Source: Phycisphaerales bacterium (GTDB lineage: Bacteria > Planctomycetota > Phycisphaerae > WQYP01). Taken from it: a DNA stretch of 64,000 nt. The notes under the pieces were generated by a model, which did not search any database, was not told the DNA's origin, and worked only from the letters and a program-made list of their open reading frames with translations. Shown here in pieces: positions 1 to 64,000 of the stretch (positions are counted from its first letter, which is position 1; every line of letters starts with the position of its first letter). The stretch covers positions 1 to 64,000 of the forward strand of contig DAIDJN010000073.1 in assembly GCA_027451365.1 (NCBI GenBank), in the 5' to 3' direction. Position numbers and translations under genes: made by a program.

Positions 1-372
1 CTGGCAACAGGCAAAATAGCGGATGAACCGCACAATGAACGGTTATGGGGCGGAAATTTATGCCAAATATAATCTGAAGCATGGCGAATCAAGGCCATGC
101 GCATGCCAGGAAAGCAAACCGGCGCCGAATGAATGCTGGCAATGGAAGCATTGCATCAGAGCGATCTACGGCAAAACTGCTGGAAATTCAGGTTTACAAC
201 GGCCGCCTGAAAATTTGGCAGACACGTGACGCCGTGACGCAGCGCTTCAGTTTGTGGATAGACATCAGGTCATAGACGCAGTAGATTAATAACGTCATAA
301 ATGTGCGCCGAAATCAATTCGGCGTCGGATGCCGATGATGGTACACAGCTTCATTGCTTGCGGAGAAAATTC

Positions 373-2421
373 ATGGCCAAAATTCAGAGTCAGCGTTATG
401 ACCGGCGCGATGTGGTAAAAGCGGCTGCGGCTACCGCAGTCATGGCAATGGTCGGTACGGTCGTTGACAGTTCGGCATTATCGGCCGCAACCGCCGACAA
501 AATCGTGCGGGTGGAAGATTTGAATTTAAGTTTGATGGTAGTCGGCTACGGACGACCGATGAAAAACAAAAGCATCAACGGCAATCCTTTGAAGGCCGGA
601 GGAAAGACGTATCAACATGGAATTGGAACACACGCAGAAAGTATTTTTCGTATCAATCTTAAAAAATCAGCCCAGCGCTTTACCGCCAAAGTGGCCATGG
701 ATGATGAAGCCACAAAGGTAGGCGCTGTGATTTTTGAAGTTCTGGTGGATGGTAAAGTCAAAGCGCGCACGCCGGTGATGCACGTCGGAGATCCGGCGCG
801 GACCATCAGCGTCAATCTGCGGGGAGCCAAACAATTGATGCTGGTGGTAAAACCGGGCTTAAATGCAATCACGTGGGATCACGCCGACTGGCTCGATCCG
901 GTTATTGCCATGGTGCCTGGTTCTAATGTCCGGCCGGTGGCAATGTCCGCCTATCCGGGATCCCATGATTATCCGCATATTGCCAGCGGCGATCCGGAAA
1001 CACCGGAATTTCACGGCCCGCGCGTGGTCGGCGCGACGCCGGGACATGATTTTCTATTCAAGGTGCCGTACACCGGAAAGGCCCCGATAAAGATTTCGGC
1101 AAACGGCCTGCCGGCAGGCCTGACCATGGATAGCAGTGGATTAATGACGGGGAAAATTAATCAGGCCGGAGAATATAAAGTCAGGCTTACCGCAACCAAC
1201 AGCCTTGGTACGGCCCATCGCACAATGAGGCTGGTAGCCGGTGAACACAAACTGGGCCTGACACCACCGATGGGTTGGAATTCATGGAATGCCTACGGCA
1301 TGGACAATGACGCCACACGCACCCGCGCCGCCGCGGATGCCATGGTGAAAAGTGGTTTAGCGGCCAAGGGGTTTAATTACATCAATATTGATGACGGCTG
1401 GCAGAACGGCCGCACCGCCGATGGCGAAATTAAGACCACGGATAAATTCGGTGATATGAAGAAGATTGTGGACTACGTGCACGGCAAAGGCCTGCGGTTT
1501 GGCCTGTATTCGTCGCCCGGCCCCACTACCTGCGGCGGCCACACGGCCAGTTTCGGGCACGTATCCCAGGACGCCAGCACCTACGCCCGCTGGGGCGTGG
1601 ATTATCTTAAATATGACTGGTGCAGCTACGGCAGTGAAGTTCCGAAAAATCCGGATCTTGAACAATATATCAAGCCTTATCGCGAAATGGGCGAGGCGTT
1701 GCGAAAATCCGGACGCGATATATTTTTCAGCCTGTGCCAATATGGGATGGGACATGTCTGGACATGGGCGGGTAAATCTCCGGTATGGGGCAATAGCTAT
1801 CGGATAAGTGGTGATATCAACGACTCATGGGGATCGATGGTAAGTAACGGATTTGGCAGCGACGGCACGTTATTTCCATTTGCCGGGCCGGGGCATTGGA
1901 ATGATCCGGATATGCTGGTGGTGGGCTGGGGATATTTTGAAGACGGCCCGCTCCACTGGACGAAGCTTACCCCGCACGAACAACTGACGCATATAACCCT
2001 GTGGTGCATGCTGGCAGCGCCCCTGCTTTTAGGCTGTGATCTTGAAAAGATGGATAAATTCACCACAGACCTGATGACCAATACGGAAGTCCTGGCGGTC
2101 AATCAGGATGAACTGGGCCAGCAGGCCCAGCGCGTATATCGCCAGGGATCGCTGGAAATATGGGCACGTCCGTTGTGGGATGGCACAGTTGCCGTGGCGA
2201 TATTTAACCTGGGATTAACACCAGGAGGCGTTCGCGTTGCATCTTGGAATATACTGGATCCGGTGTTGCAGCGCGGTGACAAGCCTTTGCGTGGCGCGCA
2301 ACGGTTACGGGATTTGTGGCAGCGGAAAGACCTGGGAACCAAATCCAGCTTCCAGGCAACCATTCCCGCGCATAGCGCCATCATGCTTAAGGTTGGTACG
2401 CCAAACGTAACTGATGACTGA
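373..2421 (+). CDS. Alpha-galactosidase (GH27) with Tat signal, NPCBM domain and Ig-like domain
   Basis: Start moved to ATG 373 (GGAG upstream). Tat-like DRRDVVK plus hydrophobic stretch; NPCBM motif HGIGTHA..DHADW; GH27 motifs TPPMGWNSWN, INIDDGW, GVDYLKYDWC, HWNDPDML. Confidence 0.9.
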   Translation: MAKIQSQRYDRRDVVKAAAATAVMAMVGTVVDSSALSAATADKIVRVEDLNLSLMVVGYGRPMKNKSINGNPLKAGGKTYQHGIGTHAESIFRINLKKSAQRFTAKVAMDDEATKVGAVIFEVLVDGKVKARTPVMHVGDPARTISVNLRGAKQLMLVVKPGLNAITWDHADWLDPVIAMVPGSNVRPVAMSAYPGSHDYPHIASGDPETPEFHGPRVVGATPGHDFLFKVPYTGKAPIKISANGLPAGLTMDSSGLMTGKINQAGEYKVRLTATNSLGTAHRTMRLVAGEHKLGLTPPMGWNSWNAYGMDNDATRTRAAADAMVKSGLAAKGFNYINIDDGWQNGRTADGEIKTTDKFGDMKKIVDYVHGKGLRFGLYSSPGPTTCGGHTASFGHVSQDASTYARWGVDYLKYDWCSYGSEVPKNPDLEQYIKPYREMGEALRKSGRDIFFSLCQYGMGHVWTWAGKSPVWGNSYRISGDINDSWGSMVSNGFGSDGTLFPFAGPGHWNDPDMLVVGWGYFEDGPLHWTKLTPHEQLTHITLWCMLAAPLLLGCDLEKMDKFTTDLMTNTEVLAVNQDELGQQAQRVYRQGSLEIWARPLWDGTVAVAIFNLGLTPGGVRVASWNILDPVLQRGDKPLRGAQRLRDLWQRKDLGTKSSFQATIPAHSAIMLKVGTPNVTDD

Positions 2422-2847
2422 TGAAAATCGGCGTACGTGTTGAGTTTGTCCAGGCATTCCCGCCACGACGCGCTGAAAGTCATCAAGATGCAATAACTGC
2501 GGCGCGCTGGATCAGCCGCGTTGCATCCATGCCACCGGCGGAACCCATAGCGGCGGTCCGCACGAAAGGGGCGAGCCTCACCGGCACAAGCGATATAAGC
2601 CAAACCAGGATAGCGGCCACCATTGTCAGGCCATCGTGGTAACGAAGCCCCATGCATCCCGTCTGAAGCAGCGCCACAGTCGCCCGCGTTAAGCCTTCAC
2701 GATGAAGCCGGGAAACCGCTTTGGCTTGGCACACCGCCAGACCGGACAATCCCCCGCGCACAAGCCCACACATTCACGCATCATTCGGCTTTTCGACGCG
2801 TATGCAAATGCCCGCGGGCCGGCTTTGCGGGGAAAGAGAGGCGACTG

Positions 2848-5800
2848 TTATTGACCGTAATCTGCCCTTGGCTGATAGGCGAACCAATACATCCCGGGCG
2901 CAACGGTAAGCATTGTGCGGGAATCGGGCCGTTTGCCCGCTGTTATTTTTCTGACACCGGAAGTCTTTGGCGTCAGAAGCCGGCCGTTGCACAAGATCGC
3001 GCCCTTTCCAATACCGGGCAGCGTCACAACACCCGATGCGGCCGGTGGAATGGAGATATTAAGCCATATACTTTTACCGTGCCATTGCCATTTGCAGGCA
3101 ACATTTCCGAAATGGCTTTTATACGCAGCCGACGCCCAGGGCAGCGCACGGACCGGGTGGGGGGAAATAAAAATCGTACGAAAGCCAGGATTTCGGGGAT
3201 CCGGCTTGATGCCCGCCAGGTCGTTGTACATCCAGCCGAGGATATCGCCGAACATGATATGGTTATGCGAACCGCCCCCGTCCCATTCCTCCCACAGGGT
3301 TGTGGCCCCGCGGGTAAACCAAAGGCCATAACTGGGATAGGTTGTTTGCGTAGCAATACGATAAGCCAATGCGGTATGACCAAAACGGGATAACACACGA
3401 AACAGACAGCGATCCCCGAGCAGGCCAACCGAAAGATGGTCATTTTTTTTGTGAACATCCGTGACAAGTTTGTCTGCCGCCGCGATTCGCCGCCGGGCGG
3501 GCACCAGTCCAAAATACAAAGGCATGGCCTGCGCGGTTTGACCGCCATTTTCATATACCCCGCGGCCTTTATAATACATTGCGTTAAATGCTTTGCGTAT
3601 GGTGGCGGCATTGGCCAGAAATGCCTTCTGATCTTTCTTTTTGCCGAGGATAGAGGCCATGCGGGAGAGCAGCACCGCATCGCGATACACCAGACAGGTG
3701 CGCACAAAGCGAATATCCGGCCGCCTGCCCGCGGAAACCCAATCCCCGATTTCCCATCCACCGCCAGCGGCGATTCCGCCGGGACAATGGCGAAGCATAT
3801 AGGTAAAAAACCGCTTTATTCCGTCGTAATGCTTGCGAATTAAGTCGCCGTTGCCGCTGTATATATAGTCAAACCACGCGACCTGTTCATAGGCGGATTC
3901 CCAGTCGGGGTGAAACTCCGTCGTTTGCCAGCCCGGGCTTGGAATAATTAATGCCAGATTGCCGTTGGGGGATTGCTGGCGCGCAAAATCATTCAGCCAC
4001 TTGGCATAGGCCGGCGTGTTGTTGTAGGTAAACAGACCGGTGGCGGCCGCCACCCAAGCGTCCGCGGTCCAGCCGTTTTTTTCGCGCGTGGGACAATCGG
4101 TTGGATAACCGACGAAATTGCTCTGGTAACTGTAACGGGTTGCCCGCGCAATGGCATTAAGCAGCGGATTACCACAGGCAAAGTTGCCGGTGCGGGCCAT
4201 GGGTGTGTGAATAAAGTCCGCATGAATGGCCAGAATATCGCGTCTGGATCGCACACCATATATTTGCACATATTGAAAACCGTTGTACGCAAACTCAGGA
4301 TGATAGGTAAAAGGCTTATCGCTGGCGGGAATATAGGTGTCCGTCTGAAATGAACCGGTCAAGGCAAATGGATTTATCGACGAGCGATCAATGGTTCCGT
4401 CTGAATAGAGCTGTTCGCCATAGCGCATCACCACTGGCACGCCGGCGCGCCCACGGGCCGTCAGCGTTACCCAGCCGGACATGTTCTGGGGGAATTTAAC
4501 CACATAAATATGCCGCAGCGGCTCGGTAATTGCCAACGGCTTAAAACGACGCAGCACACGGCAGGAAGGCATAAGCTGCGCGGTCAGCCGGCCGGAAGGA
4601 ATCGCACGAGCGGCTTGCGCGTGGTGTGAAAACCGGCCGTCGCCAATCGCCGGATTATTCCACCCCTTAGGCATCTGTGCGGCATCGTACACTTCGCCGG
4701 CGTAAACATTGTCAGCCAGCCATGGGCCAGCCGCAGCGCGCCAGTCAGGGCTGGTGCTGACCCAGCGCGTCTTGTGCGCCGATTTGAGTTGCACGTTCAA
4801 AAGGAACCGTGGCCAATGCCGCCAGGGCGCATGTTGCCAACCCCAGACATTTTTTTCAATAACGTTATACCAGCCATTTCCAAGTGCCACGGTAATCACA
4901 TTGCGCCGCCCTTTATGCAGCAACCCGCTGACATCAAATGCCTGGTATGGGGACGCCTTGGAATAGTTATAATTGGTATCCTCTATTTCGCCCCGTCCCA
5001 CTTTTTTTCCATTGATCCGCACGATCCAATATCCGAGACCGGCCATAAAAAGACTGGCTCGCCGCAGGTGCGCCGGCGCAATAAATACGTGTCGGAAAAT
5101 GGGGCTGGGCCGGTTTTGCAGCCATTGCGGGTGAAGGGCGGATATGGGAATGGAGCCTGCCGCCGCAATACGTCCCCAAGGCCCGGCACCCCAGGGCGCA
5201 GCGATTATTGCCGGGCTGGCCGCCAATGATCTGGTTGCCCAGCCTGCGGAGGTCTTTATTTTCACCGCCTGCCACCGGGTGTCAGTCACAATTCGCCGGT
5301 CATATCCGCCGGTGCCCAGGATATTGATAGCGGCCAGCACGCCCGTCGGATTCCCAGTCTTGCCGCCATTTTGCAGCAATACCGTCACCACGTTACGGCC
5401 CGGGTGCAGATATTTGCCAACAAATTTCACCACTGGCTTCCGCCAATGGGCGCCGAACGCCGCGATCACCGAATGCCCGTTGATGGATACCTTGCATTCA
5501 TCATCCGCGGCTAGCAGCAGATCGGCATGAAGAACAGGGTTGCCCACAGGCAACCTGAAGCGGCGCTGCAACAAATAAAGGCCGGGTGACGCCAGCAATG
5601 GATGAGGCATTTTGGGAAGAATCCAATTGGTGCCAAAAAGAGTTGGAAGTCCGTAGTACGCATTGACCGGCGCTTTATAAAACCCATTTGCGGATTTCGG
5701 TCGATAGGTAATCCATTGCCCGCGCCAGTCGCCTCTGCGCAGCGGTCCGGTTTGCCAACTGGCCGGCTTGCTCCAGCCTGATTTCCAGCCATTGGTTCCC

Positions 5801-6267
5801 CAGACGCGCAGGCGCCAATAATAAGTCGTAAAGGGCTGCAGGGCCGGTCCGCCGAAATGAGGTGGAAAATCCGGATTCAGCCTCGCTTTTCCTGAGTCCC
5901 AAAGCGGTTTTTGATTCATAAGAAGATTGGTACGGGAATCCGCTACCTGAATCTGATAAAAGCGTTGAGCCAGGAGTGCGTTCAGCCGCGGCGCAGTCCA
6001 GGTGAACAACGGGTGTTTATTCTGCACTCCCAGTGGATTGCTAACCAAATCGCATCGCAGCCGACGGGGCGCAGGGGCTGCCAACTTGCTGTCCGAAGTC
6101 ATCCGCGAGGTACGCGTGGCATGAGGCGCAATTTGGGCCGGCAATTGCGATGCCGCGGTCCGGTCCATTGAAGCCAAAGAGGCCATGGAACCGGTCACCG
6201 CCGCGATAACCAGAAGTCCGCGGCATATCGAACGCCGCATCCGATTCACAGGAACAATATCAGCCAT
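2848..6267 (-). CDS. Alpha-L-rhamnosidase (GH78), secreted
   Basis: Motifs PTDCPTREKNGWTAD, GATTLWEEW, SHNHIMFG, YNGFQYVQI. Probable start ATG 6267 (GGAG upstream, signal-peptide-like N-terminus); the ORF track extends to 6498. Confidence 0.88.
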   Translation of the reverse strand: MADIVPVNRMRRSICRGLLVIAAVTGSMASLASMDRTAASQLPAQIAPHATRTSRMTSDSKLAAPAPRRLRCDLVSNPLGVQNKHPLFTWTAPRLNALLAQRFYQIQVADSRTNLLMNQKPLWDSGKARLNPDFPPHFGGPALQPFTTYYWRLRVWGTNGWKSGWSKPASWQTGPLRRGDWRGQWITYRPKSANGFYKAPVNAYYGLPTLFGTNWILPKMPHPLLASPGLYLLQRRFRLPVGNPVLHADLLLAADDECKVSINGHSVIAAFGAHWRKPVVKFVGKYLHPGRNVVTVLLQNGGKTGNPTGVLAAINILGTGGYDRRIVTDTRWQAVKIKTSAGWATRSLAASPAIIAAPWGAGPWGRIAAAGSIPISALHPQWLQNRPSPIFRHVFIAPAHLRRASLFMAGLGYWIVRINGKKVGRGEIEDTNYNYSKASPYQAFDVSGLLHKGRRNVITVALGNGWYNVIEKNVWGWQHAPWRHWPRFLLNVQLKSAHKTRWVSTSPDWRAAAGPWLADNVYAGEVYDAAQMPKGWNNPAIGDGRFSHHAQAARAIPSGRLTAQLMPSCRVLRRFKPLAITEPLRHIYVVKFPQNMSGWVTLTARGRAGVPVVMRYGEQLYSDGTIDRSSINPFALTGSFQTDTYIPASDKPFTYHPEFAYNGFQYVQIYGVRSRRDILAIHADFIHTPMARTGNFACGNPLLNAIARATRYSYQSNFVGYPTDCPTREKNGWTADAWVAAATGLFTYNNTPAYAKWLNDFARQQSPNGNLALIIPSPGWQTTEFHPDWESAYEQVAWFDYIYSGNGDLIRKHYDGIKRFFTYMLRHCPGGIAAGGGWEIGDWVSAGRRPDIRFVRTCLVYRDAVLLSRMASILGKKKDQKAFLANAATIRKAFNAMYYKGRGVYENGGQTAQAMPLYFGLVPARRRIAAADKLVTDVHKKNDHLSVGLLGDRCLFRVLSRFGHTALAYRIATQTTYPSYGLWFTRGATTLWEEWDGGGSHNHIMFGDILGWMYNDLAGIKPDPRNPGFRTIFISPHPVRALPWASAAYKSHFGNVACKWQWHGKSIWLNISIPPAASGVVTLPGIGKGAILCNGRLLTPKTSGVRKITAGKRPDSRTMLTVAPGMYWFAYQPRADYGQ

Positions 6268-6521
6268 GAAAACCAATCGCTCCAAAATAACGCCGCCTGC
6301 CCGATACACCGCTGAACCGCACATACAAATTGTTGCCAGAAGGCGAGTGTGGATTTCAGAATATGGCATTTCTGCAAAGTCTACAACATGATCGCGGCTC
6401 ACACGATGCCTGATATCCGGCGGTTCTCCGGATGGCGATCCCCTATTTGCCGCCGCGCAGCGGAGGGCGAATGCTATGTATCGCATCGATACCCGCATTG
6501 ATCTGGCTATTTTGCAAATAT

Positions 6522-7130
6522 TCAGAAACGCAGTGTGTTGTCTGGCGCAGGACTGGCACGCAGGTGGTCGGCAACCATTGCGTGATAGGTTTGTGATACG
6601 CTTTGCAGATCGGTCAGCCCCAGTTCGGCTTGCACCTTAAGTACGGTGGTGGTATCCGGACCTTCAATTTCCACAAACGAACCGAAACAGGGAAGTTCAT
6701 CAAGCTCCACACGGCAACCATTAAATTCCCAAGACTCGCGACGCTTTTCAAAGCCGCTGGTGCGAATGAAGCCCAGCGCAAAAAGAAATGCGGCCGTCAG
6801 ATTCACCGGCCGCACGGCAAGGTCAATAGAGGGGCGGCGGTGTATGACGCCCGGCTGCGATGGCCCTTTCCAAGTAACCAGCGCCTCATCGGTGGCGCTT
6901 CCATCCCGTCGGAAGGTACGGATGCGCAGGCCGCTGTCGGCCGTGCGAAGGGAACCTTCCGGGCGGTCGAAAAACTCGTTTAATTCCTCCACTGTTTCCA
7001 GAAATCGTGCGCCAGCCTGTTTCAGCAATCGACGCACGGCAGCAATATCCGCGGCGCGAAGTTTTATTTCTATTTCCCAGGGTGTGGCAACATCGGCACC
7101 CCTAACATTGGCGGCGGAAGCCTCATTCAT
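6522..7130 (-). CDS. CYTH-domain protein (class IV adenylate cyclase-like / triphosphatase)
   Basis: ExExK motif (EIEIK), LRIR, KRRESW, GSFVEIEG. Confidence 0.85.
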   Translation of the reverse strand: MNEASAANVRGADVATPWEIEIKLRAADIAAVRRLLKQAGARFLETVEELNEFFDRPEGSLRTADSGLRIRTFRRDGSATDEALVTWKGPSQPGVIHRRPSIDLAVRPVNLTAAFLFALGFIRTSGFEKRRESWEFNGCRVELDELPCFGSFVEIEGPDTTTVLKVQAELGLTDLQSVSQTYHAMVADHLRASPAPDNTLRF

Positions 7131-7178
7131 TTCTATGGATCCCCCAAAATAGGTTTGCCTGATCCGGCCAAGGCGCCA

Positions 7179-8348
7179 TTACCGGAACAGCGCAAGGCTG
7201 ACGGTCTGGCCGTGAATAAAATTGCGGCCCCCCACCGGGCCAAGTTCCCCGGCACAAAAGAAGCCTGCCACGGGAATCGGCCCCAGCACTTCATGCAGCG
7301 TTTGAATATCGTGTCCCGGCTGGTCAAACAGGCGCGTGCCGCGACCGTTGCAACTGAACATCAGCGCACCACTGGGGGGTGGGCCAAGCTGCATCTGCCC
7401 TTCCAGCAGAAGCCGCAAGTCTTCTTCGGCCGTGCGGGCATCCTGCAGGTGAAATTGAACAATCTGGCCACTTTGAACAATATCTCCTATAAGCAACCCG
7501 CTACTGGGCCGATGGACCCCCAAAATGTTGCGCACCAGAAAATCGCCCGGCCCGAAATTTCCTTTGCGTTGATCAATCACGCGCCCCACCTGCACACTGC
7601 GCTGTTCCACCAGGTCGCGGTCTTTCACCGGCAGATCCTGAATGATGCCGCGCAATACGGATATGGCGGGCTCATCATCCAGAAGTTCGATGACATTGTC
7701 ATGGCCACGGCTTACCACCATGCTGCGGCCAATAGGCCGACACCCCTGAGATACCACGCAGTCCACTTCCACCGGACCAGATAGCGATACCCCAATAAGG
7801 CCCGAACTGAACACCGCGTCATTAATCATTAAACGGGCCTGACCAGGCTCGGAAATTCCGCTGGCCATGCCGCCAATAACCGGCGCACCCGGAAAATCCC
7901 GCGTGCAGGCGTCCAGCAATTGAACGACCGGCGCGGTGAACGGGTCTCCGAACATGATAAAAAGCCGCAGGTCCGGTCCGGCTTCAAGGCGGGCGCGAAG
8001 TGTGCGGGATTCACCGAGCAATTCGGGCCATTCTTCATCAGCCAGGTGAAAATGATCGATCGTCACGCCGGGCAGCGACTGAGCGAACGCCGACACCGCT
8101 GAGCCGCGTTCAATTTCCGCATTGTTGCCCAGCACACTTTCCGCCGTCACACACAACATGGCGCGTGCCGCTGTCCGGGAACGGATGCCGCCGGCAATGT
8201 CCGTGAATATCGGAAGCAGCCGCGCGGAAATAAACAGCAGCAGCAGATCTATCGGTCGGCCGTTCATACCGGACAGGATTTGCCCGGAAATATCAAGGAT
8301 AATTGAATCGCCGTCTTCACCATTACTAAGTGCGGATGCCATTTGCAT
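7179..8348 (-). CDS. FIST-domain protein
   Basis: GGMASG, VVSQGCRPIG, FLVRN, FSCNGRG, GFFCAGELGPVGG motifs; start at ATG 8348 with GGAG. Confidence 0.88.
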   Translation of the reverse strand: MQMASALSNGEDGDSIILDISGQILSGMNGRPIDLLLLFISARLLPIFTDIAGGIRSRTAARAMLCVTAESVLGNNAEIERGSAVSAFAQSLPGVTIDHFHLADEEWPELLGESRTLRARLEAGPDLRLFIMFGDPFTAPVVQLLDACTRDFPGAPVIGGMASGISEPGQARLMINDAVFSSGLIGVSLSGPVEVDCVVSQGCRPIGRSMVVSRGHDNVIELLDDEPAISVLRGIIQDLPVKDRDLVEQRSVQVGRVIDQRKGNFGPGDFLVRNILGVHRPSSGLLIGDIVQSGQIVQFHLQDARTAEEDLRLLLEGQMQLGPPPSGALMFSCNGRGTRLFDQPGHDIQTLHEVLGPIPVAGFFCAGELGPVGGRNFIHGQTVSLALFR

Positions 8349-8538
8349 AGGTTTAACTCCGGCAACCCATGCTGGCACATTCACCGCTCTGCACAGGCTT
8401 GCAAATTATTATATACCGGATTTGGCAATTGGCGAGACTTTTATCCAAAAAAGTGAATTTCCGTTTTGAGGTTTGTGGAGCCACTTCGGGAAACTGGTGC
8501 AGCAATTCACAATCGGGCTATCACTGGCCGCGTTTGAT

Positions 8539-9165
8539 TTAATCAGGACGCTGACCGGATAAAAAGCGTCGAATGGCTTCCGGATAGGCCATACATTCTT
8601 CAACAAAAACCCGTGCCGCCAGGCTTTGCGGTGTATCACCGGGCAGCACGGGGCAAGTTCGCTGCAATAGAATCGGGCCATGGTCATATTCGTTGTCCGC
8701 AAGGTGCACCGTACAGCCGGTTTGTGTTTCACCCGCGGCGATTACTGCTTCATGCACCTTTAATCCGTGCATGCCGCGGCCACCGAACTTGGGCAACAGA
8801 GCCGGATGAATATTCAGCACACGACCGGCGAAACTGGGTGGAATCCGCCAAAGACTAAGAAAACCAGCCATACAAATAATATCCGGGTGCCACCGGTACA
8901 AGGCGCTCGTCAGCCGGTCTGAAAACTCATCCGTATCGGGAAAAGCTTTACGTTCAACAACTTCAACCGGCAGGCCAAGGTCACGCGCCCGATCCAGACC
9001 GGCCACCGCTCTGCGCGAACTGATGACACCGACAATGGTTGCGCCCAATTCACCGGTATCGATTTGCCGGGCCAGATTCACCAGGGTGGTTCCCGAACCG
9101 GAAATCAATACCGCCATTGAAGCAGCCCCGCCCGGACGCCCGGCGGCAACGCGGCGCGCAGTCAT
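8539..9165 (-). CDS. purN: Phosphoribosylglycinamide formyltransferase
   Basis: AVLISGSGTTL, LNIHPALLP, GCTVH..DHGPIL motifs. Confidence 0.93.
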   Translation of the reverse strand: MTARRVAAGRPGGAASMAVLISGSGTTLVNLARQIDTGELGATIVGVISSRRAVAGLDRARDLGLPVEVVERKAFPDTDEFSDRLTSALYRWHPDIICMAGFLSLWRIPPSFAGRVLNIHPALLPKFGGRGMHGLKVHEAVIAAGETQTGCTVHLADNEYDHGPILLQRTCPVLPGDTPQSLAARVFVEECMAYPEAIRRFLSGQRPD

Positions 9166-10445
9166 GACATGTCCTTGCCGGATTCCGACGTTTGGGCCCC
9201 CGTGATTTCCCCAAGGCCACGCGCCCGGCGGGCCATGCCAAAAAGACCCGCCCCACCTGCAACCAGAATGGCCAGCAGCACCGCGGTTTTCGGCCTAAGG
9301 GCATTGGGTCCGCCAACCAGGGCGGCCATGGTCGGACCGATGACCGTACCCACACCGATAACCGCTTCGTGAATTCCGGCATTTTGACCGGAGCCATGGC
9401 TCAGATGCATGGAATAATAGAGCGATCCACTGTAAAGCATAGCCCAGGTCAGGCCAAGAAATATTTGCGTGCACACCAGCATGGTCGCATTTGGCGACAT
9501 AAGCACACCCGCGGTTCCAACCACCATTATGCAGAAGAAAATCAGCATCCAACTGACTTTGTAATGCCAACCGGTCCAGATGCTGGCACAAAGGAAGCCG
9601 ATCAGCCGGGTCAGCGAGGCTACCGACCCCACCGCGGTGGCGATGGCGGGCGATACAATTCCGGCGTTTTGCGTTAGAACCGGCATAAACGGCCCGAGAG
9701 TATTGGCAGATACGAAAGAAAGTGCATTGGAAAGCCACGCCATCCAGAGCAGTGTTTTGGATTTCCCGCTGGCGCGAATGGCATTGCTGCGGGCCTGTTC
9801 CGCGGGGTCGTCTTCCACATGCTGATTGCCGACCATTGATTGCGGTAAGGCCACCAGAAGAATAATCAGCAGCGCGACAATCTGCCCGACCGCGCTCAAC
9901 ACAAAGACCCCCTTCCAGGAAACCACAGCGGCAATCGCTCCGGTCAGGAAAGTACCCAGAAAGCACGTGCTCGACCACACCAGATTGTAACACGTGATGC
10001 GCGTGGCCAGCTTCATTTTTCCGGGGCTGCGCGTCAACACCGATTCAACCGAAGGCCACATGGGAGTGACTATCAGGTTCGTCATCACAACTTCCAAAAA
10101 CAGCAATCCGACACTTTGGCGCACCACCGCCGCATATCCGATCAGAAAAGTTGGAACGGCCAGCAGCCCCGCCGTCAGAAAAACCCGCCGCTGCCCGAAG
10201 CGGTCCGCCAGACGACCGCCAATTATGGACGAAAATATATATACGAATCCGCCTAATGCGCACATCCATAACATCTGTACCAGAGGCGTGTTAAGATGAT
10301 AGCGGGCGTAGTACCAGACCGTATTACCGGCCAGCGCCGCGCCAAAGGATGCGACGGCGTGGGCGGCAAACCACGGCACAAGCGTACGCCGGTCGCGCAA
10401 AGATCCCGCCACCGATGTCACAGAGGAAAACGGTGCCCCGGTCAT
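9162..10445 (-). CDS. MFS transporter
   Basis: About 12 hydrophobic segments; MFS motif A GRLADRFGQR; start ATG 10445 overlaps the gdh stop (ATGA). Confidence 0.8.
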   Translation of the reverse strand: MTGAPFSSVTSVAGSLRDRRTLVPWFAAHAVASFGAALAGNTVWYYARYHLNTPLVQMLWMCALGGFVYIFSSIIGGRLADRFGQRRVFLTAGLLAVPTFLIGYAAVVRQSVGLLFLEVVMTNLIVTPMWPSVESVLTRSPGKMKLATRITCYNLVWSSTCFLGTFLTGAIAAVVSWKGVFVLSAVGQIVALLIILLVALPQSMVGNQHVEDDPAEQARSNAIRASGKSKTLLWMAWLSNALSFVSANTLGPFMPVLTQNAGIVSPAIATAVGSVASLTRLIGFLCASIWTGWHYKVSWMLIFFCIMVVGTAGVLMSPNATMLVCTQIFLGLTWAMLYSGSLYYSMHLSHGSGQNAGIHEAVIGVGTVIGPTMAALVGGPNALRPKTAVLLAILVAGGAGLFGMARRARGLGEITGAQTSESGKDMS

Positions 10446-11758
10446 GGAAATATCCCCCGCTGCTGATAACTGCGGGATATATGCTCCAGCGCAACACAAA
10501 ATGCGGCCGTGCACATGTCCGTTTCCAGTGAATGCGCTGTCAATCGCACACGACGGGCCGCCAGCGTGATGGTTTTACGGAGTTCCTCATCCACCCGCCG
10601 CTCATCCCAGTGCACGCCAGTCTTGTTTTGCACCCATTCCAGATAACTGACCGTGACGCCCCCCGCGTTGCACAAAATTGCCGGCAACAGCGTGATATTC
10701 CGCCGGCGCAGGATGTCGGCGGCGGCCGCGGTGGTCGGGCCGTTGCCGCCTTCAGCCACAATGCGGCAATCCAACCATTCGGCAACCTGTTCATCCACCA
10801 TGCGTTCAAGGGCGGCGGGAATAAACACATCCACCGGCTGGCGGTAAAATTCTTCGCGCGAAAGCTGCCGAACACCGGGAGCCACAAAACCCGCAACCGA
10901 ACCGTGCCGCGATACATGGTCGCGCAGTTCCGCCACCGGCAGGCCCGCATCCGCCCCCAGCGCGCCGGCATGATCCATGACTGCCCGGATGGTGGCCCCG
11001 GCACCGGCCAGTATAGAGGCGGCATAACCGGCCACATTTCCAAAGCCCAGCAGGCTGACGGTCATCTGATTGGTTCTAATTTTGAATTCGGGCAATAATT
11101 CCCTTAATACATGACAAAGTCCCTGACCGGTCGCTTTTTCGCGACCTTCGCTGCCGCCGCAGGCTATGGATTTGCCGGTCACCACATGGCGCAGAGCCTG
11201 ACCATTCTGCCCATGGGTATTCAAATAGGTATCCATCATCCAGTCCATGACCTGGGCATTCGTACCCACATCCGGCGCTGGAATATCGAGTTCCGGACCA
11301 ATATTGCCGCCCAACGCCGCGGTAAAACGCCGGGTGACGCGCATCAGTTCACCCGAGCTTATACTGCGGGGGTCGATGCGAACACCGCCTTTGGCACCAC
11401 CAAACGGCAAGCGCATCAGGGCGCATTTCATGGTCATCCAAAGAGCCAATGCCTTGACATCGTCCAGCGAAAGTTCCGGATGATAGCGAATGCCCCCTTT
11501 GTAAGGGCCTAAGATATTGTTGTGCTGGATGCGATATCCCTTGAAAATGCGATAGCGGCCGTCGTCCATACGCGCGGGAAAATGCACAATGATTTCATTC
11601 TTGGGCTGGCTGAGGATCGCCTGCACATATTCCGGAACGCCGGAAATGGCACTGGCGGTATTCACATTTTTCACCGCCATTGCAAACAGGGAATTCGGAT
11701 CCTGTGGCGCAAGCGGCTCGGCACCGGGCAATGGCGGGGACGAGGCTTCCTTTGGCAT
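10442..11758 (-). CDS. gdhA: Glu/Leu/Phe/Val dehydrogenase (glutamate dehydrogenase-like)
   Basis: GPYKGGIRYHP, PFGGAKGG, DIPAPDVGT, VTGK, GFGNV, NAGGVTVSYLEWVQN. Confidence 0.9.
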   Translation of the reverse strand: MPKEASSPPLPGAEPLAPQDPNSLFAMAVKNVNTASAISGVPEYVQAILSQPKNEIIVHFPARMDDGRYRIFKGYRIQHNNILGPYKGGIRYHPELSLDDVKALALWMTMKCALMRLPFGGAKGGVRIDPRSISSGELMRVTRRFTAALGGNIGPELDIPAPDVGTNAQVMDWMMDTYLNTHGQNGQALRHVVTGKSIACGGSEGREKATGQGLCHVLRELLPEFKIRTNQMTVSLLGFGNVAGYAASILAGAGATIRAVMDHAGALGADAGLPVAELRDHVSRHGSVAGFVAPGVRQLSREEFYRQPVDVFIPAALERMVDEQVAEWLDCRIVAEGGNGPTTAAAADILRRRNITLLPAILCNAGGVTVSYLEWVQNKTGVHWDERRVDEELRKTITLAARRVRLTAHSLETDMCTAAFCVALEHISRSYQQRGIFP

Positions 11759-12166
11759 TATCAGATTCTCCGCCAGATGTCTCCGCGAATGATTTTCGCA
11801 CCGGACCGTGTAAAACGGCGATGACTCTGGTCCGACGAAAGCGATGATACCAGATTTTTATCGGCGGATAAAACCGCGCATTTTTGCAACCGCCCAATGC
11901 CCCAAGATGCACAGGTAGACCGATTTGGGTATCCACAGTATTCTAAATGGTGGTCCGGCCGGCAGGGAATAGAAAAAGACGGGCTGGGCCATACGGTCTT
12001 GCCGTTAATGTTGCTCCAATATTTTGACCCAGCCGCCGTCGGGGCGTAGCATTTAGGCGAATTTAGTTGTGTGCCCATGGGGATCATGCCGATGGAAAAG
12101 GCATTATCGGCGGCGGCAGCCACCAATAAATTATAGGACCCCAATACTTTCGGGAGCTGTTTCAGG

Positions 12167-13258
12167 ATGCTGAATTATCATTTACCTTCTGATCCCATCC
12201 TGGTAACCGGTGGTGCCGGCTTTATTGGTTCTAATTTCGTTCGCGACTGGATCGCGGCCGTGGGTTCCAAGGTCATTAATCTGGACAAGCTGACCTATGC
12301 CGGCAATCCGGACAACCTGACAGAATTGAAACAGGACCCGCGGCATATATTTGTGCAGGGAGACATAAACGACCGGGCGCTTATGTCCGAACTTTTCACC
12401 GCCCACAAACCATGGGCCGTGGCGCACTTTGCCGCGGAAAGCCACGTTGACAGGTCCATTCTAGGGCCGGAGGAGTTTGTTCGCACCAATGTCAACGGCA
12501 CATTTTGTGTATTGGAAGCAGCCCGCGAATACTGGCGGAATCTGCCGGCCGATTCCCGCAATCATTTCCGATTCCTTCACGTTTCCACTGACGAAGTTTA
12601 TGGATCGCTGTCACCCACCGATCCGGCATTCTGTGAAACCACCCCCTATGCCCCCAACAGCCCTTATTCGGCATCCAAAGCCGGGTCGGACCATCTGGTG
12701 CGGGCCTACCACCACACCTATGGCCTGCCGACGCTTACCACCAATTGCTCTAATAACTATGGCCCCTGTCAATTCCCCGAAAAGCTTATTCCGCTCATTA
12801 TTCACAACGCCCTTCATGGCCGCGCGCTGCCGGTATATGGCGATGGCATGAATGTGCGCGACTGGCTTCATGTAAGCGATCACTGTGCTGCAATCCGCGC
12901 CGTGATGGGCGCCGGCCGGCCCGGCGAAACCTATTGCATCGGCGGGAAAAGTGAAATGAAGAATCTGGATGTGGTGGAAACCATTTGTTCCGTGCTGGAT
13001 GAACTGCGTCCCGATTCGCCCCATCGCCCCCACAAAAAACTGATTAAATTCGTTACCGACCGACCCGGCCACGACCGCCGCTATGCCATTGATTGCCGAA
13101 AACTGGAAAAAGAACTGGGCTGGCAGCCGCGGTTGTCATTCGCGGCGGGCATTGCCCAAACCGTACGCTGGTATCTGGATCATACCGACTGGGTCGATCG
13201 CGTGGTTTCCGGCGAATACCGCCAGTGGGTTAACCGCAATTATGCGGAAAGGAGCTAA
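12167..13258 (+). CDS. rfbB: dTDP-glucose 4,6-dehydratase
   Basis: GGAGFIG, AAESHVDRSI, STDEVYG, YSASK, DRPGHDRRY. Confidence 0.96.
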   Translation: MLNYHLPSDPILVTGGAGFIGSNFVRDWIAAVGSKVINLDKLTYAGNPDNLTELKQDPRHIFVQGDINDRALMSELFTAHKPWAVAHFAAESHVDRSILGPEEFVRTNVNGTFCVLEAAREYWRNLPADSRNHFRFLHVSTDEVYGSLSPTDPAFCETTPYAPNSPYSASKAGSDHLVRAYHHTYGLPTLTTNCSNNYGPCQFPEKLIPLIIHNALHGRALPVYGDGMNVRDWLHVSDHCAAIRAVMGAGRPGETYCIGGKSEMKNLDVVETICSVLDELRPDSPHRPHKKLIKFVTDRPGHDRRYAIDCRKLEKELGWQPRLSFAAGIAQTVRWYLDHTDWVDRVVSGEYRQWVNRNYAERS

Positions 13259-13261
13259 CGC

Positions 13262-14140
13262 GTGCGATGTGGAATTATTCTGGCCGGCGGATCTGGCAGC
13301 CGACTTTCGCCGATTACGCTGGCGGTATCCAAGCAGATGCTGCCGATTTATGACAAGCCGATGATTTATTACCCGCTGACCACGTTGATGCTGGCGGGGA
13401 TTCGGGAAATTCTGATCATATCCACACCGCGTGACCTGCCGCATTTTCGCGAGCTGCTTGGCGACGGATCGCAATTCGGCATCCATCTGGAATATGCTGT
13501 TCAGCCTTCACCGGACGGCCTGGCCCAGGCGTTTATTATTGGCAAGACGTTTGTGGGAAAAAACCCCAGTGCGCTGGTGCTTGGCGACAATATTTTCTTT
13601 GGCCACGACCTGGCCAGGCTGCTGCAGCAGGCCAACGCAAACACCGCCGGGGCCACAGTGTTTGCCTATCCTGTGGTGGACCCGGAACGCTACGGGGTGG
13701 TGGAATTTGACGCCGCCGGGCGCGCCAAATCGATTGAAGAAAAGCCGACCAGGCCAAAATCCCGTTTCGCGGTGACCGGGCTTTATTTTTACGACAACGA
13801 CGTTCTGGAAATTGCGGCTCACCTGAAGCCCAGTCCGCGCGGCGAACTGGAAATAACCGATGTCAACCGGATTTATCTGGAACGTGGGAAGTTGAACGTG
13901 CTGGCGATGAGCCGCGGAATGGCCTGGCTGGACACCGGCACCCATCAGTCGCTGCTGGATGCTTCTATGTTTGTCCATACGATTGAAACCCGGCAGGGCC
14001 TTAAAATTGCCTGCCCGGAGGAAGTGGCCTGGAGGCAGAAATTCATCACCACCGAACAACTGGCCAATGCCGGGGCGGCAATGGCGAAAAATGATTACGG
14101 CCGATACCTTTTGGAACTGGCCCAAGGAAAACTGGGATAA
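13262..14140 (+). CDS. rfbA: Glucose-1-phosphate thymidylyltransferase
   Basis: [38 protein letters not shown] start. Confidence 0.96.
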
Positions 14141-14143
14141 TTC

Positions 14144-14704
14144 ATGAAATCAACCCCCATGGAAATACCGGAAGTTCTGCTGCTTGAACCACGCGTGTTT
14201 CGTGATCCACGCGGCTTTTTTCTGGAATCTTACAATCGCAAGACGTTTGCGGCGGTTGGAATTTCACACGAATTCGTGCAGTGCAACCATTCGTTTTCCA
14301 CCTGCGGTGTATTGCGCGGTTTGCATTATCAGATTCAGCAGCCACAGGGCAAACTGCTGCGTGTGACGCAAGGCGAAATTTTTGATGTCGCGGTAGACAT
14401 TCGCCGCAGTTCGCCTGCGTTTGGCAAATGGGTCGGCGCGGTCCTTTCCAGCCAGAACCTGCACATGTTATGGATTCCCCCCGGCTTCGCCCATGGCTTT
14501 CTGGTGCTTTCCGCCACCGCGGACGTTCAATACCAGGCCACCGATTATTACGCCCCGGCCCACGAACGAACCTTGCTGTGGAACGACCCGGCGGTGAACA
14601 TTCAGTGGCCCGCACTAACAGCCGCCAATGCGCCGGCGCAACCCATTTTGTCAGACAAGGACCGCGTGGGAAAGCGGCTGCATGAAGCGGAAGTGTATCC
14701 GTAA
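14144..14704 (+). CDS. rfbC: dTDP-4-dehydrorhamnose 3,5-epimerase
   Basis: RGFFLE, LRGLHYQ, DVAVDIR, GFAHGF, LSDKD. Confidence 0.95.
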   Translation: MKSTPMEIPEVLLLEPRVFRDPRGFFLESYNRKTFAAVGISHEFVQCNHSFSTCGVLRGLHYQIQQPQGKLLRVTQGEIFDVAVDIRRSSPAFGKWVGAVLSSQNLHMLWIPPGFAHGFLVLSATADVQYQATDYYAPAHERTLLWNDPAVNIQWPALTAANAPAQPILSDKDRVGKRLHEAEVYP

Positions 14705-14810
14705 GCTCAAGCTTTTAGCTGCAGGGGATCGCGCCGCATAACGAATTTTGTTGACCGCCGACTGCAAAACGCTGGGAAGGCCAATTGTCTTCGCGGGTGC
14801 GATTTGAAAC

Positions 14811-15143
14811 ATATTTTGGAAATCTTGGCAATCTTGCCCGCTTTCAGCGTGGTGTTTTTGATTCGTAGCAATCGGCATTTCCTTTACTTACGAGTGATGG
14901 AGTTGTTCGCATATTTTGGATTGCCAGGACGTGAAGGCGGTGGCAATGTGGCAATCTGCGTTCGGCGTGCGGGTGGGCAGAAATTAGGAGTTGGGGGTTT
15001 AGAAGGCTACCACAACGGCCAACGATCATCGACCAACGACCGAGGTTTTGAACCGCAAAGGACGCAAAGAGCGCGAAGGGCGACGACGGATAATTATCAC
15101 GCGGAGGAATGATTAGACCGCGGCTTGCGCGGATGCCGCGCAT
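14811..15143. repeat. Mosaic of short degenerate 7-mer and 9-mer tandem repeats
   Basis: 9-mers ATATTTTGG/AAATCTTGG/CAATCTTGC (14811-37); 7-mers ACAACGG/CCAACGA/TCATCGA/CCAACGA (15012-39); 9-mers ACCGCAAAG/GACGCAAAG/AGCGCGAAG (15052-78); 9-mers ACCGCGGCT/TGCGCGGAT/GCCGCGCAT (15117-43). Confidence 0.55.
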
Positions 15144-15269
15144 ATGACGACGGGGGCGATGGGTTTGATGATCGGTAATCAAACCCGGTCGGCCGGGGCA
15201 TCCGGCGTGTCGGGATTGATTCGGTCGTCGGATAACGCTCCGGGGGTGGCGTGGGGTCATTGCACTGTT

Positions 15270-16184
15270 CTACGGCATCTGGGAAACGCTTGCGGGAGGT
15301 TGGGCTACCCAGCCATCCGCCCACTGGAGATTCCAGAGCTGCTTGACCTCCACATGTGCGACATGGCCGTCCCAGAAGGCCATATTGATACCGTTGCCAT
15401 GGCGAGCCAGACACCACCGCTGCATGTCAGGGGAGAGCGCTCCGGAAAAGTTGCTTTGTCCGGTTACATAACTAAGGGGTGGGGGGTTATCATTCTCTTT
15501 GGGGCCGCCATCCACCCAAGTGGCATCGCCTAATACGGGTACATTGCCGCTTCCGCTTGCATACTCAGGCCAGTACGCGGCCGGCGGATTGGTACTTGGT
15601 GCGACAAAATAATCATGGCTGGCACTTTGGGTGGTACCCCCCGGGCCATACAACCATGCATTAAAGCCATAGCTGCACTGGAGGTACTTGAACTGATACT
15701 GGCCATAACCATTCCACCACCACGATTGACTTACGCCCCCGAAAAATGCAAAGCCGTTGGCATTAATCTGGGCTTCCGACCAGGCTGGAACGGAGGGGCA
15801 CATAACGACGGTCTGAAGTTTCTGAAAATCAATCTGGTTGGGGCTGTATTGATTGGCTTGCTTTTGGGAATCCACAACGTAGGGAACCAACGGGATTATC
15901 CAGGTGTTAAATAAGCCGGTGCTGGTGTTAAACACATAAGGAAAGACCGCCCCGTTATTGGCGCATTGATATTCGCTTAATGCCAGGACCAATTGCCGCT
16001 CATTGCTCATGCAAACGACCGAATTGGCGACGGCCCTGGCTTTGGAGAGTGCCGGCAACAGCAGGGAGATCAGGATGACGATGATGGCAATCACGACCAG
16101 CAACTCGACCAAGGTAAACGCTGATCGAATTGTTTTTGCCGACGACCTGCCTTTTGAAGCCGTGTGAGGTTTGCAGCTATTCAT
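15270..16184 (-). CDS. Prepilin-type N-terminal cleavage/methylation protein with H-X9-DG motif (DUF1559-like)
   Basis: [42 protein letters not shown]-terminal [15 protein letters not shown]. Confidence 0.9.
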
Positions 16185-16321
16185 GGTCGTCTCCTTATGC
16201 TACCGAGGGCCTTTTATGGTTTGGCCGTTTTCATAACCTCGATCCATGCAAGCGTGCGGATTTAAACGCGTATTCGTACGTTTCGGATTCCGCAGAGATG
16301 TTGAACAAATACTTGACCATT

Positions 16322-16350
16322 ATTATGTGTTGTTAATATCAATTTGTCAA
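16322..16350 (-). promoter_or_regulatory. Sigma70-type promoter of the prepilin-like gene
   Basis: Minus strand TTGACA-17 bp-CATAAT. Confidence 0.6.
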
Positions 16351-16440
16351 GTGGCGCGCCGAAGGCGGCGTCAATTGCCCATGGCAACCGCATTTAGAAT
16401 CCTGCTCCTCTAATAATTCGCGCTCGCGAATTTGCGCTTT

Positions 16441-16677
16441 TTAAAACGATGTGGTTAATAGGCGTTGTGCCAGAGTGTATGTAATACTCCCCAAAAACTG
16501 GGCGAGCTGCAATAAATGTCCATCGGTAATCTGTTTAGCGGTCTTGGCCCAAGCGGGTAAGCGCCTGAGGTCCAGCGTGTCCGGGATAAATTGAAGGGAT
16601 AAGGGGGTAACACTTTTCAATCGCACCAGAACATTCCGTGCCTCCGTTACGGTCAATCCATAAGCGGGCGACTGGGC
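16441..16677 (-). pseudogene. C-terminal fragment of a PIN/VapC-type toxin
   Basis: Frame reads AQSPAYGLTVTEARNVLVRLK...LPAWAKTAKQITDGHLLQLA, like the second half of VapC proteins (TDxHL motif); the N-terminal D motif and an antitoxin are missing. Confidence 0.55.
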
Positions 16678-16738
16678 GGTACCAGCCGTTCTCCCACCAT
16701 TGGCGTTCCTTCGCGCTTTTGCGGTTTTATTTTAAATC

Positions 16739-17164
16739 TCATAAGGACATATCGCCCAAGAACGCAATGTGATTTTTCAATGGTGATGCGGCAACGGCGT
16801 GGACCAGCCGTTTGTCCGCGGTAATCATGACTCCCGAAGCCCGCACAGCCAAGGCCAGATAAAGGCAATCGTAAATACTCCGATCAGTTCGCATGGCCAG
16901 TTGCAACGCGGAATCCGTCAAATCAGAGGCGGGAGTCTTCATCAGCGGCAAGCCGTCCGCATCCGCCAGCAAGTCCATCGCTTCGTTGGATTCCATTTCC
17001 CCCCGTCGGTGCCGCTTCCATATAACACTGGCGACTTCAACGGTGATAAAATCCGGAGCACAAAGCGTGGCGGCGCCGGAAAGCATTTTTCGTGCAATCG
17101 TCGCATGTTCTTCCGCAAAAAATGCTGCCGCGACCACACTGGCATCGATAATCAGCGTTTTCAT
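16739..17164 (-). CDS. vapC: VapC/PIN-domain toxin
   Basis: IIDASV, APDFITVEV, SIYDCLYLALA, ITADKRL acidic quartet; start overlaps the antitoxin stop (ATGA). Confidence 0.9.
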   Translation of the reverse strand: MKTLIIDASVVAAAFFAEEHATIARKMLSGAATLCAPDFITVEVASVIWKRHRRGEMESNEAMDLLADADGLPLMKTPASDLTDSALQLAMRTDRSIYDCLYLALAVRASGVMITADKRLVHAVAASPLKNHIAFLGDMSL

Positions 17165-17391
17165 CGCGCACGATCCGCACGGATGAGACCCACGCTGCTG
17201 GAGAATCTGCGGCCCGCAAGCCGGGCATCCCATCGCTCAAACATTCTTGCTACCGCGTCCCCTTCAACTCCGACGGACCGTTCAATAAGCATGCGGGCCT
17301 CTTTCTGCAAAGATCGTCCGCTGCGTTTGGCATTACGCTTGAGGCGCTTAACCACCCCGTCATCCAGCCCGCGAATGAGAATATCCGGCAT
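17161..17391 (-). CDS. FitA-like ribbon-helix-helix antitoxin
   Basis: MPDILIRGLDDGVVKRLKRNAKRSGRSLQKEARMLI, a typical RHH antitoxin; 76 aa, directly upstream of vapC. Confidence 0.85.
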   Translation of the reverse strand: MPDILIRGLDDGVVKRLKRNAKRSGRSLQKEARMLIERSVGVEGDAVARMFERWDARLAGRRFSSSVGLIRADRAR

Positions 17392-17422
17392 ACAACACCC
17401 GACCTTTCGTAAACCAACATCA

Positions 17423-17441
17423 TGATAGCGAAACGATAGCA
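17423..17441. promoter_or_regulatory. Probable autorepression operator of the FitA/VapC module
   Basis: TGATAGCG and CGATAGCA at 11-bp spacing just upstream of the antitoxin; they resemble the TGATAGCA half-site of Neisseria FitAB. Confidence 0.45.
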
Positions 17442-17689
17442 TCATGTCCAGCCTGCCCATTTGTGCCGGCGTTGACGATTTTGTCCCCCGTGCCGCGGGG
17501 GCAGGCAAGATGCCTGCGTTACGCGCGGTCACGGGGAACGCGAAACGGTGACATCCGTCGTTTTCAGGTTTGCACAGGCTTTTTGGCGACCGGGCGGGTT
17601 AAAACCGGGTTTTAAGGACATGCGGAAATCTGCCTGTTGTTGCGGCCACCGGAATGGGGCACTTACCTTCCGCAAATCGATTTGTCGGT

Positions 17690-18163
17690 CTACTTGGATT
17701 CCTTGATTAGCCGTGGATCGAAATTGATTGGCTGTTTCGGGCTGATCATGATTTTTGAGAAATCATGATGCGCGGGGTTTAAAAGGTAATTCCACTCGCT
17801 GGGGACAATTACGCTGGGCAGCCGCAGGACTGCCGAATTTCCGGTGGCGGCCCACGTATCGCCGATTTGCTGGTTTGTTTTTAGCGTCGGCGACCTGCGC
17901 CATATCCTTGGAAGTCTGGCCGGATCAAATGTTGTTGCCAGGGATTCGTCAAAGGTTACTTCAAAAATCACGTAGCGTTTCATTAAATCCGGAGCCTGTA
18001 AATGCACCAGCATTTCCAGGATAGCCAGCGAAGCGCTGCTGGCGGTGTACACGATTGCCGTCCCTGTGCTGTTCCAGCGTCCGCCGCTGGCTTTGGCTCC
18101 GCCGCCGGTAAAAGCGGTGGCCGCATGTTTGGCTTTGGTGATTCGCCAGGCGCGGACGGTCAT
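17690..18163 (-). CDS. RES-domain toxin (NAD+ phosphorylase family)
   Basis: GGRWN, VYTASSASLAILEMLVH, LRLPSVIVP.EWNYLLNP.H.DF. Confidence 0.9.
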   Translation of the reverse strand: MTVRAWRITKAKHAATAFTGGGAKASGGRWNSTGTAIVYTASSASLAILEMLVHLQAPDLMKRYVIFEVTFDESLATTFDPARLPRIWRRSPTLKTNQQIGDTWAATGNSAVLRLPSVIVPSEWNYLLNPAHHDFSKIMISPKQPINFDPRLIKESK

Positions 18164-18621
18164 GTGAAAACCCCGTGCTCCAGTCGGCCAATAAGGTTTT
18201 CAACTTCGCGTGCCCCAACTTCGGTTGAGGCGAAGTCCAGCGGAGTTTCTTCGCCCAGGCCGGCCTGCGGGGTTTGCAGCCAGACCCGCGCGGCGGCAAT
18301 GTCACCCTCAAACAATTCGGCCGCTAATTCAAAAATAGTGGAGGCCCGCCACACGCGGTCGGATTCCTCGGGTTGCAGTTTGCCCTCGTGCTGGCGACGC
18401 GTGAGTGTGCGAAGCGGGATAGCGGTGAAACGGGATATATCGGCCCATGGTAGTTTCGTTGCCTGCTGAAACCTGGTCAGGTTTTTGAATGGAAACCCGG
18501 CACGGACCAACCGCACGATCTTCACTGCATCATTGGCATTAATTCCCAGATTGCGTCTGATAAAGGTGCGATTAAGGCCTTTGCTCCTTCGTTTGGTCAC
18601 ATGCGTTTGAGTGGTCGGCAT
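18160..18621 (-). CDS. Xre/MbcA/ParS-type antitoxin (DUF2384)
   Basis: RTLTRR..EGKL.PEESDR, ARVWL..P..LG...PLD...TEVGAREV..LIGRLEHGVF; overlaps the RES start. Confidence 0.9.
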   Translation of the reverse strand: MPTTQTHVTKRRSKGLNRTFIRRNLGINANDAVKIVRLVRAGFPFKNLTRFQQATKLPWADISRFTAIPLRTLTRRQHEGKLQPEESDRVWRASTIFELAAELFEGDIAAARVWLQTPQAGLGEETPLDFASTEVGAREVENLIGRLEHGVFT

Positions 18622-18636
18622 GGCAGCTCCTTATCT

Positions 18637-18679
18637 GGCCAATTGGCGCTATTATACACGCCAGATGGCCGATAGACAA
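18637..18679 (-). promoter_or_regulatory. Sigma70 promoter with overlapping inverted-repeat operator for xre-res
   Basis: TTGTCT-17 bp-TATAAT on the minus strand; inverted repeat GGCCAATTGGCG (18637-48) / CGCCAGATGGCC (18659-70) flanks the -10. Confidence 0.7.
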
Positions 18680-18790
18680 GGCTTAAGTGCGGAGTCGGGG
18701 CGGGCGGTTATTGGGCATATCAGTGGCATTGATTCGCCGGGGGTGCCAGCGGAATGAAAACGGATGGATGTGTGGCTATGGGGGTGGTCG

Positions 18791-18960
18791 TGTTGGTGTC
18801 TCCCGTTCAGGCGTTTGCGACTCGCCAGACCGCCCGCCAGAGACGTTCGATAAAAATATTGTCATACGCACGGCCGCGACCGTCCATACTGATCTTGATC
18901 TGTGCTTGTTCCAAAGCGCCCACAAACGCCTCCGACCCAAATTGACATCCTTGATTGAGT
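18791..18960. mobile_element. Possible insertion-sequence remnant
   Basis: The + frame reads PPETFDKNIVIRTAATVHTDLD...KLTSLI, resembling from memory a reading frame often seen inside IS elements; the segment begins with TGTTGGTGTCTCCC. No transposase is present. Confidence 0.3.
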
Positions 18961-19087
18961 TAAATTACGCACTGAAGCCCATATTGCCGCATTCGCATGG
19001 CGATTGACAACGGTGTATCATAAACAGGGTCAACGGATTGCGGCATGTTTAACACTTGCCAATTGGTCCTTATGATGGGACTGTTCC

Positions 19088-20689
19088 ATGCCCAAAAATC
19101 GAAAAGCACTCTATCGTATCGCCGGTATTCTTGTGGTCATTATTCCGCTTCTGGTGGTGGATCAGATCTGGATTCGGGTGTGGCGGATTGTTCCAGTGGC
19201 TTACGACACCACGCGTTTGACCAAGCCCCTGGAAAAAGATGGCCAGGTCGATTACCTGGCCGCCTTAAACCGGCAATCGTCAATTGGTGTTACACAGGCC
19301 AACAATGCCCTGCCGCTGTTAATAAAAGCCGTCGGCCCGAAATGTTTTCCTCCGGACATTCCTGCAAATCGGATTATCATGTCGCGGCTGAGAATGCGAC
19401 CATTCGGGCCTCATACGCCAAGCCTCATCACGTTTTCGAATTGGATAAGTCAGCAGCCGGGCGGTAAAACGACATCCGATTCGCAGATCTGGGCGCTCGA
19501 GACCAGACTTCAAACGCATCCCTGGAGGGGTTACGCAAATCCGTATGCGAAGGGCTGGATAAAGGCAAACGGTCGCGCGCTGGCGCTCATTTTCCGCGCC
19601 GTAAAAAGACCCCGCTACTATATACCGCTTGTAAGTCAGGATGGCGGCCTTAGCGACTACGCCGGTCCGGATGAAATGACAATGGATTCGCTGCGTAATC
19701 TAACTGCCGCCAACGCCATGTTGCAGCTTGGAAGGGGAAATATCCAGGCGGCATTGCGCCAGGCCCGGGCGGTTTTCAGCCTGGGTGAATTGCTGGTTCA
19801 GTCTCCGGGCATGATCCGTTACCTGACCGCATTATCAATCGAAAATTCCGCCATGGTCCTGGACCAGGCCATTGGCAATTCCAGTCAGATATCAATACCG
19901 CAATTGCGTGGGTTAGCCCGGTATCTGAGGCACCTGCCGCCGGTGCCACCTTTAAGTGGTCCCCTGAACAACGCACGTTATGAGGTTCTGAATGAACTCG
20001 AGCAGGCAAACCGATTGGGTCCGGCCACTTTTATTGATGGGCAACATCCGACCGCGTTAAGAACCTTGCAGGCCATGTTTCTACCTATCAATTACGCGAG
20101 CCTCATGCACCATACCAATCAGCTTTTCGATGCGGAAATTGCATCCGCCCGCGTACACCCCTTCCCCGCTCAAATAGCCCGACTGGCCAGTGCGGACGCC
20201 CGGTTTTCCGCCTATTCAGGCAATGAAAAGGAGAGCCTGACGGGAACAATTTCCGACCCTCGCGTTCGCTTTACAGGCGGTTCTCCCGGGTCACGCTGGT
20301 CGAACAATCTGTTCAGACCGCTGGCGGTCGTCATATCCACCCAAGGCCCGCGAGCAGCGGACATGGCAATCCTTCGGGAAACCGCGATATCCATGCGCCA
20401 AATCACGGAGGTTTCAGTGGCGCTGGCGCTTTACCGGAAACAGCACGGTCAATTTCCGGTGGGACTGTCGGCTCTTGTGCCGGCTTATATTCATGCAATT
20501 CCTGAAGACTTGTTTACCGGTCAACCGCTGATTTACAGGACAAGTGCCCACCACCGCGGGTTTCTGCTGTACAGTTTGCGTCCGGATATGATGCATGGAC
20601 ATATTCATTTTCATAATACACATGCTTATCAGATAAAGGTTCTTGGCGGAAGCTGGCCTGTGTCTGGAATCGGCACGCATAAACGCTAA
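19088..20689 (+). CDS. Membrane-anchored hypothetical protein (planctomycete-type, T2SS-G-like C-terminal motif)
   Basis: 533 aa; N-terminal TM helix; TRLT.PL..DGQVDY; C-terminal ALALYRKQHGQFP..L..LVP.YI..IPEDLFTGQPLIYR...GFLLYS. Confidence 0.7.
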   Translation: MPKNRKALYRIAGILVVIIPLLVVDQIWIRVWRIVPVAYDTTRLTKPLEKDGQVDYLAALNRQSSIGVTQANNALPLLIKAVGPKCFPPDIPANRIIMSRLRMRPFGPHTPSLITFSNWISQQPGGKTTSDSQIWALETRLQTHPWRGYANPYAKGWIKANGRALALIFRAVKRPRYYIPLVSQDGGLSDYAGPDEMTMDSLRNLTAANAMLQLGRGNIQAALRQARAVFSLGELLVQSPGMIRYLTALSIENSAMVLDQAIGNSSQISIPQLRGLARYLRHLPPVPPLSGPLNNARYEVLNELEQANRLGPATFIDGQHPTALRTLQAMFLPINYASLMHHTNQLFDAEIASARVHPFPAQIARLASADARFSAYSGNEKESLTGTISDPRVRFTGGSPGSRWSNNLFRPLAVVISTQGPRAADMAILRETAISMRQITEVSVALALYRKQHGQFPVGLSALVPAYIHAIPEDLFTGQPLIYRTSAHHRGFLLYSLRPDMMHGHIHFHNTHAYQIKVLGGSWPVSGIGTHKR

Positions 20690-20750
20690 GCTGCTCCAGA
20701 CCGCCCGCATGCACCGCAGTTTCGTTTCGCATTATTTCACCGGAACCACG

Positions 20751-21251
20751 CTATCGCTGTAATTCGCGCACCAATAGCGCCAGATGGCCAAAATAAACGA
20801 CCGCATAGCCGGTACAAAAGACCCAGGCAAAAGCTGGATGTTCTTTTGTCGCGGGGCGTCTGTAGCGGCCCAGCCACCGGAAGAATAAGACCCAGCCGGC
20901 CATCAGAACCGGGGGAAAAATACACCCAATCCAAATTCGCGCCGCCGGCGAACCACCGAATTCTGACGCCACACCCGCCACTAAACCAATGAAAAGTCCG
21001 GACGAAAATGTGGAGAGGATGTTCACTATAAAAAATGATAACCTGCGCGTCCGCCGGGCGGTTCTAAGTCGCCCCGCATGACCATCAACAATCGCTTTTG
21101 TCGCTCGCGCGGCACGCGGTTCCCGCGAAGGGCCGCTCTCCCGCGATTGTTCGCCAGACGAATCATAATCTTCCTGCATAAGACATAGCCCTGTAAACAG
21201 AACCGATTGGCAACTTGGACACCGGACCTTCAAGCCGGGCAATTTCACCAC
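20751..21251 (-). CDS. Hypothetical membrane protein
   Basis: Three hydrophobic segments in the C-terminal half; start uncertain (21251 or 21179). Confidence 0.5.
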   Translation of the reverse strand: MVKLPGLKVRCPSCQSVLFTGLCLMQEDYDSSGEQSRESGPSREPRAARATKAIVDGHAGRLRTARRTRRLSFFIVNILSTFSSGLFIGLVAGVASEFGGSPAARIWIGCIFPPVLMAGWVLFFRWLGRYRRPATKEHPAFAWVFCTGYAVVYFGHLALLVRELQR

Positions 21252-21308
21252 CGCCCTGTCGCCACATCACGATGGGGGGCATTGGCCGTCATTACCGATC
21301 CTTGGCCG

Positions 21309-22931
21309 TCAGTTGTCGGGGTAACGGCTGCTCCGCACATCGGACCAATCAAGGCCAAATCGAAAAAGATATTTACGCAGACGGTCCGCGTCATTTGACA
21401 CCTTTTTCCTGGTGCGCGAGGCTGAATAAAGTCTTCGGCCGGCATCGGACAAGCTATCGGCCTGGCGGCATATTTCAATTACACCCCGCAACTGCAGACG
21501 ATCAAACAGATCAATGGCTTCAAGTTTTTCCGCCGGAAAAAACGATGCCAACAGATCGCGATTGGCGCATCCGTCTTCACCTTTGACGATCCACTGCTTT
21601 TCCAGTCGAAGAATTTCCTTTTCCACAATTTCCAGAGTGATTCGCCCGCCATCAGCGAGCGTCCCCATGCGATTGATGCTGGCATTCAAATCACGAAAAT
21701 TCCCCGCCCAAGCCCCGGCTGGGGATTTGGCAAAACTGATGAATCGCTGGCGAGCTTCCCTGCTGAATGTCACGTTATTGTTCTGGCGCAGGGCAAACTG
21801 ATCAAGTTCAAAGTCTATATTGGGTTCAATATCTTCAGGCCGCTGGCGAAGCGCTGGCAGACGGAAGGTCCACAAATTAATCCGCGAAAACAGATCTTCG
21901 CGAAAGCCGCCGGATTGGACGTGAGTCTGCAAATCCCGATTGGTGCCGGCAATAAGCTGGAAATCGCTTTTGGATTCTTCATCCGCGCCGACGGGCAAAA
22001 ATCGCTTTTCTTCCAGCGCGTGCAGCAGCATGGCTTGTTCGTCCGGGCCAAGCTCACCGATTTCGTCCAGAAATAATATGCCATTGTCCGCGGCGCGCAA
22101 CAAACCGGGTCGCGCAGACATGGCTCCCGTATACGCCCCTTTCACGTGGCCGAAAAGGGTGGACATGGCGGCATCGCCGCGCAATGTGGCACAGTTAATT
22201 TCCACGAAAGGTCCAGCGATTTGTCTGCGGCTTTTTTTAAGATCATAAATGCGCCGCGCCAGTTGTGATTTGCCAGCTCCGGTCGGTCCCATTAACAGGA
22301 GCGGGGCCTTGGAGGCAATGGCCACATGTTCGATCTCCTCCATCAGTTTATTGAAAGGAGCATTGAGGGTTTTTATTCCCCCTTTCAAAAAAGCCAGCCC
22401 CTCTTTCTTTTCCTGCTGGAATCGCGAGGCAATGCGATCGTAACGCGACAGGTCCAGATCAATAATCGAAAAAGTACCAGGATCTCCGGTGCGATGGCTG
22501 GAAGGCGGGGCTGTTTGCAGCAGTTTGCCGGGAAGATAATGGGCTTCAGTCAGAAGAAACAGACATATCTGAGCCACATGCGTGCCTGTACTTATGTGAA
22601 TGTAATATTCTTCATGTTGAGCATCAAAAGGATAAGCGCGGGCGAAATCATGCAGGGCGCTGTAGACCTCCTGAAAATCCCAAGGATCGGCTAATTCGCA
22701 CAAATGAGCGTTTACCTGCGTTTCCGGAGAAATACCCTGAATATCTTCCACAACCTGCGCGAAAAGTTTGCCAAATTTTTTCTGGGTTAACAGTTCAAGA
22801 CGATCCACCAGCAAATCTTCGTGTCGGCACAGCGAAACGGTTGGCCGCCAGCGCTCCCAACGTTCAGGGCCGCCCCCCGTGTCCAACACCGCGCCCAGAA
22901 AACCGATGACCACTGTCTTCTTCTTATTCAT
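21309..22931 (-). CDS. rtcR: RNA repair transcriptional activator RtcR (CARF + sigma54 AAA+)
   Basis: N-terminal RWERWRPTVSL, DPWDFQEVY, HISTGTHVAQIC; Walker A GPTGAGKS; GAYTGA; LFLDEIGE; C-terminal NDADRLRKYL. Confidence 0.96.
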   Translation of the reverse strand: MNKKKTVVIGFLGAVLDTGGGPERWERWRPTVSLCRHEDLLVDRLELLTQKKFGKLFAQVVEDIQGISPETQVNAHLCELADPWDFQEVYSALHDFARAYPFDAQHEEYYIHISTGTHVAQICLFLLTEAHYLPGKLLQTAPPSSHRTGDPGTFSIIDLDLSRYDRIASRFQQEKKEGLAFLKGGIKTLNAPFNKLMEEIEHVAIASKAPLLLMGPTGAGKSQLARRIYDLKKSRRQIAGPFVEINCATLRGDAAMSTLFGHVKGAYTGAMSARPGLLRAADNGILFLDEIGELGPDEQAMLLHALEEKRFLPVGADEESKSDFQLIAGTNRDLQTHVQSGGFREDLFSRINLWTFRLPALRQRPEDIEPNIDFELDQFALRQNNNVTFSREARQRFISFAKSPAGAWAGNFRDLNASINRMGTLADGGRITLEIVEKEILRLEKQWIVKGEDGCANRDLLASFFPAEKLEAIDLFDRLQLRGVIEICRQADSLSDAGRRLYSASRTRKKVSNDADRLRKYLFRFGLDWSDVRSSRYPDN

Positions 22932-22964
22932 ATATTATATGATAGCATTTTATTATATAAGATA
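22931..22964. promoter_or_regulatory. Putative RtcR upstream activating sequence
   Basis: 14-bp inverted repeat TATATTATATGATA-N6-TATTATATAAGATA (12/14 match), about 115-150 bp upstream of the sigma54 site and abutting the rtcR start. Confidence 0.55.
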
Positions 22965-23077
22965 GTACTGCGCCGTTCCCGGATAATCCGATTTTTCGTT
23001 ATGGCCGGCAACTTTATGTTAGATAACGCGTTATTTATACAGCAGTTATAATTTTTTTACTTTCAACATTCACGCTC

Positions 23078-23093
23078 TGGCATCGGTTGTGCT
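23078..23093 (+). promoter_or_regulatory. Sigma54 (-24/-12) promoter of the rsr-Y RNA-rtcBA operon
   Basis: TGGCATCGGTTGTGCT matches TGGCACG-N4-TTGCW with exact GG-N10-GC spacing; predicted +1 near 23104. Confidence 0.85.
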
Positions 23094-23109
23094 TTAACGT
23101 ATTGCGTCT

Positions 23110-23152
23110 GGTGGAATGCTGCGGCAAAGGTTGCCGCTGGCGATTGTCCACC
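23110..23152 (+). promoter_or_regulatory. Y-RNA-like bulged stem in the rsr 5' leader
   Basis: GGTGGA-ATGC-T-GCGGCAA-AGG-TTGCCGC-TGGCGA-TTG-TCCACC: same outer stem/ATGC...TTG/inner stem layout as the four downstream Y-RNA-like elements. Confidence 0.55.
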
Positions 23153-23200
23153 GCATGGCTTATCCGCAACAGCCGGATATTAAACCAAGGAGACTTCACC

Positions 23201-24769
23201 ATGGCCAACAAGACACTTTTTGAATCAACCATGGGCGCATTGATTCGGCCGACCGATGCACTGAACAGCGAAGGTTCACCGGCTTATGCATTTTCGCCCA
23301 AACAGATGCTGGCCCAATATGCCGCAACCGGCTGTATGAACGATACGTTTTATGCCACGGGTCAGGACCAACTGACGACGGTTCTGAAATTGTGCGCCGC
23401 GGTTGATCCGGAATTTATCGCCCGTACGGCGTTGTTCTGCAGAAGCCGCGGCCACATGAAAGATATGCCCGCACTGTTGTGCGCGATATTGTCTGTTCGC
23501 GGGCCGGGACTTTTGGCCGATATTTTCGACCGGGTGATTGATTCACCTAAAATGCTCCGCAACTTTGTGCAGATTATGCGATCCGGAACGGTTGGGCGGA
23601 AATCTTTGGGAACGCTTCCCAAGCGGCTCGTTGTGGCGTGGCTGGAAAGCCGCAGCGACGATTCCTTGTTTTGCGGCTCCGTCGGGCAGGACCCCTCGTT
23701 GGCGGATATTATTCGGATGGTTCACCCCAAGCCGGAAACGGCCTCTCGTAAAGCGATGTTCGGCTACCTGATCGGTCGCCCTTACACCGCCGCAGACCTG
23801 CCGACAATTGTTCAGGCCTATGAGGCGTTCAAGGCGGACCAGACTTCGGCAATGCCGGAGGTTCCGTTCCAGATGCTCACATCGCTGAAACTCTCCGATG
23901 CGCAATGGCGAGCCATTGCCGTGAGCGGATCCTGGCAGATGACGCGAATGAACCTGAACACCTTTGCCCGGCACAATGTGTTTGCCTGCGAACGGACGAC
24001 CGAGGCCATTGCACAGAAACTCCGTTCGCCCGAACTGATCGCCAAAGCTCGAGTGCTGCCATACCAGCTTATGGCGGCTTATACGGGCATCGGCCCCGAG
24101 GTTCCGGCCGTCGTACGCGAGGCCCTGCAGGATGCAATGGAAGCCGCGATTGACAATGTACCGGTCATCGACGGCAAGGTTTACATTTGTCCGGATATTT
24201 CACGGTCAATGCACTCGCCCATTACCGGTGTACGCACCGGGGGAACCACGACCGTGCGATGTGTGGACGTGGCGGCGTTAATTACCGCCGCCATTGTACG
24301 TAAAAATCCGCGATCCGATGTTCTGGCATTTGAAACCACCGTTGTGCCGGTTGACTACAACCCGCGCGACGCCGTGCTGACGAACGCTGGAAAATTTTCC
24401 AGTCTTCCCGCGGGCGGCACCAACTGCTCGGCACCGCTGGTGGAATTGAACCGCCGCAGCGCATCGGGCGATCTGGTAATCTATGTGTCGGACAACGAAA
24501 GCTGGATTGATTCGCCGCATTATGGCCGCTTTGGTGGAAGCCGCACTGAGACCATGAATCAGTGGGCAATTTTCAAGCGGCGTAACCCGGCGGCGAAGAT
24601 GGTCTGCATTGACCTGCAACCGAACGCCACGACACAGGGCGTGGAACGGGCTGACATTTTGAATATTGGCGGGTTTTCTGACCAGGTATTCGAAGTTATC
24701 ACAGCTTTTGTCGCCGGTACACTGGCCGCGGATCACTGGATTGGCGTTATCGACGCCGTAAGTTTGTAG
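23201..24769 (+). CDS. rsr: Ro60-related protein Rsr (TROVE + vWA domain)
   Basis: AGGAG SD before ATG 23201; LAQYAATGC, MKDMPALL, MLRNFVQIMRSG, RMNLNTFARH, vWA DISRSM, GGTNCS, VSDNESW, IGGFSD. Confidence 0.95.
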   Translation: MANKTLFESTMGALIRPTDALNSEGSPAYAFSPKQMLAQYAATGCMNDTFYATGQDQLTTVLKLCAAVDPEFIARTALFCRSRGHMKDMPALLCAILSVRGPGLLADIFDRVIDSPKMLRNFVQIMRSGTVGRKSLGTLPKRLVVAWLESRSDDSLFCGSVGQDPSLADIIRMVHPKPETASRKAMFGYLIGRPYTAADLPTIVQAYEAFKADQTSAMPEVPFQMLTSLKLSDAQWRAIAVSGSWQMTRMNLNTFARHNVFACERTTEAIAQKLRSPELIAKARVLPYQLMAAYTGIGPEVPAVVREALQDAMEAAIDNVPVIDGKVYICPDISRSMHSPITGVRTGGTTTVRCVDVAALITAAIVRKNPRSDVLAFETTVVPVDYNPRDAVLTNAGKFSSLPAGGTNCSAPLVELNRRSASGDLVIYVSDNESWIDSPHYGRFGGSRTETMNQWAIFKRRNPAAKMVCIDLQPNATTQGVERADILNIGGFSDQVFEVITAFVAGTLAADHWIGVIDAVSL

Positions 24770-24778
24770 AATTGTATC

Positions 24779-24862
24779 GCCAAGCCTGCGCAACGGAATG
24801 CCGATGGGATTACACACTGTCCTGTCATATCCCGCCGCTTTTGTCTGTTGCGCAGGATTGGC
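24779..24862 (+). ncRNA. Y-RNA-like element 1 (minimal, stem only)
   Basis: Outer stem GCCAA-G-CCTGCGCAACGGA / TCTGTTGCGCAGG-A-TTGGC; internal loop ATGCC / GCTTTTG; inner stem GATGGGAT / ATCCCGCC; no tRNA arms. Confidence 0.7.
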
Positions 24863-24938
24863 TTCCGGTTGTCCGCGTGCACGCCGGCCGGAAACGAACC
24901 TTGGTACCGGGTTGAAAACTGGAGATTAAAATGAACAG

Positions 24939-25063
24939 AGCAGCGGCGAATGCCGATGGAAGTACATTGGTAACCAGGAGGTTCGAATCCTGTCCCTCAT
25001 ACGTCGGCGACCAACCGGTCGCCCGACTATGGGAAAACTTCCATCATTTTTGTCGCCGTTGCT
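24939..25063 (+). ncRNA. Y-RNA-like element 2 (T-loop plus long hairpin, no D arm)
   Basis: Outer stem AGCAGCGGCGA / TCGCCGTTGCT; ATGCC / ATTTTTG; inner stem GATGGAAGT / ACTTCCATC; GGTTCGAATCC T-loop; long hairpin closed by GCGACC-AACC-GGTCGC. Confidence 0.78.
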
Positions 25064-25119
25064 TCATATACATGTTCGCCACTCATTGCTTTTCGAGTGT
25101 CGGATTGAATGGATCACTG

Positions 25120-25271
25120 GCGACAAATGCCGATGGAACTACAGATTCCCATTCTCGAGGCCGTGGGTTCGATTCCCACTCATTCCGGCAACCGGGCAGG
25201 TCCGAAAGGTCCGTCCGCGCCGGGGTGGTAGCTCAATGGTAGAGCACGCGTTTCATCACTTTTGTTGTCGC
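25120..25271 (+). ncRNA. YrlA-like Y RNA 3 with circularly permuted tRNA domain
   Basis: Outer stem GCGACAA / TTGTCGC; inner stem GATGGAAC / GTTTCATC; T arm GTGGG-TTCGATT-CCCAC, then a loop-closed acceptor stem TCATTCCGGC / GCCGGGGTGG, then D arm TA-GCTC-AATGGTA-GAGC (order T-acceptor-D). Confidence 0.88.
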
Positions 25272-25278
25272 TTTTGAA

Positions 25279-25420
25279 GGGTCGCAGCAGCGCGAATGCG
25301 GTCGGAATTACTTGTTCCGGGTTCGAGTCCCGGCGTTCTGAAAGCTCTGCTTCCGGGGCGTAGCTCAATGGTAGAGCGGTACCCACAATTTCGGCGAAAA
25401 TTGGTCGCCTGCTGCAGCCC
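25279..25420 (+). ncRNA. YrlA-like Y RNA 4 with circularly permuted tRNA domain
   Basis: Outer stem GCAGCAG-C-GCGA / TCGC-CTGCTGC; inner stem GTCGGAATT / AATTTCGGC; T arm CCGGG-TTCGAGT-CCCGG; acceptor CGTTCTG / CGGGGCG closed by a loop; D arm TA-GCTC-AATGGTA-GAGC; followed by T6. Confidence 0.88.
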
Positions 25421-25462
25421 TTTTTTAATTCTGTTACAGTGAATCTGACTTAAGGAGCACCC

Positions 25463-26974
25463 ATGGCCTTTGTTGAACAGACTCCACCTGTTAGCGATCC
25501 GTTCATTGCCACCGGCGAGGCGACGGCGATTCTGCCGGCGCGCGATTCGAAACAAAAACCGATCACCGTCATCGGCACGGCGGCCGTTCGTCAAACATTT
25601 GATGCCATGTGCCTGACTCAGGCGCTAAATTCACGTGGCGCACCGGGCGTAACCGACCTGGTGTTGAATCCTGATGCGCATTGCGGCTATGGCGCACCGG
25701 TAGGCTGCGTACTGGTGTCGCCTACCCATGTGTATCCTGGCCCGGTGGGCGTAGATATTAAGTGTTCTATGAGCCTTTTGCAGCTTGATCTTCCCGCGGA
25801 GGCAGTGGCAGATGTTCGAATCCGGCGGGCGTTGATTGACGCCATTGTCGAGCGCACACCAACCGGCGCGGGCAAAGGACAGCGATCGGCAAAAAAAGGT
25901 CGCCAAGTTTCCGAAGATGTCGGTGTGCTGGTTGCCACGCAGGGAGCGTCGGCGGCGGTGTGCGGTCGGCTGGGCATACCGGAAAGCTGGACGAATTATT
26001 GTGAAGATTCATTTCATTTGGGGCATGATGATACAGTGGATTCTTTGTCACAGCGGTTGGAGATTCTGCGTACTGGCCAGCTAAAGAACTTTGCGTCCAA
26101 AATCAGCCAGCTAGGATCTTATGGAGGCGGAAATCACTTTGGGGAATGCGAGATTGTACATATTTTGGATAACCCGCGGGCCAGAACGATTGCCGAGCAT
26201 TTCGGCCTGAAGGAAAACCATGTGGCGTTTCTTTCGCATTGCGGATCGCGCGGATTTGGATTTCAACTCGCCAATAACCAGTTTCGATCGCTGCAGAGCA
26301 AGTTCGCGCAGTGGAGTATTCCATTACCTGGAAACGACCGCGAATTGGTTTATGCGCCGCTGGGAACGCCCGAAGCGGATGCATATATAGACGACATGAG
26401 TCTTGGGGCTAATTTTGCCACTGTCAATCATCTGCTGATCAATGCCCTGGTTCTGGAGGCATTCCAGCAGGTATTGCCTGGAACCACTGGCACACTGGTT
26501 TATTTCATCAGTCACAATATTGCACGCCGCGAAATTGTGGATGGCCACCTCGCATGGGTTCACCGCAAAGGCGCCACGCGGGCTTTTCCGGCAGGCCATC
26601 CGGGATTGAAAGGAACCCGATATGCACAAACCGGCCACCCCATTTTGCTACCGGGCAATCCGCAAGCCGGCTCAGTGGTCATGGTGGCTGATCCAGAGGC
26701 CGCTAAAAGCTGTTACAGTGTAAACCACGGCGCGGGACGACAGATGGGTCGCAAGGCGGCCCTCCGTGCGCTTGACCAGCAAACGATTGATGAATCCTTC
26801 ACCGCCTGTGACATTTTAAGCAACTGCCGCAATTATCCGCGCGATGAAGCGCCGGCGGCCTACAAAAATTTTGACGATGTTCTGGACAGTGTTAAAGGAG
26901 CGGGACTGGCCAGCGAAGTAGCGCGGCTCAAGGCACGTTTTGTCATAAAAGATGCCGACAAAGCGGATGATTGA
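25463..26974 (+). CDS. rtcB: RNA ligase RtcB
   Basis: PDAHCGYGAPVG, VGVDIKC, GGGNHF.E, HCGSRG, SHN, HRKGAT, HGAGR, DEAPAAYK; AAGGAG SD. Confidence 0.93.
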   Translation: MAFVEQTPPVSDPFIATGEATAILPARDSKQKPITVIGTAAVRQTFDAMCLTQALNSRGAPGVTDLVLNPDAHCGYGAPVGCVLVSPTHVYPGPVGVDIKCSMSLLQLDLPAEAVADVRIRRALIDAIVERTPTGAGKGQRSAKKGRQVSEDVGVLVATQGASAAVCGRLGIPESWTNYCEDSFHLGHDDTVDSLSQRLEILRTGQLKNFASKISQLGSYGGGNHFGECEIVHILDNPRARTIAEHFGLKENHVAFLSHCGSRGFGFQLANNQFRSLQSKFAQWSIPLPGNDRELVYAPLGTPEADAYIDDMSLGANFATVNHLLINALVLEAFQQVLPGTTGTLVYFISHNIARREIVDGHLAWVHRKGATRAFPAGHPGLKGTRYAQTGHPILLPGNPQAGSVVMVADPEAAKSCYSVNHGAGRQMGRKAALRALDQQTIDESFTACDILSNCRNYPRDEAPAAYKNFDDVLDSVKGAGLASEVARLKARFVIKDADKADD

Positions 26975-27015
26975 ATCACCGGAGCCGCAGACATTCTGAA
27001 AATTCTGGAGTTTGG

Positions 27016-28047
27016 ATGATCACACTTGACGGATCCATGGGTGAAGGAGGCGGCCAGATATTACGTTCCGCACTGGCGCTTTCCATGGCTACCTCTTTGC
27101 CATTCCGCATCGAAAATATTCGTGCGGGAAGACCCAAACCCGGGCTTATGCGACAGCACCTTACCGCAGTTAGGGCCGCCATACAGATATGCGGCGCCAA
27201 GGCCAGCGGCGTGGAAATGGGCGCACAATGCGTGGAATTCCGCCCCGGGAACATACAACCCGGTCCATATCATTTCGCCGTCGGCACCGCCGGAAGTGCC
27301 ACGCTGGTACTACAAACCATTCTGCCCGCGTTGCTGCTTGCCAACGGCCGGTCCACGGTGGAATTGGAGGGCGGCACGCATAACCCTTATGCCCCACCGT
27401 TTGATTTTCTGGAGAAATGTTTTCTACCGGTCGTAAACGCCATGGGACCGCGCGTAGATGCTAAATTGGAACGAACGGGGTTTTATCCCGCAGGCGGCGG
27501 AAAATTTCACGTAACAATTGACCCGGTGAAAAAGCTCACCCCGATTCACTTCACCGAATTTGGGCAAATCGTTCGCCGATCCGGACGGGTACTGATCGCT
27601 GGTCTGCCGAACACGATTGCACAGCGTCAGTTGGAAGTTCTTGGCCGCCGCACTGGCTGGGATGCTTCCTGTTTTACGATCGAAAATCTTCCCGAACGCA
27701 CTGGTCCGGGAAATGCCGTGATTCTTGAGGTGCAAAGCGATCATATCACTGAAATTTTTACCGGTTTTGGCCAGAAGGGCCTTTCGTCGGAAGCAGTTAT
27801 TGAACAGGTCGTCAGCCAGATGCGCTCCTATATCATGGCGCAAGTACCCGTCGGACATTACCTCGCCGACCAGTTGCTGCTGCCAATGGCCCTGGCTGGT
27901 GGTGGCACCATTTTGACGCTTCCGCTTTCGCGCCATTCCAAAACCAATATAGAAGTCATTCAAAAATTTCTTGCAGTCCCCATACAGGTACTTGCGCCAC
28001 GGGATCGCATTGCATTGGTCGGCATTGGAACGCCGCCAGCTATTTGA
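27016..28047 (+). CDS. rtcA: RNA 3'-terminal phosphate cyclase
   Basis: LDGSMGEGGGQILRSALALS, PGLMRQHL, GTAGS, GFYPAGGG, LADQL, catalytic His in SRHSKTN; start ATG 27016 after GGAG. Confidence 0.95.
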   Translation: MITLDGSMGEGGGQILRSALALSMATSLPFRIENIRAGRPKPGLMRQHLTAVRAAIQICGAKASGVEMGAQCVEFRPGNIQPGPYHFAVGTAGSATLVLQTILPALLLANGRSTVELEGGTHNPYAPPFDFLEKCFLPVVNAMGPRVDAKLERTGFYPAGGGKFHVTIDPVKKLTPIHFTEFGQIVRRSGRVLIAGLPNTIAQRQLEVLGRRTGWDASCFTIENLPERTGPGNAVILEVQSDHITEIFTGFGQKGLSSEAVIEQVVSQMRSYIMAQVPVGHYLADQLLLPMALAGGGTILTLPLSRHSKTNIEVIQKFLAVPIQVLAPRDRIALVGIGTPPAI

Positions 28048-28076
28048 TTCCCGTTCCCCTTAAAATATGCCCATGG

Positions 28077-28116
28077 AAAAGGCCGGGCTGCTGTAAAGCA
28101 ACCCGGCCTCGCTTTT
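28077..28116. terminator. Probable bidirectional intrinsic terminator between rtcA and rpoC
   Basis: A4 run overlapping the hairpin AGGCCGGG-C-TGCT-GTAA-AGCA-A-CCCGGCCT, followed by CGCTTTT, between convergent genes. Confidence 0.75.
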
Positions 28117-28141
28117 GTCATGGTAATGGCGGTCGGCGAAC

Positions 28142-32494
<4,353 letters not shown>

Positions 32495-32663
32495 GATTGA
32501 AGCTCCGCTAAAAACGCGCGCCGTTATTTCTTTTCTACTGTCAACTTGCCGACTGGTCCGGGCGGATCAAGCATCAACTGTTTGCCAGCCAAGCGATAAT
32601 CCAGCCGCAGCCACCGGCAAGTGCGGCGCCCAAAGCGCCGCAATACCTGGAATCCGCGGGGGC

Positions 32664-35600
32664 TTAGACCCCCTTCTTTTTCTCCAGGGTGATATTCAGG
32701 CCCAGACCACGAATTTCATTACAAAGAACATCAAAGGAGACCGGCGTACCGGCTTCCAGCGAATTGACGCCCTTGACCATGCTTTCGTAAATCTTCGTGC
32801 GGCCTTCCACGTCATCGGATTTCACCGTCAGGAGTTCCTGCAGCACGTACGCCGCGCCGTAGGCTTCCAGTGCCCAGACTTCCATTTCTCCAAAACGCTG
32901 ACCACCGGTCCGCGCCTTGCCGCCGAGCGGCTGCTGTGTGATCAGGCTGTATGGCCCGGTGGACCGGGCATGAATCTTGTCATCGACAAGGTGGTGAAGT
33001 TTAAGCATATACATGTAACCAACGGTGACACGTTGTTCAAACGGCTCGCCCGTGCGGCCGTCGTAAAGGTTCACTTTCAGACTTTGTGGCATTTCCACAA
33101 ATTTTTCATCCGCCGGCGGAGGCAGCTTCTTATCCGCGAGTTCCTTGCGGCGGTTGCGAACATGCTGGTTGGCCTCTTCAACGGCCTTGTGAATTTCGTC
33201 TTCGCTGGCACCGTCAAATACCGGGGTGACCGCTTGGAAGCCAAGCATTGCAGCCGCCCAGCCCAGATGGGTTTCCAGAATCTGACCGACGTTCATACGG
33301 GAAGGCACGCCCAGCGGATTAAGCACAATATCCACCGGTGTTCCATCTTCCAGGAACGGCATATCCTCTTCCGGAACAATTCGGGCAATGACGCCCTTGT
33401 TTCCATGGCGACCGGCCATCTTATCGCCGACGGAAAGCTGTCGCTTGGTGGCCAGATAAATCTTGACCATTTCCAGCACGCCAGTCGGAAGGTCATCACC
33501 GCGCTTCATGTGTTCAAGCTTGCGGGCTTTTTCTTCCTGAAGCGCTTCCAAACGGGCCTTGTAACGGTTGTATGTGACGACCGCTTTTTCGCGGCTGTCT
33601 TCCGGACCTTTGATCCAGTTAACCGAGAAATTTTCCACCTGTTCCAGAATGACTTCATCCAGATCAGATTTACCGACCTTCTGCCGGGTGGACGGGTCCA
33701 CCATCATCTGGCCGGTCACGCCGTTGATTTCATCGGTCATTTTCCGGAACAGTGCGGCAATCTGCGCATCCATCTCGGCGGCGAACCGCTTGGCTTCCTT
33801 TTGCAGGTTCTTCTTCTGATCATCCGTCAGATGCGTTCGGCGGCTGAACCGCTGGGCGCCAATCACGACGCCTTCGGTGCCCGCGGGCACCTCCAACGAA
33901 TCATTTTTCACATCTTCGCCGGCGCGGCCGAAAATGGCGTGCAGCAGTTTCTCTTCCGGAGAAAGTTCGGTCTTGCTCTTGGGCGAAACCTTGCCCACCA
34001 GAATGTCATTGGGACCCACGCGGGTGCCGATGCGGATCACGCCGTCTTCATCCAGATTCTTAAGCGCTTTTTCGCTGACATTCGGAATATCACGCGTGAA
34101 TTCCTCACGGCCGAGCTTCGTTTCTCGAATTTCCACATCGAATTCCTCGATATGGATGGAGGTAAACGTATCTTTCTTGATCAACCGTTCGCTGACCACG
34201 ATGGCGTCTTCAAAGTTGTAGCCGTCGTAGGTCATGAACGCCACAAGCACATTGCGGCCAAGGGCAAGTTCGCCGTTGCTGCAGGCGGGTCCATCAGCCA
34301 GAATCTGATTCTTTTTCACCTTCTGATTCATGGCCACCAGCGGCTTTTGCGTCAGGCAGGTCTTGTCATTAAGACCCGCGTTTTTTCGCAGCATATATTC
34401 ATCGGAGTTGTCGATGACAATGCGCGTGGAATCGACATAGGTGACCACGCCACTGCGTTCAGCCCGAATCACCATGCCGCTGTTGGCGGGCACGTGTTTC
34501 TCCAAGCCGGTTCCCACGACCGGAGGTTCGGTAATCAGAAGGGGCACAGCCTGGCGCTGCATGTTGGAACCCATCAACGCCCGGTTGGCGTCGTCATGTT
34601 CCAGGAACGGGATCAGCGCGGCGGAAATGGCCACGACCTGCTTGGGTGAAATATCGACATAATTAATATCCGAACCGCGGGCCTGCTGAAGATCGCCATT
34701 GACACGGGCCAACAACAGGTCCTGTCGAACCTTGAGTGTTTTGGGATCCACGGTTTCCGGCGGGGCCAGCACGGCTTTCATTTCCTCGTCCGCCCGCAGG
34801 TACTTCACCTGTCCGCTGACCTTGCCGTTTTCCACCACCCGATACGGTGTAATCAGGAAGCCGTATTCATCAATGCCGGCATAAATGGACAGCGACGCGA
34901 TCAGACCGATGTTCGTGCCTTCCGGCGTTTCAATCGGGCAGATGCGACCATAATGGGAAATATGCACATCGCGAACTTCAAAGCCAGCGCGTTTGCGGTT
35001 CAAACCGCCAGGCCCAAGGGCCGACAGGCGCCGTTCGTGCGTCAACTGGGAAAGCGGATTGGTTTGGTCCACAACCTGTGAGAGTTCGCTTCGCCCGAAG
35101 AAAAATTCGATCGACGCGCTGATGCTCTTGGAATTGACCAGTTCCACAATCTTGGGATTTTCATCCTGCGCCTTAGATGAAAGCCGTTCCTGAATGGTGC
35201 GGCGAAGTTTCAGAAAGCCTTTCCGCAGTTCTTCCTGGGCCAGCTCATCAATGGTGCGAAGACGACGGTTGCCCAGATGGTCAATATCATCCACGTAACC
35301 CTTATTGGCGCGCAGTTCCATGATGTATTTGATGCTTCCAAGAATGTCTTCAGCGCGAAGCGTCATGACATCTTCAGGCACATTTTGTTCAAACTTGCGG
35401 TTAATGCGGAAACGGCCCACGCGGCCCAGCCGGTAGCGGTTGGCATCAAAGAAGCGTTCTGCGAAAAGGGTTTTGGCCTTGTCGTCATTCGGTGGATTGC
35501 CGGGGCGCAGTCGGCTGTAAATTTTCCGCAGGGCCTCTTTGTGGCTATGCGAATCATCTTCCTGAAGGGTATTAAGAATGACCGGGTCAATGACCTTTTC

Positions 35601-36410
35601 AATGACTTCCAGCTTCTTGACGCTGCTGGCCTGAATTTTGGCCACCCGGTCACCGATTTGCGTGCCGGCCTTTACCAGCTCTTCACCGGTTTGGGTATCA
35701 ATAATGGAACCGACGGCATAATATTCGGGCTTAAGCTGGCCAACGGGCACGGACCGGGTTTCGTAAAATGCCTTGAGCAGCGACTCATCCGTGCCGAATT
35801 TTTCATCCATTGCACGAAGGAATGTGGTGGCGGGAATTTTACTGGATTGGTCAATCCGAACAGCCAGAACATCTTTCTTGGTGACGTTAATTTCAATCCA
35901 ACTTCCGCGTTCCGGAATTACGCGGCAGGCGTGAAGCGGACGGTCGCCTTCCTGGGAGTCGATGACAAAATCGACCCCCGGTGATCGGTGCAACTGGGAT
36001 ACAATCACACGCTCCGCGCCATTGATAATGAATTCGCCGCCGCCGGTCATAATCGGCACTTCGCCCAGGTAAATTGATTCTTCCTGAACGTCGGCCTTTC
36101 CCTTGCGGCTGAAACGCACCTTGATGCGCATGGGCATGCCGTAGGTCAGCCGCAGGGCGCGGCATTCATCCTGCGTGTAGCGGGCACGCTGAAGTTCGTA
36201 GCTGACATATTCGAGCTTCATGCTCTGGTCATAGGATTCAATCGGGAAGACTTCGCGCAGCAACGCCTCGATCCCTTCGTTCTTCCGTTTGTCGGGTTCA
36301 ACACCAGACTGAAGAAAGCGCTTGTAAGCGGCAGTCTGCACTTGAATCAGGTTGGGAATTTCAAGAGCATCGCCACGCTTGGAATAGTCACGCACTTGCG
36401 TTATACGCAT
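32664..36410 (-). CDS. rpoB: RNA polymerase beta subunit
   Basis: [45 protein letters not shown]. Confidence 0.99.
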
Positions 36411-36959
36411 AGATTCACCTTTTAGTCACTAAATCCGCAAATATCTGTTATGCGATCGGGACCGACAAAATTGGAACTGATAACGGTGGGGGTAAGACAA
36501 CACAAAATCTGCTTTGGCTTTCCATAGCCCATTATTGTACAACGGATTGACCACTGGATGCAAGTGGCGCGCCAAACCAATTATTTTTCCGCCAAATCGC
36601 GTTTTATCGTCCAGCATGATAGATTCGCTTTTACGTTAAACAATATCTCTTTTATAATTATTTTCCGCTCCATGCGCGTCCTCCATTAATTTACAGCGCC
36701 GCTCACTGTAAGTCCTTATGACGATTTGGGGCGAGCGGCCTTACGGTGGTGAGCCGCCTGGACAAGGTCTATGCCGACGGCAGTGAGGCAAAAATAATCT
36801 GGCTTACGTGGCGCAACCCAACCTATCGTCACCAGGCGGTGCGCCAAATACCTGAGGGCCGGTCAAGAAAATCGGGAACGGCCCACACATTTTTTTACCG
36901 GTCAATTGATTCCTCTTGCAGTCAATTTTTTTACTGCCGCAAATTCCGCTGCCCGCGAA

Positions 36960-36988
36960 TTGACGGCCACCACGGAAAATCTTAAACT
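36960..36988 (+). promoter_or_regulatory. Sigma70 promoter of tRNA-His
   Basis: TTGACG-17 bp-TAAACT just upstream of the tRNA. Confidence 0.7.
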
Positions 36989-37004
36989 GCTGGACTTGCC
37001 TTAT

Positions 37005-37079
37005 GGTGGATTTAGCTCAGTTGGTTAGAGCACGGGGTTGTGATCCTCGGGGTCGCGGGTTCGAGTCCCGTAATCCACC
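37005..37079 (+). tRNA. tRNA-His (GTG)
   Basis: G-1; acceptor GTGGATT/AATCCAC; anticodon arm CGGGG-TTGTGAT-CCTCG; T arm GCGGG-TTCGAGT-CCCGT; C73; CCA not encoded. Confidence 0.97.
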
Positions 37080-37106
37080 CTTTTTTCAAAAAACCGGCCA
37101 GAAGTC

Positions 37107-38792
37107 TCAGCCGTCAAAGCAAATTGGACCAGGATTGTAGCGCTGAGCTATCGGCATACGCCGACCATAGCCAAATGCCCGTGAGGTCACCTTCAAGCCC
37201 GGCGGCATCTGTTTGCGTTTATATTCATTGGTATCCACCAGGCGGGCCACCCGCATGACCAGGGCCTCATCCCAGCCCGCGGCGACAATTTCCGGGACTG
37301 ACTTTTCTTCTTCCACATACATTTGCAGAATACCATCCAGCACATCGTAAGGGGGAAGGGAATCCTGGTCTTTCTGGTTCGGCCGCAATTCCGCACTCGG
37401 CGGTTTGGTCAGTGTGCTTTGCGGAATCGGGGGTGCCTTATTTTCGCCTGTAGCGCGGGTATTGATATATTCCGCCAATGGATAGACCATCGTTTTGGGC
37501 ACATCGCTGATCACCGCCAGGCCGCCGCACATATCACCATAAAGCGTGCAATAACCGGTGGCGATTTCACTTTTATTACCCGTCGTCAGCAGCAGATGGC
37601 CGAATTTATTGGAAAGGGACATCAGAATATTTCCGCGGATTCTGGCCTGGATATTTTCCTCGGCAATTCCCGGAGACAGGCCGTGAAATTCGTCCGCCAG
37701 CGCCGTTTCCATGGCGGCATGGACCGGTTCAATGGGAATAACCCGGTATTGAATTTTTAATGCCCGAGCCAGCTGCGCGGCATCTGAAAGAGAATGGTCC
37801 GAACTGTAGCGCGACGGCAGTGCAATACCGGTGACATTGTTTGCGCCCAGGGCCGCGGCCGCCAGCGCGGCAACAACAGCCGAGTCTATTCCGCCTGAAA
37901 TGCCCAATACCGCAGTCTTAAAGCCGCATTTACGCGCGTAATCGTTCAGGCCCATCACCAGAGCCGCATAAAGTGCGGTGATCCCGCTGGCGGGCGGGCG
38001 GCCCGAAAGTGGCGCAGTTTGACCCGCCGGAGGAATATCCACCAAAACCAGATCAGCGGCAAAATCCGCCGCCTGCGCCAGCGGTTGGCCATCGGCGGCA
38101 ACTGCCAGCGAATTGCCGTCAAAAATCAGTTCGTCATTAGCGCCGACCTGATTCACATACACGACCGGCATTTTCCAGCGGCGCGCCTGATGGCTGACCA
38201 GCCGCCTGCGATAATCGTTCTTCCCAAGTACAAACGGAGAGGCGCTCATGTTTATCAGCAGGTCGGCACCGCCACGGGCCAACGCCTCCACCGGATTGAA
38301 CGGATATAGCCGGCGGCCCACCAGTTCTTCATCATTCCAGAGGTCTTCGCAAATGGAAAGCCCGAGTTTTTTTCCCCGGTAATTCACCACTTCCACATTT
38401 GGGCCTGGCTCAAAATACCGGCTTTCGTCAAACACATCGTAAGTCGGCAGAAGGCTTTTACGGGCTTGGGCGGCAATCTGGCCATCCACAAGCAGCGCCG
38501 CCGTATTAAACAGGCGGCGACCGACCATAGCCCTGTTTTCCTCGGCATATCCGACCAGAACACCAATGCCTCTGGTGACACCTGCGATATGTGCCAGCGC
38601 ATCGCGCATCTGTCCGAGAACCGCGGGCTTAAGCAGCAGGTCCCGCGGCGGATAGCCAATCAGAGAAAGTTCGGGCGTGACCAAAAGATCGGCCCCGCCG
38701 GCACGCGCGGTTTCCGCCGCCGCCAGAATGGCGCGGGTGTTTCCCGCAATGTCGCCCACGGTTGGATTCAACTGGGCCATCGCAATGCGCAT
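37107..38792 (-). CDS. nadE: Glutamine-dependent NAD+ synthetase
   Basis: Nitrilase domain (PELSLIGYPPRD, ICEDLW) plus SGGIDS, NIQARIR, TGNKSE, PPSAEL. Confidence 0.95.
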   Translation of the reverse strand: MRIAMAQLNPTVGDIAGNTRAILAAAETARAGGADLLVTPELSLIGYPPRDLLLKPAVLGQMRDALAHIAGVTRGIGVLVGYAEENRAMVGRRLFNTAALLVDGQIAAQARKSLLPTYDVFDESRYFEPGPNVEVVNYRGKKLGLSICEDLWNDEELVGRRLYPFNPVEALARGGADLLINMSASPFVLGKNDYRRRLVSHQARRWKMPVVYVNQVGANDELIFDGNSLAVAADGQPLAQAADFAADLVLVDIPPAGQTAPLSGRPPASGITALYAALVMGLNDYARKCGFKTAVLGISGGIDSAVVAALAAAALGANNVTGIALPSRYSSDHSLSDAAQLARALKIQYRVIPIEPVHAAMETALADEFHGLSPGIAEENIQARIRGNILMSLSNKFGHLLLTTGNKSEIATGYCTLYGDMCGGLAVISDVPKTMVYPLAEYINTRATGENKAPPIPQSTLTKPPSAELRPNQKDQDSLPPYDVLDGILQMYVEEEKSVPEIVAAGWDEALVMRVARLVDTNEYKRKQMPPGLKVTSRAFGYGRRMPIAQRYNPGPICFDG

Positions 38793-38896
38793 GCTTGATT
38801 TTTCCAGACTTTGGTTTCGCCGCAAAAAGCCGGAGCCTGCCCGTTTACGCCAGAGCGCATCGGCCGTCCCCGGCCAATCACGCGCCCGGATTATTT

Positions 38897-39883
38897 TCAG
38901 CCCTGAAAATAGATCGCCTTTTTAATGCCCGCGGCCACACGGTTGACATCGGGCACAACATGCTGAAGCAACGGTTTGCTGTAGGGCATTGGCACATCCA
39001 GAGAGGCAATCCGCGCTACGGCATTATCCAGTGCATCCAGGCAATTTTCCTGTACGGCGGCGGCTATTTCAGACCCGACACCGCAGGTGGGATAGCCTTC
39101 TTCCACGGTGATGCAATACCCGGTTTTACGAACCGAGGCGAAAATAGCGTCGGTATCCATCGGACGAAGCGTCCGCAGGTCCAGCACTTCCGCATCAATT
39201 CCATGGTCTTTGTGAAGCTGTTCCGCCGCGGCCAGAGCTGTCAGGCAGGTTTTGCCCCAGGCCACGACGGTGCAATCTTTTCCGGCCCGTTTAATATCCG
39301 CTTTGCCAAAAGGAATGGTGTATTCTTCGTCAGGCACTTCGCCACGATTCCCGTACATTGATTCATTTTCCAGAAAAATAACCGGATCATCATCGCGAAT
39401 TGCGGTTTTCAGAAGACCTTTGGCATCATAAGGTGTAGAGGGGATAACTACTTTCAGCCCCGGCACGTGCGTGTAAAGCGCATCAACCGTCCAGGAATGC
39501 GTGGCCGCCAACTGCTGGCCCGGCCCGGAAATACCGCGGAATACAATGGGTACTTTCACCTGCCCGCCAGACATGTGGCGGACCTTGGGAGCGTTGTTGA
39601 CCACCTGATCAAACGCGACCAGGGAAAATGAAAAGGTCATGAATTCAATAATCGGCCTCATGCCGACCATCGCCGCGCCTACGCCAAGTCCGGCGAAACC
39701 CGATTCAGAAATAGGGGCATCGACCACGCGCATGGGACCGAATTTTGCCAGCATGCCCTGCGAAACTTTGTAAGCGCCGTCATATTCAGCCACTTCTTCA
39801 CCCATCAGAAAAACGTCCGGGTCGCGCTGCATTTCTTCGCACATGGCCTGATTGAGGGCTTCACGAAACTGAATGACTGGCAT
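38897..39883 (-). CDS. pdhB: Pyruvate dehydrogenase E1 beta subunit
   Basis: GEEVAEYDGAYKVSQG, PISE, EFMTFSF, PGLKVV, DLRTLRP. Confidence 0.93.
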   Translation of the reverse strand: MPVIQFREALNQAMCEEMQRDPDVFLMGEEVAEYDGAYKVSQGMLAKFGPMRVVDAPISESGFAGLGVGAAMVGMRPIIEFMTFSFSLVAFDQVVNNAPKVRHMSGGQVKVPIVFRGISGPGQQLAATHSWTVDALYTHVPGLKVVIPSTPYDAKGLLKTAIRDDDPVIFLENESMYGNRGEVPDEEYTIPFGKADIKRAGKDCTVVAWGKTCLTALAAAEQLHKDHGIDAEVLDLRTLRPMDTDAIFASVRKTGYCITVEEGYPTCGVGSEIAAAVQENCLDALDNAVARIASLDVPMPYSKPLLQHVVPDVNRVAAGIKKAIYFQG

Positions 39884-39960
39884 GGGTAAATCCTTTGCAT
39901 CTCTGGCGACTCAATTCGGCCGCCGGGTGTTATTTTGTTAAAAACCGGAACTCCGTCCGC

Positions 39961-40977
39961 TCAGGCCTGATAGGGTCCATACGGGTTGGAATAAATATCC
40001 TGCCACACTTCCTGATTATCCGGATATGGATCGGCGTCCGCCAAGGCATGGGCGGCCTCCACCTGATTGTGAATTTCCTCGTTTATAGCCTGAACTTTTG
40101 CTTCATCCAGTGCGCCAGAATCGCGCAACTGTTTTTCCAGCCGACCAATGGGGTCATGTTCCTGATAACGGCCCACTTCTTCTTTGGTTCTGTATTTCTG
40201 CGGGTCGGACATGCTGTGGCCACGATAGCGATAGGTTTTAACATCCAGAAAGATGGATCCATTGCCCTGGCGGCAATATTCGGCCGCGGAAAGAATCATT
40301 TTGTACATCGCGGTGCAATCCATGCCATCGACATCCTTGCCGGGAATGCCGAAAGCATCTCCACTGCGAAGCTTCAGGTCAGTTACCGCGGAATGACGGT
40401 GCAGATGCGTGCCCATGCCGTAGCCGTTGTTTTCCACCATAAATATGATGGGCAATTTGAACAGTCCCGCCAGATTGAACGCCTCATGCAGCGCCCCCTG
40501 ATTCATGGCTCCATCACCAAAATAGCAGAGCACCACACGGTCTTCCTTGCGGTATTTGATGGCCCAGCCCAATCCAACCGCCAGCGGAACGTGCGCACCA
40601 ACTATGGCATGGCCGCCGAAGAAATTCTTCTGCACGTCAAAGAAGTGCATGGAACCACCCTTGCCATGCGAACAACCGGTCTTTTTTCCGTACAATTCCG
40701 CAAATAGAGAGCGGATATCCATACCCTTGGCAATGGCATGGCCATGGTCGCGATAAGCGGTAATGACATAATCCGTCGGGCGAACAGCCGCAATACTGCC
40801 GACAGCCACAGCTTCCTGTCCATTGTAAAGGTGGCAAAATCCGCCGATTTTCTGCTGCTGATAGGACTGTGAACAGCGCGTTTCGAACTGCCGGATCAAT
40901 GCCATCTGGCGGTACCATTCCAGCATCTGGGATACGGACGGTTCGACTTTTTGACTTGTTTCAACCATGGTCGTCAC
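39961..40977 (-). CDS. pdhA: Pyruvate dehydrogenase E1 alpha subunit
   Basis: GFCHLYNGQEA, GKGGSMH, TPP motif GDGA..ENN, YRYRGHSMSDP; start GTG 40977 or ATG 40968. Confidence 0.93.
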   Translation of the reverse strand: MTTMVETSQKVEPSVSQMLEWYRQMALIRQFETRCSQSYQQQKIGGFCHLYNGQEAVAVGSIAAVRPTDYVITAYRDHGHAIAKGMDIRSLFAELYGKKTGCSHGKGGSMHFFDVQKNFFGGHAIVGAHVPLAVGLGWAIKYRKEDRVVLCYFGDGAMNQGALHEAFNLAGLFKLPIIFMVENNGYGMGTHLHRHSAVTDLKLRSGDAFGIPGKDVDGMDCTAMYKMILSAAEYCRQGNGSIFLDVKTYRYRGHSMSDPQKYRTKEEVGRYQEHDPIGRLEKQLRDSGALDEAKVQAINEEIHNQVEAAHALADADPYPDNQEVWQDIYSNPYGPYQA

Positions 40978-41458
40978 ATTGACACCTTTTTGCAAAAGAC
41001 CGTAAACACACCGCTCCCGTTTAGTTACCGGCCCCGATGGCCGCTGGCAACTGACTCGCCAAAGCAACTTCCTCCAGTCCGCTGTGGAGTGCCCCCGGCC
41101 TGAAGCCGTTGACATAAACGACCCGTGCATTTTAGTAGGTCCCGGCGGCCAAGCCAAGCGCCCCGGCGAAAAGCTGATGAATGGGACAATTTAATGATTT
41201 GCTTCGCCCTGTATACTGGCCCATGCCGGTATCCGCTGGAATTGCGAATGGACACAACGTCGGACCGGTTTTTTCAATGTCAATTCGTGCGGGCGGGCGA
41301 ACCGTCAGGCCGCGGCCGCCATGGCGCTGACAGCGACGCAGTCAGTTGCACATTATTCCGCGGGATAACACTGATAAATCTGCTGTGAATGGTACCGAAA
41401 ACGGGGCATGAATCAGTGTCATGAGAGTGTCGCAATGTGATAAAATTTAGACGCAAAA

Positions 41459-41499
41459 TGATATTGTATACGTCCAATTCAGGTGTATACTCAATATCA
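41459..41499. promoter_or_regulatory. Imperfect inverted repeat, possible repressor operator
   Basis: TGATATTGTATAC...GTATACTCAATATCA with two GTATAC cores in the AT-rich region upstream of the prepilin-like gene. Confidence 0.4.
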
Positions 41500-41617
41500 A
41501 CAAACGCGATCATCGGCTGGAAGTCTTTGGCCGACCGCACCGTCTGGTCGAAGTAATAACACGCTGCTTGGCGCACCACAGTGGTTTTCAGGCAGCGGCA
41601 ACGAGGAGTAACAGATT

Positions 41618-42505
41618 ATGACATGCGACAAGCCCATTTTTGACCGGCGAGCGGGTTTTACCCTGGTGGAACTGCTGGTGGTTATCAGCATTATTGCCCT
41701 GCTTATCTCGCTTCTGCTTCCTGCCTTGGCCAAGGCCAGAACTCTGGCCCAGACGACCGTCTGCCTGTCTAACCTGCGGCAGGTGGCGCTGGCTGCTACG
41801 GAATATGCCCAAGACAACCACGGCCGCGGGCCATCCTATGCGCTCAATCCCGCGAATGTCATGTCCAATAACACCGCCTTCTGGGATCAGATGCTTTTAC
41901 CCTATGTTGTTTCCGGTGCCACCACCGGCAAAATACAATTAGTAAAGGGACCGGAAGTGCAATACTTCGGCCAATTTTCGCCCAATACACTCACCACTGT
42001 CTTTTTATGCCCCACAGCCGCGGCCCAGAACCAGTACGTCAGTTGGTGGCATTCCCCCGTTATGAACTGGCGGACCTATGAAATTAATTCGCTGATGGCC
42101 GGCGCATGGCCCAATGGCGATGGCGTGTCCAATCCCGGCGCGCCGCCGCCGGACCTGGCCACGATAGATTCACCGGCCACCACTGTCTGGTTTTTTGACA
42201 CGCCAACGGCATTTCCGATGGGCCAATGGGAAGCGAACAATAATTATCCGCCATACCCGTGGGCACAGTTCTATCCCGAACACAATTTGGTTTACAACGG
42301 CAACGCTTTCTGGACGCCCTGGGGCTATCAACAGCAAGTTACCGGCGATGAAAATGTCGCCTTCTGTGATGGCCATGCCGATTCCGTGCTTATTACGGTC
42401 AACCATTGGACCACCAATCCGTCAAACACCAGCGGGCAGCTTGGTCAGTCTGATAGCGTACAGCCCATGCAATATGGTGTGAAAATGATTCCAACCGCGC
42501 CCTGA
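41618..42505 (+). CDS. Prepilin-type N-terminal cleavage/methylation protein (DUF1559-like)
   Basis: [41 protein letters not shown]-terminal NVAFCDGHA. Confidence 0.9.
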   Translation: MTCDKPIFDRRAGFTLVELLVVISIIALLISLLLPALAKARTLAQTTVCLSNLRQVALAATEYAQDNHGRGPSYALNPANVMSNNTAFWDQMLLPYVVSGATTGKIQLVKGPEVQYFGQFSPNTLTTVFLCPTAAAQNQYVSWWHSPVMNWRTYEINSLMAGAWPNGDGVSNPGAPPPDLATIDSPATTVWFFDTPTAFPMGQWEANNNYPPYPWAQFYPEHNLVYNGNAFWTPWGYQQQVTGDENVAFCDGHADSVLITVNHWTTNPSNTSGQLGQSDSVQPMQYGVKMIPTAP

Positions 42506-42591
42506 CCGGCGAGGGAAGTTTTGGGAGAGCACCCCACGGTGTGTTGCCGGGGCGGGCAAGCGACTTCCATGTTTTTTAGAAGGAGTGTCTT

Positions 42592-43446
42592 ATGACACAC
42601 TACAAATCCCGCAGGCTAATGATGCCTGCAATTATCGTGGCAGTTGCGACAATGGCGATACCCGCAATTACGCAGGCAAACACGATCGTATACGACACAT
42701 TTACAGCGTCCAAAGTGACGGCAGTTCCGGGCAGTACGCCCGATACGGGCCCGGCGGGCGCAACTTGGCTGCAAAATGGATACGCTGGCTATCAGGACAA
42801 CTACACAGGCGGCACGGCCACCCTTGGCGCGGATGCTGGCAACGGTATCTCACTATCCGGCGTCACCGCGACGAGCCTCACCCTTTCGGATTCTTTTAAC
42901 TTGACCAATGACTCCAACAGCGGTCAAAATGCAAATTACTCAGCAAATTCCGGCCATGGTGCCGGGCTTGGATTTTATTCCAGCGTTCAAGCCACCAGCC
43001 ACGCATGGAATAACTTTACCGGCCTGCGCGTTACGGCGAACGGATATATCGTATTGGCCACATCCAGTGGTAATACCGTGAATACCGATACTGATCTGGC
43101 CAGTTCACAGGTTTCCACCAGTAGCTCGTTTGGGACGACCACCCACACGCTTTCCTATACGGTCAATATCGGTGCCACATCGAACTGGCTTTCCAACATC
43201 ATACTGGACGGTAATAATGTCACCGGCGACCTGACTCTGACGAGTATTACCAATCCGTTTACGACAGCGGCATCGCGGTATTTTGGCTTTTATAACTCCA
43301 CAACTGGGTATCAATCCAATGTGACAGGGGCTTACGAAACTGTAGGCCTTTCCACTGCCGCGGTTCCTGAACCCGCATCACTCGGCATTTTGGCCGTTGG
43401 CGCTGCGGGCCTTCTGCTGGCTGGACGCCGCAAACTGCGGGTGTGA
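42592..43446 (+). CDS. PEP-CTERM sorting-domain secreted protein
   Basis: Signal peptide, Ser/Thr/Asn-rich body, C-terminal VPEPASLGILAVGAAGLLLAGRRK. Confidence 0.92.
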   Translation: MTHYKSRRLMMPAIIVAVATMAIPAITQANTIVYDTFTASKVTAVPGSTPDTGPAGATWLQNGYAGYQDNYTGGTATLGADAGNGISLSGVTATSLTLSDSFNLTNDSNSGQNANYSANSGHGAGLGFYSSVQATSHAWNNFTGLRVTANGYIVLATSSGNTVNTDTDLASSQVSTSSSFGTTTHTLSYTVNIGATSNWLSNIILDGNNVTGDLTLTSITNPFTTAASRYFGFYNSTTGYQSNVTGAYETVGLSTAAVPEPASLGILAVGAAGLLLAGRRKLRV

Positions 43447-43505
43447 TATTCCGAACGCTTGGGCTGCCCAACGACATAGGGCGGCGAAACCATCGGCTCT
43501 CCCTG

Positions 43506-43545
43506 AAGGGGAGCCATTTGGAATAATTTCCGATGGCTCCCCTTT
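43506..43545 (+). terminator. Intrinsic terminator-like hairpin after the PEP-CTERM gene
   Basis: AAGGGGAGCCATTTGGAA-TAAT-TTCCGATGGCTCCCCTTT. Confidence 0.7.
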
Positions 43546-43608
43546 CTGCAATCCCGCCGTGGTGATAGTCTATTAAATTCTGACAACATTTTTACGGAAA
43601 CAGACTTC

Positions 43609-45288
43609 ATGAATTCAGCTCGCTATAGATTCCCAAACATCCTCCGGCTGCCGGCATTTTGCCTGATGCTTACCGTCAGTTTGTCGGCAGTCACCGCATG
43701 GGCCGGACCGGTCTACCAGTGGTCCGTTCGTGTACCCGGATACGCCAATAAAAAGCGGGCATATTTATGGATTTCGCCGCGTTTGAACCGCGTGCGCGGC
43801 CTGCTGGTCGGTGTGCAAAATATGCTCGAACAGCCCGCGTTTGCCGACCCAATTATCCGCAACGCCTGCGCGAAATCCGGACTTGGCATTGTGTGGATTT
43901 CGCCCGGATCCACAGCGAACCATGATTCCGGCCTGAGTCTTGGCAACCAGTTCGGACCGCCGGCAAAAGCCGGTGCCGTGCTGCAACGGACCTTAAACCG
44001 CCTTGCCACCGTTTCCGGATATGGCGAAATTCGCTTCGCGCCCCTGCTGGTTTTCGGCCATTCCGCGGCGGCACCCTTTGTATACGGCATTCCGGAATGG
44101 AATCCGGCGCGGATCATCGCCATCATTCCGGACAAATGCGGCTTTCCATCACCCGGACAGGCACCGCTGCAACCGGGAATACCTGTGTTTCATCTGGAAG
44201 CCGAATGGAGCGAATGGGGCGCGGGCTGGGGTTCGTTGGTCAAATGGGATATCAGCGATTTTATTGGTGCCCGGAAAAAATGGCCCCAAAGCCTGACCGG
44301 CGAATTTCTGGATGCGGGCACCGGCCATTTTGACTGGTGCGAAAAATCCGCGCCGCTGGTCGCCATGTTCATTCGTGATGCGGCCAAATATCGCCTGCCA
44401 GTTCACGAACCGCTGAACGGCCCGATAAAACTTAAAACAATTGACCCCAAAACAGGATGGGTTATTGATATAACTAAATACGGCACGCCTGATACCCGTG
44501 CCATGCCGTACAGCGCGTTTCATGGCAACCCGGCGCACGCCTCCTGGTTTTTTAACCGGAAGCTGGCCCAAGCCGTCAACAATTACATGGTTCAGACTTT
44601 ACGCAAAAAGCCCCAAATGCTTAACTTTATTGTCAACGGAAAGCCCGCTTCGCTGGCAAAAAACGGCTTTGCCAGCATCGGCGCGCATTTTAATCCCGAT
44701 GGAGTCACTTTCAGCGTGCACGCCCGTTATTTGAACCACTCCCCAACCAGATTGCTTTGGAACGGCGGACCGCTAGGCCATGCCTCCAGTCCCATACAGT
44801 ACTGGACCATTGGAAGCGGCGCACTTAAACAGGTCGGTCCGCATACATTTAAGGTTTATCTGCATCGGGGCGGCGTGCGGCGGCAAGGGCCTCCCTGGGA
44901 ACCCTGGATTGTGGCCTACAGCCCGGGCGACGCACAATACCAATCCACCGACCGGCCCGCCCACATCTGGGTGGCGATTACCAATCATGCCGGCAAGCCG
45001 CAAACCATTCATTTTCCGCGTTTGGCCAATGTGCGATCGGGCGCTCAATCCATCCGACTTCACGCCACGTCCAGCCTTGGCCTGCCGGTACAGTTTTTTG
45101 TGGTCAGTGGGCCGGTGAAATTGGCGGCGGACAATCGAACACTGCAATTCACAACCATTCCGCCACGGGCGAAATTCCCCATGAAAGTCATTGTGGGCGC
45201 ATGGCAATGGGGCCGCGCCACGCATCCGCGCGTTCAATCGGCGGGACCAATTTACCGCAGTTTCTATATTGAAAAACGACCGGGATAA
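43609..45288 (+). CDS. Secreted hypothetical protein, alpha/beta-hydrolase-like with C-terminal Ig-like region
   Basis: Signal peptide (AWA); PLLVFGHSAAA nucleophile-like motif; GTGHF; C-terminal ATSSLGLPVQF.VVSGP. Confidence 0.7.
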   Translation: MNSARYRFPNILRLPAFCLMLTVSLSAVTAWAGPVYQWSVRVPGYANKKRAYLWISPRLNRVRGLLVGVQNMLEQPAFADPIIRNACAKSGLGIVWISPGSTANHDSGLSLGNQFGPPAKAGAVLQRTLNRLATVSGYGEIRFAPLLVFGHSAAAPFVYGIPEWNPARIIAIIPDKCGFPSPGQAPLQPGIPVFHLEAEWSEWGAGWGSLVKWDISDFIGARKKWPQSLTGEFLDAGTGHFDWCEKSAPLVAMFIRDAAKYRLPVHEPLNGPIKLKTIDPKTGWVIDITKYGTPDTRAMPYSAFHGNPAHASWFFNRKLAQAVNNYMVQTLRKKPQMLNFIVNGKPASLAKNGFASIGAHFNPDGVTFSVHARYLNHSPTRLLWNGGPLGHASSPIQYWTIGSGALKQVGPHTFKVYLHRGGVRRQGPPWEPWIVAYSPGDAQYQSTDRPAHIWVAITNHAGKPQTIHFPRLANVRSGAQSIRLHATSSLGLPVQFFVVSGPVKLAADNRTLQFTTIPPRAKFPMKVIVGAWQWGRATHPRVQSAGPIYRSFYIEKRPG

Positions 45289-45374
45289 TTTGAATATCGG
45301 ATGAAAGCGGCACATTGCCGCAAGCTGGCCGACAATGGGATTCACACGAATCATCGCGCCTGGTTGCCCCGCGC

Positions 45375-46421
45375 CTATGCCGTGGCCAGAACGCCAACAC
45401 TAAGCGGGCTTGTGACGCCCTGCGCCTGCAGCCGCGCACCCAGACCGGCGATCATGGCGGCGTTGTCCGTACAGAAACTCAGGGCCGGCAGGTAAAGCGG
45501 CAAAGATGCGGCGCGGGCCACTTCCGCGAGCCTGTCCCGAATATAACTGTTCGCAGCCACGCCGCCGCCCACAATAATGCTTTTGGCACCGCGGCCCTCC
45601 AGCGCCCGACGCAGCTTGGCGCACAAAGCTTCCGCCACCGCATGTTGAAACGAAGCGGCCACATCCGCCTTTTGCGATTCCGTCAGGTCCGCCGCAGTCC
45701 GCTGCGTTCCCTGGCGGCCATTCACGAAATACCGGACGGCGGTCTTCAATCCGCTGAAGGAAAAATCAAGTGAATCCTTGCCCAGCAGGCTTACTGGAAA
45801 TCGGATTGCGTCCCGATTGCCTGACCGCGCCAGCGCCTCCAGCCGCGGACCGCCCGGATAACCGAGTTGCAAAATCGCGGCGACTTTATCAAAGGCCTCC
45901 CCCACGGCATCATCAATCGTGGATCCCAGACGCCGCAAATTGGTAAAAGCTTCCATGTGATAAAGCGTGGAATGGCCGCCGGAAATAATCAGTCCCACCG
46001 CCGGAAATTCCGGCGATTGTCGCAACGGCCCATTGGCCGCCGACAGCGCCGCGGCATACAAATGGGCATGAATATGGTTTACACACACCAGCGGCCGGTC
46101 CCAGGCAAAGGCGAATCCTTTGGCCGCCGATACCCCCACCAGCAGGCAGCCGATTAAGCCCGGACTGTTGGCCACGGCAACCGCGGACAGTTTGGCCGGC
46201 GAAATACCGGCATCCGCCAGCGCCAAAGCCACAATTTTATTCAGGCATTCCAGATGCACACGTGCGGCAATTTCCGGCACCACGCCGCCGAAACGCTCAT
46301 GCAATGCCACCTGGCTCCAGACCACACTCGACAGCACCCGCGTTCCACCAGCCACCACGGCGGCACCGGTTTCATCACAGGTTGTTTCCAGTCCGAGCGT
46401 CAGCGTGTCTTCATGAATCAT
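45375..46421 (-). CDS. tsaD: tRNA threonylcarbamoyltransferase TsaD
   Basis: ETTCDETG, GGVVPEIAAR, HIHAH, SGGH, DDAVGEAFDK, FSFSGLKT, DNAAMIA. Confidence 0.96.
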   Translation of the reverse strand: MIHEDTLTLGLETTCDETGAAVVAGGTRVLSSVVWSQVALHERFGGVVPEIAARVHLECLNKIVALALADAGISPAKLSAVAVANSPGLIGCLLVGVSAAKGFAFAWDRPLVCVNHIHAHLYAAALSAANGPLRQSPEFPAVGLIISGGHSTLYHMEAFTNLRRLGSTIDDAVGEAFDKVAAILQLGYPGGPRLEALARSGNRDAIRFPVSLLGKDSLDFSFSGLKTAVRYFVNGRQGTQRTAADLTESQKADVAASFQHAVAEALCAKLRRALEGRGAKSIIVGGGVAANSYIRDRLAEVARAASLPLYLPALSFCTDNAAMIAGLGARLQAQGVTSPLSVGVLATA

Positions 46422-46804
46422 AACGGCCCCGCGTTCCGGCCGGCAAAACGCAACAATTCAGGCAATTGCTGAACAAAACGCGAACGCGGCATAACCTTGC
46501 TGGCACCGGCCTCCATGGCGCGGGCGGCCAGTTCGCCCTGAACATGGGAATAAAATGCCACAATTTCGCAGGTTGGCGCGCCGACGCGCGTCATTTTTAT
46601 CGCCTCCAGCGGATCGGGAGAGGCGCAATTCAGGTCCACCAGCAGGAGTTTCCCATCGCCCTGGCCAACGGCCACCGTCAGTGCATCCAGCTTGCGAAAA
46701 TATTGAACTATCCGGCCCTGGGCGCGCGCCTCGGCGGAAATGCGCGATGAAAAAATCATGTCCTGCACCACAGCCAGCACAGGCGTTGACTGTCCGGCAC
46801 TCAT
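46418..46804 (-). CDS. Atypical single-domain receiver (CheY-like) protein
   Basis: Beta/alpha pattern with LLLVDL, IVAFYSHV, AMEAGA; canonical acidic pair and Lys degenerate. Confidence 0.65.
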   Translation of the reverse strand: MSAGQSTPVLAVVQDMIFSSRISAEARAQGRIVQYFRKLDALTVAVGQGDGKLLLVDLNCASPDPLEAIKMTRVGAPTCEIVAFYSHVQGELAARAMEAGASKVMPRSRFVQQLPELLRFAGRNAGPL

Positions 46805-47406
46805 GGCGACTCTCCTGCCGCCAGATGCGCAGCTAAACCCGCTACCGTCACCGCAACCCGAGCCGCATCTTTGCGACCATTTGGCTTTTCAATTGCCTGC
46901 AATTCCGGGGGCAGAATGGTCGCATCAGCTCTTTTGCCCACCGCCACCATGGCCAGTGCTGTAAAACGGTCAGGCGAAATGCCCAGCGCCTGATAGGTGG
47001 CAATTTCGTCAAAGCCGCCCATGGCGTGGGCTGAAAGGCCCAGGCTGTGCGCCTGCAATGCAAGGCTCATCCAGGCGGCACCGGCATCGAAACCGGCATG
47101 ACGGTTTGCTTTGCCGTTCTTGCCGAATTCGCGCCGCGAAAGAATAACCATCAGAAGCGGTGCCCGATCCGCCCAGATACGATTCTTTTCCACCAGCAGC
47201 GGCCGCAGACGCGACAAGTCGCGTTCCGAATCGGCATACACGAACAGCCACGGCTGTTCATTAAAGCAGGAGGGTGCCCAGCGGGCGGCTTCAAATAATG
47301 ATTTGATCGCTTCCGGTGGAATCGGTTCACTGGACAGCGCCCGGCCCGACCAGCGATCTGTAAATTGGCGATCTACTGCGGCCTGAGGAATGCGGGCAAA
47401 AGACAT
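46801..47406 (-). CDS. Nitroreductase family protein
   Basis: RWSGRA, FEAARWAPSCFNEQPW, FDAGAAW, HAMGGFD. Confidence 0.9.
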   Translation of the reverse strand: MSFARIPQAAVDRQFTDRWSGRALSSEPIPPEAIKSLFEAARWAPSCFNEQPWLFVYADSERDLSRLRPLLVEKNRIWADRAPLLMVILSRREFGKNGKANRHAGFDAGAAWMSLALQAHSLGLSAHAMGGFDEIATYQALGISPDRFTALAMVAVGKRADATILPPELQAIEKPNGRKDAARVAVTVAGLAAHLAAGESP

Positions 47407-47580
47407 CGTGATAACCTCAACAGCTTGGCTGCCGGCGGCATTTCCGGACACCGGACCAGCCCCGACAGTGGTAAAGTATAATAGGCAGTCAGTATTAACT
47501 CACCCCGCTTTCCAGATGATACTTCATCCGGTCCGCGGGCATGCGGTCAGGCCTGACAAAAAATCCGCTTCAATACAGAA

Positions 47581-48384
47581 CTATGCCTCAATGATGACCG
47601 GATTTTCCAACGCTCCAATCTTTTCCAATTCAATCCGGACCCGATCGCCGGCCATCAGCCAGCGCGGTGGCGTGCGGGCCATTCCGACGCCCTCTGGCGT
47701 GCCGGTCAGAATTACCGTTCCGGGCAGGAGGGTGGTGGAACCGGAAAGAAACGCGATCATTTTTTCAACTGAAAAAATCATGTCCGAAGTGTTGGATTTT
47801 TGCAGCGTCTGGCCATTCACACTGGTTTCAATAGACAGTTGATTCGGATTACCGGTTTCATCGGGCGTGACAATCGCCGGCCCAAGCGGGCAGAACGTAT
47901 CGAAACTTTTCCCGCGGCACCATTGCGAACCACCCCACTGCTTTTGCCAGTCGCGGGCCGACACATCGTTGGCCGCGGTAAAGCCAAGTACGCAGTCCAG
48001 CGCCTCGGATTCCGGTACATTTTTCGCCCGTTTGCCGATCACGATCGCCAACTCGGCTTCGTAATCCACCTGCGAACTCGCCAATCGCCGTGGCAATTCA
48101 ATGGGGTCCTGCGGGTTCTGCACCGACGCGGGATTCTTGAAAAACAGCACGGGAAACTCCGGCACGGTGGCTCCGGTTTCCGCGGCGTGTTTGCGGTAAT
48201 TGAGTCCAATGCACAGGATCGCCGCCGGTACGATCGGTGCCAGCAGTTTGGCGATCGCCATCTTCTGCCGGGTGACCGTGTGGTTTCCCAGAATATCGCC
48301 CTGTATACGAAACGCCGTGCCATCGGCCTGCAGGGATCCATAATGCACGTGACCGAAGGAATCGAAAAAACGCACAATTTTCAT
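47581..48384 (-). CDS. Fumarylacetoacetate hydrolase family protein
   Basis: CIGLNYRKH, DYEAEL, NDVSARD, GKSFDTF, LTGTPEGVG. Confidence 0.92.
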   Translation of the reverse strand: MKIVRFFDSFGHVHYGSLQADGTAFRIQGDILGNHTVTRQKMAIAKLLAPIVPAAILCIGLNYRKHAAETGATVPEFPVLFFKNPASVQNPQDPIELPRRLASSQVDYEAELAIVIGKRAKNVPESEALDCVLGFTAANDVSARDWQKQWGGSQWCRGKSFDTFCPLGPAIVTPDETGNPNQLSIETSVNGQTLQKSNTSDMIFSVEKMIAFLSGSTTLLPGTVILTGTPEGVGMARTPPRWLMAGDRVRIELEKIGALENPVIIEA

Positions 48385-48664
48385 AATTGCTCCGTACATT
48401 CAGCCTTGCGTGCAACACCCGCTGTTGCAGGGCGATTATAACCATCGTCAGGCATCGCGTCATCGCAGATTCGCTTCGATGTGGCACCGGACCATTCAGG
48501 CCATGCACGGGCACGCCTCGCACAGTTTTTTAACATTTTAATTCTGACATGTGACATTCACCCATCACCCCGGTTTCCCAATGCGGGCAATTGTCACTCA
48601 CATGCCGCCAGCGTTATTGCAACAGACCACAATCAGCGGGCGGTCCGCGCGGCTATACTGATTC

Positions 48665-49147
48665 ATGGCAGATAGAATCTTCATTTATCGATCATCGTTC
48701 TGGATATGGACAGCTCGGCTGCTTACCGGCCTGTTTTTTATTTTTGCCGGGTTGAATCATTTCCGGGAACCGGGGCTGTACGTTAAAATTATTCCGCCGC
48801 ATTTTCCCGATCCCTCCCTGCTTGTGGTTATCAGTGGAGTTGGCGAAATCGCCGGAGGAGCCGGTCTGTGCGTGCCCCTACTTCGCCGCACCGCGGCGTG
48901 GGGCCTCATTGCACTGCTGATAGCGGTTTTCCCAGCCAATATCTATATGGCCCTGTATCCGGACGCATTGGCAAGTCTGCACATTCCAGCATGGCTGCTC
49001 TGGCTGCGGCTGCCGATGCAGTTCATTCTGATCGCGTGGATATGGTGGATCGCGCTGCTTCGCCAAAGCCAACAGGTCCGAGAAGTGACACTTTTAATGC
49101 CGCCGTCCCGCACGGTCGCCGACGAAACCACCCGCCTGCGGCTATAA
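48665..49147 (+). CDS. DoxX-family membrane protein
   Basis: FIFAGLNHF, SGVGEIAGG, AVFPANIYMA, RLPMQ. Confidence 0.8.
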   Translation: MADRIFIYRSSFWIWTARLLTGLFFIFAGLNHFREPGLYVKIIPPHFPDPSLLVVISGVGEIAGGAGLCVPLLRRTAAWGLIALLIAVFPANIYMALYPDALASLHIPAWLLWLRLPMQFILIAWIWWIALLRQSQQVREVTLLMPPSRTVADETTRLRL

Positions 49148-49210
49148 TCCAGTTCGGACGGAATCGACCGCCTTTGCGGCCTGACGGGCATTCGGAAACC
49201 AGAGCGACTC

Positions 49211-51370
49211 ATGACAGCAGCACGCACAGCTTTAAAAGTTGAAAGTGAATTCAATCCGGCGGGCGATCAGCCGCAGGCGATAGATAAACTTGTAAACGCC
49301 TTTAACAGCGGGGCCAAATATCAGGTTCTGATGGGCGTCACCGGTTCGGGAAAGACGTTCACCATGGCCCATGTGGCGGCGCGGCTCGGCAAGCCGGTAC
49401 TGATCATCAGTCACAATAAGACGCTGGCGGCTCAGTTATATGAGGAATTCCGGGAACTGTTCCCGGCCAACGCGGTCAACTATTTTGTAAGCTATTACGA
49501 TTATTACCAGCCGGAAGCTTACATTCCGCAGCGCGACATTTACATTGAAAAGGATGCCGCCCGCAATGACGACCTGGATCGCCTGCGGCTGGCGACAACC
49601 AGCAACTTAATTTCCCGACGGGACGTGATGACGGTGGCCTCGGTAAGCTGCATTTTCGGGCTTGGCTCACCGGATGAATACAAGAAAAAGATTCTTTCCG
49701 TTCAAAAAGGGCAATCCATTCCGCGTGATGAGTTGCTCCGATCGCTGGTGGACATGCAATACGAACGAAGTGATTTTGAATTCAAACGCGGCACCTTCCG
49801 GGTTCGCGGCGATGTTCTGGAAATTTTTCCAGCCTATGAAACCACCGCCATCCGCCTGGAAATGTTCGGTGACGATGTTGAAAATATATGGCACATTCAC
49901 CCGGTTTCCGGCGAACGGCTGGTGGAGGAACAGACCGCGCTTATTTTCCCCGCCAAGCACTACATGGCAGATGAACACACGCTGCAACGCGCGGTGCGCG
50001 ACATTCATCTGGAACTGGACGAAAGGCTGAAGGAATTCCGTATGCACGGCAAGCTGCTGGAGGCCCAGCGGCTGCTTGCGCGCACCAAATACGACACCGA
50101 AATGATGCTGGAAACCGGCTTCTGTCAGGGCATTGAAAATTATTCCCGGCATATCGCGGGTCTTCCAGCCGGCTGCAAGCCGTTTACCCTGGTCGATTAT
50201 TTCCCGAAGGATTACCTGCTGATCATAGATGAATCGCACGTGACCATTCCCCAGCTTAACGCCATGTACGCCGGCGACCGGAACCGCAAACTGGTGCTGG
50301 TGGAACATGGATTCCGGCTGCCGTCGGCGCTGGACAACCGGCCGATGCGATTTGAAGAATTCAAATCCATGTGGAATCAGGTACTGTTTGTGTCCGCCAC
50401 TCCGGGCAAATATGAACTGGAACTCACCGGCGGTGAAGTCGTGGAACAGGTGATACGCCCGACCGGTCTGATGGACCCGCCCATCACCGTGCTGCCGGCA
50501 CAGGGCCAGGTGAAGGACCTGCTGGAACAGGTGAAACAGCGCGCCGCAAAACAACAGCGGGTACTGGTCACCACGCTGACCAAGCGCCTGGCCGAAGACC
50601 TGGCCCATTACATATCCAAGGAGGGCATGCGCTGCAAATATCTGCACAGTGAAATTCAGACATTTGAGCGTGTGGACATTTTGCGGGAACTGCGCGAAGG
50701 CGGTTTTGACTGCCTGGTGGGTGTGAATCTGCTGCGCGAAGGGCTTGACCTGCCGGAGGTTTCCATGGTGGCCATTCTGGATGCCGACAAGCAAGGCTTT
50801 TTGCGAAGCGAATCGTCGCTGATTCAGATGATCGGCCGCTGCGCCCGCAATGTCGATGCCCAGGTTTATCTGTATGCCGACAAAATTACGCCCGCCATGC
50901 AGAAGGCCATGGACGAAACTCTGCGGCGGCGAAAACTCCAGGAAGCATACAACCTGAAACATGGCATCACGCCGACGACCATACGCAAAGCCATCCGCCA
51001 GGGACTGGACCTGGAACTGCGCGCCCGCCGCACTGCCCGCGATATGGTGGCCGGATCGGATGATCAGTTTGATCAGGTGGAAATGGTTCGCATGCTTGAG
51101 GAAGAAATGCTTGCGGCGGCCAACAATCTGGAATTTGAAAAGGCCGCCGACATACGCGACCGTTTGAAGGAGTTGTACGACAAAAACCCGGCCCTGGCCA
51201 AGGGCGGTACCACCTCGGCCGCGGATGGAGCACAACCCACAGGCAACAGCGCCATGGCCGAGCACGAAAAAAATCTCGCCGAGGCCATTGACAGCGGCAT
51301 TGCCCAGCGGCTGGCCAACCGCCCGGCTAAACCCGCCGCGCAAAAAGGGCCCAGAGGGCGGCGGCGTTAG
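49211..51370 (+). CDS. uvrB: Excinuclease ABC subunit B
   Basis: GVTGSGKT, HNKTLAAQL, YYDYYQPEAY, DESH, LLREGLDLPEV, C-terminal UVR motif. Confidence 0.98.
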   Translation: MTAARTALKVESEFNPAGDQPQAIDKLVNAFNSGAKYQVLMGVTGSGKTFTMAHVAARLGKPVLIISHNKTLAAQLYEEFRELFPANAVNYFVSYYDYYQPEAYIPQRDIYIEKDAARNDDLDRLRLATTSNLISRRDVMTVASVSCIFGLGSPDEYKKKILSVQKGQSIPRDELLRSLVDMQYERSDFEFKRGTFRVRGDVLEIFPAYETTAIRLEMFGDDVENIWHIHPVSGERLVEEQTALIFPAKHYMADEHTLQRAVRDIHLELDERLKEFRMHGKLLEAQRLLARTKYDTEMMLETGFCQGIENYSRHIAGLPAGCKPFTLVDYFPKDYLLIIDESHVTIPQLNAMYAGDRNRKLVLVEHGFRLPSALDNRPMRFEEFKSMWNQVLFVSATPGKYELELTGGEVVEQVIRPTGLMDPPITVLPAQGQVKDLLEQVKQRAAKQQRVLVTTLTKRLAEDLAHYISKEGMRCKYLHSEIQTFERVDILRELREGGFDCLVGVNLLREGLDLPEVSMVAILDADKQGFLRSESSLIQMIGRCARNVDAQVYLYADKITPAMQKAMDETLRRRKLQEAYNLKHGITPTTIRKAIRQGLDLELRARRTARDMVAGSDDQFDQVEMVRMLEEEMLAAANNLEFEKAADIRDRLKELYDKNPALAKGGTTSAADGAQPTGNSAMAEHEKNLAEAIDSGIAQRLANRPAKPAAQKGPRGRRR

Positions 51371-51437
51371 CCTCAGGCATTTGAAAGCCTTTCAATAAAT
51401 CTCCGGCAGCCTGGTCCGCATTCTGACATCTTTAAAA

Positions 51438-51466
51438 TTGACAACTTTGTATACCCCATGTAAAAT
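51438..51466 (+). promoter_or_regulatory. Sigma70 promoter of the NRAMP-like gene
   Basis: TTGACA-17 bp-TAAAAT; predicted +1 falls near the in-frame ATG at 51473. Confidence 0.7.
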
Positions 51467-51472
51467 ACTTTG

Positions 51473-52888
51473 ATGATTCAAAGTCTATGGAGACATGTTT
51501 CCGCGGGTGACACGGGTTCCATCACCCCCCAAACCGGTCTTAATGGCCCGCCCGCCACCACACCGACCCGGGAAGATATGGCCCGCGCCACCGACCGGCT
51601 GGCCGTGGAAAAAGTTCGCGGGAATCCGCATTCGTCCAGCTTGCGGCGATGGTCGCGGCTGCTCTGGCTGCTGGCTGGGCCAGGCATTCTGGTTTTTCTG
51701 GGTGAAAATGACGCTCCCAGCATGCTTTCCTACGCGGCCACCGGGGCGCAATTCGGTATTGGATTTTTCTTTCCATTTATTGTGGTTACATTTCTAATGG
51801 CGCTGGTGGTGCAGGAAATGACCGTGCGACTCGGCGCGGTGACGCATCGGGGGCACGCGGAACTTATCTTTGATCGCTTCGGTCCGTTCTGGGGCGTTTT
51901 TTCAATGCTGGACCTGCTGGTCGGCAATTTTCTGACACTGGTAACGGAATTCATCGGCATTGTGGCGGGACTCGGCTATTTTGGCGTGCCGCCCCTTGTG
52001 GCGGTTGGGTTTGCCCTGGCGGTGCTGCTGGGTGCGGCGATGACGCGCCGCTATTGGACATGGGAACGCATTGTGCTTGCACTGGCCCTGGGCAACGGCG
52101 TGTTTGTGCCGGTCGCCCTTATGACCCATCCAGACTGGCACGCGGTCGGCCACGCGCTTATTACCTGGGGGCCGTTGCCTGGCGGACTGAAGCCGAACAC
52201 CATCCTGTTAATGATGGCCGATATAGGGGCCACCGTGACGCCATGGATGCTGTTTTTTCAGCAGGGAGCTACCTCGGATAAAGGCCTACAGCCCAGGGAC
52301 GTATCCTTTGCGCGATGGGACACACTGCTGGGGGCGTGTCTGGCGGCGATATTCGGACTTGCGGCCGTGCTGGCAACCGCGCCGCTGTTTGTTCATAAAA
52401 TCAGTGCGGCGCATCTGCACAATGCACAATTCGCCCAGGCGATCGAACCATTTGTCGGGCATGTGGGCGCATCGCTTTTTGCACTGGGGCTGGTGGAGGC
52501 CGGCCTGGTGGCGGCAATCAGCATTTCCGCATCATCGGCGTATGCGTTTGGCGAAGTGACCCGTCAGGCTCACAGCCTGAACCGTCCGCTGCGGGAGGCG
52601 TGGCCGTTTTATCTTGTGCTGTTCGGATCCGCGATTGCCGCCGGCGCCCTGACGCTTATTCCCGGCGCGCCGCTGGAATTTATCGTGCTGATCGTGAATG
52701 TGATTGCCACGCTGGCCATGCCGCCGGCGCTGCTCTTTCTGCTGATCCTGGCGAATGACCGGGCGGTGATGGGAGACAAAGTCAATGGTGTGTGGCTGAA
52801 TATCGCGGGCATCGGCGTAACCCTGATTCTGATACTATGCGGAATCTTGTTCGGAATAAGCCAGGTGTTTCCCCGTTTATTTGGTTAG
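51473..52888 (+). CDS. NRAMP-related divalent metal transporter
   Basis: About 11 TMs; GPGILVFLGENDAPSMLSY, QEMTVRLGAVT, GATVTPWMLFFQQ; start uncertain. Confidence 0.85.
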   Translation: MIQSLWRHVSAGDTGSITPQTGLNGPPATTPTREDMARATDRLAVEKVRGNPHSSSLRRWSRLLWLLAGPGILVFLGENDAPSMLSYAATGAQFGIGFFFPFIVVTFLMALVVQEMTVRLGAVTHRGHAELIFDRFGPFWGVFSMLDLLVGNFLTLVTEFIGIVAGLGYFGVPPLVAVGFALAVLLGAAMTRRYWTWERIVLALALGNGVFVPVALMTHPDWHAVGHALITWGPLPGGLKPNTILLMMADIGATVTPWMLFFQQGATSDKGLQPRDVSFARWDTLLGACLAAIFGLAAVLATAPLFVHKISAAHLHNAQFAQAIEPFVGHVGASLFALGLVEAGLVAAISISASSAYAFGEVTRQAHSLNRPLREAWPFYLVLFGSAIAAGALTLIPGAPLEFIVLIVNVIATLAMPPALLFLLILANDRAVMGDKVNGVWLNIAGIGVTLILILCGILFGISQVFPRLFG

Positions 52889-52897
52889 GAGATTCCC

Positions 52898-53128
52898 ATG
52901 GATCAAGCCAGCGATTATTCGGGTGTAAGCCGTTCCGATCTTCAGGCGCAGCCTGAATTGGTGCGTTCACTGCTGGAGGAAGACCAGCTAGTGGACTTTA
53001 AGAGTCAGACCAAATTTGGCCGACGGCATTTGTCGGGAAAGATCATTTTTCTTCTATGGGCGCTGCGCATTTATGTCATATTCATGTTCGCGCTGGTGGT
53101 ACTGGTCATTCTGCACGCATTTCATTGA
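52898..53128 (+). CDS. Small membrane protein, probably co-transcribed with the NRAMP gene
   Basis: AGGAG SD; 76 aa; C-terminal TM LLWALRIYVIFMFALVV. Confidence 0.7.
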   Translation: MDQASDYSGVSRSDLQAQPELVRSLLEEDQLVDFKSQTKFGRRHLSGKIIFLLWALRIYVIFMFALVVLVILHAFH

Positions 53129-53865
53129 GTTTTTTCGGGCCGCGCGCCCGGAACCGTCTTTTTTTGTTCTCCCATGCGCGGTTCGGTTCCCGCAAGCAGC
53201 CTCTGAATATTGCCGCGGTGCTTGACAATGACCAGAACACCGAAAAGCCACGCCGTTAACACAAGCGGCATGAGCGCGTGCCAGCTTTCGGCGCGCATAA
53301 AGGCGGGAAAAACCGGCCACCAGCGGCCCAGCACGGGCACGAGAATCATCAAGGTGATCGCGCCGCAGATGGATGAAATAGAGATGATCCGTCTGGCCAG
53401 AAAAACCGCCAGAAAAACGACCGCCGACATAAGCGCCGCCACCGTAAACAGAGGCCACACGCCAACCAGCGCACCGAATGTTGTGGCAACACCCTTGCCA
53501 CCCTTGAAACCCAGATAAACCGGAAACAGGTGACCGAGTACCGCCGCCAAGGCCGTGGCCAGCGGTATCCAGACAGGCGCGTGCCAATGGCGGGCCAAAA
53601 GATCGCTCACCAGTACGGGCGCAAAGCCCTTCAAAAAATCAGCGAGAAACGCGTACCAGAAATATTTTGCCCCCAACACCCGCCCGGCATTGGTCGCCCC
53701 GATATTGCCGCTGCCATGCCGGCGGATATCCACACCACGGGCAAAGCCCAGCAGCAGGCCGAAGGGAATGGAGCCGAGCAAATAGGCGGCGGCAATGGCC
53801 ACAATCGAAAACAGTTCCACGTCGTGACCGACCGCGTCCACGCCCATCTGACTGCATATGAACAT
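53122..53865 (-). CDS. plsY: Glycerol-3-phosphate acyltransferase PlsY
   Basis: YLLGSIPFG, DIRRHGSGNIGATN, GHLFP..FKGGKGVAT, KHRGNIQRL..G.E; start uncertain (53865 or 53820). Confidence 0.93.
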   Translation of the reverse strand: MFICSQMGVDAVGHDVELFSIVAIAAAYLLGSIPFGLLLGFARGVDIRRHGSGNIGATNAGRVLGAKYFWYAFLADFLKGFAPVLVSDLLARHWHAPVWIPLATALAAVLGHLFPVYLGFKGGKGVATTFGALVGVWPLFTVAALMSAVVFLAVFLARRIISISSICGAITLMILVPVLGRWWPVFPAFMRAESWHALMPLVLTAWLFGVLVIVKHRGNIQRLLAGTEPRMGEQKKTVPGARPEKTQ

Positions 53866-53875
53866 ATTCACGCGT

Positions 53876-55138
53876 TTATTTCCCTTTCTTTTCCGCCGGC
53901 GGCCGGCTGCGGATGTTGTACAACTCCACCAGGCGCCGCATGTAATTTTCCGGCCTTGAGGCGGCAGCCACTTCAAACGTTTTATCCGTCCGTTCCGCCC
54001 GGCGGTCCCAGGCGGTATCCACGGAATCCAGCGCCGCGGCCAGACCGGCGACATCGCGCGGGGAATCAACCAGCGTCGCCAGACCATGCGCCGCCAATAA
54101 TTCCCCGCAGCCTAAAAACCGGGTACTGATAACCGGAAGGCCGCAGGTAAGCGCTTCCATGGCGACCAGACCGTAGCTGTCATAAAACGTGGGCAGCAGC
54201 AGGACATCGCCGGCGCTATACACACGGGTCATTTCGCGCGTCGGACCGACGAACACGACCCGATCGGTCACGCCAAGGCGGCGGGCGAGGTCCAGATACG
54301 GCCGGACCTTCCCAAGTCCCACCACCAGAAGAACCCAGGGACTTTTTGCCGCGGCCACAGCGCGTACGGCGGCGGCCAGCCCCTTGCGCCGGAAATCATG
54401 TCCGGCAAACACAGCGACTTGCACATCATCATTTAACTTATACATATCTCTGAACCACTTACGCATCGCCGCTATTTCCGACGCGGGCGGCCGACTGAGC
54501 ATCAGTGGATTTTCCAGCAGCGGCAACCGGTCCAGTGGAATGCCGTACAGGACACTTAAGTCGCGCTGCATCATTGGACTGATGCAGATAATGGCCCGCG
54601 GCCGCCCCGCAGTGACCCCTTCGGCCACCCGCCGTTCCATCGTCAGAAGCGCTCGCTGTTTTCCGGAAACCGACAAAAGAAACTGCTTCCAGCCGGCGCG
54701 AGGGGCGGTTTCCCGGCTCGCGACGGCCTGTTCCTGTATCCGCCGGTATACACCCGCATGCGGATGGTATAAAGTTCCGGCGAATGCAACCGTCATGGAA
54801 TGGGCTATATCCGGCTTGTGCAGGCGGCACCAGCGGTCCGCGGCTCGGCCAAACTGCCGAAACCCCACACCGGAACTCAGCCGCATGGCCTTTAACCGAT
54901 GGACCTGCACGCCATCGACCACCGCCGTCACTGAGCCACCGGCGCTGGCGGACCGGGCCGCATCGTGCGAAGCGCCTTGGGTGGCCGCCTGATATTTATG
55001 ACGGCGGCGGGCGCTGTCATGGCACAGAACATGCACATCGTGGCCAAGGCTGACCAATTGGCCGGCCAGCCAGCAGGTGAACGTTTCCGCGCCACCGCGC
55101 GCCGGATCAAAATGTTCAATAATCAGCGCAATTTTCAA
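53876..55138 (-). CDS. Glycosyltransferase family 4
   Basis: GGAE, FRRKGL, PTFYDSYGLVAMEALTCGLPVI. Confidence 0.88.
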   Translation of the reverse strand: MKIALIIEHFDPARGGAETFTCWLAGQLVSLGHDVHVLCHDSARRRHKYQAATQGASHDAARSASAGGSVTAVVDGVQVHRLKAMRLSSGVGFRQFGRAADRWCRLHKPDIAHSMTVAFAGTLYHPHAGVYRRIQEQAVASRETAPRAGWKQFLLSVSGKQRALLTMERRVAEGVTAGRPRAIICISPMMQRDLSVLYGIPLDRLPLLENPLMLSRPPASEIAAMRKWFRDMYKLNDDVQVAVFAGHDFRRKGLAAAVRAVAAAKSPWVLLVVGLGKVRPYLDLARRLGVTDRVVFVGPTREMTRVYSAGDVLLLPTFYDSYGLVAMEALTCGLPVISTRFLGCGELLAAHGLATLVDSPRDVAGLAAALDSVDTAWDRRAERTDKTFEVAAASRPENYMRRLVELYNIRSRPPAEKKGK

Positions 55139-56433
55139 CGATCACCTCCCGCTCCGGCGGACGGTCGAAGTTGTCGCCATTGGCGTTGAATGGCGGACAT
55201 GACCATGCCAACCTCCAGCAGATTCATACAGCGATGGTCGGTCGGACATTTTTTTAACTGACATGGACCGCACGGAACCGGCAGAGAGAGTTGAACTTCC
55301 TGGCTGTAAAATGTTTCCGCCCAGCGCGGATCCGTTGGTCCGAAAAGAGTGACCAGGGGCGTCCCCATGGCCACCGCAAAATGACGCGGGCCCGTATCAT
55401 TGCACAGCACCAGATTCGCCTGCCGCACCAGCTCTTTCAGCGCACCAAGGCTTACGCCGCGCCCGGCGTTAAGCCGGTATAGCGCAAGGACGCGATGCCG
55501 AACGTCATCGGCTCCGGCGAGGCTCGCGAGCAACGCATCTACCAAGGGCTTTTCCGCCGGCGCAGAAGCTATCAGCACCCGCGCGTTGAACGGTCCGGCG
55601 GAATCCGCAATCTGCCGCGCCACAGCGGCGAAGCGTTCCGGGAGCCAGCATTTTGAAGCGCCAAAATTCGCCCCCGGAAACAGCAGCATGTATGAATCCA
55701 CCGAGCCAATTCCCACTTCCGCAAGCACACTGCGAGCCTCGGTCGTTTCCGCGGATGTCATTCCCAGTCGCATCATGCGGTCATCGGTGCGCCCGCCCAG
55801 ATAACCGGCCAACCGCAGGTAATAGTCAATGGTGGGCAATGGCTGAAAATTGTGCCTCCTGGCTCGCCAGAGCGCCAATGTGGATGGCACGAGGGTTTGA
55901 ACCCCGCCGGCGGATTCCAGTTGCCAGCCAGTGCGACCATCTGAACGCAGGACGGCATCACTGGAAACGGCGTGCTGCCGCATGAGATTGCGCACCGCGC
56001 CGCGGGCCAACTGCAATTGAATTTCATCCGGGCTGCGCGGAACGGGATTTATTGTATCGGTCAGCAAAGCGCGACGGTATTCCCGGTTGTAGCCCAGCCG
56101 ACGGGGAATGCCCGCTCGCCAGAGTATCCAGCTCGACCGGAAACTGTTGGGCAGCAGAATGGCCAGATCAAATTTTTTGCGGGCCAGCATCGCTGAGGTT
56201 TTGCGGGCATCCGGCTTTTCGCCGCCAGCGGTTGAATACGCCAATGGTTCATTGACCATTTCCAAACCGGAAAGGACCGGCTGCACCAACGGGCGGCCGA
56301 TGGCGGCGATATGTGCGCGGGGATAAAGTTCGCGAATGGACCGCAAAAACGGCGTCGCCATGACCGCATCACCCAGCCAGTTGGGCATGACAATCAGAAT
56401 TCGACCGGCGGAAATGCGGATTGGGTCTAACAT
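55135..56433 (-). CDS. waaF: LPS heptosyltransferase II-like (GT9)
   Basis: PNWLGDAVM, LPNSFRS, PGANFGASKCW, NDTGPRHFA, LFGPTDP, C.PC....CP..H.CM. Confidence 0.85.
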   Translation of the reverse strand: MLDPIRISAGRILIVMPNWLGDAVMATPFLRSIRELYPRAHIAAIGRPLVQPVLSGLEMVNEPLAYSTAGGEKPDARKTSAMLARKKFDLAILLPNSFRSSWILWRAGIPRRLGYNREYRRALLTDTINPVPRSPDEIQLQLARGAVRNLMRQHAVSSDAVLRSDGRTGWQLESAGGVQTLVPSTLALWRARRHNFQPLPTIDYYLRLAGYLGGRTDDRMMRLGMTSAETTEARSVLAEVGIGSVDSYMLLFPGANFGASKCWLPERFAAVARQIADSAGPFNARVLIASAPAEKPLVDALLASLAGADDVRHRVLALYRLNAGRGVSLGALKELVRQANLVLCNDTGPRHFAVAMGTPLVTLFGPTDPRWAETFYSQEVQLSLPVPCGPCQLKKCPTDHRCMNLLEVGMVMSAIQRQWRQLRPSAGAGGDR

Positions 56434-56602
56434 CACCTCCTATTTTCAAGGACAGTGGCACTCGACGCAACCCACCGAAAAAATGGGCACGCGCTGGAGT
56501 TACGGCCGGGCGGGCGGCACCGCATCGCTATTTCCTGGCGGCGGAAATGGCCGCCGTCGGCAAGTGCGTCAGGATCGTCTGGATATGGCAGGTACGCGGC
56601 GC

Positions 56603-56638
56603 AAAAAAATGGCCGGTCCGAACAATGCCGGACCGGCC
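56603..56638 (-). terminator. Intrinsic terminator after the MFS phosphate transporter
   Basis: GGCCGGTCCG/CGGACCGGCC hairpin followed by T7 on the minus strand. Confidence 0.85.
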
Positions 56639-56667
56639 CGTGAATTCAACAAAATGGCGCGTCAGAA

Positions 56668-58104
56668 TCAGACGCCGACTGGTTCTTCCATGCGCCGGGA
56701 CACAATGCGAGACGATGTGGGCGTGGCAGGCACGGAATCGGTTTCCCGACCCGCTTCTTCAAGGCTCTTGCCGGCGGGTTCGTCGATACAGACTGCTGTG
56801 AGAATCAACCCGACAACGGCCATGCCCGCGGAAAGCAACATGCCACCGCCAAAACCGATTTTAGGGCCAATAATCGGGAACAGAAATACGCCGATGAACG
56901 CGCCAATTTTTCCACATCCCGCGGAAATACCATGACCGGTCGTACGCAAATTGACGGGGTACAACTCGGCGGCCAGCACAAAGGTCGTCACATTGGGTCC
57001 GAATTCCGCGAAGAAGTAGCTCATGCCGAATACGATGGCAAACGGCAGAATCGAATTCTGCAGACCAGGGATTATTCCCAGGAGCAGGAACATCAGGCCC
57101 ATTAGAGTAAAGCCGATCATTTGCAGACGCTTGCGGCCGATACGGTCGGACAGCATGAACGCGGCCACATAACCGGGAACGGCAAAAATACCGAAAATGA
57201 TGACGTTCCAAGCGGTTGAGGCGATCATGGGGCTTGCGGCCCCTTTAGTAAAGTGATTCAGAATGACCGGCATGCCAATGGTGTTTCCATAATAGGCGTA
57301 ATCAAACACCAGCCATGCGCCAGCGGTACCCAGAATTGTTCTGGCGTATTTGGAAAGCGGTTCTTTGATTTTGCGATCCGAACCGGCGGCATTGGCCACG
57401 CCTTCGGAATACCATGAAAGGCTTTTGGCAGCCTCGGCACCCTTGCCTTGCGCCCGCGCCAGCCAACGCGGCGATTCAGGCATGGTGCGCCGCAGGAATA
57501 TAACTCCCAATGCCGGCAGTGCGCCAACGCCAAGGGCAATTCGCCAGCAGAGGTCATGATTCACACCCGCGCCAAGCAGTGTCATAAGAATAATTGGACC
57601 GGCCAGGAAACCTAATGCCTGGCAGGAGAAGACCATACCAACCATTTTCCCGCGGTTTTCACGATTGGAATATTCACTCATAAGAACCGCGGACAGTGGA
57701 TAATCACCACCAATTCCGAAGCCCATGATACACCGCCAGATCACCATCGCGACCCAGCCGCCGGCAAAGGCGCTGCCTACGGCACCAATGACCATCAGCA
57801 GGGCTTCAAGACCATAGACGCTTTTGCGACCGATTTTGTCGGCGACAAATCCAAAGAAAAATGCGCCCACAAATGTAGCCGCCAGTGATGCGGATGCCAC
57901 CAACCCAAGCTGCCAGGGTTTGGCATGCCATTCCGCCTGGGCCAAGGCCAGCGCCGTACCTATAACAGTAAGGTCGTACGCGGAGGTGAAGAATCCCATT
58001 CCGGCGGTAATAATGGCGCGCAAATGGAAGCCGCTGAATTTTACTTCGTTCAGCGCCTCCGATACTTCGCGAGCATGCAATTCGTTGTTCACCGCAGCAG
58101 CCAT
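56668..58104 (-). CDS. MFS transporter, phosphate:H+ symporter (Pho84-like)
   Basis: GMGFFTSAYDL, GIGGDYPLSA..MSEY, DYAYYG, FGPNVTTF, RTTGHGISAGCGKIGA. Confidence 0.82.
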   Translation of the reverse strand: MAAAVNNELHAREVSEALNEVKFSGFHLRAIITAGMGFFTSAYDLTVIGTALALAQAEWHAKPWQLGLVASASLAATFVGAFFFGFVADKIGRKSVYGLEALLMVIGAVGSAFAGGWVAMVIWRCIMGFGIGGDYPLSAVLMSEYSNRENRGKMVGMVFSCQALGFLAGPIILMTLLGAGVNHDLCWRIALGVGALPALGVIFLRRTMPESPRWLARAQGKGAEAAKSLSWYSEGVANAAGSDRKIKEPLSKYARTILGTAGAWLVFDYAYYGNTIGMPVILNHFTKGAASPMIASTAWNVIIFGIFAVPGYVAAFMLSDRIGRKRLQMIGFTLMGLMFLLLGIIPGLQNSILPFAIVFGMSYFFAEFGPNVTTFVLAAELYPVNLRTTGHGISAGCGKIGAFIGVFLFPIIGPKIGFGGGMLLSAGMAVVGLILTAVCIDEPAGKSLEEAGRETDSVPATPTSSRIVSRRMEEPVGV

Positions 58105-58210
58105 ACAAGACTCCTTTTCCTGGGTCATAGGACCTGCCCGGCGAATTAAACGCTACGGGAGGCCGAACCCTTCGTTTCCGTAATAAATGGTAGGGTGACT
58201 GAATGTTGTA

Positions 58211-58241
58211 ATTGTGTGGATATTGTTAAGATTGCGCTAAG
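58211..58241 (-). promoter_or_regulatory. Possible Pho-box-like direct repeats
   Basis: Minus strand TTAGCG / TTAACA / CACACA at 11-bp spacing upstream of the phosphate symporter. Confidence 0.35.
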
Positions 58242-58554
58242 TTTAAGGCCTTCCAAATGACATGTAACATATTATAAAACATACACTTATGGCATTTATT
58301 CGCGATTGTTGACCCTATCGGGCCTCCTATTTTTGGCGATATTCACATGCGGCAAATAGAATATGCCCGTTGCGAACCGACGGCCTGCCGCGACCACACC
58401 ACGGATGGACGAAGGCGGACCAAACAGCTTGGTCGGGACCGTTCACCTAAAATTCACCGGTGAAGCCCAATGGAAACAGGCGGCATGTGGGCAAAGGCAT
58501 CGGTCAAGCAGACCAACTGCGACCGGGTGCCCAAAGAATCACCCTCACCCGTTG

Positions 58555-60093
58555 CTATTCCAAGCCGGCCTCGGCCAGTGCGATCGCTTTTAACAGACCG
58601 GCGGCTTTGTTGAGTGTTTCCTGATATTCACTGGCCGGCACACTGTCGGCCACAAGGCCGGCACCCGCCTGAAGCCAGACTTGATGGGTATTATGTTCAC
58701 CTGGCGTCACCACCATTGTTCGCAATGCAATACATGTATCCATATTCCCGGCGTAATCCATATAGCCGACGGCACCGCCATAAGGCCCCCGGCGGTCCGG
58801 TTCAAGTTCATCAATAATCTGCATGGCGCGAATTTTTGGCGCGCCGCTGACGGTGCCGACCGGAAGCGTCATGCGAAGCGCATCGAAACAGGTTTTATCC
58901 TCGGCCAGTTGACCGGTCACATTGGTGGTAATGTGCATCACATGGCTATAGCGTTCCACCGTCAGTGGTTCGGTGACTTTTACGGAACCGGCCATGCTGA
59001 CACGGCCAACATCGTTGCGCCCAAGATCCACGAGCATCACATGTTCCGCCAGTTCCTTGGGATCAGCGAGCAGTTCTTTTTGCAGTTCAGCGTCCTCCTG
59101 CGGCGTGGTGCCCCGCCGCCGAGTTCCCGCCAGCGGTCGATTGGTGATGACACGGTCCTGGACGCGGCACATGATTTCCGGCGAAGACCCAACCAGCGTG
59201 CAGTCTGGCGCGGCTAGGAAAAACATAAAGGGCGATGGATTGACCATGCGCAGCGCCCGATAAATATCGAATGGCGCGGCTTGGGTGCTTACCCGCAGGC
59301 ACTGGGAAAGCACCACCTGAAAAATGTCGCCTGCCTTGATATATTCCTTGGCCGCATCCACAGCTTTTTCAAAAGTTTCCTTGGTGAAATTGCTTTGAAA
59401 CGCCGGACGTGAGTCCACGGCCAGATTCACCAGACCAATGCGTTCGGGCAGTGGAGAACCGAGGGTTTGAATGATCCGCCCGATACGGTCCAGGGCGGCA
59501 TCGTAATCCGCGCGTATCGGATGGTCCTTCACATGAATATCCGCCACCACCAGAACGGTTTTCTGTACGTGGTCAAAAATGACCAGGTCGTCATAAATGC
59601 CGAAAAGAAGATCGGGCAGGTTTCGTCGGTCTGGCGGTGGAGAGACCAGCTTTTCTGGTTCCAGATACCGAACAGAATCGTAGGCGGCGTAGCCGACAGC
59701 CCCGCCGGTGAACGCGGGCAGGCCGGGGACCGCCACGGCGCGGGCTGGACCTAAAATTTCCGCAAGGTCTTTCAATGGGTCCGGAGAATCATATTCGCGA
59801 GCCTTAACGCTCGAATCGGGCGCGGCTTGAATGGCAATGCGACGCCCCGTTGCACGGACCACCAGCCGCGGATTTGCCCCCAAAAAGGAATAACGGGCGA
59901 TGCGTTCGCCTCCGACGACGGATTCCAAAAGAAAGGAATAGGGCGAAAGCCGGGCAAGGCGTTCATAGGCGGTAACGGGCGTCAGGTAGTCTCCCATCAG
60001 TGTGATATGAACGGGAAAAACCGAATTGGGCCGGGCCAGACTCTGAAATTCCGCCCAGGAAGGACGGGCAATGGTTGTAAGTTTGTCGCGCAA
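58555..60093 (-). CDS. trpE: Anthranilate synthase component I
   Basis: LLES, GDIFQVVLSQ, NPSPFM, GSSPE, AEHVMLVDLGRND, SGAPKIRAM, E..ETLNK. Confidence 0.93.
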   Translation of the reverse strand: MRDKLTTIARPSWAEFQSLARPNSVFPVHITLMGDYLTPVTAYERLARLSPYSFLLESVVGGERIARYSFLGANPRLVVRATGRRIAIQAAPDSSVKAREYDSPDPLKDLAEILGPARAVAVPGLPAFTGGAVGYAAYDSVRYLEPEKLVSPPPDRRNLPDLLFGIYDDLVIFDHVQKTVLVVADIHVKDHPIRADYDAALDRIGRIIQTLGSPLPERIGLVNLAVDSRPAFQSNFTKETFEKAVDAAKEYIKAGDIFQVVLSQCLRVSTQAAPFDIYRALRMVNPSPFMFFLAAPDCTLVGSSPEIMCRVQDRVITNRPLAGTRRRGTTPQEDAELQKELLADPKELAEHVMLVDLGRNDVGRVSMAGSVKVTEPLTVERYSHVMHITTNVTGQLAEDKTCFDALRMTLPVGTVSGAPKIRAMQIIDELEPDRRGPYGGAVGYMDYAGNMDTCIALRTMVVTPGEHNTHQVWLQAGAGLVADSVPASEYQETLNKAAGLLKAIALAEAGLE

Positions 60094-60178
60094 ACAGGAA
60101 CTCCTGACAAATAATCACTGCAATTGTAATGGCTAACCGCAGCGCCCCACAAATGATTCCCACCCTTTGTGGCGTGAA

Positions 60179-60961
60179 TTATCCCTTGAACCACCCTTCC
60201 TGAAGAACCAGCGCGACATTCAGCACCATCTGTTCGTTGCTAAGGTGTTCCAGATTTTCCTCCAGCTCGCCAATGCCAAGGCGATTGCGAAGATAGTCCG
60301 CAGTATCGGAAAACAGACTCTCGCGCGCGCCAACATCCAGACTGTCGCGACGCATGGACAGGTCCATGACCAGATCCCGGTCCAGCCGATCCAGCCGGTT
60401 GATAATGCGGCTGCGCATGGCGGGGTCCGTCTGAAAGCTGTTATGTCGCGACTGCTGACGCGTGACCGCCTTGGGCAGCGTCAGACGCCGGTCGCGGATG
60501 ACAATGGTGTTGGCGGCGAAATCCCCCAAGCGGCGATGGCATGGATCAATAAACGCTGTTGCTCCGCCCAGAAACATGAACGATGGAAGAAAATCAATCG
60601 GGCGAAGGAGATTACGAATAAGTATATCCACGAATGCCAGCCTTCCACCTGATGCGCTGGCCACGCGTAACCCCATGATTTTTTTTCCCGGTGAGCGACC
60701 CGCCATGAACCGTTCACAGAAGACAAAATAACCGACAAAAATGAGAAATTCGGCAATAAACAAAATGCCCACGATAAACCATGGCGAGACATCCGCCAAA
60801 GCCAGCAGTTCCAGAAGCATGATCAGGCTCCAGCCGACGAAAATCATCAGGGTGAACATGATCACCATATCAATCACCCAGGCGATAGCGCGGGTCACCA
60901 GACCCGCAAGTTGGTAACTTAGTACAACTTGTTCGGGAGTGGTAAGCCGATAGCGGAGCAT
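60179..60961 (-). CDS. RDD family protein
   Basis: TPEQV, RAIAWVID, GRSPGK..MGLRV, RNLLRPID, RRLGDFAANT. Confidence 0.88.
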   Translation of the reverse strand: MLRYRLTTPEQVVLSYQLAGLVTRAIAWVIDMVIMFTLMIFVGWSLIMLLELLALADVSPWFIVGILFIAEFLIFVGYFVFCERFMAGRSPGKKIMGLRVASASGGRLAFVDILIRNLLRPIDFLPSFMFLGGATAFIDPCHRRLGDFAANTIVIRDRRLTLPKAVTRQQSRHNSFQTDPAMRSRIINRLDRLDRDLVMDLSMRRDSLDVGARESLFSDTADYLRNRLGIGELEENLEHLSNEQMVLNVALVLQEGWFKG

Positions 60962-61014
60962 GGCGGACTTCCTTTTTAGATGCCGGAGGCAGGTAAATGC
61001 CAGGACCTGCGGCG

Positions 61015-61749
61015 TTACGCGCCCAGATAAATCACACGCGTTCCGGCGATGCGGTCGTGCAGTGTGCGCTGCATCTGCCTGTCGCTGAGTCCCAAAATAA
61101 CTTCGGCCAGAAACCAGCCAAGCGCCGCGAAATTCATTATTGCAATCACAGCCGCGAACGCGGTCGGCGATAGAATGGCGGCAAAAAGCAGCGTCCCGGC
61201 GGATACAACAAAGTTAGGGCCTACATACGCAAATGCACGCAACCATGCCGTTCGGGTGGAAATTGCGGTGCCGTCCAGGTTCACAACACGCAGATTTCCA
61301 ACCTTTTTGCCGACTGTTTGACCATTTCGCGCATGGAGCAGCGCAAAATAAGTAAGATATCCGACCCCTATAACCAAGAAAAAAAGCTTTAGTAATATGA
61401 ACGGGCGCGAGGTCGGTTGATTATTGGTGAATTGATTCGGATTGCTTACGAGAAACGCCCCAAACAAAACGAATTCCAAAATAACCATCGGGACTGCGAG
61501 GATCAACCAATCCAAGAATATGCACCCGAAGCGACGCAAGGCGCTTGGTCGCGCCGCCATAACGGCGGGTGATTCCCCGGCCATAATCCTGTCCAGCAGA
61601 ATCTGCTTTCCTTCCGCACAAACCAGTTGGCCTTGAAAATTGACCAGTTCATCCTTCGGATGCCAAGTACCGGTGACAGTGCATTGCGCCATGGGCGTGC
61701 CCGATGCTGGGTCAGACTCCGATGCGGGCGGCGGTGGCCATTGGCTCAT
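61015..61749 (-). CDS. RDD family protein with N-terminal Cys-containing extension
   Basis: RRFGCIFLD, GQTVGKK, RTLHDRIAGTRV; N-terminal CTVTG...VCAEGK. Confidence 0.85.
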   Translation of the reverse strand: MSQWPPPPASESDPASGTPMAQCTVTGTWHPKDELVNFQGQLVCAEGKQILLDRIMAGESPAVMAARPSALRRFGCIFLDWLILAVPMVILEFVLFGAFLVSNPNQFTNNQPTSRPFILLKLFFLVIGVGYLTYFALLHARNGQTVGKKVGNLRVVNLDGTAISTRTAWLRAFAYVGPNFVVSAGTLLFAAILSPTAFAAVIAIMNFAALGWFLAEVILGLSDRQMQRTLHDRIAGTRVIYLGA

Positions 61750-62157
61750 ACATCTTCCTTTCTCTTCAAACTGTTGCAACGTGTGATTGATGCCAATATT
61801 CTAACGCGGAATGTGGGCTATGCCTACCGGCCGGAAAAGCGCATTCGGGCAATGTTCATAGCGTGGCCAATTCCTTTGCGCGAGTTTGCATTTTAATAGC
61901 AGCCGGCACTTCGTAACCGCGCCCAGGTGGCCGCTTAGATCGGGATTGGCCAAACTGCATGCGGGACTACCTTTTAGGATTAACATTTGATGTTCGCCCG
62001 CCGAGATCACGCGCCCCAAACCCATTGCGGTCCTGCTGCCATTTGCCCAAGGCAATGTTCGATCCGCCCTGAACATTGTCAGACCGATTGCGGCGGCCGG
62101 CGGAAATCCCCTTTGGACGCAAGTGGGATTTTATGCTAATATAGCGATTCTGTAGCA

Positions 62158-62231
62158 GCGCTAGTAGCTCAATTGGATAGAGCGTTGGCCTCCGAAGCCA
62201 AAGGTTGTGGGTTCGACTCCCGCCTGGCGCA
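62158..62231 (+). tRNA. tRNA-Arg (CCG)
   Basis: Acceptor GCGCTAG/CTGGCGC; anticodon arm TTGGC-CTCCGAA-GCCAA; T arm GTGGG-TTCGACT-CCCGC; CCA not encoded. Confidence 0.97.
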
Positions 62232-62303
62232 ATTCGGTTTTACCCGGGAAATCAAGGCTTTCCCTTGCAATACATGCGGTTTGCTGATGGTTGCCGTGCG
62301 CGA

Positions 62304-62573
62304 TTACGGCGCTATCAGGCGATTAGTTTCCGCGCACAAAAGCGCCCCATTGCGCGCCATACAATTTCCACCCGCTTGGCCCGGCAACTTCACGACGTTT
62401 ACTGGCCGGTTGTCGGTGCCGGTTCTCAAGGCTATGGCGGTCTGCCGCCCAGCTTGCGGCTTGTCCAGCCCAGGCAGGTTATCCAGTGCCGGGCTTGTAT
62501 CGGCCATACCAACGTGCGAATAAACCGAAAAGGTCAGTTTTGAGTCGCTATGCCGCGCCAGTTCGTGGCAGAC
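62304..62573 (-). pseudogene. C-terminal remnant of a tyrosine integrase
   Basis: ELARHSDSKLTFSVYSH resembles the box II H...Y catalytic end of tyrosine recombinases; it points toward the tRNA 3' end and the upstream frame is unrelated AT-rich sequence. Confidence 0.7.
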
Positions 62574-63073
62574 TATTATGGTGGAGTGGTTTTGTATTTT
62601 TGAATATATATAAAGATATAATGAAATAACATCAGCCCCCAGCGGGCCAGTGTTTTCTTTATTGAATCCGGCAGGCAATCCAACCAGCGGATCAACTACG
62701 GCGTCAGGCCGCTTCCGGTCAGGCGGCTTTCCGCCAGCTTGTCCAAAGTGAAGCCCAGGCTCTCGGTCAGGCGTGTGTCATTGAATTCCTGCAGGTGGCG
62801 GCGAATGCCTCAATGATCGGCAAAATCCAAGTACCGGTTCTCGGTCAGTTGGCACTCGCCCGCCTAATCCCTGATCGTAAAGTCTGGCGGTTTTTCTTTT
62901 TTTGTCTTCAGCCCGCGCCGCCACTCGCGACGAGCAATAACGCAGCGTCTTGGAATTCGGTAAAGGCAGATTGAGGGCGTGGATAGTCCATCAAGGCAGA
63001 TTTGAGCAAAAGTGCCGATTTAATCTCTGTTTACGAATTATATGGGCGTAAGAACGAATCTTGAAAAAAATAT

Positions 63074-63102
63074 TTGCTTTTAAACTAAACTCGATTTACT
63101 AT
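63074..63102 (+). promoter_or_regulatory. Sigma70 promoter
   Basis: TTGCTT-17 bp-TACTAT upstream of the ORF at 63271. Confidence 0.55.
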
Positions 63103-63270
63103 ATACGCGTGTGAGCATCGCTTACGCGTGATCGGCATTCTGCTGCGTCACTAATTGTAATAATCGCTCCGGCAGGCGAGAGTTGCTAAGACGTTTGGTA
63201 AGGTATTTTAACGGCTGTGCGGCCGTACCTTACTGAATCGTCGCACTGTATTGGATTTTTGGAGAGTTTT

Positions 63271-64000
63271 ATGAAATCCAAAGTTCTGGGTTCCCGCTCG
63301 TCGGTTCTGATTGCGTTTCTGGCGGCAAGCGCATTGACTGGCGCATCTGTGGCAAGTGCATCACTGACGCACAACTGGGTGTTTGTAAATGGCACCTTGA
63401 CGGACTCGGTCGCGGGCGGTCCGACTGCCGGGCTGTATAACGGCGCAACCATCACAGCAGGTACCGGTGCCGACCTGGTTACCGGCGGTGCAAGTGACAG
63501 CAACACCGCGTCGTTCATATCGCTGGGTGGTGGCGTGCTGCCCACCAGCGGAAGTGTAACGGTTGAGGCGTATTTCACGCATTCCGGCGGGGGCATTGGT
63601 TACTACACCAACGTCTGGAATTTTAACAATGAAACCACCAGTCTTGCCGGTGGGCAGACTTCTGGTTCGGACAACCCCACCGGGACTACGGGCCAATATT
63701 TTATGAACACCGCCTCTGAGCCAGCACGCACGCTGGGCAGTGGTGATGTCACACCCGGCGGATCAGCCATTGATTTTGCGGCCGCCGGCACCAACAGCGA
63801 ACAGCAATCCACAAATCCATCCGGCCAGGCGGTTTACCTGGATCAGAACGGCACCTACATGGTTGCCGCCGTACTGGACGGAACGGCCAATACGCTGACC
63901 TATTATCTTAACGGCGTGGCCCAAACGCCCGTTGCGCTTAGCTCAGGGCAAACGTTGGCCGCGTTTAATGATGTTAATAGTGTGATTGGTCTTTCGGCAT
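63271..64000 (+). CDS. Secreted LamG-like jellyroll protein (partial, runs off the window; possibly PEP-CTERM)
   Basis: Not in the ORF track because it has no stop. GGAG SD; MKSKVLGSRSSVLIAFLAASALTGASVASA signal; LTHNWVF...SVTVEAYF...MVAAVLDGTANTLTYYLNG. Confidence 0.8.
   Translation, partial: MKSKVLGSRSSVLIAFLAASALTGASVASASLTHNWVFVNGTLTDSVAGGPTAGLYNGATITAGTGADLVTGGASDSNTASFISLGGGVLPTSGSVTVEAYFTHSGGGIGYYTNVWNFNNETTSLAGGQTSGSDNPTGTTGQYFMNTASEPARTLGSGDVTPGGSAIDFAAAGTNSEQQSTNPSGQAVYLDQNGTYMVAAVLDGTANTLTYYLNGVAQTPVALSSGQTLAAFNDVNSVIGLSA

Follow-up and report, generated by a model that had tools for sequence, protein, structure and literature searches.

A Y-RNA-like stem module in the 5' leader of rsr: a candidate Rsr-binding operator in a Phycisphaerales bacterium

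The 5' leader of rsr in a Phycisphaerales bacterium carries a short module that is built like the presumed Rsr-binding stem of Y RNAs, and this likeness is real and non-random. We suggest that the module is an operator which mimics the Y-RNA stem, binds Rsr and so exerts feedback on rsr; our rough probability for this reading is 0.45. Binding of Rsr to the leader, its competition with the Y RNAs and the sign and mode of the regulation are what we infer from the sequence. What would be new is a Y-RNA-type Rsr handle built into the rsr messenger, a plausible interpretation that gains support from the comparison of rsr leaders.

Results

The operon and the start of the messenger

The window, by which we mean the whole stretch of DNA analysed (64,000 nt, positions 1 to 64,000 of contig DAIDJN010000073.1), contains an Rtc/Ro RNA-repair operon of the Salmonella type that comprises rtcR, a promoter, rsr, four Y-RNA-like elements, rtcB and rtcA (Table 1).

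Table 1. Features of the operon and of the rsr leader. The Rfam YrlA scores of Y2, Y3 and Y4 all lie below the gathering score of that family, which is 69.
Feature	Position	Strand	Evidence or remark
rtcR, sigma-54-dependent activator, divergent from rsr	21309..22931	-	Pfam RtcR 4.3e-83, Sigma54_activat 7.4e-49
Putative sigma-54-type promoter	23078..23093	+	GG 23079-80, GC 23091-92; predicted +1 near 23104
Leader mini Y-stem module	23110..23152	+	Read from the sequence; covariance model R1 17.6 bits
Second leader hairpin, between module and Shine-Dalgarno (SD)	23161..23179	+	6 pairs, 7-nt loop
SD AAGGAG	23187..23192	+	8 nt before ATG
rsr, Ro60 ortholog, 522 aa	23201..24769	+	Pfam vWA_Ro60 3.5e-16, TROVE 7.4e-06
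Y1, short Y RNA	24786..24855	+	Signature; R1 41.7 bits, but Y1 is in the R1 training set
Y2, YrlA-like Y RNA	24938..25064	+	Rfam YrlA 24.7 bits; signature; R1 25.8 bits
Y3, YrlA-like, with tRNA-like domain	25119..25272	+	Rfam YrlA 52.1 bits, E 2.5e-09; signature
Y4, YrlA-like, with tRNA-like domain	25286..25415	+	Rfam YrlA 55.2 bits, E 3e-10
rtcB	25463-26974	+	Pfam RtcB 2.2e-100
rtcA	26971-28047	+	Pfam RTC 1.5e-78

The +1 of rsr is placed by the usual spacing between a sigma-54 promoter and its start site. From this spacing and from the same promoter form (TGGCAC-N5-xxGC), which also precedes many other rsr genes, we infer that transcription starts near 23104. No sigma-70-like or terminator-like site was found between the promoter and the ATG. 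A coding leader read from the in-frame TTG at 23087 was considered and rejected: this TTG falls within the promoter, and homologs begin at the ATG at 23201, the codon that lines up with M1-A2, which is invariant among 26 Rsr proteins. We conclude that the leader does not code for protein.

Regarding close relatives of the locus, Rsr proteins related to that of the window share 44-64% protein identity with it, and none above 64% was found in 61 relatives, 45 genomes of the order, 401 genomes of the phylum, the species-representative collection and metagenome contigs. With the nearest Rsr only 64% identical, the module of the window cannot be followed in close kin or checked there for covariation. 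Among the DNA contigs of four runs, one contig of a strain variant (run X2) spans 22950-23341 and has four differences in 392 nt. These lie at 23003, 23052, 23075 and 23105, all in the rtcR-rsr spacer and upstream of 23106; one is 3 nt before the promoter TGG and another at about +2. The module, the second hairpin, the SD and the first 140 nt of rsr have zero changes, which for the module says little since about 0.4 changes were expected there. No RNA sequencing run holding the locus is listed.

Structure of the leader module

Helix 1 of the module pairs 23110-23115 with 23147-23152 in six Watson-Crick pairs, and a seventh, U-G, pair is possible. AUGC follows at 23116-23119 on the 3' side of the first strand and is succeeded by a single U. 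Helix 2 pairs 23121-23127 with 23131-23137 (seven perfect pairs) and is capped by the loop AGG; the 3' loop strand, 23138-23146, ends in UUG at 23144-23146. A sequence-only reading of this DNA had quoted the element as GGTGGA-ATGC...TTG-TCCACC, and indeed every letter is present and both stems are perfect. Its account of the surroundings is also borne out. The module begins about 6 nt past the predicted sigma-54 +1 (23110 as compared to a deduced start near 23104), and a second hairpin, in which 23161-23166 pair with 23174-23179, comes before the SD. The module does not cover the SD: its end at 23152 is 34 nt before the SD and about 48 nt before the ATG. The same reading had claimed that the downstream elements share this internal loop. 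All four elements exist, and Y1-Y3 have the loop in the form GA/AA-AUGC...UUG-UC/UU, but Y4 deviates with UUGG in place of UUG. Y4 also has a bulged C on the 5' strand of helix 1, which recalls the bulged helix of animal Y RNAs.

Folding predictions give the SD of the window a mean unpaired probability of 0.57, i.e. it is mostly accessible. In the minimum-energy fold, UGCU of the module pairs with GGCG of the 3' loop strand, and by this prediction the 'internal loop' of the leader may be smaller or tighter than in Y RNAs.

We aligned 71 short Y RNAs of rsr loci (alignment A3). Members of this class usually stand first after the rsr stop codon, as does 24786-24855 in the window. They consist of helix 1, an invariant AUGC, helix 2 leading into a nearly invariant GACUACAU box, its partner GUCUC and then CUUG. 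The alignment shows no evident tRNA-like part, and the scan of the window gave no Rfam family for the class. A looser pattern of the apical box is present in 77 of 90 short elements. Y1 has no tRNA-like part and carries the GGA-AUGC variant.

Y-like elements at large were searched for with a descriptor made of a helix, AUGC, an interior, UUG and the second helix strand. In 186 rsr loci it picked out the Y RNAs very cleanly and gave 426 elements with at least six pairs, whose interior lengths peak at 40-59 and 80-130 nt, and the interior is shorter than 40 nt in 8 of the 426. The interior of the leader module measures 31 nt, as compared to the usual 45-60 nt of short Y RNAs, and the apical box GACUACAU...GUCUC is missing. 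Nor does the module have a tRNA-like domain with mimics of the T or D arm, the interior being a 7-pair helix with a 3-nt loop. With Rfam, 23090-23210 matched neither YrlA nor tRNA although E values up to 10 were admitted, and a wider scan gave no such match on the leader either; the best match, to Chloroflexi-1 (14.9 bits, E 0.72), is not meaningful. As bacterial Y RNAs do, the module lies on the same strand as rsr (+) and within a few kb of it.

These features bear on the possibility that the module is a fifth, minimal Y RNA, cut off the rsr mRNA as an Rsr-bound small RNA of about 45-60 nt that acts in trans and has no effect on rsr. For instance, it could cover the Rsr ring like a lid that has no tether domain. 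Small RNAs are known upstream of rsr in D. radiodurans, according to the account of that species in PMC4201824. The other Y RNAs of the operon must be cut from the same transcript too, the model of short Y RNAs described below aligns the leader end to end, and at many loci arrays of Y RNAs stand directly before rsr. Against this, the module lacks the apical box, which hardly varies among the 71 short Y RNAs of the alignment, an interior of 31 nt is below that of nearly all 426 Y-like elements, and no terminator-like or evident processing site follows the module. Moreover, the SD-adjacent forms found in other leaders (see below) have 3-6 pairs and are unlikely to be stable RNAs. We regard a minimal Y RNA without a role in rsr expression as unlikely. 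Note that it is compatible with the same Rsr binding as the operator reading.

At two signature positions the leader has minority variants. The letters before AUGC are GGA in the leader, and CGA in 314 of 417 Y-like elements as against GGA in 19 (including Y1 of the window). Before the 3' strand the leader has AUUG, a form found in 13 of 417 elements, where CUUG is the most common (289 of 417). In the passages concerned, PMC4201824 proposes GNCGAAN0-1G, near the 5' end of the Y RNA, as the Rsr contact; the leader reads G-U-G-G-A-A-U-G, and the C of the published motif is replaced by G. These two minority variants would suit an ordinary 5'-terminal stem-loop that protects the mRNA, or the remnant of a decayed Y RNA gene, unrecognised by Rsr today. 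The same can be said of the folding energy of the whole leader, which is not unusual (z = -1.09). However, the helices have no mismatch and the loop words AUGC and UUG are both intact, and the unchanged module of the strain variant points weakly in the same direction. The comparison with other leaders is more informative in this regard and is taken up below.

Chance and the covariance model

Could the resemblance have arisen by chance? A strict signature was defined as at least 6 pairs, GA-AUG[C/G]...UUG-UC and an interior of 8-60 nt; note that the motif definitions were fixed after inspecting the data. It has 13 matches on both strands of the 4,055,293-base genome and 4 in the reversed-genome control. 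Two of the 13 lie in the rsr locus and 11 elsewhere, at least nine of the latter inside open frames of at least 120 aa. From 11 matches in 8.1 million strand positions the probability of finding one in a chosen 97-nt stretch is about 1.3e-4. A looser first scan of the genome (772 matches, 268 in the control) was superseded by the strict signature.

Independently of these counts, a covariance model (R1) was built from alignment A3, i.e. from the 71 short Y RNAs of many loci, including Y1 of the window and excluding the leader. R1 matches the leader with 17.6 bits and an E of 3.9e-4 for 10 kb or 0.005 for the whole window (128 kb), although the calibration is rough. The leader is aligned end to end (model positions 1-66) with helix 1, AUGC, helix 2 and UUG in register and 22 apical model positions deleted. 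It is the third-best R1 match in the 64-kb window, after Y1 and Y2. The next one, at 45124-45166 (-), reaches 15.6 bits (E 0.022), and all others have 10.9 bits or less. This next match is an 8-pair helix with GA-AUGG...AUUG-UC within two open frames, 43609-45288 (+) and 44773-45354 (-), both without a Pfam match, and it is probably due to chance.

Pure chance could be argued for from the 11 other strict matches in the genome, the 4 in the reversed control and the 23 of a loose form. But the probability at this particular location is only about 1e-4, R1 gives an E of 0.005 over the whole window, and related motifs recur in other rsr leaders. A chance resemblance is, in our judgement, very improbable.

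Related modules in other rsr leaders

Loci with rsr were collected from relatives, the phylum, the species-representative genome collection, metagenome contigs and one extra phylum-level sample; the leader sampling spans few phyla. A mini motif, made of a 3-6-pair helix, AUG(C/A), a short linker that is A-rich in most cases, UUG and the second strand, adjoins the SD in 13 of 186 non-redundant rsr leaders. The background rate in the same loci predicts 0.33, and in 200 dinucleotide shuffles the mean count was 0.345 and the highest 2. The distance from the motif end to the ATG is 14-18 nt in each of the 13, which places the motif against the SD. Two of eight further leaders have the motif as well. 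Motif ends elsewhere are five in number, in four leaders: that of the window at about 47 nt and the others at 53-80 nt, of which at least two (L014 and L067) are upstream of the promoter.

The helices vary between lineages (GGA/UCC, CAGA/UCUG, CGGA/UCCG, UCGGA/UCCGA, AGGC/GCCU, UCGGC/GCCGA, CAAGGC/GCCUUG) and the loop letters are constant; the helix sequences covary across these leaders. The nearest analogue of the window's module is found on a planctomycete contig (L062). There a 6-pair helix 1 begins at the predicted +1 and is followed by a capped helix 2 of 7 pairs; the helix sequences are unrelated to those of the window, and the module abuts the SD. The sequence-only reading had proposed to align rsr leaders in search of conserved AUGC/UUG with covarying stems. 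The outcome is favourable in part: 13 of 186 leaders, 2 of 8 further ones and six leaders with a permuted form (see below) have the motif with differing helices, but most leaders are without it. No form of the motif is present in about 85-90% of the leaders examined. All in all, the comparison speaks for an association of Y-stem-like modules with rsr leaders and hence for the idea that Rsr acts on its own messenger.

This comparison also bears on whether the module is just a protective hairpin or a decayed Y RNA gene. All nine family relatives have a hairpin at the 5' start of the leader, whether the motif is present or not; the distribution of the motif on the Rsr tree is patchy; and decayed Y-like stems are seen at other loci, for example upstream of rsr in L084. 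All of this could fit a plain hairpin or a relic. Yet a sharp peak, with 13 of 13 motifs ending 14-18 nt from the ATG, is not expected of neutral relics, and SD-adjacent versions also occur in sigma-54 leaders that have no upstream Y RNA (L040, L045, L062, L202). We consider a stem-loop or relic that Rsr does not recognise unlikely.

Several further results help to judge the mini motif. In 17 of 186 leaders the final 60 nt contain the hexamer GAAUGC, i.e. 1.52 per kb as compared to 0.18-0.71 per kb in four controls. In five carrier genomes a pattern of motif plus SD has 11 matches as against 2 in the control and recovers four of the five rsr leaders, the fifth having a variant SD outside the pattern. 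Of its seven matches outside rsr, the one inspected lies inside an ORF. A second mini motif in the genome of L104 is likewise inside an ORF and was taken as chance. Within genomes, leader and Y RNAs show no clear co-variation of a shared closing pair; GGC/GCC leaders are found beside CGA/UCG Y RNAs.

As for the SD itself, in several leaders an upstream CUCC-type stretch can pair with it and would extend the mini helix to a two-tier stem. The predicted accessibility of the SD has a median of 0.22 in mini-motif leaders and 0.34 in the others (one-sided p 0.049, kin not being independent). This difference is marginal, and sequestration of the SD as a special trait of motif leaders was not adopted.

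A permuted form and the distribution of the motif

In six leaders (L002, L003, L004, L005, L010, L130) we noticed a permuted hairpin of the type UC...GA that is flanked by (A/U)UG and AUG. In the first four, which belong to the window's own family, the stem opens with UCG and closes with CGA, the 5' flank is AUG or UUG, the 3' flank is AUGC or AUGG, and 21 nt separate the end of the hairpin from the ATG. The distal part of the stem and the loop vary within this group of four. The arrangement recurs in L010 and L130, where UCC...GGA takes the place of UCG...CGA. The permuted form can be described as a Y-stem module that is closed at the far end of helix 1 and open at helix 2. According to PMC4201824, in the part that deals with the contacts, Ro60 touches mainly the 5' strand, so a permuted layout could still be read. 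The permuted class is statistically weaker, and without the UC/GA requirement there is no clear enrichment. Permuted matches in L028, L102, L103 and L114 used the start codon as the 3' AUG and were discounted.

On a FastTree phylogeny of 195 Rsr proteins no fewer than 17 changes are required to explain the 22 carriers of the motif, when near-misses (among them L052, L070, L093, L112 and L198) are scored as absent. Either the trait has been gained and lost often, or the strict definition is leaky or misses diverged forms. Inspection of nearest neighbours gives roughly ten clusters with the native form, three with the permuted form and the window in addition; kin are not independent.

Discussion

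How would such an operator work? According to our model, the first ~50 nt of the sigma-54/RtcR-driven rsr mRNA would fold as a minimal Y-RNA module that lacks the apical domain, and Rsr would bind this module in cis. The operon transcript would then carry five Rsr handles, the four Y RNAs and the leader. With the common CGA or close forms and with full domains, the Y RNAs would presumably bind tighter and take Rsr first, the leader handle being a minority and probably weaker form. When Rsr is in excess of free Y RNAs, it would occupy the leader and lower its own synthesis. In the window this could come about by hindered 30S loading beside the second hairpin, by changed 5'-end-dependent decay, or the effect could even be protection. 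The mode of action in the window is the weakest step of the model: with the SD predicted to be open and the module 34 nt away, simple occlusion is not evident. In 13-15 other genomes, where the site touches the SD, a steric block or a stabilised SD-containing stem would be the natural mode. That Rsr binds its own mRNA leader, as the earlier reading had proposed, agrees with the match in sequence and structure and with the related modules in other rsr leaders, but most leaders lack the motif and the SD is untouched in the window.

If this is true for the window, it may hold more widely. We tentatively suggest that Rsr controls its own translation via operators that mimic Y RNAs, with the Y RNAs as competing anti-repressors, and that this arrangement arose repeatedly, in at least two phyla and in three layouts. 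These layouts are a two-helix module at the 5' end (the window and L062), a tiny helix that abuts or stacks on the SD (Pyrinomonadaceae and several planctomycetes) and a circularly permuted hairpin (the window's family).

Short Y RNAs (YrlB of S. Typhimurium and M. smegmatis and Yrn2 of D. radiodurans, as presented in the relevant passages of PMC4201824, and our A3) are the closest known relatives of the module. They share with it the GA/UC terminal helix, the AUGC/UUG loop and a second helix, and like the module they stand on the same strand adjoining rsr. The leader differs from them in having an interior of 31 nt instead of 45-60, GGA instead of CGA and no GACUACAU...GUCUC box. Moreover, they lie between genes, whereas the module is inside the 5' leader of a messenger and is known here from sequence alone. 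In M. smegmatis and D. radiodurans, Y RNAs are located upstream of rsr and are processed from a precursor. The layout of Y-type modules between the promoter and rsr on one transcript is thus known, and it is similar to that of the leader module. However, the known ones are full-size, stable and Rsr-bound, and no role in rsr translation is described for them. With YrlA (Rfam RF02553) the leader shares the Rsr-handle part of the stem, but it lacks a T- or D-arm-like domain.

That a core of this size can suffice is indicated by a minimal mimic of Yrl2, a stem-internal loop-stem of similar size. In the experiments described in PMC12135203, such a simplified stem-bulge-stem RNA binds the Ro60 of the Thermus phage phiLo in the nanomolar range (KD ~17 nM). 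Unlike the leader, this mimic is an engineered probe with a CGAA motif, is bound by a distant homolog of Rsr and is not part of a messenger (PMC12135203). Full-text searches of the open literature found no report that Rsr or Ro60 binds its own mRNA or that an rsr leader contains a Y-like element, and term searches of PMC4201824, PMC9879122, PMC7790460 and PMC12135203 returned no passage of this kind. In the literature found, the passages on the level of Ro60/Rsr relative to the Y RNAs describe control of the operon at the level of transcription, by RtcR and damaged tRNA, and nothing further.

If our interpretation is right, there would be a post-transcriptional layer of feedback on rsr, by which free Rsr is held in step with the Y-RNA pool. 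Bacterial Ro60 would gain, in the rsr leader, its first proposed mRNA target with a defined site, and the module would be a natural minimal binding site of 43 nt for structural and affinity work. The comparative set of leaders would offer natural variants of Rsr recognition with varied helices, the same loop letters and a permuted topology. Among the motif carriers, Adhaeretor mobilis HG15A2 (L040) is listed as a named strain whose genome is complete.

Operators that mimic the main RNA ligand of a protein in its own 5' leader are well established for ribosomal proteins L1, S8 and S15 and for threonyl-tRNA synthetase; in these feedback systems the binding has been proven, and the operator either overlaps the ribosome-binding site or traps it. 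The rsr leader is like them in that it copies the presumed Rsr site (the contact itself being deduced from the literature) and in that competition between ligand and operator is expected. It differs in that the module of the window is a candidate site and lies 34 nt upstream of the SD; a module abuts the SD in 13 of 186 other leaders.

Other observations at rsr loci

A stem with 11 perfect pairs and GA-AUGC...GUUG-UC in the coding region of rsr in L042 (at about codon 394) was rejected as a further site. The stem results from the way in which two conserved peptides, VMTNA and LSSLP, are encoded, and a comparison with seven homologs showed no conservation of the motif at the nucleotide level. 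In many rsr genes the conserved MTNA codons give ACGAAYGC, which is near the Y-RNA handle.

The gene rsr is sporadic, being present in 9 of 45 genomes of the order (G000 included) and in 45 of 401 of the phylum; it was not found in the one other genome of the same genus, which is 93% complete. The Rsr proteins nearest to that of the window belong to other phyla, with the same 60-64% identity, and this points to a horizontal spread of the whole rsr cassette. Some rsr loci are on contigs titled Clostridia, Heliomicrobium, Rickettsiales, Actinomycetota or Enterobacteriaceae (L052, L061-L066, L088, L096, L103). In the sample centred on a Clostridia-labelled contig, the leaders closely resemble those from contigs with a Pyrinomonadaceae or Acidobacteriota label. 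This may reflect unreliable MAG labels or a movement of rsr loci between phyla.

There is also a second compact Y-like class, 600-1400 nt upstream of rsr (L084, L096, L099, L169, L182, L185, L192), at loci mostly labelled Pyrinomonadaceae. It has a 10-11-pair helix, GA-AUGC, an interior of ~40 nt with a hairpin of the UUGUUYGCAACGAAC type, and CUUG-UC. Finally, at six loci (L077, L079, L094, L095, L102, L200) a full-size tRNA-like element with a stem of the GGG-AUGG...UUUG-UUC type immediately precedes rsr. The 3' strand of the element in L094 stops ~20 nt short of the ATG, and by this placement larger Y-type modules can abut the SD too.

Follow-up and report, generated by a model that had tools for sequence, protein, structure and literature searches.

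What fills the 693 bases between rsr, which encodes a Ro60 orthologue, and the RNA ligase gene rtcB in the 64-kb window analysed here (the window being the whole stretch of DNA), and is the content of this gap out of the ordinary for such an operon? Work on bacterial Y RNAs has so far covered three species and, in each of them, two RNAs. An earlier note on this DNA had described four modular Y-RNA-like elements in the gap, built on a constant handle with differing distal modules, and had called the set expanded. On the evidence assembled below, we consider it probable that the gap holds a tandem row of four Y-RNA-like genes, each different in structure but all built on one conserved handle, the predicted binding site for Rsr (Ro60). 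We regard the array as a real, well-formed and typical member of a known system, and not as a special expansion.

The rsr operon and the anatomy of its four elements

The genes around the gap (Table 1) lie in the order divergent rtcR, sigma54-like box, rsr, array, rtcB and rtcA, which is the layout of an RtcR/sigma54 RNA-repair operon. The product of rsr matches the Rsr of Deinococcus radiodurans (2NVO) with an E-value of 4.1e-20 over residues 21-507, nearly the whole length. Its reading frame is open from 23087, and the true start is probably the candidate ATG at 23201, since the alignments with relatives begin only near residue 38 of the long frame; this ATG is preceded by AAGGAG. The TGGCAT-N6-TGC box lies about 110 nt ahead of this likely start. 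The pattern has just two matches in the window, a count that by itself is not enriched; in the interval 10-95 nt before rsr it occurs in 28 of 74 related loci, versus 0 of 64 control stretches taken 2 kb farther upstream, and we infer a putative promoter function for the box. The Pfam matches of the neighbouring genes, together with the box, agree with the earlier placement of the array in a sigma54-type rsr operon.

Table 1. Coordinates of the features of the rsr operon in the window
Feature	Position	Strand	Evidence
rtcR, sigma54-dependent activator, divergent	21309..22931	-	Pfam RtcR 4.3e-83, Sigma54_activat 7.4e-49
Sigma54-type promoter-like box TGGCAT-N6-TGC	23078..23092	+	pattern match, between rtcR and rsr
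rsr (Ro60 orthologue)	23201..24769	+	Pfam vWA_Ro60 4.2e-16, TROVE 9.1e-06
E1, handle-only Y-like RNA	24779..24862	+	R2 37.0 bits, E 9.3e-08 at 24787-24854; R1 41.6 bits
E2, T-arm-only Y-like RNA	24939..25063	+	R2 70.7 bits, E 7.5e-17; Rfam YrlA 24.7 bits, E 0.01
E3, YrlA-type	25116..25275	+	R2 78.5 bits, E 6.2e-19; Rfam YrlA 52.1 bits, E 1.2e-10
E4, YrlA-type	25284..25415	+	R2 69.4 bits, E 1.7e-16; Rfam YrlA 55.2 bits, E 1.5e-11
T6 run, 5 bases beyond E4 outer stem	25421..25426	+	sequence
rtcB RNA ligase	25463..26974	+	Pfam RtcB 2.2e-100
rtcA RNA 3'-phosphate cyclase	26971..28047	+	Pfam RTC 1.5e-78, RTC_insert 2e-10

All four modular elements were located where they had been described, within 24779-25426 (about 650 of the bases in the gap) and on one strand. 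They lie 10-650 nt past the rsr stop codon on the plus strand, that is, on the strand of rsr and inside the distance of roughly 4 kb used by Chen et al. 2014. A protein-coding reading of the array was rejected, its four overlapping open reading frames (82-179 aa) having no Pfam match at E<=0.01.

The handle common to E1-E4 consists, on the 5' side, of an outer stem, (G/A)A-ATGC-N, an 8-nt inner-stem strand and TAC, and reads GGAATGCC-GATGGGAT-TAC in E1, CGAATGCC-GATGGAAG-TAC in E2, CAAATGCC-GATGGAAC-TAC in E3 and CGAATGCG-GTCGGAAT-TAC in E4. On the 3' side the complementary inner strand is followed by a linker of 7-9 nt ending in TTG and by the outer stem, giving ATCCCGCC-GCTTTTG-TCTGTT in E1, CTTCCATC-ATTTTTG-TCGCCG in E2, GTTTCATC-ACTTTTG-TTGTCG in E3 and ATTTCGGC-GAAAATTGG-TCGCCT in E4. 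The handle letters reported earlier are indeed common to all four elements; the details need correcting in that the TTG of E4 is TTGG, some of the outer-stem pairs of E4 are irregular, and the inner stem of E1 contains an A-C mismatch.

The modules set on this handle differ. E1, of 84 nt, is a long hairpin with a 15-nt pyrimidine-rich loop, an architecture like that of YrlB. The payload of E2 (~125 nt) comprises a small hairpin, a T-arm-like hairpin (GGTTCGAATCC, with one stem mismatch) and a long hairpin, without a D arm. E3 (~160 nt) has a T arm, a 9-bp acceptor-like stem containing an inserted hairpin, UA and a D arm, and E4 (~132 nt), which carries an ATGCG variant of the handle, has a T arm, a 7-bp acceptor-like stem with a 4-bp extension, UA and a D arm. 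By motif the four payloads fall into the classes '--', 'T-', 'TD' and 'TD', which together with the YrlA alignments described below bears out the gradation claimed earlier (none, T without D, and two full T-acceptor-D domains). Folded separately, the elements each show a stem, an internal loop and a stem (E1 -43.7, E2 -62.7, E3 -62.7 and E4 -51.8 kcal/mol), and all four have the general bacterial Y RNA shape of a long end-paired stem with an internal loop; the length range quoted for Y RNAs is about 80-130 nt, and E3 lies above it.

Other candidate features of the region were set aside. The T6 run gave no sign of marking a conserved end of such arrays, T runs following 31 of 75 last and 67 of 206 internal elements, which is no signal. 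The spacer between E1 and E2 (73 nt, 24863-24937) was considered as a decayed tRNA-Gln and rejected, its local alignment score of 8.5 being equal to the shuffle mean of 8.5; relatives carry a tRNA-Gln at the position of this spacer. A tRNA-model match at 25222-25340 (28.4 bits, with a cut-off of 29) was likewise rejected as a gene: its arms belong to different elements, the D arm to E3 and the T arm to E4, and it is read as a by-product of two homologous neighbours, and ARAGORN calls no tRNA there or elsewhere in the array region.

Family membership and covariation of the handle

At Rfam gathering scores (69 bits for YrlA, RF02553; 97 bits for YrlB, RF02565) nothing is called in the rsr-rtcB gap. 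The search with the YrlA model that the earlier note had proposed gave a mixed outcome: in E-value mode E3 and E4 aligned over model positions 1-114 of 114 and E2 matched weakly, but no element reached 69 bits, and E1 had no YrlA or YrlB match at E<=10, its resemblance to YrlB being one of position and shape only. Because both score under 69 bits, we name E3 and E4 'YrlA-type' and do not treat them as Rfam-certified. Orthologous elements in relatives exceed the YrlA cut-off, at 77.2 and 74.3 bits; with the YrlB model, whose cut-off is 97, the first elements of relatives reach 25.9-30.5 bits. The tRNA-like order of T arm, closed acceptor-like stem and D arm (Chen et al. 2014; Wang et al. 2018 preprint) is found in E3 and E4; E2 has a T arm alone and E1 neither arm, and E1 and E2 are therefore not YrlA-type. 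The motif GNCGAAN0-1G, published for the 5' strand of the Ro-binding stem (Chen et al. 2014), occurs exactly in E2 only (GGCGAATG), with agreement at 7 of 8 positions in E3 (GACAAATG) and E4 (CGCGAATG) and at 6 of 8 in E1 (ACGGAATG), and the departures fall at covarying stem positions. The absence of any YrlA score of 69 bits or more, the lack of an Rfam match for E1 and the restriction of the exact motif to E2 count against our main reading.

The earlier note had stated that the stems differ while their pairing is kept, and had named a lack of conservation or covariation in related loci as something that would speak against its reading of the array; both conservation and covariation are present. 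Alignment A1 brought E1-E4 together with 26 elements of six other genomes in the family, 30 in all, aligned with MAFFT by sequence only. Across its 19-pair handle 86.7% of the cells pair, versus 64.0% after shuffling (0 of 500 shuffles reach the observed value) and 36-60% when the partner is slid, and 131 cells are altered on both sides of the pair. The A1 elements had been chosen by a parser that demands pairing, with a loose threshold of at least 11 of 13 pairs; because this loose threshold is also satisfied by 40.7% of 12,750 genomic AATGC sites, part of the pairing in A1 stems from selection. The loose counts of the stem parser were discarded as evidence, and the 13/13 count, the MAFFT pair counts and an independent model were kept. 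Under the strict count, all 13 core pairs are present in 20 of the 30 A1 elements versus 70 of the 12,750 genomic AATGC sites (0.55%); the core pairing of the handle is 12 of 13 in E1 and 13 of 13 in E2.

Alignment A2 held 150 independent elements aligned to the model, and hence leans towards that model; 88.3% of its cells pair, versus 62.4% shuffled and 36-56% slid, with double-sided change in 18 of the 19 pairs. The handle thus covaries strongly in A1 and A2, in line with the claim that pairing is kept. One inner-stem pair in A2 is G-U in 112 of the 150 elements and two A-U pairs are nearly invariant, and such invariant pairs are features that would be expected of a protein-binding site.

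Model R2 was built from these 150 elements, drawn from 37 rsr loci of other genomes, with none from the genome or the family of the window. In the 64-kb window it found exactly E1-E4, each full-length, with E-values from 6e-19 to 9e-8, and its sole extra match was a weak partial alignment to a tRNA. A search of the whole 4.06-Mb assembly with model R1, whose training set partly included E1-E4, returned only E1-E4. The YrlA alignments, the covariation and R2 all agree with the earlier description of Y-RNA-like genes with a constant handle and differing distal modules.

A chance origin of the array is excluded. The bare motif AATGC-N9-TAC stands at genome background (99 matches versus 112 for the reversed control), and four of its five matches in the window lie on one strand within 520 bases; only this clustering carries weight, not the genome-wide count.

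Arrays in related rsr loci

Is a set of four such elements unusual? The gene rsr is patchy among relatives. It was found in six of the 36 other genomes from this family, and in none of 24 that represent other families in the class. All six of these rsr genomes have arrays in the same gap, with 8, 8, 5 (plus one truncated element), 5, 3 and 2 elements. A wider scan for Rsr gave 80 loci, from Planctomycetota, Acidobacteriota, Verrucomicrobiota, Myxococcota, Rhodobacteraceae and others, with RtcR detected in 64 of them; 37 have RtcB on the same strand farther downstream. R1 made 285 matches in these loci (E<=0.01), every one on the strand of rsr; with four partial matches that cover only the tRNA-like middle of the model excluded, 281 full-length elements remained. 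Of these, 274 follow rsr, and the other 7, which belong to the four loci L033, L045, L051 and L097, precede it. A new covariance model run on rsr loci, as had been proposed earlier, recovers the elements widely and in several phyla.

No element was found in 5 of the 80 loci, one in 7, two in 11, three in 11, four in 27, five in 11, six in 4, seven in 1, eight in 2 and nine in 1; four of the five element-less loci end at most 90 bases after rsr. The modal number is thus four, at least four elements are present in 46 of the 80 loci, and close relatives have up to eight, so that the comparison does not support the term 'expanded' for the array in the window.

The order of the elements also recurs. 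Simple motifs assign the 281 elements to T+D (118), T only (61), neither (98) and D only (4), and in the 68 multi-element loci a short element comes first in 46 and a full mimic last in 43. The window order of '--', 'T-', 'TD', 'TD' is found in five other loci (L025; L027, from Adhaeretor mobilis HG15A2; L028; L037; L040), and the three-part order of hairpin, T-only and full in six further loci. No other single architecture is as common in related operons as this four-part order, which is retained across orders of planctomycetes. In L027 the four elements measure 68, 110, 202 and 135 nt; L029, from Lacipirellula limnantheis I41, has five elements. In the T-only class at the second position (alignment A3, 14 loci) the T stem covaries and the hairpin is variable. 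When E1-E4 are compared with elements of other genomes, identities are 0.67-0.72, and between each of them and its neighbours they are 0.37-0.64; because they are closer to the former than to the latter, E1-E4 are old paralogues and not the result of a recent duplication.

These counts bear on whether all four elements function. It might be proposed that only the YrlA-type E3 and E4 work, and that E1 and E2 are decaying duplicates that have lost their tRNA-like parts, given that E1 has no Rfam match and E2 scores just 24.7 bits, that the T stem of E2 is mismatched in the canonical register, and that handle fragments without a 3' partner exist in relatives (L013 at ~2743, L014rc at ~2790). We consider this improbable. 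Decay is at odds with the abundance of handle-only and T-only elements and with the preference for a short element in first position, with the repeated four-part and three-part orders, with the nearly complete core pairing of the E1 and E2 handles and their detection by the independent model (E 9e-8 and 7.5e-17), and with the covarying T stem of the second-position class; moreover, the hairpin YrlB of Salmonella and the T-arm RNA YrlB of M. smegmatis are Rsr-bound (PMC4201824). Because the handle-only and T-only classes recur in other phyla, the comparison supports the view that E1 and E2 are not decayed copies.

It is, in our estimate, improbable that the elements instead act in cis and are not free Rsr RNAs, the relative amounts of the rsr and rtcBA messages being governed by them in the manner of folded barriers or of processing sites. 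The elements do lie inside the operon, a T6 run does follow E4, and simple scans, which are weak evidence, found no sigma70-like promoter or terminator-like site inside the array. Barriers, however, need no conserved AAUGC, UAC and UUG letters, no G-U pair and no D or T arms, and T runs are no commoner after last than after internal elements; homologous RNAs, moreover, accumulate as discrete Rsr-bound species in three bacteria (PMC4201824).

Relation to known systems and possible function

The reading of the array as four Y-RNA-like genes with one Rsr-binding handle has close counterparts. The rsr-yrlBA-rtcBA operon of Salmonella Typhimurium likewise has a divergent rtcR, a sigma54-type promoter, rsr, Y RNAs, rtcB and rtcA, with a short hairpin RNA first and a tRNA-like RNA after it, and the consensus letters of Rfam YrlA (cgaAUGC...CUAc / ...UuGucG) are found in the window handle; it differs in having two RNAs versus four here, the window adding a T-arm-only type and two full tRNA mimics.

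In Chen et al. 2014 (PMC4201824), YrlA-like sequences are reported near rsr in 254 bacteria and 22 phages, Rsr is described as binding adjacently encoded YrlA and YrlB in Salmonella and M. smegmatis, a possible T arm is noted in M. smegmatis YrlB, and a Y RNA of D. radiodurans tethers Rsr to PNPase. The M. smegmatis locus, as portrayed there, resembles the present one in having one full tRNA mimic and a second Rsr-bound RNA with only a possible T arm, both of which are processed out of a single precursor; the 7-bp acceptor-like stem of E4 is the feature tied there to RNase P cleavage of M. smegmatis YrlA. In contrast to the window, the M. smegmatis RNAs lie upstream of rsr and are without RtcR control. 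The study also includes loci with several YrlA-like matches on the rsr strand within a few kb, planctomycetes included, and no locus in its Table S1 is given more than three putative YrlA, the number entered for Rhodopirellula baltica and Pedosphaera parvula among others; unlike our set, these are YrlA-model matches only, with handle-only and most T-only elements absent. The authors anticipated further RNAs missed by bioinformatic searches, and no discussion of arrays or of element order was found in the portion of their paper that was available.

Yrn1 and Yrn2 of Deinococcus radiodurans and the vertebrate Y1-Y5 RNAs are similar in that there are several Y RNAs per species, with a common Ro-binding stem and a differing distal module, but they belong to another handle lineage and have another arrangement, and the vertebrate genes are separate Pol III units with no operon array. 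Because there are precedents in the Salmonella YrlB hairpin, in M. smegmatis YrlB with its T arm, and in YrlA, the payload types in the window are not new. A statement that ordered arrays of about four elements are the norm was not found in the literature searched, and reviews might carry one. On the origin of the tRNA-like members, Wang et al. 2018 (preprint, 10.1101/312249) cite a model that derives YrlA from dimeric tRNA transcripts.

Given these precedents, a mechanism may be proposed. RtcR is activated by tRNA fragments (PMC7790460), and, as the studied species suggest, damaged tRNA would switch RtcR on and so give rise to a single sigma54 transcript carrying rsr, the array and rtcBA, from which nucleases would excise the four RNAs. 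By analogy with Salmonella, M. smegmatis and D. radiodurans, each RNA would then sit on Rsr via its handle, and the distal modules might either gate Rsr or link it to partners that differ from module to module, PNPase and tRNA-binding enzymes being examples, with the result that several kinds of Rsr particle would be made at once during RNA damage. That each module has a separate partner is conjecture drawn by analogy and the least secure step; deletion of the T arm in D. radiodurans was without visible change in complex assembly (PMC4201824), which counts against module-specific effectors.

The near-canonical D and T arms of E3 and E4 raise the question of whether the tRNA-like elements are mainly decoys or inhibitors of tRNA-cutting nucleases, or substrates or guides of RtcB, with Rsr binding secondary. 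Hughes et al. 2020 mention it as a possibility that YrlA competitively inhibits the anticodon nuclease (PMC7790460), and true tRNA genes lie within such arrays in 18 of 75 loci. Such a role leaves E1, which has no tRNA-like part, and the invariant handle of all four elements unexplained, and the elements have no anticodon loop, ARAGORN finding no tRNA in the region; we therefore rate it as unlikely. It is compatible with the reading of the four elements as Rsr-binding Y RNAs.

Nearly all of the extra tRNA genes in the arrays of relatives are for CNN codons (G at anticodon position 36), and this invites a further, more specific proposal, which we put forward tentatively and regard as doubtful: that the hairpin, the T-arm-only RNA and the two full tRNA mimics form a fixed, ordered Rsr team with separate jobs, in an operon that answers a nuclease cutting the G36 class of tRNA. 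Within this proposal, the order being the commonest and being kept across planctomycete orders, each member would have a separate job, and spare tRNAs and mimics of tRNA parts would be issued alongside the ligase; the G36 tRNA class in relatives would parallel the A36 class that is cut in Salmonella.

Taken as Y-RNA-like genes on one handle, the four elements have implications beyond this genome. Most such genes go unmarked by standard annotation, because Rfam at its gathering scores calls none of the four here and annotates 8 elements versus 69 found by the handle model in 13 related loci, and the present array adds weight to the view that ordered arrays with several members are the rule and that annotation falls short of them. 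Adhaeretor mobilis HG15A2 is a cultured planctomycete with the same four-part layout, and would be suited to studies of the roles of the individual RNAs. As in most of its relatives, the locus combines a single handle with four distinct RNAs whose order is repeatable, and this suggests that bacteria with such operons may make several defined kinds of Rsr particle.

tRNA genes in Y-like arrays and their anticodons

Among 80 related rsr loci from several phyla, 75 carry at least one Y-like element, and in 18 of these 75 ARAGORN found true tRNA genes, 45 in all, inside or beside the Y-like arrays (L032, L042, L051, L055, L059, L066, L067, L071, L073, L092, L095, L103, L104 and others; L-numbers denote rsr loci of other genomes); the window is not one of these loci. 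The last anticodon letter is G in 33 of the 45 array-associated tRNAs; for the other tRNAs of these loci the figure is 17 of 60, and for those of the window's genome it is 11 of 45. The Fisher p value for this bias, 5e-6, treats kin as independent, which they are not. The G-ending anticodons are those of Gln, Pro, Leu (CAG and GAG), Arg (ACG and CCG) and His, all readers of CNN codons, and they form the majority of array tRNAs in 10 of 15 lineage groups. In Salmonella, the tRNA cleavage seen alongside induction of the RNA-repair operon affects the A36 class (PMC7790460).

In four of six same-family relatives a tRNA-Gln(CTG) gene separates the first Y-like element from the second. This gene is an extra copy: the most similar of the other Gln-type tRNAs in these genomes shares just 81% identity with it, and that over about 50 of its 72 bases. 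The window has no tRNA at the corresponding place, and the tRNA-Gln(CTG) of that genome is on a different contig from the array.

In some Myxococcota-type and Blastocatellia loci (L033, L051, L097, L082 and L078) rsr is within or beside large tRNA gene arrays, with 5 to 14 tRNA genes per fetched stretch; in the first three of these loci the Y-like elements occur upstream of rsr.

Variation among array members

In orthologues of E3, the first of the window's two YrlA-type elements, the size of the insertion in the acceptor-like stem varies widely, and in one relative (G016) the inserted sequence is a well-folded RNA. At two family loci a 5' half of the handle, the stem and internal-loop structure common to all elements, reads CACGGAATGC...CTACAC and immediately precedes a complete element; no 3' partner was detectable for either, and these halves are probably leftovers of lost array members. 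In three related loci ARAGORN placed a tRNA on top of a Y-like element, and these calls may represent either Y RNAs with the ordinary tRNA order or false calls.

Features of the Y-like arrays in the window and related loci
Feature	Locus or genome	Position	Detail
tRNA-Gln(CTG)	L012	2310-2381	
tRNA-Gln(CTG)	L013	2324-2396	
tRNA-Gln(CTG)	L008	2311-2382	
tRNA-Gln(CTG)	L014	6710-6781	
Overlapping tRNA call	L016 (relative G012)	6899-6971	Gly-ACC
Overlapping tRNA call	L036	6679-6776	Ser-CGA
Overlapping tRNA call	L074	4205-4272	Leu-CAA
E3-type stem insertion	G035		none
E3-type stem insertion	G025		~28 nt
E3-type stem insertion	window	25186-25222	37 nt
E3-type stem insertion	G016	element L012:2661-2944	~150 nt
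5' handle half	L013	~2725-2785	
5' handle half	L014	~2770-2830	reverse strand
tRNA-model match	window	25222-25340	28.4 bits

tRNA-model matches at element junctions

The Rfam tRNA model (cut-off 29 bits) gave a match just below its threshold across the junction of E3 with E4, the second YrlA-type element, in which the D arm comes from E3 and the T arm from E4. Similar junction matches exceed the cut-off in L034 (41.6 bits), L029 (38.9 bits) and L092 (37.1 bits). That the neighbouring elements are homologous may be the sole cause of such matches; they also agree with an origin of YrlA from dimeric tRNA transcripts, a model cited by Wang et al. 2018 (10.1101/312249).
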